Part shown: in pieces, positions 1 to 32,000 of the stretch | Position numbering within the stretch: position 1 is the stretch's first letter | Layout of the letters: the number at the start of each line of letters is the position of its first letter | NCBI GenBank assembly: GCA_030167145.1 | Contig: CP126532.1 | Location: forward strand, 450,001 to 482,000 | Length of the DNA stretch: 32,000 nt | Direction of reading: 5' to 3' | Origin: Ktedonobacterales bacterium | GTDB lineage: Bacteria; Chloroflexota; Ktedonobacteria; Ktedonobacterales; JADMIN01 | Notes under the pieces: generated by a model | Told to the model about the DNA's origin: nothing | Seen by the model: the letters and a program-made list of their open reading frames with translations, nothing else | Databases searched by the model: none | Made by a program: the position numbers and the translations under genes

Positions 1-84
1 GACATCGTGCGCGTCATTGACGCGCTAGAATCTGTCGCGGCAGGTCGCTTCAGCAGTTCGCCGGAACCGAACCTCGATAACTAA
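1..84 (+). CDS. 3' end of an unidentified CDS that runs off the left edge
   Basis: Frame 1 is open from base 1 to TAA at 82-84 (28 codons, GC-rich third positions). It is too short to assign a product. Confidence 0.3.
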   Translation, partial: DIVRVIDALESVAAGRFSSSPEPNLDN

Positions 85-304
85 AGCGCGCGTTATGCTA
101 ACTATAAATCACGCTAAATATTTCTCGCGGTTCCTGCTATAATGGTTGGCGATTGACGGCGACGACGGAGCCGTGCGCCAGTCGCCGGGGAGCGCACGAG
201 GATGTGCGCAACAGTGGGGGAGCGCGCATGCGGCAGCGCATTTGACGCCGTATGCTCACCGCTTCATGAACAGCGAGTGACATCACTCGAGGAGGAACGA
301 ATTC

Positions 305-3082
305 GTGGCACAAACCAAAGCCATGACCCTGGACGAAGCGGTCAAGAAGTCGCCGCGCAAGTGGGTCTACCTTTTCTCTGAAGGCAACGCTAAGATGCGC
401 GACCTGCTCGGCGGCAAAGGCGCGGGCGTCGCCGAGATGACCAACGCGGAGCTACCCGTCCCGCCCGGCTTCACCATCACCACCGAAGCCTGCAACGCCT
501 ATTACGACAGCGGCAAACAGTTCCCCACTGGCATGTGGGATCAGGCGCTCGCCGCGCTCCGTGTCGTCGAAGAGCAGACGGGCAAGAAGCTCGGCGATCC
601 AGCCAATCCGCTCCTCGTATCGGTTCGCTCCGGCGCGAAATTCTCCATGCCCGGCATGATGGATACCGTCCTTAACCTGGGCCTCAACGACGAGACAGTT
701 AAGGGTATCATCGCCGGCAGCGGCGACGAGCGCTTTGCCTACGACGCCTATCGTCGTTTCGTGCAGATGTTCTCCAAGATCGTGCTCGACGCGAAGGCCG
801 AGGCGTTCGAGAAGGTCATCGAGGAGTACAAGGAAAAGACCGGCGCGAAGACCGATGCTGACATCCCTGCCGACGCCCTGAAGCAGATGGTCGAGGACTT
901 CAAACAAATCGCCCGCGCATCCTCTGGCAAGCCTTTCCCCGAAGACCCCTACGATCAGTTGCGCCACGCTATCGAGGCCGTCTTCGCTTCGTGGAACAAC
1001 AAGCGTGCGATTGACTACCGCAACTTCAACAAGATTCCGCACGACCTCGGCACTGCCGTCAACGTCCAGACAATGGTCTTTGGCAACATGGGCAATGGCA
1101 GCGCCACTGGCGTCGCCTTCACCCGCAACCCATCCACCGGCGAGAAGCGCCTCTACGGAGACTATCTCGTGAACGCCCAGGGCGAAGACGTGGTGGCAGG
1201 CATTCGTAACACCTCTCCGATTGAGAAGCTCTCCGATGAGATGCCCGGCGTCGCCGAACAGTTCCAGCAGATCGCCCAGCGCCTTGAGAAGCATTACCGC
1301 GACGTGCAGGATCTCGAATTCACCGTCGAGAAAGGCCGTCTCTACATGCTTCAGACGCGGTCCGCCAAGCGCACCGCCGCCGCCGCCGTCAAGACCGCCG
1401 TAGACATGGTGCGCGAGAAGCTCATCACCGAGCAAGAGGCCGTCCAGCGCGTCGAGCCGGGGCAGGTGGTGCAGTTGCTGCTGCCGCGCTTCGACGACAA
1501 CGACATCAAGCGCGCCAAGGGCGCAGGACTGGAACTGGCAAAAGGCGTCAATGCCTCGCCAGGCGCCGCCGTCGGCAAAGTGATCTTCGACGCCGACCGC
1601 GCCGAGGCCGCTGGCAAAGTTGGTGAGCGTGTGATCCTCGTCCGCCAGGAGACCAGCCCCGACGACGTACATGGCATGCTTGCCGCGAAGGGCATCCTGA
1701 CGAGCCGTGGCGGCACGGGCAGCCATGCGGCGGTCGTCGCGCGTGGTCTGGGGCTGCCCGCCGTCGTCGGCTGCGAGGGCATCCGCGTAGACTACGAGCA
1801 GCGCACCTTCGAGGTTCGCGCCTCCGGCGAGATCATCCATGAGGGCGACGAAGTCTCGATTGACGGCACCACCGGCACCATCTACAATGGCGCGATCAAG
1901 ACCGTCGAGCCGAACTTCGAGGAAGAGCACGACCTGCGGACGTTGCTCGGCTGGGCCGACACCTTCCGCAAGCTGGGCGTCTGGGCGAATGCCGACTACC
2001 CGCGCGACGCGGAGCGCGCCGTCATCTTCGGCGGCGAGGGCATCGGCCTCTGCCGCACTGAGCACATGTTTATGGAGCAGGAGCGCCTGCCCATCGTGCA
2101 GGAGATGATTCTCGCGCCCACCGTCGCGGAACGCCAGAAGGCGCTCGATAAGCTGCTGCCCTTCCAGCGCGCGGATTTCGAAGGCATCTTCCGCTCCATG
2201 CGCGATCCCAAGACGGGCGTGGGCTACCCTGTCGTCATCCGCCTGATTGACCCACCGCTCCACGAATTCCTGCCGAGCTACGAAGAACTGCTGGTCGAGG
2301 TCACCCGGCTGGAAGACAAGGGCGACAACCCGAAGGAGCTTGAGAAGAAGCGTGCGCTGTTACAGGCCGTCGCAGGCATGCGCGAGATGAACCCAATGCT
2401 TGGCCTGCGCGGCTGCCGTCTGGGGCTGCTTTTCCCCGAGATCAACGTCATGCAGACGCGGGCGATTCTCGAAGCGGCGGCAAATGTGGCCAAAGACGGT
2501 ATCAAGCTTCAGCCGAAGATCATGATCCCGCTGGTCGGCCACGTGAACGAGCTACGTGAGGTGCGCCGCCAGCTTGAGGCCGTCGCCAGGGAGATCACCG
2601 CCGAGCTTGGCGGCCAGGTGGATTACAAGTTCGGCACGATGATTGAGCTTCCGCGCGCCGCCCTCACCGCCGGACAGATCGCCGAAGTCGCCGATTTCTT
2701 CAGCTTCGGCACTAACGATCTCACCCAGACCACGTTTGGCATGAGCCGCGACGACGCCGAGGCCAAGTTCCTGCTCAAATACGTCGAAGGACTGGAAGAA
2801 CCAGGGCTGGAGCAGCCGGTCAAGATCCTCAAGACCAACCCCTTCCAGACGCTGGACCGCGACGGTGTGGGCCGTCTGATTCAGATCGCCGTCAAAGAAG
2901 GCCGCGCGGCCAACGCCAAGTTGGAAGTCGGCATCTGCGGCGAGCATGGTGGCGACCCCGACAGCATCGCCTTCTGCAATGAAGTAGGGCTGGACTACGT
3001 GAGTTGCTCGCCGTTCCGCGTCCCCGTCGCACGCCTCGCCGCCGCCCAGGCCGCGCTGGCCAAGACCGAGCGCGATAAGTAA
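305..3082 (+). CDS. ppdK: Pyruvate, phosphate dikinase
   Basis: 925-aa ORF with a GTG start preceded by GAGGAGGAA. Carries the phosphohistidine motif TSRGGTGSHAAVVARGLGLP and the PEP-utilizer C-terminal motifs GLCRTEHMF and FFSFGTNDLTQ. Length and N-terminal ATP-grasp region are typical of PPDK. Confidence 0.95.
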   Translation: MAQTKAMTLDEAVKKSPRKWVYLFSEGNAKMRDLLGGKGAGVAEMTNAELPVPPGFTITTEACNAYYDSGKQFPTGMWDQALAALRVVEEQTGKKLGDPANPLLVSVRSGAKFSMPGMMDTVLNLGLNDETVKGIIAGSGDERFAYDAYRRFVQMFSKIVLDAKAEAFEKVIEEYKEKTGAKTDADIPADALKQMVEDFKQIARASSGKPFPEDPYDQLRHAIEAVFASWNNKRAIDYRNFNKIPHDLGTAVNVQTMVFGNMGNGSATGVAFTRNPSTGEKRLYGDYLVNAQGEDVVAGIRNTSPIEKLSDEMPGVAEQFQQIAQRLEKHYRDVQDLEFTVEKGRLYMLQTRSAKRTAAAAVKTAVDMVREKLITEQEAVQRVEPGQVVQLLLPRFDDNDIKRAKGAGLELAKGVNASPGAAVGKVIFDADRAEAAGKVGERVILVRQETSPDDVHGMLAAKGILTSRGGTGSHAAVVARGLGLPAVVGCEGIRVDYEQRTFEVRASGEIIHEGDEVSIDGTTGTIYNGAIKTVEPNFEEEHDLRTLLGWADTFRKLGVWANADYPRDAERAVIFGGEGIGLCRTEHMFMEQERLPIVQEMILAPTVAERQKALDKLLPFQRADFEGIFRSMRDPKTGVGYPVVIRLIDPPLHEFLPSYEELLVEVTRLEDKGDNPKELEKKRALLQAVAGMREMNPMLGLRGCRLGLLFPEINVMQTRAILEAAANVAKDGIKLQPKIMIPLVGHVNELREVRRQLEAVAREITAELGGQVDYKFGTMIELPRAALTAGQIAEVADFFSFGTNDLTQTTFGMSRDDAEAKFLLKYVEGLEEPGLEQPVKILKTNPFQTLDRDGVGRLIQIAVKEGRAANAKLEVGICGEHGGDPDSIAFCNEVGLDYVSCSPFRVPVARLAAAQAALAKTERDK

Positions 3083-3096
3083 ATCAACAACAACAC

Positions 3097-3135
3097 AAAC
3101 AGGGCGACATATCCATGTGGATTGTCGTCCTGTTT
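3097..3135. terminator. Hairpin between convergent ppdK and the 3242-4021 gene
   Basis: AAACAGGGCGACA, a 13-nt loop, then TGTCGTCCTGTTT form a 13-bp stem with one G:U pair. A-run and T-run flanks allow the hairpin to work on either strand. Confidence 0.6.
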
Positions 3136-3241
3136 GCATGAAGCCAGCGTACCATCACGCTGATGCGATAATGCGCATCCCTTGGCTATGTTGGCTTCCT
3201 GCGAAAATATCGGGCGAGCCGGCCAGAAGAAATCATAGCCA

Positions 3242-4021
3242 TCATGCGATGTTATATCGCTCTTTGACCTGCTGCTCCTTCTCACGCAGGCCCACGACAA
3301 GTGCGCGCGCTTGCGAGATGGCCGTGTCTAACTTGATCTGATTGGTGTTGGTAATCTCACCTATAGAGGCCTGCACATACTGCCCACCGCCAATGATCTC
3401 CTGGAATAGCCCCCGCAGGTCGTTCGCCAACCCCGCTCGCTCCCGCTCGGACATATGCACCACACTCGGAGCGGCGTTACCATTCGATACCGATGCTGAT
3501 GGTACTGTGGAATTCATTGTGGCTGCGCTCCCCGACACTTGATCAGCATCCACAACACGTTCGCCATGGTCAGCCCCTGGTTCAGGAAGCGCGTTCATTT
3601 TAGACTGACTGAGATCAGCCCTGATTGCCACAAGTTGCGGATTCGTATGGAGAAGCATATCGGCATACCGATCGAGCGCCTGGTCAAGCAGCGTAGCAAA
3701 GTTACTGACGGTGGCCAGCGCCATTGCTAACGGGAAAGGCTGGCGCGATTTCTTATCGGTCAGCAGCTTATCTTGCCGTGCGCTTTCCGCGATGATGGTT
3801 GCGAGGTTGTCGTGAAGACCGCGTGCAATGTTCTGTATCTGCACATCCGTATAACTACGGGCCGTATGCCCCCCACGAAGCAGTTCTGCGCTTGCTGCCG
3901 CTGCTACCGCCAGCAGCGTCAAGCCCGGTTTCATCACATTTTGCCTGGTTGCGTCGGCTATCTTATCGCGCCTGAAGCGTCCGAACAGACCTCCGCTCTT
4001 GTCTGACGACTTGTTGCTCAT
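3242..4021 (-). CDS. Hypothetical protein (259 aa), no recognisable motif
   Basis: ATG preceded by a very strong RBS (GAGGAGGAGGG). One hydrophobic segment (LTLLAVAAAASA), a Ser/Ala-rich low-complexity middle, and a helical C-terminus. Confidence 0.6.
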   Translation of the reverse strand: MSNKSSDKSGGLFGRFRRDKIADATRQNVMKPGLTLLAVAAAASAELLRGGHTARSYTDVQIQNIARGLHDNLATIIAESARQDKLLTDKKSRQPFPLAMALATVSNFATLLDQALDRYADMLLHTNPQLVAIRADLSQSKMNALPEPGADHGERVVDADQVSGSAATMNSTVPSASVSNGNAAPSVVHMSERERAGLANDLRGLFQEIIGGGQYVQASIGEITNTNQIKLDTAISQARALVVGLREKEQQVKERYNIA

Positions 4022-4456
4022 GAGAATTATCCCTCCTCCTCATCGGGAGTAAACCACTCGTCCGTTCCTACACTCTTCCCGCGTCTAGATCCGGCAACAT
4101 CGTCGGCAAACACGAGTGACTGCCCGCCAAGAACGGCGATTTCCCACTCAATAGCTACCCATCACCTGTAGTCCTCGTTGTGTACCTGTATTCTGTTCGG
4201 CGCCTTTGGATTAGGAGCATTACGAGCGCCTCACAAGCGGCTCCTCTTGCGCTCTAGCCAACACCATTCGTAGATCCGCCAGCAGGGTTATATCACATCA
4301 GCGGCCAGTGTTGCGAAGGAATACGGTTACCTGTTTACCTAATGCTGTGCGCGCGGTTCCAATCATCCAGCAAGGTGGGCGAGCAATGCTTCCGGCGCAC
4401 TGAGATGCCGCACAAATCAATTACAAAAAGCTGCTAGCTTGGTTCATATTCCCCCC

Positions 4457-4486
4457 TTGCGCCCAAGTCTGCGCATGTGCTATCAT
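4457..4486 (+). promoter_or_regulatory. Candidate sigma70-type promoter for tRNA-Ala
   Basis: TTGCGC, 18 nt, then TATCAT, about 40 nt upstream of the tRNA 5' end. Confidence 0.35.
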
Positions 4487-4527
4487 GGTGAAGCCGGTGC
4501 ATCGGGGAACTGGTGCGGCGGGCGTTT

Positions 4528-4603
4528 GGGCCTGTGGCGCAGCTGGGAGCGCGTCTGCATGGCATGCAGAAGGTCAGGGGTTCGAATCCCCTCAGGTCCA
4601 CCA
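4528..4603 (+). tRNA. tRNA-Ala (anticodon GGC), CCA encoded
   Basis: Hand-folded cloverleaf. The acceptor stem GGGCCTG/CAGGTCC contains the G3:U70 alanine identity pair. Anticodon loop is ATGGCAT, T-loop is TTCGAAT, and the 3' end is ACCA. Confidence 0.93.
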
Positions 4604-4625
4604 GCACAATCGCATCCACCATCCC

Positions 4626-4662
4626 GAAGCCTTTCTCCCCCTGCGGGCGAAAGGCTTTTTCA
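4626..4662 (+). terminator. Rho-independent terminator after tRNA-Ala
   Basis: GAAGCCTTTC, a loop, then GAAAGGCTT, followed by TTTTC. Confidence 0.5.
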
Positions 4663-4749
4663 TGTATCATCCCATATCGGACTTCCAGCCCATCAAAAGC
4701 CGCGCGAGCGGAAATCGGCAATCATCTACATCAGGGAGCGGACACTAGC

Positions 4750-7476
4750 ATGACACAGACGAAATATCAGCCCGCCGAAATCGAACCTAAGTGGCAATCC
4801 CGCTGGACCGAGGACGACCTCGCCTCTGCCCACGACACCGACCCGCGTCCGAAATATTACAACCTCGTCATGCTGCCCTATCCCTCCGGCGATCTGCACA
4901 TCGGCCATTGGTATAACTACACTGGCGCCGACGCCTACGGGCGCTTCACGCGTATGCGCGGCTACAACGTCATGCAACCTATCGGCTTCGACGCCTTTGG
5001 CCTCCCCGCCGAAAACGCCGCCATCAAGCGCAATATTCAACCGCGCTCGTGGACCCTCGACAACATCGCCAATATGCGTGGCCAGCTTGCCCGCATGGGC
5101 GCTGCCTGGGACTGGTCGCGCGAGGTTGTTAGCTGCCTGCCCGACTACTACACCTGGACCCAGTGGATCTTTCTCCAGTTCTATAAGCCTGGCCAGGCCT
5201 ATCGCACTAAAGCCCCAGCCAACTGGTGCCCCAACTGCAACACCACCCTCGCCAACGAGCAGGTCGTCAACGGCGTGTGCGAGCGGTGCGGAACCACCGT
5301 CGAGCGCCGCGAGATGGATCAGTGGCTGATGCGCATCACCGACTACGCCGACGAACTGTTGCGCTTCGATGGCCTCGACTGGCCCGAAAAAACCAGACTG
5401 ATGCAGACCAACTGGATTGGCCGCAGCGAGGGCGCCGAGATCCGCTTCAGAGCACGCATTCCCATAGCTGGCAACTCCGCACGTAAAAAACGAAAATCGG
5501 CAGAATCGGCAACTCCGGCAACTGCAACTTCTGAGAAATCGGCAGAATCGGCAACTGCATTTGCGGCCACATCGGCCACATCACCTGCCGTAAAATCGGC
5601 AGAATCGGCAACTGCCACATCCGTATCTGCGGTGAAAATGGCGAAATCGGCAGAATCGGCAACTTCCGCAACTGCACTTCCCGTAAAATCGGCAGAATCG
5701 GCAACTGCATACGAACAAGTCGAGATACCCGTCTTCACTACCCGGCCTGACACCATCTATGGCGTCACTTTCTTTGTCCTTGCCCCAGAGCATCCACTGG
5801 TCGAGCGCCTCACCGCACCTGAGCAACGTGAGGCCGTGCAGGCATACATCGAACAGACCCGGCGCGAGACCGAAATCGAACGCCTCAGCACCGAGAAAGA
5901 CCGCAAGAAAACCGGCGTCCCGCTGGGTACAACCGTCATCAATCCCGTCACCGGCACACCCGTGCCCGTCTGGATCGCCGATTATGTGCTCATGAGCTAT
6001 GGCTCTGGTGCGGTCATGGGTGTTCCCGCGCACGACCAGCGCGACTTCGAGTTTGCCCGCACGTTCGGCCTCCCGATCATCGAGGTCATCCGCCCAGAAG
6101 ATGAACCCGCCAGCGACGCCAGCACATGGGATGCGGCGAAAACGGCGAAGGGCATCATGGTCAACAGTGGCGCCTTCGACGGCACACCAGCCGCATCCGC
6201 ATCAGACACGGTCATTGCCTGGTGCGAGAAACACGGCGTTGGCAAGCGCGCCGTCACCTATCGCCTGCGCGACTGGCTCATCAGCCGCCAACGCTACTGG
6301 GGTGCGCCAATCCCCATCGTCTACTGTCCGGAACACGGCGCGGTCCCGGTCCCCGAGGACCAGCTTCCCGTCATGCTGCCCGACGAGGTACAGTTCAAGC
6401 CGACAGGCGAGTCGCCACTGCGCTACGTGCCCGAATTCCTGCACACCACCTGCCCAATCTGCGGCGGCCCTGCCACGCGCGAGACCGACACGATGGACAC
6501 GTTCATCTGCTCATCCTGGTATTTCCTGCGCTACGCCGATCCGCAGAACGCTCATGCCGCCTGGGATGCGAAGAAGATCGCTCACTGGCTGCCAGTAGAT
6601 ATGTACATCGGTGGCGCGGAGCATGCCACCATGCACCTGCTCTACGCGCGCTACTTCGTCAAAGCGCTGCGCGACATGGGGCTGCTCGCCATGAGCGAGC
6701 CGTTCACACGACTCTACCATCAGGGCACAGTCCTTGGCCCCGACGGCGTCAAGATGTCCAAATCGCGCGGCAATGTCATCGCGCCTGATGCGGTCGTCGG
6801 CGAATATGGCGCGGACGCCGTGCGCTGCTACCTCATGTTCATGGGGCCATTTGACCAGGGCGGCCCCTGGAACAGCCAGAGCATCGAAGGTGTCCGGCGC
6901 TATCTGCACCGTGTCTGGTCGCTCGTCGCCGACTACAACGCAGCGAATAACGGCAAAAACGGCAACCGCGAACGCGAAGGCGGCGACGCCATCGAACGCT
7001 TGCGCCACAAGACCATTGCGCGCCTCACTGAGGACTACGCCAACCTGCGCTTCAATACCGCTCTTGCCGGCCTCATGGAATACGTCAACGGACTCAACGA
7101 TGCCCGCGTCCAGTCGCCTGACCTGCTCCATGATCCGCGCTTCAGCGCAGCCATCGAGACGCTGCTCATCCTGCTCGCGCCTCTGGCCCCACACATCACC
7201 GAAGAATTGTGGCATCAGTGCGGCCACAACGAGAGCATTCATCTCCAGTCCTGGCCGGACTACGACCGCACACTTACGATGGATGAGATCGTCACGCTCA
7301 TCGTCCAGGTCAACGGCAAGGTCCGCGACAAGCTCGAAGTCGCCGCGGCTATGGACGCTGACACTGTGCGCACGCTTGTCCTGGCCAGTCCGAAAGTCCA
7401 GGCAGCCATCGAAGGCAGCCCTCTGAAAAAGTTCATCTACGTCGCCGACCGTCACCTCGCCAATCTCGTCATCTGA
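4750..7476 (+). CDS. leuS: Leucine--tRNA ligase carrying an unusual repeat insertion
   Basis: Starts MTQTKYQPAEIEPKWQSRW. Has the HIGH motif (PSGDLHIGH), KMSKS (VKMSKSRGN), the Zn module CPNC...CERC, and the CP1 entry TTRPDT. The track ORF starts at 4513 but would read through tRNA-Ala, so I prefer the ATG at 4750. Confidence 0.93.
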   Translation: MTQTKYQPAEIEPKWQSRWTEDDLASAHDTDPRPKYYNLVMLPYPSGDLHIGHWYNYTGADAYGRFTRMRGYNVMQPIGFDAFGLPAENAAIKRNIQPRSWTLDNIANMRGQLARMGAAWDWSREVVSCLPDYYTWTQWIFLQFYKPGQAYRTKAPANWCPNCNTTLANEQVVNGVCERCGTTVERREMDQWLMRITDYADELLRFDGLDWPEKTRLMQTNWIGRSEGAEIRFRARIPIAGNSARKKRKSAESATPATATSEKSAESATAFAATSATSPAVKSAESATATSVSAVKMAKSAESATSATALPVKSAESATAYEQVEIPVFTTRPDTIYGVTFFVLAPEHPLVERLTAPEQREAVQAYIEQTRRETEIERLSTEKDRKKTGVPLGTTVINPVTGTPVPVWIADYVLMSYGSGAVMGVPAHDQRDFEFARTFGLPIIEVIRPEDEPASDASTWDAAKTAKGIMVNSGAFDGTPAASASDTVIAWCEKHGVGKRAVTYRLRDWLISRQRYWGAPIPIVYCPEHGAVPVPEDQLPVMLPDEVQFKPTGESPLRYVPEFLHTTCPICGGPATRETDTMDTFICSSWYFLRYADPQNAHAAWDAKKIAHWLPVDMYIGGAEHATMHLLYARYFVKALRDMGLLAMSEPFTRLYHQGTVLGPDGVKMSKSRGNVIAPDAVVGEYGADAVRCYLMFMGPFDQGGPWNSQSIEGVRRYLHRVWSLVADYNAANNGKNGNREREGGDAIERLRHKTIARLTEDYANLRFNTALAGLMEYVNGLNDARVQSPDLLHDPRFSAAIETLLILLAPLAPHITEELWHQCGHNESIHLQSWPDYDRTLTMDEIVTLIVQVNGKVRDKLEVAAAMDADTVRTLVLASPKVQAAIEGSPLKKFIYVADRHLANLVI
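5494..5706 (+). repeat. Five identical 21-nt direct repeats (AAATCGGCAGAATCGGCAACT) inside leuS
   Basis: Copies lie at 5494-5514, 5536-5556, 5593-5613, 5644-5664 and 5686-5706. Spacers are 21, 36, 30 and 21 nt, all multiples of 3. Each copy encodes KSAESAT, and each unit is itself an AATCGGCA duplication. Confidence 0.9.
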
Positions 7477-7489
7477 TGCGCGTGACAAT

Positions 7490-7528
7490 CGGAGCCGAAG
7501 TGGGATGCATCGCTACCATTCGGCTCCG
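7490..7528 (+). terminator. Possible leuS terminator hairpin
   Basis: CGGAGCCGAA, a 19-nt loop, then TTCGGCTCCG. Only a weak T tract follows. Confidence 0.35.
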
Positions 7529-7735
7529 TACCTTTGGGCGCTTGGTGGCGGCAACCGCCCCATTGCTTCTAGGAAGGTGCTATACTACGTGATGGCTAGA
7601 CGCCTGCCAGAGTCAGCCAGCATGGCGGCCTGTCTCTTCCCGCGTGAACCATAGCCGTCCACACGGGCCATTCCGTAGTTCGCAACATAGTCATTACTGT
7701 TCGGTTTCCGCCACCTAGAGAAAGCATATCGTCGC

Positions 7736-8794
7736 ATGCCCACCGTTCCGAAACGCGCTCGCATCTTCGGCTTTCCCCATCAGGACGCCCTCTTCGATGC
7801 CCATCTCGATGACATCGCCCAGGAATCCTCCAAACGCGGCGCAGACATCGTCTTCGATTTTCAACGCCTCACATTGACCTCCACCCCAGAACTGGTTATT
7901 CGCGACGGCAAGCCGCTCGAAATCGCGGAGGGAGAATACACTCCCATGCGCCTACGCTTTCGTGATGGCCTCTGGTTGCGGCGCACTGGCATCTTCTCTC
8001 AACTCGCAGCGCTGCCGCATGGCATTGATGCCCGTCGCATCTTCGGCATCCTCCACACACGTCAGCCGCAAATTGGCGAATTCTACTGGATTACCATGGG
8101 CGCATCCGAGCCAGGCGAACTGATGCTGCGCGCCCGTGGCTGCGCCATCGAAGAGGGCACGGGCGCATCCCGCCGAGTGAGTATCACGCGCAACTGGGCA
8201 TTCACCCCTCCATCTCCTGTCGGGCCAGTGCCACATCGCCCGATGCTCTACTGGCGCTATGGTGGTGATCCCATCCGTATCTTCCTGGGCAATCGCATGC
8301 TCGGCAACCGCCTGTTCATCGGCGGCCTCCATCACCAGCACTACGAGCGCCCAGCGCTAGACCATGTGCTCAACCTTTGCGGTATAGAAAATGACTGGTG
8401 TGTTCGCACTGGCCGGAACGAGAATGACCGCTATGCCTGGAAAGGAGAAATGGGCGCTGGAATGGACGCCACGAACCTGCTGCTCGAAGCGGAATGGGTA
8501 GCCGAACGCCTGCGCGAGGGCAAGCGCGTCCTGGTTCACTGCTATGCGGGAATCAATCGGTCGAGCACCGTCTGCTGCGCAAGCCTGATGTTGCTCGAAG
8601 GGCTGACTGCCGAACAAGCATTGGCGCGCGTTCGTGAACGGCATCCTAGTTCGTGGCCTGATCCCTATCACTGGTTTACTCTGCGCTGGCTTGAACGCGA
8701 GCTAGGTAAGAGCAGGCACGCGCCACACGAAGAACCCACCCTGGTTGCCGCGAACGCGGCATCGCCCTTGCGACATGCCATAGCCCTAAGCTAA
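7736..8794 (+). CDS. Protein with a C-terminal Cys-based dual-specificity / tyrosine phosphatase domain and an unknown N-terminal ~215 aa
   Basis: Contains the HCX5R(S/T) signature VLVHCYAGINRSS. Confidence 0.7.
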   Translation: MPTVPKRARIFGFPHQDALFDAHLDDIAQESSKRGADIVFDFQRLTLTSTPELVIRDGKPLEIAEGEYTPMRLRFRDGLWLRRTGIFSQLAALPHGIDARRIFGILHTRQPQIGEFYWITMGASEPGELMLRARGCAIEEGTGASRRVSITRNWAFTPPSPVGPVPHRPMLYWRYGGDPIRIFLGNRMLGNRLFIGGLHHQHYERPALDHVLNLCGIENDWCVRTGRNENDRYAWKGEMGAGMDATNLLLEAEWVAERLREGKRVLVHCYAGINRSSTVCCASLMLLEGLTAEQALARVRERHPSSWPDPYHWFTLRWLERELGKSRHAPHEEPTLVAANAASPLRHAIALS

Positions 8795-8891
8795 AATCCG
8801 GGCACGGCATTCTGTTGCGAATGCGGGAGTGTGCCGTGGGATCATGCCGTATAAGGAAGGGCTGGCGGCACTGCGAAGTGAGGTGGAGACA

Positions 8892-9260
8892 ATGGCGCAA
8901 TTCGATTCCGCGATGGTTCGTGAACGTCTTTTCGCCGAACGTGATCGCCTGCAGAATGACATTTATGACCTCACTCAAGGTAGTGGCGCGGTGCTGCCAG
9001 TAGATCCCGCCAGTGATAGTCATGGTATGGCGAGCGATCAGGCCGACGACGCCGACGCCGTCTCCGACGCCGAGCGCAACCAGGCCATTGTCCGCAACTC
9101 ACAAGCGTTGCTGGTTCAAGTCAACGAAGCGCTGACCCGACTCGACGCAGGCATCTACGGCATCTGTGTCAATTGCGGCAAAGACATCGCGCCACGTAGG
9201 CTCGAAGCGCTGCCCTACGCGACCCTGTGTATTGACTGCCAGGCAGCGGCAGAGCGCTGA
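8892..9260 (+). CDS. DksA/TraR-family C4 zinc-finger protein
   Basis: CVNCGKDIAPRRLEALPYATLCIDC (CxxC-N17-CxxC) follows a coiled-coil region. The ATG at 8892 follows GAGGTGGAG, so the track start at 8829 is less likely. Confidence 0.75.
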   Translation: MAQFDSAMVRERLFAERDRLQNDIYDLTQGSGAVLPVDPASDSHGMASDQADDADAVSDAERNQAIVRNSQALLVQVNEALTRLDAGIYGICVNCGKDIAPRRLEALPYATLCIDCQAAAER

Positions 9261-9303
9261 AGACAATCCGATATTTCCATTTCCTCATATAGAAAGGACA
9301 GAT

Positions 9304-9897
9304 ATGTCAACCGCCCGCCGAAATGACTTGCTGATGGTCGCCACGGCAATTGTGCTCGTCATCCTCGATCAGCTAACCAAACGCTGGGTCGTGGCCTACT
9401 TCACGACCGGTGCGCCGAAAGCCTCTATTCCTCTTCTAGGCAGTGTGCTTGACCTGGAGTACGTGCAAAATACCGGTGTCGCATTCAGCCTGCTCCAAGG
9501 GCAAGCCGTGCTCTTCCTCTTCATTGCGGTGGCCATTGTCGTCGTCGGCGTGCTCTACTGGCGCACGCGCGACACCGGCTCGCTCATGCTCAAGCTCACA
9601 TTCGGTCTGATCCTGGGTGGCGCACTCGGCAATCTCATTGATCGTGTAACACGCGGCTATGTTGTGGACTTTGTTCACTTCCACATTGATGGCTTCTTCA
9701 ACTTCGCCGTCTTCAACGTTGCCGACAGCGGTATCTCCATCGGCGTTATCATATTGGCTTTGCTGCTCTGGCGAGGGAGCGCAAACATCGCTGCGTTACA
9801 GGCTGACGAATCCACGACGAGCGCAGCGAGGGCCGAATCACCTCAAGAGCCGGGAAGCGCATCACACATCCGCAATAAGATCGTGAGTGGGCGCTAA
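9304..9897 (+). CDS. lspA: Lipoprotein signal peptidase (signal peptidase II)
   Basis: Starts MSTARRNDLL. Has four TM segments, the NTGVAFS motif and the FNVADSGISIG motif. The ATG at 9304 is in frame with the track ORF at 9166. Confidence 0.85.
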   Translation: MSTARRNDLLMVATAIVLVILDQLTKRWVVAYFTTGAPKASIPLLGSVLDLEYVQNTGVAFSLLQGQAVLFLFIAVAIVVVGVLYWRTRDTGSLMLKLTFGLILGGALGNLIDRVTRGYVVDFVHFHIDGFFNFAVFNVADSGISIGVIILALLLWRGSANIAALQADESTTSAARAESPQEPGSASHIRNKIVSGR

Positions 9898-9936
9898 CAA
9901 TGGGAGCGGATAGCATATTGGCGGAGAGATGAGGCT

Positions 9937-10920
9937 GTGTCAAATCTTGCGCACACAGACAACATGAAGCAAATCGCTCTGCCTGAGCCGTCAGCTATGC
10001 CACTCTCGTTGTTGGTGACAGGCGATCTTATCGGACAGCGACTCGACCGCGCGCTCGCACTCGCTATTGACGGCCTTTCACGCACGCGCGCCCAGGCAGC
10101 CATCGAAGCGGGGCGTGTGACCGTAGACGGCCATCCCGCGAAAGCGAGTCTCGTACTCGAAGAAGGTATGCGCCTGACCCTCGCACCATCCTCACCCACA
10201 GCAGAGACGCTCACGCCTGACCATGCCTCGGAGCTTGGGCCACTCGACATTATCTATGAAGATGACCATATCCTCGTCGTGAATAAACCCGCTGGAATCG
10301 TTGTCCATCCCGCGCCTGGCCACGAACATGGCACTCTGGTGGATGCGCTGCGAGCGCATGTGCCACATCTCAACTCAGGCGGTGATCCCTTGCGACCCGG
10401 TATCGTTCACCGGCTGGACAAAGATACGTCCGGCCTGCTCATTGTCGCGAAAGACACCCCCTCCCACGCCGCGCTAACCGAGCAGATGAAAGCCCACAGC
10501 ATGGTCAAGCGCTATCTGGCGCTGGTCGAGGGGCTGGTAACGTTGTCGCAGGGCATTGTAGAAGCGCCGATTGGTCGCGATCCGCGTTATCGCCAGCGGA
10601 TGACGCTCATCACTGAGCGCGCGGGGGGCCGCAACGCGCGCACACGATTCCGCGTGCTGCGCCATGTTCAGGGGCGCACACTCCTGGAAGTTCAGCTCGA
10701 GACGGGGCGAACCCACCAGATTCGCGTGCATATGGCGGCGATTCACCATCCCATCGTGGGCGACCCTACGTATGGCCGTTCACAGCCGCCCCAGCCACCC
10801 CGGCAGTTTCTACACGCCACGCATCTTGAATTCGCCCACCCCATCACCAGAGAGTGGCTTACTCTTGATGCTCCACTTCCTGATGACCTTGCCCAATTCT
10901 TGCGAAAGCTGGAATCATAG
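9937..10920 (+). CDS. rluD: RluD-family 23S rRNA pseudouridine synthase
   Basis: N-terminal S4-like region, the catalytic motif HRLDKDTSGLLIVAK, and GRTHQIRVH. The start could be GTG 9937 or ATG 9964. The lspA-rluD adjacency is commonly conserved. Confidence 0.88.
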   Translation: MSNLAHTDNMKQIALPEPSAMPLSLLVTGDLIGQRLDRALALAIDGLSRTRAQAAIEAGRVTVDGHPAKASLVLEEGMRLTLAPSSPTAETLTPDHASELGPLDIIYEDDHILVVNKPAGIVVHPAPGHEHGTLVDALRAHVPHLNSGGDPLRPGIVHRLDKDTSGLLIVAKDTPSHAALTEQMKAHSMVKRYLALVEGLVTLSQGIVEAPIGRDPRYRQRMTLITERAGGRNARTRFRVLRHVQGRTLLEVQLETGRTHQIRVHMAAIHHPIVGDPTYGRSQPPQPPRQFLHATHLEFAHPITREWLTLDAPLPDDLAQFLRKLES

Positions 10921-11100
10921 ATGGTATACGAATACCCAGATTGCCCCTGTTTCAGATATTTCACGGCGTTACGAACATCGTTGCCTACGCACCTATTGTC
11001 AGGTAGGTGGCAGACAGAAACCCTGGCATGGAGTTCGCGTATATACTGATGGGCGAACATTGAGTCAGCACTTTCCACCGAGCGACACGAGGAGGCGCCT

Positions 11101-11610
11101 GTGGGCATTGATATTCACCCGCTGTACCTGCTCTCAGTGATCGCCCTGTGGGTTATCACCTACCATGTCACCTTTGGGCTGGTCGCCATTGCCCGCGATC
11201 CTGCGCTGGTCTTCTGGAGCGTAGGCCCGTTTGGCGTGTCAGTTGTGTCGCTGCGCCAACCGCCTACTCGGCGGATATTTGCCCAGATCGCCGTTGCGGG
11301 TACTGTGCTGGGCCTGCTCTGCTACGCCAATCTGTTTGTCATCACGCCACCGCCCATTACCGGGCTTTCCACCTCGCCCGTCGAACGGTTGGCGCTTGTC
11401 GCCACGCCAGTCCTGGTCATTACCCTGGTGCGCCTCTTTGGCATTCTGCGCGAGCGACGCTACCATCTCTGGGGCGAAGCCCGTGTGCTCGACAGTGCGC
11501 GACGAAGTTTGGCATTGGGTGCGCGCATCCACTTTACGCCTGTTGGCCGTACCTTTCTGCGCGAACGTTTCGGCGCGGAGCCACAAGAATTTCTCAGTAT
11601 GGTACGCTGA
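11101..11610 (+). CDS. Hypothetical integral membrane protein (169 aa)
   Basis: GTG start preceded by GAGGAGG. Four hydrophobic helices appear in this frame only. The overlapping alternative frames look like GC-rich shadow ORFs. Confidence 0.45.
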   Translation: MGIDIHPLYLLSVIALWVITYHVTFGLVAIARDPALVFWSVGPFGVSVVSLRQPPTRRIFAQIAVAGTVLGLLCYANLFVITPPPITGLSTSPVERLALVATPVLVITLVRLFGILRERRYHLWGEARVLDSARRSLALGARIHFTPVGRTFLRERFGAEPQEFLSMVR

Positions 11611-11677
11611 AACGTAGGCGATTCCAACTCTTCGGTGTGCTGCTGTACAATCTGCCTGAGCGGAAAGCAGAGGGAAC

Positions 11678-12037
11678 ATGAGCGAAGACGAGCGCGCGAA
11701 TTGCATATTTTGCCGCATCGCTGACGGCACAATACCCAGTACTCAGGTCTACAGCGATGATGCAGTAGTAGCCTTCCGAGACGCGAATCCGCAGGCGCCA
11801 TTGCATGTGCTCGTCATTCCCCGCGCGCATATTGCTGGCATCAATGCAGCGGGCGCTGAAAATGGGGCGCTGCTGGTGGCACTGGTGCATGCCGCAAACC
11901 AAATAGCACGCGAACAAGGTGTTGCGGAGAGCGGCTATCGTCTTGTCTGGAACGTCGGGCCGGATGCCGGGCAGACTGTTTTTCATCTACATATGCACTT
12001 GTTAGCCGGACGCCCGCTTGGCTGGCCTCCCGGATAA
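11678..12037 (+). CDS. HIT-family (histidine triad, HinT-like) nucleotide hydrolase
   Basis: CIFCRI N-terminal motif and the histidine triad HLHMHLLAG. Confidence 0.88.
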   Translation: MSEDERANCIFCRIADGTIPSTQVYSDDAVVAFRDANPQAPLHVLVIPRAHIAGINAAGAENGALLVALVHAANQIAREQGVAESGYRLVWNVGPDAGQTVFHLHMHLLAGRPLGWPPG

Positions 12038-12055
12038 CATCCAGGACAACCGCTA

Positions 12056-13936
12056 TCAGGTAATCGCAAGTCTGAGATCACCCAAGGCTCGCTCGATGTC
12101 GTTTCGCAGTCTTGTCGCCTCGCGGTGGCGTGCTGGATCATTCTCTACTGTGTAAAAGGTGAGCGCAGCAAGCACGGCGGAACGCGAATCGAGAAAGTGC
12201 ATGGATGCGGTTTCGACATCGCCCATATAAAAGGCGTCGGCGCCGCGCTGCTGGGAAATGAGGGCCATCTGATGTTGCGCAAGCGCCCAATGCGCTGGCG
12301 CGACACGCTCAGTCAGAATCGTCGTGGCCACGCGATATGCCGCGAGTGCTTGGCGCCGAAAATCGGCGCGCAAGATCCCCTCCGTTACGTTCGCGCGGTT
12401 GGCAAGTGTGCGGCCAAGGTCAAGCTGGGTCATTGCCCATGCAATCGGCATGGTCTCCTGCGAGCAAACTTCCAGAGCAGTGCGAAGGCTGAGTACCGCC
12501 ATTTCTTTGTCAATGCGTGGATTGTAGGACAGAAATGGCCCAACCCCCTTCACGAGATCGGTAAACGCATTGCCCAACGCAACGAGCGCATAATGATCTT
12601 TTTGCCGCTCTAGCACCTCGAAGAGTGCGGGCCAATCGTCACTTGACTCCGCATTTGGTGAAAGGTAGTCAGGTATCGATTGGTCCAGATAAGCGGTGTA
12701 TACCGGTTTTAGTGTGCGGTTATTTAAGTCTCCGGGCAGCGGTTCTATTCTTACGAAACCAGCTTCGATGAGCGTTGCACATGCCTTCTCCCACTGTGTT
12801 GGCGCTAGAGCGAAGAGCCGCATGGCCAGCGGTCGCACGCGCCATACCGGGTAAGAATAGATGTGCGCGGATCGCAGCAATCTGAGCGCGTGGAGTATCC
12901 GCTGCGCGTCTTCGGTCAGCCTTGGATACTGTGTCCGGCGCATCTGAAGGATGCGAAGCAGCAGCGACCCGGGCGTACCGTCAAACTCCTCAAGGAGCGA
13001 GTCAACACCAGCTTTGCCAAGCGCCGCAACAAGCTGTGCCGCTTGCTCGGCTGAGATATTCGTGAGGTGAATGGATGTCAAACGTTCGAGAAGACCAGCG
13101 AGGCGCGCACATGCTACACTCTGAGCGTTTCGGCACGTCGCCACGATCACCAGCGGAATCCCCACTGCCGCGAATCGCTGTGGCAGGTCACATAATGTGG
13201 CGGCAACAGTTGGTGTGGCATATTCATGGGCATCATCCAGCCATAGCACCACATGCCGCCCGCGCAGCATTGAGAGATCGAGCGGCAGCCGTGGCTCCTG
13301 TGGCCACTTCAGCAATGTCCACCCTGGCAGCGCCACACGAAGCGCCTCCCACGCAAGCCGCGTCTTTCCTTGCGCTGCACGTCCGTAGACACATATCCCC
13401 AGGGGAGACTTCAGAGATTGTTTGCCGCGACTGGCCGCGATGCGCAAAGCTTGTTCCGCGACTACGCGGGCATCCTTTTGGCTCGCGCGCTCGACTCTCG
13501 CGAGAAAGACGGTGGGGACATAGAAGGGTACGAGTTCCTCTGGACGGACACGCCTGACTCTTAGCAACCCATATTGCGTCGCAAGCCTTCTGCGCCTTTG
13601 GAGTTGCCAGTAGATCGCGGCGATCACGACATACCATGTAACCGCGATCGCCACCGCGACCACGGTTGCTGGTGGAAACGGATAGGTACGCACCGCTTGC
13701 CATATGGGCCATGTCCGTGGATTGAGGAGAATAGACGTGCCGCCACGGGCATATGCAGAGTATCCCCCTATCGCCAACAGCCCCAAAGTAGCAAGCACCC
13801 AATACCATCGCAGAGCATCCCAGAGCGATGCAAGTGATGCCATCGCCCATTCACGTGCCAGGCGCCGGTGAACCTGTGTATCGTCGTCTTCTGGGACACA
13901 ATCTTCTACCGGATGGGGGCGCACATGTCGCGGCAT
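12056..13936 (-). CDS. Membrane-anchored P-loop NTPase (STAND / ORC-Cdc6-like) with a C-terminal helical-repeat region
   Basis: Two N-terminal hydrophobic helices (WYWVLATLGLLAIGG and VVAVAIAVTWYVVIAAIY). Walker A is GRAAQGKT and Walker B is VVLWLDDAHE. A ~300-aa alpha-helical, TPR-like tail follows. An RBS-like GGGAG precedes the ATG. Confidence 0.7.
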   Translation of the reverse strand: MPRHVRPHPVEDCVPEDDDTQVHRRLAREWAMASLASLWDALRWYWVLATLGLLAIGGYSAYARGGTSILLNPRTWPIWQAVRTYPFPPATVVAVAIAVTWYVVIAAIYWQLQRRRRLATQYGLLRVRRVRPEELVPFYVPTVFLARVERASQKDARVVAEQALRIAASRGKQSLKSPLGICVYGRAAQGKTRLAWEALRVALPGWTLLKWPQEPRLPLDLSMLRGRHVVLWLDDAHEYATPTVAATLCDLPQRFAAVGIPLVIVATCRNAQSVACARLAGLLERLTSIHLTNISAEQAAQLVAALGKAGVDSLLEEFDGTPGSLLLRILQMRRTQYPRLTEDAQRILHALRLLRSAHIYSYPVWRVRPLAMRLFALAPTQWEKACATLIEAGFVRIEPLPGDLNNRTLKPVYTAYLDQSIPDYLSPNAESSDDWPALFEVLERQKDHYALVALGNAFTDLVKGVGPFLSYNPRIDKEMAVLSLRTALEVCSQETMPIAWAMTQLDLGRTLANRANVTEGILRADFRRQALAAYRVATTILTERVAPAHWALAQHQMALISQQRGADAFYMGDVETASMHFLDSRSAVLAALTFYTVENDPARHREATRLRNDIERALGDLRLAIT

Positions 13937-14094
13937 AGCCGTCTCCCATACAAGTCCAGGAGAACTAGTCGTTGGATTCGTCGAGTAAAGCCTTCACCAC
14001 CGCCTACATAAGCAAGAACGCGGCCATATACATCAAGTCCACACTCGACGTAATCTACGTTTTCAGCGAATTGTTGAGGTGGCCTTGCCAATGC

Positions 14095-14124
14095 TTGACA
14101 GACAGCGGAGCTATGCGGTATAAA
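14095..14124 (+). promoter_or_regulatory. Promoter of the tRNA-Gly/tRNA-Cys unit
   Basis: TTGACA, 18 nt, then TATAAA, about 35 nt upstream of tRNA-Gly. Confidence 0.55.
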
Positions 14125-14158
14125 TGGAGAGCCGGACGGAAACGACCGGCACGGACAT

Positions 14159-14233
14159 GCGGGAGTGGCTCAGGGGTAGAGCATCTCCTTGCCAAGGAGA
14201 AGGTCGCGGGTTCGAATCCCGTCTCCCGCTCCA
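14159..14233 (+). tRNA. tRNA-Gly (anticodon GCC), CCA encoded
   Basis: Cloverleaf with acceptor GCGGGAG/CTCCCGC, anticodon loop TTGCCAA and T-loop TTCGAAT. Confidence 0.93.
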
Positions 14234-14236
14234 TCC

Positions 14237-14308
14237 GGCGACGTGGCCAAGTGGTAAGGCGAGGGTCTGCAAAACCCTTATGCGGCGGTTCGAATCCGCC
14301 CGTCGCCT
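14237..14308 (+). tRNA. tRNA-Cys (anticodon GCA)
   Basis: Acceptor GGCGACG/CGTCGCC, anticodon stem AGGGT/ACCCT with loop CTGCAAA, T-loop TTCGAAT and discriminator T. It starts 3 nt after tRNA-Gly. Confidence 0.9.
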
Positions 14309-14331
14309 CCGGAGCAGTGATTATCCGCACT

Positions 14332-14368
14332 ATCCGCTCACCGTCTGGTGAGCGGATTGCCGTTTTTT
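14332..14368 (+). terminator. Rho-independent terminator of the tRNA-Gly/Cys unit
   Basis: ATCCGCTCACC, loop GTCT, GGTGAGCGGAT (11-bp perfect stem), followed by TGCCGTTTTTT. Confidence 0.75.
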
Positions 14369-14433
14369 GGCCCGTCTGGGGATAATACACCGACATTTTG
14401 TTATTAGATAGAGCGTTGGCCGTAGCGGCCCAG

Positions 14434-14462
14434 TTGACGCCACTTCACCTTTGTGCTAACAA
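14434..14462 (+). promoter_or_regulatory. Candidate promoter for tRNA-Arg
   Basis: TTGACG, 17 nt, then TAACAA, with TGC immediately upstream of the -10. Confidence 0.4.
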
Positions 14463-14494
14463 TGCCTACAGTGATCGCATGCCGCCTATTTCCT

Positions 14495-14566
14495 GGCTCC
14501 GTAGCTTAATGGACAAAGCACCCGCCTTCTAAGCGGGGCATCTGGGTTCGATTCCCAGCGGGGCCG
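14495..14566 (+). tRNA. tRNA-Arg (anticodon TCT)
   Basis: Acceptor GGCTCCG/CGGGGCC, anticodon stem CCCGC/GCGGG with loop CTTCTAA, and T-arm CTGGG-TTCGATT-CCCAG. Confidence 0.9.
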
Positions 14567-14613
14567 CTTTCCTCCAAATCACCTTACCGACTACAAATGC
14601 CAGGAGGCTGGGC

Positions 14614-15672
14614 ATGTTTATCGTAGATGCCCATGAAGACATCGCATACAATGCACTCCATCACAACCGCGATGTGCGTTCCTCTGTGGCAGAGACACGA
14701 ACTCGCGAAGCAACTGTCCCACCACCAGAAGACGGCGTACTTTCCGGTGCCTCGGAGTTGGCAATGGTCGGGCTGCCTGAGCATCGGCAGGGCGGCGTTG
14801 GCCTTATCTTCGCGACCATTTTCGTTCCGCCGGGAGAACCAGCGGCAATGACCTCAGATGGCTTCTCGCAGCTTCAGTACTACCACAACCTCGCCGCTGA
14901 AAATATCGGTGTACGGCTGGTCACCAGCCGCGACGAGTTGGCACGGCTCCGCCACGATTGGCAGGCCGCGTCCACTCCCGACGCACGTCCGGTTGGCATG
15001 GCGCTGCTGATGGAGGGTGCCGATCCACTACCTAATCCATCAGCGCTAGAACATTGGTACGGCCAGGGTCTTCGTATGCTTGGCACGAGTTGGCGTGGCA
15101 CCCGCTATGCCGGTGGCACCCGCGAACCCGGCCCGTTGACCGATCTCGGTCGAGCGTTGCTTGCCGAGATGACTCGTCTGAACATGATTCTCGACATCAG
15201 CCATATGGCGGAAGAGAGCTTTTGGGAAGCGCTGGCTCAATTCAATGGACCGGTGATCGCCAGCCACTCAAATTGCCGGATCTATGTGCCGACTGATCGC
15301 CACCTCAGCGATGATATGATTCGCGCGATTACCGAGCGCGATGGCGTCATTGGCACCGTGCTCGCCAACCAATTTCTGGTTGGCGGGTGGGAACACAGCC
15401 AGCCGCTGCCTCGTCTCGATGCCGTTGTACAGCATATAGATCATATCTGCCAGCTTACTGGTACTTCACGCCACTGCGCTATTGGCAGTGATTTCGACGG
15501 CGGCTTCGGAGTAGCGTCTACTCCAGAGGAGTTGGATTCCGTTGCGGATTTGTCAAAAATCGGTGATGCGCTCAAACACAGTGGCTACACAGAGGCCGAT
15601 ATTCAGGGTGTTCTCGGTGGCAACTGGTTGCGCCTCCTTCAGGAAGCATTGCCAGATGAGCAGACGCAATAA
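14614..15672 (+). CDS. Membrane (renal-type) dipeptidase, peptidase family M19
   Basis: AGGAGG RBS. Contains VDAHEDIA, the metal-ligand region DISHM, IASHSNCR and GSDFDGG. Confidence 0.85.
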   Translation: MFIVDAHEDIAYNALHHNRDVRSSVAETRTREATVPPPEDGVLSGASELAMVGLPEHRQGGVGLIFATIFVPPGEPAAMTSDGFSQLQYYHNLAAENIGVRLVTSRDELARLRHDWQAASTPDARPVGMALLMEGADPLPNPSALEHWYGQGLRMLGTSWRGTRYAGGTREPGPLTDLGRALLAEMTRLNMILDISHMAEESFWEALAQFNGPVIASHSNCRIYVPTDRHLSDDMIRAITERDGVIGTVLANQFLVGGWEHSQPLPRLDAVVQHIDHICQLTGTSRHCAIGSDFDGGFGVASTPEELDSVADLSKIGDALKHSGYTEADIQGVLGGNWLRLLQEALPDEQTQ

Positions 15673-15690
15673 AATCGACCGTGACTCTGC

Positions 15691-17553
15691 TCAGTCGTTG
15701 TGAGTGGTGGCCTCATCAGAGAGAAGCGGAATCTCGAACCAGAAGATTGAGCCTTGGCCGGGGTGGCTCTCGACGCCGCACCGGCCTCCATGTCGCTCAA
15801 TAATGGCGTAACTGATATGCAATCCAAGGCCGAAACCGACGGATGAGCCACTGCGAGGCGCGATGTCTTCGGCACGGTAGAAGCGTTCCCAGATGCGCGT
15901 TTGCTCCTCGATTGGCAATCCCGGCCCTTCGTCTCGCACACTGACGCGCGCAGTGTGCTCATGGGCATGGATTGCAACGCGCACTGGCTTTGCCTCATCG
16001 GAGTATTTCAGGGCATTCGCCAGATAGTTTGTGATGACTTGCCCCAGACGGTCGGGATCGGCAAATACTGGTACTATCCCAACAGGCGCACTCAATTCAA
16101 TAACGCGCTCGGGCAAGCCCAGCCGCTGCTCTTCTACGCTCTCACGAATAGTGCTGACCAGATCAATCACTGCACGTCGCAGATGGAACTTGCCGGACTG
16201 TAAGAGTGAGACGTTGAGCAGATCGTTGATCAGTCGCTCTTGCCGCTGAAACTGCCGCTCAGTGTATCCTAACAGATCGCGCACCCGTTCAATGTGGGGC
16301 ATCACAAGGGGATCAGCCTGCTCATTGAGCAACCTATCGAGTTGTTTCAGGGCAAACTGCACACTGGTTTTCGCGCTGGTGATAGGGGTGCGCATTTCAT
16401 GACTAGCAATGCTAAGGAAGTTGTCCATCCGCCGGTTGGCCTCAAGCAAGGCTAAGGCGCGAGCGCGCGTTTCTTCGCGTTCTTGTGCAAGGCGTTCCCG
16501 ATCTAGAGCAAGCGTAACAAATGTAGTAAGCGCATCTGCCAGCTCCAGTTCTTCGGACCTGAAAGCGTGCTTTGCGCCACCGTAATCATAGGAGATCAAA
16601 CCAATGAGTTCGCTGCCAAGGCGCAAAGGAGCTACCAACGCATGATTGGCCATCTTATCTGGCCAGTCATTTGGCGTGAGGCTCAGGATTACAATCTCAC
16701 CCGCGCGCAGTTGTTCGGCCTGCTCAGGAGTTATGAAATCAGTATAGCGATAGTTGGGCATTGCACTCCGCAACCACTGCTCACCTTCCGGCGTGAATCC
16801 CGCAGTGGCCACGGGAAGAATCTGATGTGTCTGGCAATCAACACTGGTGATGACGACACGCTGGCAACCGGTAATGCCAAGAATCAACTCGGCAAGTTGT
16901 TGTGGCATGGTATGGCGATCAGTCGTAGCCTGCTCCGACGCCGGTGATAGAGGTTCAGTTGCCTGAATCAATAATTGGGCCACCGACATCACGCTGGTAA
17001 GCGTTTTGCGCGTGCGCTTTTCCAACTGTAGTCGATCTGTGATATTTCGCAGCACGGCGATTGCACCAATAACGTTACCCTGGCCATCGCGCATGAGTTC
17101 ACTTGATATATGCAGGTCGAGTATGCGCCCATCTAACGCGGTCATGCGCACCTCATCAGACTCAAGGAAGACTTCGCCCGCAAGTATACGGGAGATTCGC
17201 CAGTCTTGGCTCTGTACCGGGCGATCTTCCAGGTCGCGCACATGGAGCATGCGTAGTCGTTCCTCAGGAGCGCGTGCTGAAAAATCAGGGTCAAGCTCAA
17301 GCGCAAGCAGTTCATACGCAGCGGGATTGGCATTGATAATCTGGCCGGTGGTGCTATAGACACAAACCGCATCCGTCATCGCCATGAATAACGTTTCGAA
17401 TTGGAATGCAACGGTTTCCGCCTTTGTCTGGATACCTTGACCCGCTTGAAGCCCATCGCGACGGTCAGCATCAGAATCCTGCCAGCTATGCCTGGCACCA
17501 TGAACTTCCTTGGGCGTTTGCTCGTCATTGGGTACGGTGTCGCTCTGGCTCAT
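15691..17553 (-). CDS. Cytoplasmic sensor histidine kinase (PAS, PAS, GAF, HisKA, HATPase_c)
   Basis: H-box FLSIASHEMRTPIT and G-boxes DEGPGLP and GFGLGLHISYAIIERHGG. The ATG at 17553 (MSQSDTV) has GGAGGA upstream. The track start at 17790 would overlap lexA. No response regulator is adjacent. Confidence 0.85.
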   Translation of the reverse strand: MSQSDTVPNDEQTPKEVHGARHSWQDSDADRRDGLQAGQGIQTKAETVAFQFETLFMAMTDAVCVYSTTGQIINANPAAYELLALELDPDFSARAPEERLRMLHVRDLEDRPVQSQDWRISRILAGEVFLESDEVRMTALDGRILDLHISSELMRDGQGNVIGAIAVLRNITDRLQLEKRTRKTLTSVMSVAQLLIQATEPLSPASEQATTDRHTMPQQLAELILGITGCQRVVITSVDCQTHQILPVATAGFTPEGEQWLRSAMPNYRYTDFITPEQAEQLRAGEIVILSLTPNDWPDKMANHALVAPLRLGSELIGLISYDYGGAKHAFRSEELELADALTTFVTLALDRERLAQEREETRARALALLEANRRMDNFLSIASHEMRTPITSAKTSVQFALKQLDRLLNEQADPLVMPHIERVRDLLGYTERQFQRQERLINDLLNVSLLQSGKFHLRRAVIDLVSTIRESVEEQRLGLPERVIELSAPVGIVPVFADPDRLGQVITNYLANALKYSDEAKPVRVAIHAHEHTARVSVRDEGPGLPIEEQTRIWERFYRAEDIAPRSGSSVGFGLGLHISYAIIERHGGRCGVESHPGQGSIFWFEIPLLSDEATTHND

Positions 17554-17708
17554 CTCTGATATATCCTCCCCAAGGGCATTCCCTGCATAGTGCCTGCATA
17601 GTGTCAGTAGCGGTCGGTACGTGCCCGCACCACGATGAAACGCTTGGTAGCATAGAGTATGCCGAACCACCTGGGGAGAGATGGTACTAGGAGAAATGTA
17701 TATCTCGC

Positions 17709-18365
17709 CTATCGCAGCCCTTCCGTTGCTTGCCCAAGCGAGCGATACACAGCAGTGACGATGCCATGGACTTGCCATTCGCGGGTCCAATCACGCCGTC
17801 GAATGTAGATGGGATCCATTGTAGGATTCGCTGGTTGCAAACGCACACGCTTCCGCTCGGATTCAGAATAAAATCGCTTGATAGTGGCGGCACCGAGATC
17901 GCCATTGCCTGTAAGCTGGACAGCAACAACGATGTCACCATTACGGATGTCTGCTTTAACAGGCCTGACCAGAACATAATCGCCATCAAAAATGCGCTCA
18001 TCAATCATCGAATCGCCGTGGACACGCAAAGCGAACTGCTCATTGGGGTCGCGCAGGTGAACGGCGACATCCAAACACATCTGCTCGCCCGGCTCAAACA
18101 ACGCCAGTGGTTCGCCTGCGGCAATTTCACCAAGTATTGGGATTCCAGGTTGGCGAAGAAGTCGAATGCCACGAGCCCTGTTCGGATCTCGTTCAATGAG
18201 GCCCTGCTCAACGAGCTTATCGAGATAGTAGACGACATTGCTTGGAGATTTGAGCCGCGCCGCCAAGCCAATCTCGCGAATGGTGGGTAATCTGCCATCG
18301 CGACGTGCGCACTCTTCGATGAAGTGGAGTATCGCTTCTTGCCGTAGGGCTGATCTCTGGTTCAT
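17709..18365 (-). CDS. lexA: LexA repressor
   Basis: N-terminal winged helix (LPTIREIGLAARLKSPSNVVYYLDKL), the Ala-Gly cleavage site (EIAAGEP), catalytic Ser (HGDSM) and Lys (TIKRF). Confidence 0.92.
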   Translation of the reverse strand: MNQRSALRQEAILHFIEECARRDGRLPTIREIGLAARLKSPSNVVYYLDKLVEQGLIERDPNRARGIRLLRQPGIPILGEIAAGEPLALFEPGEQMCLDVAVHLRDPNEQFALRVHGDSMIDERIFDGDYVLVRPVKADIRNGDIVVAVQLTGNGDLGAATIKRFYSESERKRVRLQPANPTMDPIYIRRRDWTREWQVHGIVTAVYRSLGQATEGLR

Positions 18366-18412
18366 AGATATAATCCTTAGTGCGAAAATCTCCGCTGAGA
18401 ATCACTTGTTCT

Positions 18413-18424
18413 GAACTAATGTTC
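18413..18424. promoter_or_regulatory. LexA operator (SOS / Cheo-type box) at the lexA promoter
   Basis: GAACTAATGTTC has the form GAAC-N4-GTTC and lies 2 nt downstream of the lexA -10. A degenerate neighbour, AGAAC-N5-ATTCT (minus-strand reading), follows immediately. Confidence 0.75.
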
Positions 18425-18426
18425 CA

Positions 18427-18455
18427 ATTATATACATAACTTGCCAGCGCGTCAA
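18427..18455 (-). promoter_or_regulatory. lexA promoter
   Basis: On the minus strand: TTGACG (18455-18450), 17 nt, then TATAAT (18432-18427). Confidence 0.6.
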
Positions 18456-18573
18456 TCTCATTGTCCAAATTTAGTGGTTTCCTAACAAGTAAGGCACTTG
18501 TCTCGCGTGCGAGCCTCGCTCACGAGATGACGGCCAATCCAGATGGTATGTCGCATGGAAGGCTGAGGCAAGT

Positions 18574-19269
18574 TCAGGGGAGATGCGCTTCACCAGTTTC
18601 GGGTAAGCGCGCTTGTACGGCTTCCCATACCTGCTCAGCTAAGCTGGCAGGTGGCAGGGTTGCGTCGAAGACAAGCCAGCGTGCTGGTTCTGTTGCAGCA
18701 AGAGCAAGATATGCCGCGCGCACACGCTCGTGGAAGGCGATGGACTCGGCATCTATTCGATTCCACTCGCCGCCCGCACTGCGCGCATGTTGCCTGCGGC
18801 GCTGCCCTTCTTCGACTGGAAGATCGAATAGCAGGGTGAGATCAGGCATAAGTCCTCCGGTTGCCAAGCGTTCCGCCACGGTAATGTCGTTCAATGCGAA
18901 ACCACGCCCCGCACCTTGATATACACGGGTTGCGTCAGTATAGCGGTCACAGATGACAACTTCGCCTGTTGCCAACCACTTGCGAATGCGCGCCACATGT
19001 TGCGCGCGGGCGGCGGAGAGCAATAGCACTTCGGTGGTCGGCAACATTGGCTCAATTGGCTCATCACCCGAAGCCAGCCCCACGCCACGGAGAGCCGTCA
19101 GACTTGCATCGGGATGAAGCAGCACTGCGCGGATAGCGCCAGCTAGTGGTGTGCCACCAGGCTCGCGAGTCTGGCGCACTATGTAGCGCGCCACACGAAA
19201 TCGCTCAGCCAGGAGGATGGACTGTGTTGTCTTGCCAGCGCCTTCGCCGCCTTCCAAGGTAATGAACAT
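18574..19269 (-). CDS. tmk: Thymidylate (dTMP) kinase
   Basis: Starts MFITLEGGEGAGKTT (P-loop) and has the DRY motif (ICDRYTDAT). The ATG at 19269 lies 16 nt after the thyX stop. The upstream extension in the track ORF is not needed. Confidence 0.88.
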   Translation of the reverse strand: MFITLEGGEGAGKTTQSILLAERFRVARYIVRQTREPGGTPLAGAIRAVLLHPDASLTALRGVGLASGDEPIEPMLPTTEVLLLSAARAQHVARIRKWLATGEVVICDRYTDATRVYQGAGRGFALNDITVAERLATGGLMPDLTLLFDLPVEEGQRRRQHARSAGGEWNRIDAESIAFHERVRAAYLALAATEPARWLVFDATLPPASLAEQVWEAVQARLPETGEAHLP

Positions 19270-19285
19270 GTGGGTTATCCTGGTG

Positions 19286-20071
19286 CTACACCTTATAATG
19301 TGTCGCGTGTACCCCTTCGGTGCCATCGTTGAGACGCACGATCTCAAAGTCATCGAACAGGTGAGGCGCTTCCCGTTGCATCAGGCGGCAAAGCTTGACC
19401 GCAAGTTTGCGAATCTCGGGTTCTGCTCCGTCAGTGCCGCGCAGAGTGATAATCCAGCGCAACGCACGTGCATTGGCGGAGAAAAGTAGCTTGGTCTCGG
19501 TCGCGTTTGGCAGCACACTTCGCGCGGCTTCGCGCGCCATCTTCATTCTTTGGGTGCGCGGCAGGTCAGGAAATTGCTGCTGAACACGACTGGCAAGTTT
19601 CTCGACAAGGCTTATATATGCCTGGTGAGAGGCTTCGACAGCGTGTAGCCAGATTGTATGCGTCTCTGGATCCCCCGCAATAACTGCAGGTTCGATGAAG
19701 TCTGCTGTGGACTCATCTACATAGCGCTGGCTCAACTGAGAGATGCCAGTGCCAGCTCTGTGCCGCACGAGCTCATGTGTCAGGCTGCGTGATACACCTG
19801 TAATCAGCAGATCCCAGACGGCGTGCTCAAGTACCGAGCCGTGGCCCTGATTGATGAGGTTTCCGACATAGTCTTTGTTAGTTTTGCGAAACTGCTTATC
19901 GCCGAACGAAAGATAACACACTCTACCAGCCAGCTCAACGACCAGTTCAGAGCCGATTTCGGAATCAGTCTGCCAAGATGTCTCGTGATCGGTGAGGAAG
20001 CGCTGAACTTCAGCGTCATTGATGCTTTGGCGGCCAACGATGTAGATCTCTGGCTCACTGAGAATACGCAT
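19286..20071 (-). CDS. thyX: Flavin-dependent thymidylate synthase
   Basis: ThyX signature RHRxxSxxxxSxR (LVRHRAGTGISQLSQRY). The ATG at 20071 (MRILSEPEIY) is preceded by GGAG. Confidence 0.88.
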   Translation of the reverse strand: MRILSEPEIYIVGRQSINDAEVQRFLTDHETSWQTDSEIGSELVVELAGRVCYLSFGDKQFRKTNKDYVGNLINQGHGSVLEHAVWDLLITGVSRSLTHELVRHRAGTGISQLSQRYVDESTADFIEPAVIAGDPETHTIWLHAVEASHQAYISLVEKLASRVQQQFPDLPRTQRMKMAREAARSVLPNATETKLLFSANARALRWIITLRGTDGAEPEIRKLAVKLCRLMQREAPHLFDDFEIVRLNDGTEGVHATHYKV

Positions 20072-20191
20072 AGGTGAACTCCAATTGATGTGTTGAGCGA
20101 CAACAGCGCCTAGCGCGCACAGCATACCCGCCGGTATGATACCATGCGGCAGAGTAGTACCTGGCGACTAGCCTATGGAGAGGAGTTATAT

Positions 20192-20737
20192 ATGCCTGCG
20201 CGTCCGCGCCCTTCGTGGGATGACTACTTCATAAATATCGCCTGGGTGGTTGCAAGTCGGGCGAATTGCTTGCGCCGGGCGGTCGGCGCACTGATCGTGA
20301 TGGATAAACGCATTGTCAGCACAGGCTACAACGGGACACCATTTGGGGTGCTGAACTGTGATGAAGGTGGCTGCCCACGGTGCGCCTCAGATGTGCCAGC
20401 GCAGGCTGGGTATGACTGGTGCCTGTGCGTGCATGCCGAACAGAATGCCATTGCGCTGGCGGCACGCCAAGGAACCGCAACGGATGGAGCGTATCTCTTT
20501 GTCACGCTGCGCCCATGTTTCGGCTGCTTGAAAGAAGCCGTACAAGCTGGTATCCGAGAGATTGTGTACGACCAGTCGTTCGAGTATCACGCTGATCTCG
20601 AAGACGCCTATCAATCACTCCTACGGCAGTCTGGCGTCATGATGCGTCAGCACAACTACAGCGCTGCGCATTCAGTCCCGCCAGTTGCCACACACGCTAC
20701 GGGTGACATTGGTCCAGAAATGCCGACACAAGAATAA
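20192..20737 (+). CDS. dCMP deaminase (cytidine/deoxycytidylate deaminase zinc-binding family)
   Basis: CVHAEQNA and PCFGC zinc-ligand motifs, with an N-terminus SWDDYF typical of dCMP deaminases. The ATG at 20192 follows GGAGAGGAG. Confidence 0.85.
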   Translation: MPARPRPSWDDYFINIAWVVASRANCLRRAVGALIVMDKRIVSTGYNGTPFGVLNCDEGGCPRCASDVPAQAGYDWCLCVHAEQNAIALAARQGTATDGAYLFVTLRPCFGCLKEAVQAGIREIVYDQSFEYHADLEDAYQSLLRQSGVMMRQHNYSAAHSVPPVATHATGDIGPEMPTQE

Positions 20738-20748
20738 GTTCGCACCTG

Positions 20749-21078
20749 TCACCACCCCCAACCTAGCTCCCGTTTGCCGTCTTCCGTCATCATCGAAGGA
20801 TCCCACGGAGGATTCCAGACGATGCGAATCTCACCGCCATTGACGCCTGGCACCGTATCCAGCGCAGCCGAGACTCCCATGCCAATGGACTCATGCATCG
20901 GACAGCCAGGTGTCGTCAATGTCATTGTTACCAGCACCTTGCCGTCCGGCTCAGGGTCGATCCCGTAAATCAGTCCCAAATCCACAATATTGACGCCCAA
21001 TTCTGGGTCATACACATTTTTCAGTGCCTCGAGAATCAGGGTGCGGGTCATCTCCGTCATCTCTTCATCTTGTGTCAT
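20749..21078 (-). CDS. DUF59 / MIP18-family Fe-S cluster assembly protein (SufT/PaaD-like)
   Basis: VYDPELGVNIVDLGLIY and TLTTPGCPM. The ATG at 21078 is preceded by AGGAG, so the GTG start at 21099 in the track is less likely. Confidence 0.8.
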   Translation of the reverse strand: MTQDEEMTEMTRTLILEALKNVYDPELGVNIVDLGLIYGIDPEPDGKVLVTMTLTTPGCPMHESIGMGVSAALDTVPGVNGGEIRIVWNPPWDPSMMTEDGKRELGWGW

Positions 21079-21254
21079 ATGCGCGCTCCTCTGTGTCACT
21101 CACCTGCGAGAAGCATAGCGCCGCCATCTGATACATGGCTGCGACAAAAGTCGCGGCATGAGTAATAATCTCTGCGGCATAGTGCATTACGGCAGTTCGG
21201 GATTGGCCTGAACCGCCAGAGCAATCGCAGGAAAGTTGGAGGATCTTTCTCAAT

Positions 21255-21506
21255 ATGGCAACACAATCTGACGCGACGACCCTGGATGTACGGGCAATGG
21301 TTCCACGCGACCGGCATCCTCTCATCTTCTCGAAGCTCGATGCCCTCAAGCCTGGCGAGGCAGTGCTGCTGGTCAATGACCACGACCCCAAGCCTCTGCG
21401 CTACCAACTCATGGCCGAGCGAGAGGGTCTCTTCGACTGGGCGCCCGAACAAGAGGGACCAGACGAATGGATCATTCGTATCACGCGGTTAGGGGCGGCA
21501 CAATAA
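21255..21506 (+). CDS. DUF2249-domain protein
   Basis: An 83-aa protein with LDVR...RHPLIF....L.PGE...LVNDHDPKPL.YQ, the pattern I associate with DUF2249. Confidence 0.7.
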   Translation: MATQSDATTLDVRAMVPRDRHPLIFSKLDALKPGEAVLLVNDHDPKPLRYQLMAEREGLFDWAPEQEGPDEWIIRITRLGAAQ

Positions 21507-21580
21507 CTTGCGTGTAGCAATACGGTCAGGCTGGACGGTTTCGCATCGGGTTGCCGTTCAGTCTGGCAAGGAGAATATCA

Positions 21581-22021
21581 ATGGCACAGACAGCGAAAAC
21601 TAGGGCAGAGAACGAACAATTGCAAGACGGCGACATCGTCGTGCTCGATCTGCGTGAACTCGCCGAATATAAGGACAGCGGCCCAGGTGTGCGCATTCTC
21701 TCAGACACTGGCGCATCGCGCGTCGTACTTTTCACGTTTAAGGCTAGGCAAACGCTGAAAGAGCATACTACCTCCAGTCAGATTCTCGTGCAGACGCTAC
21801 GCGGCTCCATCACGTTCACTGCGCATGAGAAGAGCGTCCGCGCGAGGACAGGCGTACTCATCGAATTGGAGGCGCGCGTGCCACATAGCATCCTTGCGCA
21901 CACCAACGCCGTCGTACTCGTCACGATGACACCTAGCCCTGCACATCACACGCTAGAACACGAGGTATTCGAGAAGCTCACACCGCTCGTCGTCCGCGCG
22001 CCAGAGACGCAAGATTTGTAG
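21581..22021 (+). CDS. Cupin-domain protein
   Basis: The ATG at 21581 follows AGGAGA. Has a two-motif beta-barrel pattern (KEHTTSSQILVQTLRGSITF ... GVLIELEARVPHSILA). Confidence 0.6.
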   Translation: MAQTAKTRAENEQLQDGDIVVLDLRELAEYKDSGPGVRILSDTGASRVVLFTFKARQTLKEHTTSSQILVQTLRGSITFTAHEKSVRARTGVLIELEARVPHSILAHTNAVVLVTMTPSPAHHTLEHEVFEKLTPLVVRAPETQDL

Positions 22022-22082
22022 GGAAGAAGACATGATGTGTTCCTCCCGATTACACATGGTATTCGCAAGGACCTGGAGATAG

Positions 22083-22556
22083 CTATTCTTCGGGCTTAAT
22101 GCGAAATGGCGACGCAGGATCGTCAAGAATCAGGCGCATCAGTTCGTCATCAGGTTCCAGATCGCTCATATTTGCGCCTGAGAAGATGCTGTCGCGCCCC
22201 TCTTCGGTCAGGTCTGTGGTGGGGTTCCAGCCAAAGCGCTTCATATCAATCCGCCCGGCCTCGTTGAACGTGATACCCTCGTGCTCCAGTAGGGCGCGCA
22301 TGCGCCCCCGCTGCCCAAACGCCCAGCTTCCGGTCAGTTCGCCTTTGCTGTTCACCACGCGCTGTGCTGGAATCTGCCCCGCATGGGGCGATTTGTTCAT
22401 GATCCAGCCGACCACCCGCGCGGCTTTCGGTTGTCCTATGGCCGCAGCCAGCCAGCCATATGTCGTCACCTTGCCAGGCGGGCAGGCACGCACCAGCGCA
22501 TAGACTTTTGCACCCATCGCTGCCACATCATCGCGTGTCATCGGCGCCTCCGCCAT
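22083..22556 (-). CDS. MGMT-fold alkyltransferase-like (ATL) protein lacking the acceptor cysteine
   Basis: DNA-binding-domain motifs VPPGKVTTYG-like (CPPGKVTTYGWLA) and ARVVGW. The PCHRV active site reads IPAQRVV. GAGGAGG RBS. Confidence 0.75.
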   Translation of the reverse strand: MAEAPMTRDDVAAMGAKVYALVRACPPGKVTTYGWLAAAIGQPKAARVVGWIMNKSPHAGQIPAQRVVNSKGELTGSWAFGQRGRMRALLEHEGITFNEAGRIDMKRFGWNPTTDLTEEGRDSIFSGANMSDLEPDDELMRLILDDPASPFRIKPEE

Positions 22557-22791
22557 CGTCGAGCCTCCTCGCCGCCATATTCTCGCGCTCGTAGCGCGCT
22601 CGCAAGTGACTTCTGAGCCTCATAGAGAGTGTAGCACCGGTCTACCTCAACATGCAGAATAGCTTGGCGCGCACATCACAAATGTGCGGAATGAGAAGGC
22701 TCACGACCAACATACCAACCACCCTTCCCAAAATGTGATACCATGCTATCCCGTGCGATAACACCGGATGATAGAGAGCAGGAGCGCAACT

Positions 22792-23382
22792 ATGGCGGAC
22801 GTGACATATCTCTCGCAGATCCCACTCTTCGAGGAACTTCGTGGCGAGCATATCATCGTTCGCCCTTACCGCGAAGTGGATGCAGTGGATCACTACGCCG
22901 CAATAGACGAGTCGCGCGAGCATTGCCGTCCCTGGCTGCCCTGGCCCGACTACTACCACTCCATCGAGGATTCACGTGACTACATCGCACGGTGCCGGGC
23001 ACGCTGGATCGTGCGAGAAGATTTGTCGGTGGGCATCTTCGACGTGGAAAATGGGCGGTTCCTTGGCGGAAGCGGCCTGCACCCGCGCAACTGGGACGCG
23101 CGTATCTTCGAGATCGGCTACTGGCTGCGCAGTTCAGCCGAAGGGCATGGCTACATGTCCGAAACCGTGAAACTCCTCACCGACTATGCTTTTGCTGATC
23201 TGCACGCGAACCGTGTGTACATTCGCTGTGACGCGCGCAACACGCGCAGCGCGGCGGTCGCTCAGCGGCTCGGCTTCGTGCGCGAGGCGCTGCTGCGAAA
23301 CGATGCACTCGCCAACGATGGCACAGTGCGCGATACGCTGGTCTTCTCCCTTACCCCTGATGACCCACGCTGGCCATCGTAA
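22792..23382 (+). CDS. GNAT N-acetyltransferase (RimJ/RimL-like)
   Basis: N-terminal L.G..I.vRPy...D and C-terminal N.RS.AVAQRLGF.REA patterns. The ATG at 22792 is preceded by GGAG. Confidence 0.8.
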   Translation: MADVTYLSQIPLFEELRGEHIIVRPYREVDAVDHYAAIDESREHCRPWLPWPDYYHSIEDSRDYIARCRARWIVREDLSVGIFDVENGRFLGGSGLHPRNWDARIFEIGYWLRSSAEGHGYMSETVKLLTDYAFADLHANRVYIRCDARNTRSAAVAQRLGFVREALLRNDALANDGTVRDTLVFSLTPDDPRWPS

Positions 23383-23394
23383 ATTCCAATCAAG

Positions 23395-23420
23395 GCTCCC
23401 CGCACGCGTGCGGGGAGCCG
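23395..23420. terminator. Perfect 26-nt GC-rich palindrome between convergent genes
   Basis: GGCTCCCCGCACGCGTGCGGGGAGCC. Confidence 0.6.
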
Positions 23421-23445
23421 AGGTACGGATAGATGCCAGGCTGCG

Positions 23446-23667
23446 CTAAATCTTGTTGATCGTCTTGCCCATAAACTTCCCGAAGAGCTTATAGGCGAAT
23501 TTGCGGAAGAAGTAGCGCCTGATGCGTCTGGAATTGCCGCTCGCAAGCACCTCGGCAGCATAGATTGTGCTATCCACCTTGTGCGCGGCACGCGCCGCCT
23601 TGTGCTCCTCTGCCGCTGCGTGTTTCAGTTCATGCCCAGCGCCGCTACTCTTGGATGTCTTCGCCAT
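23446..23667 (-). CDS. Small basic hypothetical protein (73 aa)
   Basis: AGGAGGAG RBS 7 nt upstream. His/Lys/Ala-rich N-terminus and a cationic amphipathic C-terminus (RRIRRYFFRKFAYKLFGKFMGKTINKI). Confidence 0.55.
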   Translation of the reverse strand: MAKTSKSSGAGHELKHAAAEEHKAARAAHKVDSTIYAAEVLASGNSRRIRRYFFRKFAYKLFGKFMGKTINKI

Positions 23668-23918
23668 AACGGTTCGTCTCCTCCTGGCACTGAGGCCAAT
23701 CCAGACTTATCACACGGCCAATTACGTTCATCGCGAACGCTTGCCATAGTAGCCAGCGAGGAGTCACTTGTCAAAGCAGCGCGCTGTTGGTACTGCCTAA
23801 GGAAGGACCATTGGCAGTTTGCCATCAGGAAGCACGAACAAACGACAGCGTCAGAGATTGCCTCATATGCCAGCCAGCCTGAGCATCATCCAACGGCGTG
23901 GTGCTGGAGGAAACAGAT

Positions 23919-25679
23919 TCACGCCATAATGGGCAGCGCCAAGTACGATGGGTGCTCGGCATCGTGCGCGAGAGACTGCCGCGCGGTCCGCATCTCCGTC
24001 GCCGCCGCACTGTCCATTCCCGTGTTCAGATTTCGCTCCCATCTCGGAAAACTGCTGCTGGTCACGTCAAGCCGAATCCGATGGCCTGGCAAAAACACCA
24101 AGCTAGTTGCCCACAAATCTACCTCAATCCGATAGAAGGTTCCGGCTTCGAGTGGTTCTTCGCGCGCTTCCATGCCATTTCGATGCCGCATACGCACAAT
24201 GCCATCCGTCACCGTAATGGCCATGCCATCTGGGTAAACATCTACCAGCCGCGCCACGAAATCCGTATCCGGCGCATCGCTTGCCACATACAACGCCGCG
24301 CTCACCGCTCCCGTCACTTCAAGCGGCTGCTCCAATGGCGCTGAGGTGTACACCAACACATCATGCCGCTGCTCCACCACACGCTGATCGCGTGGTCCTG
24401 GCCGCAGCACTGATGGCAACAGCGTCGCGCCGCCAACTGTCGGCACTGGATTGGCAGGATCATAGGTAAAGCTATCCGTCACCTCGTCCGCAGGCTGCTC
24501 ATTGCTCAACTGCCCATCTCCAGATGCCGTATTCGCATGGCCTGCGCTATGGAGATACCAGTGTGCTACGGTTGCGCCTTCTGGTGGCCAGGACTTGCTC
24601 GTTTTCCAAACGTTGGCGCCCATAACAAAATACTTCACGACAGGCATCTCGGCGAATGTGGTGGCTAGTCCCTTCAGCGCGTAATCGAAGAACTGAATTT
24701 GCAGGCTCATCAAATCAATCCGCAAGTCCATCAAAGCGCCAGAAGATGCGAAGCCAAAATCCAAGTCCCCCTGGACACGATTGACATTGCCGTGTGTCCA
24801 TGGCCCAATCACCAACCACTGTCGCTGGTGCCCTCGGTTGCGCATTTCCTGGAAATTGCGAAGCGTGCCTCCGAGGAACAAGTCATACCAGCCACCAATA
24901 TGCAGCACAGGCAACTCAAGCTCATAAGCCCGTGCGATCCGGCCAGCAGCAACCACATCTGCTTCATCCCGCGCTGCGATGAATATCCGATTCGGCGCAT
25001 CTAACCCGGTGCGTGCCAGCGGCCCAAAGCTGGCTAGCGGCAACTCTCCATACCCAGACGTAGGTAGCGCATCTACTTCTCGCGCCAACCCATAGATAGC
25101 TCGCCCCATTGCTTCGGCATTGCCTCGATACCGGCGAACCATCTGATCGAATCCCATCTCAAGTGCCCATCCCACGCTCGCGCCCAGTTCGAGGACACCA
25201 TTGCGCCACAGTACCCCCGCGTCAGGCGCATCGAGATCATTCCAGGTCTGCATCGGCGCTATCGCTCGTAGTGCTGGCGGGTGCTGGCTTGCCGCTGCCC
25301 ACTGCGTGAACCCAAAATATGAGACGCCATACATTCCCACACGACCATCCGCACCGGGAAGCTGCGCCGCCCATGCAACCGTATCAAAACCGTCCTGGGC
25401 TTCATGCAAGAGCGGCGACCAATCTCCTTCCGAGGCGCCTGTTCCGCGCACATCCTGCACAACCACGATATAGCCGCGTCGCGCCGCCTGCTCTGGTAGC
25501 AGCGCGCTCACTCCGGCGGGCAAATCCTTCCCGTAGGGCATGCGTGTTAGCAACACAGGATATGAGCCTGTGCCGCCATCGTCGGGCTGGTACACATTGG
25601 CGTGCAACACCGTGCCATCACGCATGATTGACGGAACATTATAGGTAACGCGCACACCATTCTGAATACCTGGCTGCAT
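23919..25679 (-). CDS. CocE/NonD-family (X-Pro dipeptidyl-peptidase S15-like) alpha/beta hydrolase
   Basis: MRDG..L.A.vY.P, TR.PYGKD, the nucleophile elbow GVSYFG, and a C-terminal jelly-roll ending in FPRWERNLNTG. AGGAGG RBS. Confidence 0.85.
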   Translation of the reverse strand: MQPGIQNGVRVTYNVPSIMRDGTVLHANVYQPDDGGTGSYPVLLTRMPYGKDLPAGVSALLPEQAARRGYIVVVQDVRGTGASEGDWSPLLHEAQDGFDTVAWAAQLPGADGRVGMYGVSYFGFTQWAAASQHPPALRAIAPMQTWNDLDAPDAGVLWRNGVLELGASVGWALEMGFDQMVRRYRGNAEAMGRAIYGLAREVDALPTSGYGELPLASFGPLARTGLDAPNRIFIAARDEADVVAAGRIARAYELELPVLHIGGWYDLFLGGTLRNFQEMRNRGHQRQWLVIGPWTHGNVNRVQGDLDFGFASSGALMDLRIDLMSLQIQFFDYALKGLATTFAEMPVVKYFVMGANVWKTSKSWPPEGATVAHWYLHSAGHANTASGDGQLSNEQPADEVTDSFTYDPANPVPTVGGATLLPSVLRPGPRDQRVVEQRHDVLVYTSAPLEQPLEVTGAVSAALYVASDAPDTDFVARLVDVYPDGMAITVTDGIVRMRHRNGMEAREEPLEAGTFYRIEVDLWATSLVFLPGHRIRLDVTSSSFPRWERNLNTGMDSAAATEMRTARQSLAHDAEHPSYLALPIMA

Positions 25680-25828
25680 AGGAACCTCCTACAGCAAGGG
25701 CGCTAGCACGTCTTAAAGGGCCACCACTTACATGGGCCATACCCGCATTATGAAGGATACCAGAATAGCGAAGGAGACGGCTCGTAATGAGCCGTCTCCT
25801 TGGAAGCACCTGATAGAGTAGCGCCAAA

Positions 25829-26239
25829 TCACCCAATTTGGCTCTCAAGTTTGGAGAAGAATCCGCCAACTTGGCCGTCAATCATCCCCTTCACCATATT
25901 CAGCGTCAAGCCGATAGGTCCCGGAGCATCGGCGGTAGCGCCATAGGTCAATACTGTCCCAGCGCCATCTGCGGCAAGCTCAACCGTCAATGCGGCATTC
26001 ACGCCACCCCGGCTGATAGCAATCTTCATACGGTTGGGAGCAGACTGCTCTACGACCTGCGCCGTGCCCGACCCCTTGATTGGGCCAATGCCACCCGAGA
26101 AGGTAATAGCGCTATCACCCTGCCATGCCACACTATCCACGTTCGGCAAGGAGTTCTTCAGAATCGTGTCATTGTGCAATGCGGCCCAGACTGCCTGCGG
26201 CGCAGCCGAAGCAAACCGATGGGACCCACTGAGTTCCAT
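25829..26239 (-). CDS. SRPBCC / CoxG-like protein
   Basis: Starts MELSGSHRFASAAPQAVWAALHNDTILKNSLP, typical of CoxG-family proteins. The ATG at 26239 has GAGGAAGGG upstream. Confidence 0.75.
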   Translation of the reverse strand: MELSGSHRFASAAPQAVWAALHNDTILKNSLPNVDSVAWQGDSAITFSGGIGPIKGSGTAQVVEQSAPNRMKIAISRGGVNAALTVELAADGAGTVLTYGATADAPGPIGLTLNMVKGMIDGQVGGFFSKLESQIG

Positions 26240-26421
26240 GAAAGTCGTTCCCTTCCTCAAACTGGTCTTCTATGCGCGCCCACCCACTCCAAACTTCAGG
26301 CGGACCTTGCGCCTACGACTTCGCACGCCGAAGGCGGCGATTCCGCGACATTATACCGATAGCCCAGCCACTACGCAACCCCCATATTGTGCCATCGTTG
26401 CGTCGCGGGATCTGAGCTAGC

Positions 26422-27222
26422 TCAAATCGAGGGCGTCGCACCGCCATCCAGGATAACATCTTCACCAGTCATAGCTGGCAGCCTATCGGACGCGAGAAGC
26501 ACAGCCAGAGAGGCTATCTCATCCATCGTCACGAGGCGTCGTAGTGGAATGGCGCGCGCTTCTCTTCGCTCAATCTCTTCTACACTCACGCCCTCCGCCG
26601 CCGCCTGCAACTCGAATTTGCGCTGGAGCCATTCGGTCAGCGTCCATCCGGGGCTTATCGAGTTTATACGCACGTTGTTGCGCCCCAATGAACGCGAGAT
26701 GCCTCGCGTGAAATTCAAAAGTGCGGCATTCACCATACTCCCGACGATAAAATCCTCGGTTGGCGTGCGGGCTGCTGTGCCGATGATATTGATGATGCTG
26801 CCGCTCTTGCGCTCCATCATGTGGGGCGCTATCGCGCGCACCATCCGCACATAGCCAAAGGCTTTTACCTGCCAGATGTCTTGAAGATGTTCCTCGGACA
26901 TATCAAAAAAGCTGCCCGTATGTGCGCGACCAGCATTGTTGACTAGAATATCTACGTGGCCCAAACGTTCGATAGCTTGGGCAACCACACGCTCCACCTC
27001 GGCCCGTATCCCCAAATCCGCGACGATTGGATATACTGCTGGTCGTGGCGTCTGGCCAACCTGCGCTCCCAGGGTCCGTGTCATTGGATCGAGGCGCTCC
27101 AACGATCGCGCGACCAGCACCATTGACACGCCTTCTGTGTGCAGCGCGCGTGCAATCGCCGCTCCGATCCCCTGACTCGCCCCCGTGACAATCGCGGTCT
27201 TTCCCCGAAGTCCTAAATCCAT
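26422..27222 (-). CDS. Short-chain dehydrogenase/reductase (SDR)
   Basis: TGASQGIG cofactor motif and NNAG. AGGAG RBS. Confidence 0.88.
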   Translation of the reverse strand: MDLGLRGKTAIVTGASQGIGAAIARALHTEGVSMVLVARSLERLDPMTRTLGAQVGQTPRPAVYPIVADLGIRAEVERVVAQAIERLGHVDILVNNAGRAHTGSFFDMSEEHLQDIWQVKAFGYVRMVRAIAPHMMERKSGSIINIIGTAARTPTEDFIVGSMVNAALLNFTRGISRSLGRNNVRINSISPGWTLTEWLQRKFELQAAAEGVSVEEIERREARAIPLRRLVTMDEIASLAVLLASDRLPAMTGEDVILDGGATPSI

Positions 27223-27436
27223 GTAGAAGCTCCTGCGTCTCTAAATCTTCCGAATCCAGTCTATCACGTTCCCAGCGTGCGCTATTGCAAGGAAAAAGGT
27301 GGATCGTGAGAACTAGAGCAAAACGCAACTATGCCCTTGCACCAGTGTTCAGCCTCACTATAATGTACGCAATAGCATATTGTCACATCTCAACCGCAAC
27401 CGGCGCAAACGCTATCCGCGCGTAAGGAGCGACCAG

Positions 27437-28057
27437 GTGGATCTTTCAAGGCTTTTCGGACAAAAACAAACTAGTGCGCCAACTGAGAAGCGTCCAGATG
27501 GGCGCGACCGCTTGCCGCCAGGACAATACCACACGAAAAAGTGGCCAATTCTGAGCTATGAGAAGACGCCTCGCTTTGACCCGACTTCGTATCAGTTCAA
27601 AGTCTGGGGCGCAGTCGAAAATCCAATCCAGTTGACCTGGGACGAACTCCTTGCGCTGCCGCGCACCACGCTCACTACCGATTTCCATTGCGTTACCACA
27701 TGGAGCCGCTATGACAATGAGTGGGAAGGTGTCCATATCCGCGAGATTCTGGGCCGCGTCAAGCCTACCAGTGAGGCGCATTTCGTCACAGCACACTCTT
27801 TCACGGGGTACACCACCAACATGCCCCTTACTGCCCTCGACGATGACGACGTCATGATCGTCTTCAGGCATGATGGCCAGGATCTGGAACCAGACCATGG
27901 TGGTCCCGTGCGGCTGCTCGTCCCGAAGCTCTACGCCTACAAGAGCGCTAAGTGGCTCAATGGTCTGGAATTCATGGAGAACGATCGCCCTGGCTTCTGG
28001 GAGATTCGTGGCTATAGCAACAGCGCAGACCCATGGAACGAAGAGCGTTACTGGTAG
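27437..28057 (+). CDS. Sulfite-oxidase-like molybdopterin-dependent oxidoreductase (small bacterial type)
   Basis: FHCVTTWS (Mo-ligand Cys) and GGPVRLLVP..Y..KS.KW. I prefer GTG 27437 (AGGAG 7 nt upstream) over the TTG at 27380 used by the track. Confidence 0.8.
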   Translation: MDLSRLFGQKQTSAPTEKRPDGRDRLPPGQYHTKKWPILSYEKTPRFDPTSYQFKVWGAVENPIQLTWDELLALPRTTLTTDFHCVTTWSRYDNEWEGVHIREILGRVKPTSEAHFVTAHSFTGYTTNMPLTALDDDDVMIVFRHDGQDLEPDHGGPVRLLVPKLYAYKSAKWLNGLEFMENDRPGFWEIRGYSNSADPWNEERYW

Positions 28058-28150
28058 TTGGCATTCTACGCCGCCAGCACCAAAATCTTCGCGAAGTGAA
28101 GAATGATGACGCTGGCGGTAGCAGATGTCACAGCAATCGGCTATGCAATG

Positions 28151-28891
28151 CTAGCTCGCGCGCCGTGCCCGCTGATATTCGCCGCTCAGTTGGGTAAGCA
28201 GTTCGCGTGCCTGCGCATAGCTCAGATCGCCCACTGGCTCCGGTTTACCGAGCGCTTCGCAGAGCTTGTGGATGCTTGTCACCTGCTTTTCCGTCGCGCG
28301 TGGCTCCTCGCCAACCAACTCGGTGGCTGGGGTCTCGCGCAGCACTCGCGCCTGCATTTCGCGATCGAGGCCTGTATTTGGCTTGATCACTCCGGTACCA
28401 GTGGGTTTGGGTAACTTTGCCCTCAGTTCACGCAGGACCGCATCCGGAATCCGCCCGTTCTTTTCAACTGATACCCAATTCATCGGTAGATTATACAGAT
28501 ACCGACCAATGCCCCAATGCACCGCCGCACGCTTGAAGCAATGTGATACGGCTCCTAGGGTCTGCTCGAAGTTGCTTGCCGATCCAGCATCAGACTTCGA
28601 CACACCCATTATGGTGAGGGTACCCTTCGCGACCATCACCTCGCCTTTATCAATCACTAGCGGTATCCAGTCAAAAGACCAGTTTCCCGCACCTACAACC
28701 TCGTCCAATCGATCCTGTACAGCACGGGCATCAATGTAGGCAACAACTTGTGCCCTGCCTGTCTGTTCGTTCGCCCTGCCCTGTACACGAAAATCCACTT
28801 CGGTTGGATCGAATGGCTCTTGGAGACGTTGGGAAATGTTGTTCCATTCGTCTCTGTTCAATATTTCCATCTTCATGTCCAAACCATTCAT
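28151..28891 (-). CDS. Rad52/Rad22-family (DdrA-like) ssDNA-binding/annealing protein with a C-terminal extension
   Basis: LQEPFDP..V.FR, AYIDARAVQDRLDEVVG.GNWSF, KGTLTI.GVSK.D.G and KRAAV.WGIGRYLYNLP match the Rad52-family N-terminal domain pattern. GGAGGT RBS. Confidence 0.75.
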   Translation of the reverse strand: MNGLDMKMEILNRDEWNNISQRLQEPFDPTEVDFRVQGRANEQTGRAQVVAYIDARAVQDRLDEVVGAGNWSFDWIPLVIDKGEVMVAKGTLTIMGVSKSDAGSASNFEQTLGAVSHCFKRAAVHWGIGRYLYNLPMNWVSVEKNGRIPDAVLRELRAKLPKPTGTGVIKPNTGLDREMQARVLRETPATELVGEEPRATEKQVTSIHKLCEALGKPEPVGDLSYAQARELLTQLSGEYQRARRAS

Positions 28892-28979
28892 CTACTACCT
28901 CCAATAGGTGACTGGACAGTGACAACATTCTAATCGTCGCAAGACCTTTCTTTCCGAAACAGCTAGAACCGGACGAAAT

Positions 28980-28997
28980 ATAGAACCTAGGTTCTAT
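28980..28997. promoter_or_regulatory. Predicted LexA operator: perfect 18-bp palindrome
   Basis: ATAGAACCTAGGTTCTAT has the core AGAAC-N4-GTTCT, the same core as the box at lexA in this window. It sits in the divergent intergenic region. Confidence 0.7.
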
Positions 28998-29024
28998 GAT
29001 CATACTGTAGTCTCGTCCGATCAA
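28996..29024 (-). promoter_or_regulatory. Candidate promoter of the Rad52-like gene, abutting the LexA box
   Basis: On the minus strand: TTGATC (29024-29019), 17 nt, then GATCAT (29001-28996), with the box immediately downstream. Confidence 0.4.
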
Positions 29025-29197
29025 GCTGATATCTGATACAAACTAATTTACTGAGTTTCCAACGAAATGAGGAAAAGAGACCCCCGAATCTCCTTTCGAG
29101 CGGAATAGGGCCTTAGAGCATCTTGATTTGATAAGGCCTCAGGTGCATATACTAGCTCTACAGCCGAGTAATACAGTGCTCAACTGGAGAAGATGCG

Positions 29198-30271
29198 ATG
29201 ACAAAGGTCGTACTCCGACGTGGTATAGGCGACAGCATTCTCATTGAATTCCCATATGACGCAGTACTAGTATCCAAGGTCAAGACATTGCCGGGAAGAA
29301 TTTGGCTTCCAGAACAGAGAGTATGGAGCGTTCCCAGTAACGAGAACCCTTTATCAAAGCTGCGGAATCTCTTCCAAGGGCATACCGTAGAAGTAGCAGC
29401 AGATCTAACCCCCGAAATAACGGAGATGATCAGACGAGATATTATCGACTATTTGATTCTGCTGCCTTCGCCATTTCATGGCCGACTCGAAATTACCCAG
29501 TTTCTCTCGCGAATCTGGGACCTTTCTGCCATGCCATCTACAGATGGACGTTTTCACAACGCGGAGGGGGACATATGGCAACACATGGTGAACAACCAGG
29601 ATTGGGATGAGGCCTATCTCCTCTACAAGTACATGGAAGTACTGCGCTGCGATACTGTCACATTTCTGAAGTTTCTTGAAGAGTGCGTGCATCCAATTGT
29701 GCGTCCCGATGAGGCGCAGAGTGCCAGCGTTGTGGCGGCACTCAATGATATGCTCGCGGCAGACGGATACCGTTTGGGAGTACAACAACTCATCTCCGGG
29801 AAGCCTGTCTACAAATGCTTCCTAATTCCTGATAACGCTCAAGAAACGGCGAGTGATGGACCATATGATGTAGTTCTCTCGTATGCAGGCGAAGAAGAAG
29901 AATACGTAACTCGAGTAGCTCAATTTCTACAGGTCCGGGGTATTCGTGTGTTCTTCGCACCCAATAAGGAGCACGAAATATGGGGAAAGGACTTGACTGA
30001 GTATTTGGATCAAATCTATCGCGGTGATGCCAAATTCTGCGTCATGTTCATTTCGCAGAATTACGCTGCAAAAGTTTGGCCAACCCATGAAAGGCGTAGC
30101 GCGCTTGCGAAGGCGGTAAGCGCAAAGGAAGAGTATTTACTCCCTGCGCGATTCGACGATACAGCGATCCCGGGATTATCGCCTTCCATTGCCTACATTG
30201 ACCTGCGCAAGAAGACGCCCGAAGAGCTAGGCGACATCATCCTCCGCAAACTAGGAAAAAGAAGTTACTAA
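29198..30271 (+). CDS. Three-module protein: HARP-like N-terminal domain, unknown helical domain, C-terminal TIR domain
   Basis: GGAGAAG RBS with a 5-nt spacer. TIR hallmarks run from about aa 222: YDVVLSYAGEEEE, IRVFF, FCVMFISQNYAAKVWPTHE (Glu298), LLPARFDD. The N-terminus SILIEFPYDAVLVSKVKTLPGRIWLPEQRVWSVP fits the HARP-type pattern. The gene is visibly more AT-rich than its neighbours. Confidence 0.8.
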   Translation: MTKVVLRRGIGDSILIEFPYDAVLVSKVKTLPGRIWLPEQRVWSVPSNENPLSKLRNLFQGHTVEVAADLTPEITEMIRRDIIDYLILLPSPFHGRLEITQFLSRIWDLSAMPSTDGRFHNAEGDIWQHMVNNQDWDEAYLLYKYMEVLRCDTVTFLKFLEECVHPIVRPDEAQSASVVAALNDMLAADGYRLGVQQLISGKPVYKCFLIPDNAQETASDGPYDVVLSYAGEEEEYVTRVAQFLQVRGIRVFFAPNKEHEIWGKDLTEYLDQIYRGDAKFCVMFISQNYAAKVWPTHERRSALAKAVSAKEEYLLPARFDDTAIPGLSPSIAYIDLRKKTPEELGDIILRKLGKRSY

Positions 30272-30316
30272 GGCATCTCCTCTCATTCGTGTGGTTTTCG
30301 CCGCCAGCTCGTATGA

Positions 30317-30345
30317 TTGACAGCAGCGGGCAGGAATGCTAGCAT
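30317..30345 (+). promoter_or_regulatory. Promoter upstream of the E2 gene
   Basis: TTGACA, 17 nt, then TAGCAT. This would give a leader of about 200 nt. Confidence 0.55.
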
Positions 30346-30555
30346 AGTAAGGTGCGCGCAGTATCAGAAGAACATCGTCGAGGTCATGTTGTCTCATCTT
30401 ACGTGAGATCAGTTCTCACTGCGCGATTGCATCTACATAACCAGATGTCAACCTTTCTCTGCCGTGGCGTTACCCAACACACAATGACGTGTGTGGCCGC
30501 CAGAGCGCTGGCCTACCGCGCCAGCACAACGCAGTGCAACAAGAGGAGCGCATGT

Positions 30556-31863
30556 ATGGCGACCAAGATCACTATGCCCCAACTGGGCGAGTCGGTCAGT
30601 GAAGGCACGATTGGACGGTGGCTGAAAAACGAAGGCGACACGGTCAAGAAAGATGAGTCACTCGTCGAAATCATCACGGACAAAGTGACCGCTGAATTAC
30701 CCTCACCCGTCTCAGGACGCCTCGCGAAGATCCTGGTCAAAGAAGATGAGACGGTGAAAGTTGGCGCTGATATTGCCGAGATCGAAGAGCAAGCCAGTTC
30801 CGGTGGCACGCCCATATCCTCAGCGTCTTCCACATCTTCTGCCGGTACGTCTGCTGCCTCCGTTTCCGGTACCTCGGCGATGACAGCGACAGCAGTCACC
30901 AGTAATGCCCCACAGAGCAACGGCGCCAGCGCTGCGCGCGCTACCGCTGTTCAAGAGAAAGTCTCTCCGTTGGCACGGCGTCTCGCCCAGGAGCACAACG
31001 TTGACCTGAACGAGATTGTCGGCACAGGTGAAAATGGCCGCGTTCGCAAAGAAGACATCCTTGCGTATGTCGCCCAGCGCCAGACCATGCCGCACTCCAC
31101 CGTCACGGCGCCACCACTGGCGACACCGCCCATATCACCTGCTCCGCCAATCGCGGCGGTCGCTGGCGACCAACTGATCACACCTACGCCCGCACGCCGC
31201 GCCATCGCCGAACATATGGTCCGCAGCAAGCATACTTCCCCGCACGCCATTACGGTGTTCGAGGTGGATATGACAAATCTGTCACGCTGGCTGGACCGGA
31301 ACAAGGACGAGTTCAAGCGTCGCGAGGGTGTCGGCATTGGCTATCAAACCTTTGCCATCAAGGCCGCCGTTGAGGCGCTGAAAGAGCATCAGTATCTCAA
31401 TTCATCGTGGACGGAAGATGGTAAGATTTTGCTTCGCAAGCAAATCAACATCGGCGTCTCCATCGCCCTCGAAAACAATCTGGTGGTCCCAGTGATCCGC
31501 AACGCCGATACGCTCAGTGTCGCGGGCATCGCCCGCGCAGTCGCTGATCTTGTCAGCCGTGCCCGAAGCAATAAGCTCATGCCCACCGATCTCCAGGGCG
31601 CAACGTTCACTGTGAATAATCCTGGGGTGTTTGGTACGCTCATTTCAATGGCGATTATCAATCAGCCCAACGCCGCGATCCTCACTATGGATAGTGTCGT
31701 GAAGCGTCCCGTTATAGTGGACGATGCCATTGCCATCCGCCAGATGATGTATATGTCCCTCTCCTTCGATCATCGCATCCTGGATGGTCTCTCAGCCGCT
31801 CAATTCATGAGCGCCGTGAAGCGTCGCATCGAATCCTGGGAACCTGACGCCGACATCTATTAG
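30556..31863 (+). CDS. 2-oxoacid dehydrogenase E2 component (dihydrolipoamide acyltransferase)
   Basis: The ATG at 30556 follows AAGAGGAG. Has a lipoyl domain (ITDKV with the lipoyl-Lys), an Ala/Ser/Thr linker, an E3-binding domain (SPLARRLAQEHNVDLNEIVGTGENGRVRKEDI) and the catalytic motif SLSFDHRILDG. Substrate class is not assignable. Confidence 0.9.
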   Translation: MATKITMPQLGESVSEGTIGRWLKNEGDTVKKDESLVEIITDKVTAELPSPVSGRLAKILVKEDETVKVGADIAEIEEQASSGGTPISSASSTSSAGTSAASVSGTSAMTATAVTSNAPQSNGASAARATAVQEKVSPLARRLAQEHNVDLNEIVGTGENGRVRKEDILAYVAQRQTMPHSTVTAPPLATPPISPAPPIAAVAGDQLITPTPARRAIAEHMVRSKHTSPHAITVFEVDMTNLSRWLDRNKDEFKRREGVGIGYQTFAIKAAVEALKEHQYLNSSWTEDGKILLRKQINIGVSIALENNLVVPVIRNADTLSVAGIARAVADLVSRARSNKLMPTDLQGATFTVNNPGVFGTLISMAIINQPNAAILTMDSVVKRPVIVDDAIAIRQMMYMSLSFDHRILDGLSAAQFMSAVKRRIESWEPDADIY

Positions 31864-31870
31864 CAAACAT

Positions 31871-31902
31871 GAAGCCCGCTAGCCAATATGCTAGTGGGCT
31901 TC
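31871..31902 (+). terminator. Hairpin after the E2 gene
   Basis: GAAGCCCGCTAGC, loop CAATAT, GCTAGTGGGCTTC (13-bp stem with one G:U). It is followed by an A run rather than a T run. Confidence 0.45.
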
Positions 31903-32000
31903 AAAATAAGACCAACCCAATAAAGACGAACGTGTATGATACCCCCATACACTGCGCACGTATGGGACGGTGTACGCCATTGTACGCCGGGCCTGAACCT

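Follow-up and report, generated by a model that had tools for sequence, protein, structure and literature searches.

A predicted LexA operator at the promoter of a cellular Rad52-family gene in Ktedonobacteria

The palindrome, its neighbouring genes and the lexA promoter

Two divergently transcribed genes, one encoding a Rad52-family protein and the other a protein with HARP-like, AbiJ_NTD3 and TIR domains, are separated by 306 nt in the 32-kb window (the whole stretch of DNA analysed here), and a perfect 18-bp palindrome lies between them. The genes that flank this pair serve as synteny anchors in comparisons with related contigs.

27380..28057, plus strand: molybdopterin oxidoreductase gene, synteny anchor beyond the Rad52-like gene
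28151..28891, minus strand: Rad52-family single-strand annealing protein gene, 246 aa (Pfam Rad52_Rad22)
28980..28997, unstranded: predicted LexA (SOS) operator, the perfect 18-bp palindrome ATAGAACCTAGGTTCTAT
28982..28995: 14-bp core of the predicted operator, AGAAC-CTAG-GTTCT, inside the palindrome
29198..30271, plus strand: HARP-like + AbiJ_NTD3 + TIR gene, 357 aa (Pfam AbiJ_NTD3 and TIR_2; PADLOC)
30556..31863, plus strand: E2 (2-oxoacid dehydrogenase acyltransferase) gene, synteny anchor, with its true start at ATG 30556

Direct reading of the sequence confirms that the palindrome is perfect over 18 bp, as a preliminary description of this DNA had it; the symmetry ends there because T at 28979 and G at 28998 do not pair. 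The same description held that the window contains only two full GAAC-N4-GTTC sites and that chance would supply well below one, and both statements stand: a search of both strands for GAACNNNNGTTC finds exactly two sites, at 18413-18424 and 28983-28994, versus 0.25 expected from shuffled sequence, with two sites being reached in one of 100 shuffles. The longer form AGAAC-N4-GTTCT occurs without mismatch at a single site in the window, and with up to two mismatches it is found eight times versus 8.9 expected, which is no excess over chance. Perfect 18-bp palindromes number two, versus 0.17 per mononucleotide shuffle; the second, near 23398, is a GC-rich terminator-like hairpin. The 4-bp spacer of the site studied here, CTAG, is atypical in that the spacers of relatives' sites all start with A, and affinity could thus be below what the perfect arms suggest; the flanks preferred in the clade are TAGAAC...GTTCTA.

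The product of the minus-strand gene matches Rad52_Rad22 (PF04098) with an E-value of 5.8e-13 and 49.5 bits (cutoff 20.3), and comparison with PHROG identifies it as an Erf-like annealing protein (E 9e-33). When its AlphaFold model (pLDDT 81) is compared with known structures using Foldseek, the best 17 PDB matches are to human RAD52 and yeast Mgm101 (E 1e-6, probability 1.0), followed by phage Sak, and on the modelled structure the product is a true Rad52-fold protein. It also carries a conserved C-terminal two-helix domain, and GGAGG is present upstream of its ATG.

The presumed repressor is encoded elsewhere in the same window, with its promoter and operators arranged as follows.

17709..18365, minus strand: lexA, presumed repressor, 218 aa (LexA_DNA_bind and Peptidase_S24)
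18400..18424, unstranded (read on the minus strand): lexA tandem operators
18427..18455, minus strand: lexA promoter TTGACG-17-TATAAT, ending 2 nt before the operator

This protein passes the TIGR00498 equivalog with 153.7 bits (cutoff 111), and in alignment with solved LexA structures the AAGEP cleavage site, the GDSM serine and the KRF lysine are all retained; by these features the window encodes a canonical self-cleaving LexA (winged HTH plus S24). The earlier statement that this lexA carries the motif just downstream of a TTGACG-17-TATAAT promoter is borne out by the letters of 18413-18455: on the minus strand TTGACG (18455-18450) is followed after 17 nt by TATAAT (18432-18427), then TG, then GAACATTAGTTC. 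This first box, at 18413-18424, is perfect, and a second, GAACAAGTGATT, follows at 18400-18411 with two mismatches.

Relatives' lexA loci, found by protein search, show the same layout in three contigs (L014, L017 and L018), with the motif placed just 3' of the -10 hexamer. The promoter reads TATACT-tca-GAACATAAGTTC in L014 and TATAAT-tg-GAACATTAGTTT-g-GAACAAGAGTTC in both L017 and L018, where the first box has one mismatch and the second is perfect, the order being swapped in the window. A fourth lexA promoter (L016) has only a degenerate version of the motif, and a metagenome scan with the LexA protein returned only distant relatives (33-54% identity), among them L011, which has no box. The recurrence of the same motif at the same position after the -10 hexamer of lexA promoters is the signature of LexA autoregulation.

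The box at the Rad52 promoter and in relatives

Read toward the Rad52-like gene, the palindrome adjoins a promoter-like hexamer pair, which we call P1, and a further conserved element lies in the leader.

28996..29001, minus strand: P1 -10-like hexamer GATCAT, adjoining the operator core and overlapping the outer 2 bp of the palindrome
29019..29024, minus strand: P1 -35-like hexamer TTGATC, 17 nt from the -10
28947..28972, minus strand: second leader element, CCG-18 nt-AAGAA(A), degenerate in the window

The preliminary description placed the box roughly 90 nt upstream of the Rad52-like ATG (at 28891), and the measured distance is 92 nt. It also proposed the same promoter/operator geometry here as at lexA. 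The hexamer positions, the 17-nt spacing and the abutment are as described, but the hexamers themselves are weak in the window, matching at 8/12 positions, and are not called by a standard promoter scan (threshold 9/12). The credibility of P1 comes instead from conservation of its position. At the homologous -10 position relatives have TATAAT, TATACT, TAGAAT, TATTAT or TAAAAT, and of 14 loci 12 have a promoter-like pair, scoring 8/12 or better and with its -35 at 16-18 nt, that ends no more than a few bases from the box. Because the box stands against the P1 -10 hexamer, it would cover the start of transcription.

Conservation of the box was assessed in 15 distinct Ktedonobacteria-type contigs, the window included, that have an orthologous Rad52-family gene. 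Protein identity among the orthologues is 54-75%, and synteny is mostly molybdopterin oxidoreductase / Rad52 <-> E2: the oxidoreductase gene also adjoins Rad52 in L005, L021, L022 and L024, and E2, which in the window has its own promoter (TTGACA-17-TAGCAT at 30318-30346), is the divergent partner of Rad52 in L005, L008, L019 and L021-L023. Across the 15 contigs a GAAC-N4-GTTC-like box nearly always precedes the Rad52 orthologue by 70-200 nt and adjoins a -10-like hexamer. It is perfect in six (L001, L002, L006, L007, L023 and the window) and has one mismatch in another six (L003, L004, L008, L019, L022 and L028); the L005 box has a one-base deletion, that of L024 two mismatches, and that of L025 is relocated onto the second leader element. 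A box with at most one mismatch lies within 250 nt in 11 of the first 12 loci, giving a binomial p of ~1e-10 against the empirical background rate, a value that treats the loci as more independent than they are, since they share descent. An alignment of the leaders shows conservation confined to the -10/box block and two short blocks in the leader, the flanks having diverged beyond alignment.

Matrices trained exclusively on sites of other genomes place 28981 and 18411 as the top two in the 32 kb, scoring 15.5-16.9 bits against 10.4-10.8 bits for the best unrelated site in the window. The palindrome comes first (16.9 bits) or second of the two, and with a matrix derived from the lexA sites alone it ranks third in the window. 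Taken together, the conservation in relatives, the motif at lexA promoters and the matrix ranking make it very probable, in our view, that the palindrome is a LexA operator of the GAAC-N4-GTTC (Cheo-box) type, positioned at -10/+1 of P1. The assignment made in the preliminary description thus gains support from four sides: the canonical LexA, the lexA promoters of relatives, the conservation of the box at Rad52 and the matrix. The cellular Rad52-family protein is very probably the product of an SOS gene, as predicted from these data.

In undamaged cells a LexA dimer would occupy the palindrome and block RNA polymerase. Upon DNA damage RecA filaments would trigger self-cleavage of LexA, the operator would clear and the Rad52-like protein would be made, presumably serving end protection or strand annealing in double-strand-break repair. 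That LexA binds, that it represses, that damage induces the gene and where transcription starts are all inferred from sequence. Judged by the contigs compared, much of the class Ktedonobacteria (Chloroflexota) inherited the arrangement of box and Rad52 gene from a common ancestor.

The second leader element, 3' of the operator, takes the form (A/T)TGACC/ATAACC-18 nt-(A/G)AGAAT in relatives, with invariant CC(G) and AGAA columns in the alignment and a fixed internal spacing, its distances to the box and to the ATG being variable. An RNA element was considered and ruled out: an Rfam search of 28700-29300 gave only miRNA models at E 0.65-0.93, nothing meaningful, and RNAalifold predicted no base pairs for nine leaders. 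In view of these negative results we take the conserved leader blocks to be DNA signals, the second element probably being another promoter (P2) or a further protein site. Apart from this element the window has one match to ACCG-N15-18-AGAAT, as expected by chance, and the pattern is not a common promoter form here. The element could give LexA-independent expression, which would weaken the regulatory effect of the operator.

The TIR gene and other readings of the site

The preliminary description left open whether one or both of the divergent genes belong to the SOS regulon. The comparison points to Rad52 alone and away from the TIR gene, which is a resident of a variable slot with a box-free promoter-like site of its own:

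29123..29153, plus strand: TIR-proximal promoter-like site TTGATT-19 nt-TATACT, ~45 nt before the ATG, with no GAAC box

The promoter scanner does not call this site because its spacer is 19 nt. Equivalent box-free pairs precede the TIR genes of L024, L025 and L028, the distance to the start being 40-60 nt in all four cases, and in none of the four does a conserved box overlap the TIR gene's own promoter. The HARP-TIR gene is head-to-head with Rad52 in the window, L024, L025/L026 and L028, and TIR-E2 is found in L027; a one-off insertion in the genome of the window was entertained and dropped in view of these recurrences. The slot between Rad52 and E2 is variable, being filled by a different gene in L005, and the G+C content of the TIR gene is 0.46-0.50 versus 0.57 for the window. 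On this comparison the HARP-AbiJ-TIR gene fills the slot in a sub-lineage, having come to lie beside the ancestral box and Rad52 gene at a later time, and is predicted to use its own promoter.

An unlikely alternative is that LexA at the palindrome represses both genes, perhaps acting on the TIR gene through a distal plus-strand promoter at TATGAT (28995-29000). The symmetry of a palindrome set between divergent genes, with TATGAT adjoining it, is suggestive of such sharing, as is the fact that each HARP-TIR gene examined (in the window, L024, L025/L026, L027 and L028) either pairs head-to-head with Rad52 or occupies the Rad52/E2 slot, with an intergenic length of ~255-310 nt. The position of TATGAT, which the preliminary description put against the box about 200 nt upstream of the TIR gene, is correct (198 nt before ATG 29198), but the hexamer lacks an acceptable -35 and the scan calls no promoter at this place. 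Against a shared operator also stand the 198 nt between box and TIR ATG, the box-free pair close to each TIR gene, and the arrangement in L025, whose sole box is placed on the element nearer Rad52, at 223 nt from the start of the TIR gene. Across the window, L024, L025 and L028 the box lies 120-220 nt away and tracks Rad52, and it is equally conserved in at least nine loci that have no TIR gene. Since its position is kept relative to Rad52 with or without the TIR gene, the box is assigned to Rad52, and the TIR gene is probably not under this operator.

In a broader variant the Rad52-family gene would belong to the vertically inherited SOS core, under the control of two promoters, and beside it a TIR-HARP fusion would have become fixed head-to-head in a sub-lineage, the two together forming one immune or suicide module that senses damage or recombination intermediates and shares the LexA-controlled region. 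The HARP-like domain type binds fork or junction DNA in SMARCAL1. We regard this as speculative and improbable; were it true, TIR/NADase signalling would be coupled directly to the SOS response.

It is very doubtful that the site instead serves another dimeric regulator, such as a clade-specific Rad52 repressor or a paralogous S24/HTH protein, its likeness to a LexA box being coincidental or due to the related protein. The CTAG spacer is unlike that of every relative's site, and the Rad52-family damage gene ddrA of Deinococcus is under the non-LexA RDRM motif (PMC1978522). However, the motif occupies the same position relative to the -10 in the lexA promoters of the window and three relatives, the matrix from lexA sites alone still puts the palindrome third in the window, and the arms match the Gram-positive LexA consensus, quoted as CGAACN4GTTCG (PMC3091678).

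That the palindrome arose by chance or plays no part in transcription, being for example a hairpin or a CCTAGG palindrome of the restriction type, is highly improbable, even though CCTAGG is a common restriction-site palindrome, the RNA could form a 7-bp stem with a 4-nt loop and shuffling does reproduce two GAAC-N4-GTTC sites once in 100 trials, because it is the arms and not CCTAGG that are conserved across the 15 contigs while the flanks diverged, no RNA family or consensus structure was found, and a terminator would have no role between divergent genes. The sole hairpins reported by the scan are two weak ones on the minus strand, at 29100-29069, and they do not overlap the palindrome.

Relation to known damage-response systems

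LexA regulons have been worked out in many phyla, a close comparison here being Bacillus subtilis, in which LexA (DinR) acts at the Cheo box CGAAC-N4-GTTCG of recA, lexA, dinB, uvrB and other genes. The arms GAAC-N4-GTTC are common to both systems, the box lies over or just after the -10 in both, and autoregulation of B. subtilis lexA through its own motif, in tandem boxes, is what is predicted for the window. The differences are that the window belongs to another phylum (Chloroflexota, Ktedonobacteria), that its flanks are TAGAAC...GTTCTA rather than CGAAC...GTTCG, and that we know of no Rad52-family gene in the B. subtilis SOS regulon. Closer in phylogeny, the LexA of Dehalococcoides ethenogenes, also in the Chloroflexota and with GAAC-N4-GTTC, but of a different class, reportedly binds a Gram-positive-type box, a precedent already named in the preliminary description; in the 2002 work of Fernandez de Henestrosa and colleagues its targets are said to be lexA and recA-type genes, with no Rad52-like gene among them. 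Ktedonobacteria are soil bacteria, actinomycete-like Chloroflexota with large genomes, and our literature search found neither work on a LexA regulon in this class nor a link between LexA and any Rad52-family gene. The predicted operator is a solid, fairly ordinary addition to a well-known type of switch. If the prediction is right, a eukaryote-type strand-annealing or end-protection protein joins the bacterial SOS regulon, and the clean 14-16 bp motif TAGAAC-N4-GTTCTA becomes available for defining that regulon across the class.

Among Rad52-family proteins, the phage Sak type (lactococcal ul36 and staphylococcal 80alpha; PDB 8pq8, PHROG 1097) has the same fold, and a homologue with 55% identity lies in a phage-like gene row in L020, without a LexA box. 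The Rad52-like protein of the window differs from the Sak type in its conserved chromosomal synteny, the lack of phage genes around it and its C-terminal two-helix domain. DdrA (DR0423) of Deinococcus radiodurans is, like it, a chromosomal, non-phage member of the family. DdrA is damage-induced, aids genome restitution, and binds and protects 3' single-stranded DNA ends (PMC515370). Its promoter has two tandem palindromic operator sites, and control is by the 17-bp RDRM motif, LexA being explicitly excluded as the regulator (PMC1978522), whereas the operator in the window is a predicted LexA box. Were the LexA assignment true, the wiring would be convergent with that of DdrA, damage induction having been achieved via a different regulator.

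The HARP-AbiJ-TIR gene and the variable defence slot that it occupies are a separate lead. The TIR protein has a HARP-like N-terminal domain; its N-terminal extension, with HARP matches, is conserved in P0242-P0248.

A perfect palindrome and the predicted lexA operators

The sequence ATAGAACCTAGGTTCTAT at 28980-28997 is, as the preliminary description had reported, a perfect 18-bp palindrome, its limit set by the unpaired T at 28979 and G at 28998. It separates two divergent genes whose proposed identities are verified by domain assignments; these and the lexA gene are located as follows.

28151-28891, minus strand: Rad52_Rad22 gene
29198-30271, plus strand: AbiJ_NTD3 and TIR_2 gene (TIR gene)
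17709-18365, minus strand: LexA_DNA_bind and Peptidase_S24 gene (lexA)

With both strands searched, GAACNNNNGTTC has two copies in the window (18413-18424 and 28983-28994), in agreement with the earlier count of only two GAAC-N4-GTTC sites; the expectation from dinucleotide-preserving shuffles is 0.25, two copies being reached in 1 of 100. The 10-base AGAAC-N4-GTTCT occurs once, and sites with up to two mismatches to it are at chance level (8 observed versus 8.9 expected). Perfect 18-bp palindromes number two, versus 0.17 per shuffle; the other, GGCTCCCCGCACGCGTGCGGGGAGCC, is a GC-rich, terminator-like hairpin at about 23394-23419 (near 23398), directly after a GNAT acetyltransferase gene (22768-23382), and probably no more than a standard terminator, intrinsic or bidirectional. 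We note that CTAG is strongly under-represented across the window (47 observed, about 119 expected from base composition), so that the palindrome's central CTAG is itself unusual for this genome.

Judged by its sequence, the LexA encoded in the window is canonical: it scores 153.7 bits against an NCBIfam lexA equivalog cutoff of 111, can be aligned over its full length with LexA proteins of solved structure, and retains the AAGEP cleavage site, the GDSM serine and the KRF lysine. The closest homologues of both this protein and the Rad52-like protein have source names in Ktedonobacterales or Ktedonobacteraceae. A clade's LexA box is classically identified as the motif, just past the -10, through which lexA regulates itself, and the lexA coding strand here reads TTGACG-17-TATAAT-TG-GAACATTAGTTC, exactly the layout first described. 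Among relatives, L014 (LexA 53% identical) has TATACT-tca-GAACATAAGTTC 41 nt ahead of the start, and L017 and L018 (93% identical) read TTGACG-17-TATAAT-tg-GAACATTAGTTT-g-GAACAAGAGTTC, tandem boxes with one mismatch in the first and none in the second. The roles are reversed in the window, where GAACATTAGTTC is perfect and GAACAAGTGATT degenerate, as though the loss of both perfect boxes were not tolerated; L016 has the degenerate version only. The tandem operators lie 1 bp apart in each case (window 18400-18424, L017 1439-1463, L018 1630-1654). The arms of these Ktedonobacteria-type boxes agree with the Gram-positive consensus CGAACN4GTTCG (quoted in PMC3091678), and the 28980-28997 site has every feature that defines Cheo-box LexA sites at the sequence level.

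A 152-aa plus-strand ORF apparently divergent from lexA (18461-18919) is probably spurious, since it has no family match, overlaps the minus-strand thymidylate kinase gene (tmk, 18574-19353), and in relatives tmk lies upstream of lexA on the same strand; lexA is thus without a divergent SOS partner here.

Promoter geometry and conservation of the box

The predicted promoter abutting the box on the Rad52 side (P1) consists of the following elements, and the box lies 92 nt from the Rad52 ATG.

29024-29019, minus strand: -35 hexamer TTGATC, 17 nt from the -10
29001-28996, minus strand: -10 hexamer GATCAT, the AGAAC of the box coming next

The hexamers and 17-nt spacing proposed earlier are correct, but these hexamers have only 8 of 12 matches to consensus, and a standard scan of 28700-29400 at a threshold of 9/12 called no promoter. 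The plus-strand TATGAT (28995-29000) is without an acceptable -35. Immediately upstream of P1, two overlapping minus-strand terminator-like hairpins with T-runs (29069-29100) have no minus-strand gene to terminate, and may insulate the promoter against antisense transcription or be a leftover of an inserted cassette.

Upstream DNA was compiled for 15 distinct contigs, from a homologue-alignment scan of a genome collection and individual homologue look-ups, in which the Rad52-like proteins are 54-75% identical to that of the window.

Boxes upstream of Rad52-like genes in relatives, read on the Rad52 strand
L001: TATAAT-AGAACAGATGTTCA, perfect
L002: GATATG-GAACATGTGTTCC, perfect
L003: CATAT-AGAACACATGTACT, 1 mismatch
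L004: TATTATGT-AGAACAAGTGATCT, 1 mismatch
L005: TAATAAT-AGAACATAATTCT, one base short
L006: TAGAATA-AGAACAAATGTTCT, perfect
L007: TATACT-AGAACAAAAGTTCT, perfect
L008 (= L021) and L022: TATAAT-AGAACATAAATTCT, 1 mismatch
L019: three consecutive boxes, 1 mismatch each
L023: TATAATA-CGAACGCATGTTCT, perfect
L024: TAATAT-AGAACAAAAGTCTG, 2 mismatches
L025 (= L026): AGAACAGTAATTCG, over the downstream element; upstream box absent
L028: TAAAAT-AGAACATGGATTCT, 1 mismatch

Among the first 12 loci, a site with no more than one mismatch lies within 250 nt in 11, and a perfect one in six; the binomial probabilities are ~9e-11 and ~3e-8 respectively, which are upper bounds on significance because the loci share descent. 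The background was the empirical site frequency over 165 kb of compiled sequence with the true sites included, and in this respect the test is conservative. In the alignment of the Rad52 upstream regions, conservation is limited to the block formed by the -10 and the box and to two short blocks in the leader, the remainder having diverged. A -35/-10 pair with at least 8/12 matches stops no more than a few bases from the box in 12 of 14 loci. Weight matrices trained only on sites of other genomes rank 28981 (15.5-16.9 bits) and 18411 (13.2-17.8 bits) highest in the window, followed by the degenerate second lexA box. The best unrelated sites reach 10.4-10.8 bits when the matrix is Rad52-trained or combined; the lexA-only matrix, built on three sites, gives its best unrelated site (31208) 13.8 bits and ranks 28981 third.

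The palindrome is very likely the LexA operator of P1. The sequence comparison establishes the motif, where it lies, how it is conserved and that a cleavable LexA is encoded, whereas binding, repression, its relief by damage and the start site are inferred. The operator reading had been put forward in the preliminary description, and the lexA promoter motif, the conservation at Rad52 and the independent matrix ranking all argue for it. A LexA dimer on the palindrome, spanning -10 to about +8 of P1, would exclude RNA polymerase, and DNA damage would lift repression through RecA-stimulated LexA self-cleavage.

A second element in the Rad52 leader

All loci (leaders of L001-L008, L019, L022-L025, L028 and the window) carry CC(G)-18 nt-(A/G)AGAAT between the box and the Rad52 start, for example:

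L007: ATGACC-18-GAGAAT
L002: ATAACC-17-AAGAAT
Window, 28972-28947, minus strand: TCGTCC-18-AAGAAA, final T lost

Its internal spacing is fixed, while it lies anywhere from 10 to 55 nt from the box and from 40 to 130 nt from the ATG, a promoter signature, and it yields neither a consensus RNA structure nor an Rfam match; we read it as a probable second promoter (P2), perhaps used by another sigma factor. Four relatives use the AGAAT block a second time, as the left arm of a LexA box with one mismatch (L002, L003, L019 and L025; GAATGTCCGTTC, GAATATGCGTTC, GAATGAGTGTTC and GAACAGTAATTC, respectively), and both promoters may there be under LexA. In the window, an active P2 would lie outside LexA control.

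The Rad52-family gene and its variable neighbour

The Rad52-like protein matches Pfam Rad52_Rad22 above cutoff and the PHROG Erf-like annealing protein family (E 9e-33). In the PDB, its AlphaFold model (mean pLDDT 81) has human RAD52 and yeast Mgm101 as its 17 best matches, with Sak of phage 80alpha coming next, and the C-terminus of the protein has a disordered linker (residues 166-194) and then a conserved two-helix domain. A 55%-identical homologue in a phage-like gene row (L020), with no box, indicates that the family moves between phages and chromosomes; the window copy is chromosomal and syntenic. In the more distant relative L019 (3998-6834), a DnaE-type polymerase gene (PHP, DNA_pol3_alpha) follows the LexA-boxed Rad52 gene on the same strand, and the pair may form a damage-inducible operon.

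The closest functional analogue of the whole arrangement is Deinococcus ddrA, a chromosomal Rad52-family gene that is radiation-induced and required in genome restitution, with two palindromic sites ahead of it (PMC515370, PMC1978522). However, ddrA is controlled by the RDRM system, explicitly not LexA (PMC1978522), whereas the gene in the window has a predicted LexA box. Our literature search, of incomplete coverage, found neither a paper tying LexA to a Rad52-family gene nor a description of a Ktedonobacteria SOS regulon. Use of GAAC-N4-GTTC by a Chloroflexota LexA will not surprise the specialist; the target gene, how deep its conservation runs, the arrangement with two promoters and the HARP-TIR gene alongside are new and testable.

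The order SDR, molybdopterin oxidoreductase, Rad52 and divergent E2 (2-oxoacid dehydrogenase acyltransferase) is kept in L005, L008, L019 and L021-L023 and matches the window (26422-27222, 27380-28057, 28151-28891, then E2). Relatives and a GGAG-spaced ATG place the E2 start at 30556 (435 aa), the longer call (503 aa, GTG 30352) being over-extended by 30352-30555; E2 has its own promoter, TTGACA-17-TAGCAT, at 30318-30346. Most of these syntenic loci have Rad52 and E2 directly divergent and retain the box, which thus follows Rad52. Moreover, 40-60 nt from the start of each TIR gene lies a promoter-like pair of its own, and no GAAC box is close by:

Window: TTGATT-19-TATACT
L024: TTGATA-18-TAAAAT
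L025: TTGCGG-18-TATACT
L028: TTGACA-17-TAGCCT

On these two grounds of sequence and synteny we conclude that the predicted operator at 28980-28997 controls Rad52, and that the TIR gene is unlikely to be under LexA directly; the suggestion that one or both genes belong to the SOS regulon is thus narrowed to Rad52.

The TIR gene lies between the Rad52 and E2 promoters and has a G+C of 0.46-0.50 versus 0.57 for the window. Its presence as a one-off insertion is ruled out by homologues head-to-head with Rad52 in L024, L025/L026 and L028; in L027 a homologue adjoins E2. The closest homologues (P0242-P0248) are 48-56% identical. The Rad52-E2 space (window 28892-30555) behaves as a small variable defence slot, empty in most relatives and occupied by HARP-AbiJ-TIR in five contigs. 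The L005 occupant is a different defence-type gene, a HEPN-type Hypoth_Ymh (2822-3511; PADLOC PD-Lambda-3_B, E 1e-66), and L005 is by its Rad52 N-terminus a close relative of TIR-bearing L028, so that related loci hold different genes in the same slot.

The TIR protein has 357 aa, versus 281 in the database copy P0241, and its first ~72 residues (29198-29416) form a conserved HARP-like domain. Pfam HARP matches five of seven N-terminal segments (best E 4.6e-6), and the profile matches the SMARCAL1 HARP structure 4o66 at E 0.01. This N-terminus is confined to Ktedonobacteria-type homologues and is lacking in the ~285-aa homologues of other phyla and archaea. A domain of fork/junction-DNA-binding type is here fused to AbiJ_NTD3-TIR, beside an annealing-protein gene.

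Follow-up and report, generated by a model that had tools for sequence, protein, structure and literature searches.

The open reading frame at positions 29198..30271 of the 32-kb stretch of DNA analysed here (the window) is complete, lies on the forward strand and encodes a protein of 357 aa, with exactly the length and limits given in an earlier note on this DNA. It appears in the ORF list, matched 499 homologs in a homolog search and is modelled by AlphaFold2 with a mean pLDDT of 88.9. The protein consists of a HARP-like N-terminal module, an AbiJ_NTD3 domain and a C-terminal TIR domain. All the motifs quoted in the earlier note could be located in it: SILIEFPYDAVLVSKVKTLPGRIWLPEQRVWSVP corresponds to aa 13-46, YDVVLSYAGEEEE to aa 223-235, FCVMFISQNYAAKVW to aa 280-294 and LLPARFDD to aa 314-321. 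The GC content of the gene is 0.488, compared with 0.573 for the window. Downstream lies a 2-oxoacid dehydrogenase E2 gene. On the other side, a 306-bp intergenic region (28892..29197, GC 0.44) separates the gene from a divergent gene for a Rad52/Erf-family ssDNA-annealing protein (28151..28891, reverse strand). With the rad52-like and E2 genes as neighbours, there is no adjacent Thoeris, CBASS, Pycsar, SIR2, STING or Argonaute partner, as had been noted before. Membership in Thoeris, CBASS or SPARTA was ruled out because the partner genes are missing; with SPARTA and the short pAgo systems the protein has only the TIR fold in common, and no APAZ or Ago gene is present in the neighbourhood.

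The public gene call for the same gene (P0001) has 281 aa, starting at M77 and omitting the N-terminal 76 aa. The JGI calls for P0001, from the genome itself, and for P0026 both start at the downstream Met. If these calls were correct, the N-terminal extension would be an artefact of ORF calling and the true protein an ordinary 281-aa NTD3-TIR protein beginning at M77. This is almost certainly not the case. First, the translation of the 72 upstream codons is conserved across nine clusters, which are 32-46% identical here, and Y20, G33, R34, W36 and W43 are invariant across the N-terminal modules of these clusters. Second, the module has a confident predicted fold and thousands of homologs. Third, a GGAG ribosome-binding site, read directly from the sequence (29186..29189, forward strand), lies 8 nt 5′ of the ATG at 29198 and speaks for the longer protein. 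The in-frame conservation in the nine orthologous clusters and the GGAG before the ATG therefore argue strongly that the N-terminal 76 aa are real coding sequence; the idea of an untranslated N-terminus was dismissed in view of the conservation at the protein level. The HARP-like module is clipped routinely by gene callers, and the architecture is thereby hidden.

The AbiJ_NTD3-TIR core

The C-terminal TIR domain (aa 222-342, 29861..30223, forward strand), already recognized in the earlier note, is supported by both profile and fold. Pfam TIR_2 matches with 66 bits (E = 4.3e-18, cut-off 28 bits), and Foldseek matches the domain to AbTir (7uxu; TM 0.81, rmsd 2.5 Å), with further matches to BtpA and SPARTA TIR-APAZ. 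E298 (codon 30089..30091, forward strand) is the predicted catalytic glutamate of an NADase site. This residue stands in the sequence WPTHE, four residues after a conserved Trp (motif W294-x3-E298), and, at the position for which it had been proposed, aligns with the glutamate that is catalytic in AbTir, BtpA/TcpB and Roq1. Its conservation extends over 63 family members, and it is invariant or nearly so in the family. The TIR domain is predicted to have NADase activity. An inter-domain linker (aa 211-221, 29828..29860, forward strand), whose pLDDT falls below 50 at aa 217-219, precedes the domain. A match to SEFIR (E = 0.025, below cut-off), a family that we take to be TIR-related, was set aside as an overlapping, weaker match.

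The middle segment (aa 73-210, 29414..29827, forward strand), for which only a general likeness to Abi proteins and no family name had been offered, is Pfam AbiJ_NTD3 (PF18860; E = 6.5e-50; 169.3 bits, cut-off 32.5 bits; positions 1-138 of the 167 in the profile). It is presumably a sensor or regulatory module, and contains the very strongly conserved motif WDLSxMPSTDxRFxxAxGDIWQHMxNNxDW. Given the TIR_2 and AbiJ_NTD3 E-values and the 499 homologs, the domain features of the protein are far beyond chance. In other proteins, NTD3 is found N-terminal to other effectors, namely Abi_C HEPN, Shedu SduA, an AAA ATPase and a kinase. Fusions of NTD3 to varied effectors have been described, among them the fusion to TIR, which was already listed by Anantharaman et al. 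2013 (PMC3710099), and NTD3 is present in 510 of the 2,815 Abi_C proteins (PMC13590631). Judging from these domain orders, NTD3 is a swappable N-terminal module ahead of conflict effectors.

NTD3-TIR forms of ~285 aa number in the hundreds and are spread across bacterial and archaeal phyla; their hosts include Bacillota, Zixibacteria, Omnitrophota, Acidobacteriota, Methanocellales and Methanoperedens (50-59% identity). Two members of this core family (L104 and L105) directly follow type I HsdR, another (L098) lies between AbiEii and AbiEi, and a fourth (L096) adjoins a DUF1156 methylase and an HNH protein. Thus, the NTD3-TIR core is widespread, laterally spread and usually found in defence contexts. 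No experimental work on any AbiJ_NTD3-TIR protein was found in the literature searched, and it is the gene context and the domain logic that point to a defence role. Two PADLOC candidates match the protein in part, at the level of single domains only. For PDC-S66 the match covers the TIR (aa 211-316; E = 5e-13); for PDC-M01A it covers positions 34-142 of the 639 in the profile and, in the protein, aa 99-206 of NTD3 (E = 3e-14). A scan of genome contigs with the single protein gave no matches, and a pattern search of genome contigs with the subclade alignment retrieved HARP-less relatives only.

TIR domains with the same catalytic Glu yield cADPR isomers in Thoeris. The TIR protein described here weakly resembles ThsB (E = 0.0023) and retron-type RT-TIR in profile comparisons, and it is conceivable that its TIR domain produces a signalling nucleotide for an effector whose gene lies elsewhere in the genome, instead of being itself the killing NADase. 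We consider this very unlikely. Gene lists or screens of ~150 loci revealed no adjacent ThsA, SLOG, SIR2 or Macro gene; the NTD3-TIR family disseminates as a single gene; and elsewhere NTD3 is paired with directly toxic effectors such as HEPN domains and nucleases.

The N-terminal HARP-like module

The first 72 aa (29198..29413, forward strand) have the predicted fold order strand-strand-helix-strand-strand-helix-strand, with the conserved residues Y20, G33, R34, W36 and W43. Their likeness to HARP modules had been claimed from residue spacing, and profile, transitive and fold evidence now agree with that claim. Pfam HARP (PF07443) matches 6 of the 8 clade members, with a best E of 5e-6. The N-terminus of the protein itself scores under the gathering cut-off of 25 bits (13.2 bits with the full protein, 16.6 bits with aa 1-76); though below the cut-off, HARP is its sole or top Pfam family match. 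When a clade profile was compared with PDB sequences, the top match was 4o66, the HARP domain of SMARCAL1, with which the module shares conserved Y, K, P, R and W residues. In an exhaustive profile search, the subclade profile retrieved bona fide HARP-SNF2-Helicase_C proteins at E <= 1e-17, and in P0161, P0198, P0210 and P0223 Pfam HARP covers the same residues as the clade profile. For comparison, seven sampled SNF2 helicases have Pfam HARP scores of 27.6-49.5 bits, and P0223 has one of 24.5 bits. Foldseek against the PDB also has 4o66 as its top match, followed by the XPB N-terminal domain (prob 0.93-0.96; all E > 0.01), and against a viral library it returned phage HepA-related and SMARCAL1-like proteins (E 8e-5 to 1e-3, TM 0.59-0.76), with E values of 8e-5 to 3e-4 for the HepA-related ones. 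Judged by profiles and predicted fold, aa 1-72 are a genuine HARP-superfamily module. As the protein and its neighbours have no SNF2 or helicase domain, a SMARCAL1-type annealing helicase was rejected.

In SMARCAL1-type motors, the small HARP-type domain allows recognition of forked or ss/ds-junction DNA. Mason et al. in 2014 are said to have placed HARP, XPB, MutS and UvsW in a fold class for structure-specific DNA recognition. By analogy, the module described here may be a putative sensor of DNA junctions. The search for HARP-like modules gave 3,248 representative proteins, many of which are tyrosine recombinases, and HARP-like modules are probably far more common in prokaryotes than present annotation suggests. 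No paper linking HARP domains to tyrosine recombinases was found in the literature searched. The closest sequence relatives of aa 1-72 are in these recombinases (~30-45% identity); the best-scoring ones form 1-4 tandem N-terminal modules ahead of Phage_int_SAM_4 and Phage_integrase. The N-terminal module could accordingly be derived from an integrase and serve as a sequence-specific, arm-type DNA-binding or a protein-protein module, which would anchor the NTD3-TIR core, bring several copies of it together or aim it at a particular mobile element. The pLDDT of the module, 94-97 within the full-length model versus 82.6 when modelled alone, is compatible with packing against NTD3. Nevertheless, the same profile also matches HARP-SNF2 helicases, the residues in common with SMARCAL1 HARP are conserved, and the fold class of HARP and the XPB N-terminal domain is reportedly one of structure-specific DNA recognition. 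An integrase-type role in place of DNA-structure sensing is, in our opinion, distinctly unlikely. It may be mentioned that the recombinase-borne modules might bind ordinary duplex sites, not junctions, which counts against the junction-sensor reading.

The combination of HARP and NTD3-TIR was found in nine protein clusters only, all from metagenomes or MAGs, and the HARP-bearing fusions form a single clade in the neighbour-joining tree. The core family lacks the module in 80 loci from metagenomes and 57 from genomes. All interpretable HARP-bearing contexts show either Ktedonobacterales-type synteny or an adjoining rad52 ortholog of this order. The new element is therefore the HARP addition only, since the remaining two thirds of the protein (NTD3-TIR) are already described and widespread. 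The earlier statement that the architecture matches no described system thus holds for the HARP fusion, which is unreported, and not for NTD3-TIR, listed in PMC3710099.

The Rad52/Erf-type neighbour and the hotspot

The divergent neighbour matches Pfam Rad52_Rad22 (E = 5.8e-13) and PHROG 1097 'Erf-like SSAP' (E = 9e-33), and found no match among PDB sequences with phmmer. A divergent rad52-like gene adjoins every HARP-bearing locus with enough DNA (the window, L001, L002/L003, L085, L087 and L094/L095), and none of the 137 HARP-less family loci has one nearby (0/137). This conserved adjacency may indicate a functional module of two genes. In such a module, the TIR protein would monitor intermediates of annealing or recombination that the host SSAP makes or that compete with it or, alternatively, would guard the SSAP from phage interference; the NADase would fire on abnormalities, possibly within the SOS response. 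There are several data consistent with this. First, the adjacency persists in L001 and L002 despite altered flanks on both sides. Second, the divergence of the Rad52-like and the TIR proteins is correlated (r = 0.68). Third, a LexA box lies in the intergenic region common to the two genes. Finally, escape mutants against lactococcal AbiJ map to a phage ssDNA-annealing protein (PMC13064643). The last report is kept as a lead only: among 53 NTD3-carrying plasmid records no Lactococcus record was prominent, so that lactococcal AbiJ may or may not have this domain.

On the other hand, the rad52-like gene is far more widespread in Ktedonobacterales than HARP-TIR: its top 120 clusters are 54-84% identical, versus nine HARP-TIR clusters. 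In L093 the slot beside it is empty, and in L089 and L092 unrelated genes of defence type fill it. The interpretable HARP loci have one ancestry and a wider synteny in common, so the adjacency in each of them is not independent evidence. The LexA box, too, is found 5′ of rad52 where the TIR gene is absent. This box, GAAC-N4-GTTC, is part of a perfect 18-bp palindrome, ATAGAACCTAGGTTCTAT (28980..28997), which was missed by the inverted-repeat search and found by a pattern search. The palindrome is 92 bp away from the start codon of rad52 and 203 bp away from that of the TIR gene. Only two exact LexA-type sites are present in the 32 kb (0.25 expected), the other being upstream of lexA itself. 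The box recurs upstream of rad52 orthologs, and most of the rad52-adjacent HARP loci carry it in the intergenic region. It lies just 3′ of a -10-like element in the direction of rad52, as at lexA, and most likely controls rad52. Since its geometry fits the rad52 promoter direction, control of the TIR gene by the box was downgraded. A scan of the intergenic region found no sigma-70 promoter; by eye, a weak TTGATT-19-TATACT can be seen at 29123-29153, and it is not relied on.

In sister genomes, the slot on the rad52 side contains a PD-Lambda-3_B HEPN, a restriction-endonuclease-fold-like protein, or nothing, and in the Rad52 tree loci that carry the TIR gene are mixed with loci that lack it. 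The low GC of the gene relative to the window is a further point in favour of a hotspot. The gene therefore sits in a small defence hotspot between the LexA-controlled rad52/erf-like gene and the housekeeping E2 gene. Given a rad52-like gene that is common in the order, a box placed to suit rad52 and a slot of variable content, the adjacency most likely represents an inherited position at this hotspot. Of the tie to a neighbouring DNA-binding protein hinted at in the earlier note, the conserved adjacency stands, whereas inheritance at the hotspot fits better than a partnership, and the Rad52-like protein is probably not a functional partner of the TIR protein. With a variable slot and a rad52 gene widespread in the order, the pairing was no longer considered proof of a two-gene system, and we find such a system unlikely. 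No link between TIR and Rad52 in defence was found in the literature searched. Even so, the hotspot does not account completely for the strict co-occurrence of HARP and a rad52 neighbour. Less likely still than a two-gene system in general is a specific form of it, in which HARP-NTD3-TIR would be a TIR sensor of fork or annealing-junction DNA that forms a surveillance pair with the SOS-inducible Rad52/Erf neighbour. That the NADase fires once the recombination machinery of a phage, or what it produces, disturbs or imitates single-strand annealing in the host is to be doubted to the same degree. If such a pair existed, it would also show which cue the N-terminal sensor domains of the AbiJ type respond to.

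Although the proteins have diverged deeply, to 45-53% identity, the gene has not moved from its chromosomal position, in a region that is otherwise housekeeping and has no mobile-element genes. Defence genes are less typically fixed in this way, and a role in physiology or one linked to DNA damage may also be considered.

Possible mode of action and related systems

TIR NADases have a central part in the immunity of bacteria, plants and animals. We lean, by a small measure, towards the view that the protein is a single-chain anti-phage NADase of the abortive-infection type to which a DNA-structure-binding module has been added. The TIR domain (aa 222-342) would be the effector, hydrolysing NAD+ once several copies self-associate, and NTD3 (aa 73-210) the conserved sensor or regulator that restrains it until an infection cue is met. 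The HARP module (aa 1-72) may dock the protein on branched or junction DNA arising from phage replication or recombination. This docking could raise the local concentration or give NTD3 a second input, and would be followed by TIR-TIR assembly and then by depletion of NAD+. The module was probably added once, exactly where the core begins at its N-terminal end, in one lineage of soil bacteria within the Ktedonobacterales (Chloroflexota), and its source was probably the large pool of HARP-like modules that tyrosine recombinases and SNF2 helicases carry. With nine clusters the variant is rare, its core family is known, and all statements about its function are ones we infer. In a sense, however, this natural variant offers a concrete and cheap hypothesis on how infection may be sensed, with DNA forks or junctions as the ligand, and the full-length, M77-start and E298A forms are ready-made for comparison.

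The closest known relatives are the AbiJ_NTD3-TIR proteins of ~285 aa, which have the same domain order and the same Glu as aa 73-357 of the present protein and are 50-59% identical to this part. They have no HARP module, never lie beside a rad52-like gene and reside in classic defence islands, whereas the present gene has both the module and the neighbour and lies in a housekeeping region. The lactococcal-type AbiJ and Abi_C HEPN proteins with NTD3 follow the same single-gene Abi logic, with the same NTD3 ahead of a toxic effector; their effector is a HEPN RNase, and here it would be the TIR, as the protein has no HEPN or Abi_C match. The SMARCAL1/HARP annealing helicases and the prokaryotic HARP-SNF2 proteins are homologous to the N-terminal module by profile and fold, but in the SMARCAL1 type it accompanies an SNF2 motor, and here it is joined to an immune effector instead. 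In tyrosine recombinases, 1-4 tandem HARP-like copies precede the recombinase, compared with a single copy before NTD3-TIR. ThsB of Thoeris is likewise a bacterial TIR protein with a catalytic Glu (weak HMM similarity, E = 0.0023), but Thoeris has a ThsA partner, missing here, and a different N-terminal architecture. Finally, SPARTA and other nucleic-acid-triggered TIR NADases have a similar TIR fold. As an analogy only, SPARTA follows the course proposed here, from nucleic-acid recognition to TIR assembly and loss of NAD+. SPARTA relies on a guide-directed Argonaute and APAZ, whereas the present protein has neither, and what it recognizes would be the structure of the DNA.

Reading frame and domains of the TIR protein

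The open reading frame at 29198-30271 (+) encodes 357 aa, exactly as the earlier note had placed it, and all the motifs quoted there are found. The public gene call for the same genome (P0001) starts at M77 and yields 281 aa; we therefore checked whether the 76 residues ahead of it are genuine. They are coding sequence, because they are conserved in frame in 8 full-length homologs (Y20, G33, R34, W36 and W43 invariant), GGAG lies 8 nt 5′ of the ATG at 29198, and the structure model gives this segment a confident predicted fold. An annotation artefact, in which the extension has no reality, is hardly credible. The gene call of a ninth homolog (P0026, locus L094) is clipped in like manner. Since public calls cut off the HARP module (window 29198-29425; L094:2699-2887 in the 290-aa P0026), the three-domain architecture is hidden in databases.

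The TIR domain that the earlier note saw at the C-terminus spans aa 222-342; it is matched by Pfam TIR_2 at aa 225-342 (E 4.3e-18), and the AlphaFold2 model of the protein (pLDDT 88.9) superposes on AbTir (TM 0.81, rmsd 2.5 Å), with BtpA and SPARTA TIR-APAZ also matched. In HMMER alignments, E298 (codon 30089-30091) pairs with the glutamate of AbTir, BtpA/TcpB and Roq1 that we take to be catalytic, and it is kept across 63 family members. The middle domain (aa 73-210, window 29414-29827), which that note likened to N-terminal regions of Abi-like proteins, is indeed Pfam AbiJ_NTD3 (E 6.5e-50); a fold search against the PDB gave no match for it among the top 50. Its conservation is unusually high, bacterial and archaeal members being 53-58% identical to the window protein (family alignment A3). 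It also carries a dense polar motif, WDLSxMPSTDxRFxxAxGDIWQHMxNNxDW, hinting at a conserved pocket for a ligand or partner.

The window's own aa 1-72 score below the Pfam HARP cut-off (13-17 bits versus 25). HARP is the top Pfam family in six of the eight clade members (best E 5e-6), and the clade profile's top match among PDB sequences is 4o66, the crystal structure of the SMARCAL1 HARP. The module model also has its best structural PDB match in 4o66, followed by the N-terminal domain of XPB helicases. Its matches in a viral structure library are significant (E 8e-5 to 3e-4, TM up to 0.76, rmsd ~2 Å) and include a phage 'HepA-related protein' and a 73-aa SMARCAL1-like protein. From the profile, PDB and viral-library matches we accept aa 1-72 as a HARP-superfamily module, in agreement with the earlier HARP-like reading. 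An annealing helicase identity is ruled out, because the protein has no SNF2 motor.

When 1.84 billion representatives were searched exhaustively with the clade profile (HMMER), 3,248 proteins were retrieved. The matches sampled fall into two groups: tyrosine recombinases that carry 1-4 copies of the module at the N-terminus, and HARP-SNF2-Helicase_C helicases. The Pfam HARP model is above its own cut-off in seven sampled helicases, and in P0161, P0198, P0210 and P0223 it aligns to the residues that the clade profile also hits. It is rather improbable that the module is an integrase-type duplex-binding or protein-binding tether.

Many tyrosine recombinases with Phage_int_SAM_4 and Phage_integrase domains begin with 1-4 tandem modules (P0126, P0127, P0129, P0133, P0135, P0139, P0193, P0209, P0253 and others). 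These HARP-like regions have no Pfam match above cut-off, and a literature search found no paper on such modules in tyrosine recombinases. P0164 (1112 aa) has 16 matched HARP-like stretches and zero Pfam domains.

Distribution of the core family and the HARP form

The AbiJ_NTD3-TIR core family comprises 499 matches, mostly ~285 aa, spanning residues ~74-357 at 50-59% identity, in Bacillota, Zixibacteria, Omnitrophota, Acidobacteriota, Eremiobacterota, Methanocellales, Methanoperedens and others. Of five long genome loci sampled for HARP-less members, four are defence contexts: directly after type I HsdR (L104, L105), between AbiEii and AbiEi (L098), and next to a DUF1156 methylase with an HNH nuclease (L096). 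Plasmid-borne NTD3 stands ahead of Abi_C, Shedu SduA, AAA ATPase and kinase genes. In the plasmid matches H12, H19-H21 (Streptomyces), H14 and H22, AbiJ_NTD3 is joined to nuclease domains of the Shedu SduA type, to AAA ATPases and to a protein kinase.

The HARP-bearing form comprises nine protein clusters in one clade of the neighbour-joining tree, and is absent from the 80 metagenome and 57 species-representative genome loci of the core family. The HARP/NTD3 junction is the exact start of the short proteins (…ISEVTRR…). All three domain assignments of the earlier note stand; the novelty is narrower than it suggested, since AbiJ-NTD3 fusions to TIR, HEPN, REase, ABC ATPase and kinase domains were listed by Anantharaman et al. 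2013 (PMC3710099), who proposed a phage-sensing role for these NTDs. Literature searches turned up no experiments on NTD3-TIR proteins. With HARP added, the protein is a novel and rare variant, confined to one clade, of a family that is known from computational description and experimentally unstudied.

The rad52-like neighbour and its LexA box

The contig is 5.07 Mb long, and the rest of the window is housekeeping (PPDK, LeuRS, LspA, pseudouridine synthase, dipeptidase, LexA, dCMP deaminase, GNAT, oxidoreductase and E2, identified by domain matches, some by synteny). The GC content is 0.488 in the TIR gene versus 0.573 in the window. Two long ORFs, 3242-4021 (-, 259 aa) and 12056-13936 (-, 626 aa), lack any Pfam match at E <= 1e-4.

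Upstream of the TIR gene and divergent from it lies a Rad52/Erf-family annealing-protein gene (28151-28891, -; Pfam E 5.8e-13, PHROG 'Erf-like SSAP' E 9e-33). Such a gene lies next to the TIR gene at all HARP-bearing loci whose DNA reaches far enough (window, L001, L002/L003, L085, L087, L094/L095) and at none of the HARP-less loci (80 metagenome, 57 genome). It is also widespread on Ktedonobacterales chromosomes, and the contents of the slot between it and the E2 gene turn over between sister genomes. The slot is empty in L093 (6468-7000), and in L090 it holds an acetyltransferase. In L092 (5858-6687, -) it holds a PD-Lambda-3_B/Ymh HEPN gene (PADLOC E 1e-66) split into 61-aa and 229-aa ORFs, perhaps a frameshift or pseudogene, and in L089 (372-1124, -) a low-GC 251-aa protein with restriction-endonuclease-like motifs by eye and no Pfam or PADLOC match. 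In a tree of Rad52 proteins, loci that have the TIR gene are scattered among those that lack it; Rad52 and TIR divergences are correlated (r = 0.68). The scattered pattern, the variable slot and the wide occurrence of rad52 fit a long-standing cassette, repeatedly replaced, at a hotspot for defence genes; the data do not show an obligate two-gene system. A real partnership of the TIR protein with the Rad52-like SSAP is unlikely, though some functional coupling may exist. The mutations of phages that overcome lactococcal AbiJ have been mapped to the phage SSAP (PMC13064643); this is a lead only, and among the NTD3-carrying plasmids no Lactococcus record was prominent. In the syntenic relative L001, a 749-aa Lon-like protein (3893-6142, +; LonB AAA, LID and Lon_C domains; no PADLOC match) is inserted beside rad52 and may be another hotspot cargo.

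The rad52/TIR intergenic region contains a perfect 18-bp palindrome, ATAGAACCTAGGTTCTAT, with GAAC-N4-GTTC inside it. There are two exact sites in 32 kb (0.25 expected), the second 48 bp upstream of lexA (17709-18365, -), whose identity is confirmed by LexA_DNA_bind and Peptidase_S24 matches. The GAACTAATGTTC box of lexA itself (18413-18424) immediately follows a near-consensus promoter that reads leftward, TTGACG-17-TATAAT, and defines GAAC-N4-GTTC as the predicted SOS box of this Ktedonobacterales genome. Exact or one-mismatch boxes lie upstream of rad52 orthologs whether the TIR gene is present or absent, and the intergenic box comes straight after a -10-like hexamer that reads towards rad52, the same arrangement as for lexA; thus rad52 is probably SOS-inducible. 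LexA is only a putative regulator of the TIR gene, which starts 203 bp from the box. In Ktedonobacterales the Rad52/Erf-family gene usually has a LexA box on its promoter (L089, L090, L092 and L093 examined besides the window), and this apparently SOS-inducible host annealing protein may deserve study by itself.

Proposed action and known systems

For function as a whole we infer, with a modest preference over the alternatives, a single-chain Abi-type NADase; a signalling TIR with a remote effector is very unlikely. NTD3 would sense an infection cue and thereby release TIR self-association. The clade-specific HARP module may bind the branches or junctions in DNA that arise when phages replicate or recombine, which would provide localisation or a second input. 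The HARP variant offers a clean, testable handle on infection sensing by NTD3-TIR proteins. By model superposition, the window protein has the TIR fold in common with AbTir, BtpA and SPARTA TIR-APAZ. Its aa 1-72 resemble the HARP structure of SMARCAL1, but the SNF2 motor of that protein is absent.
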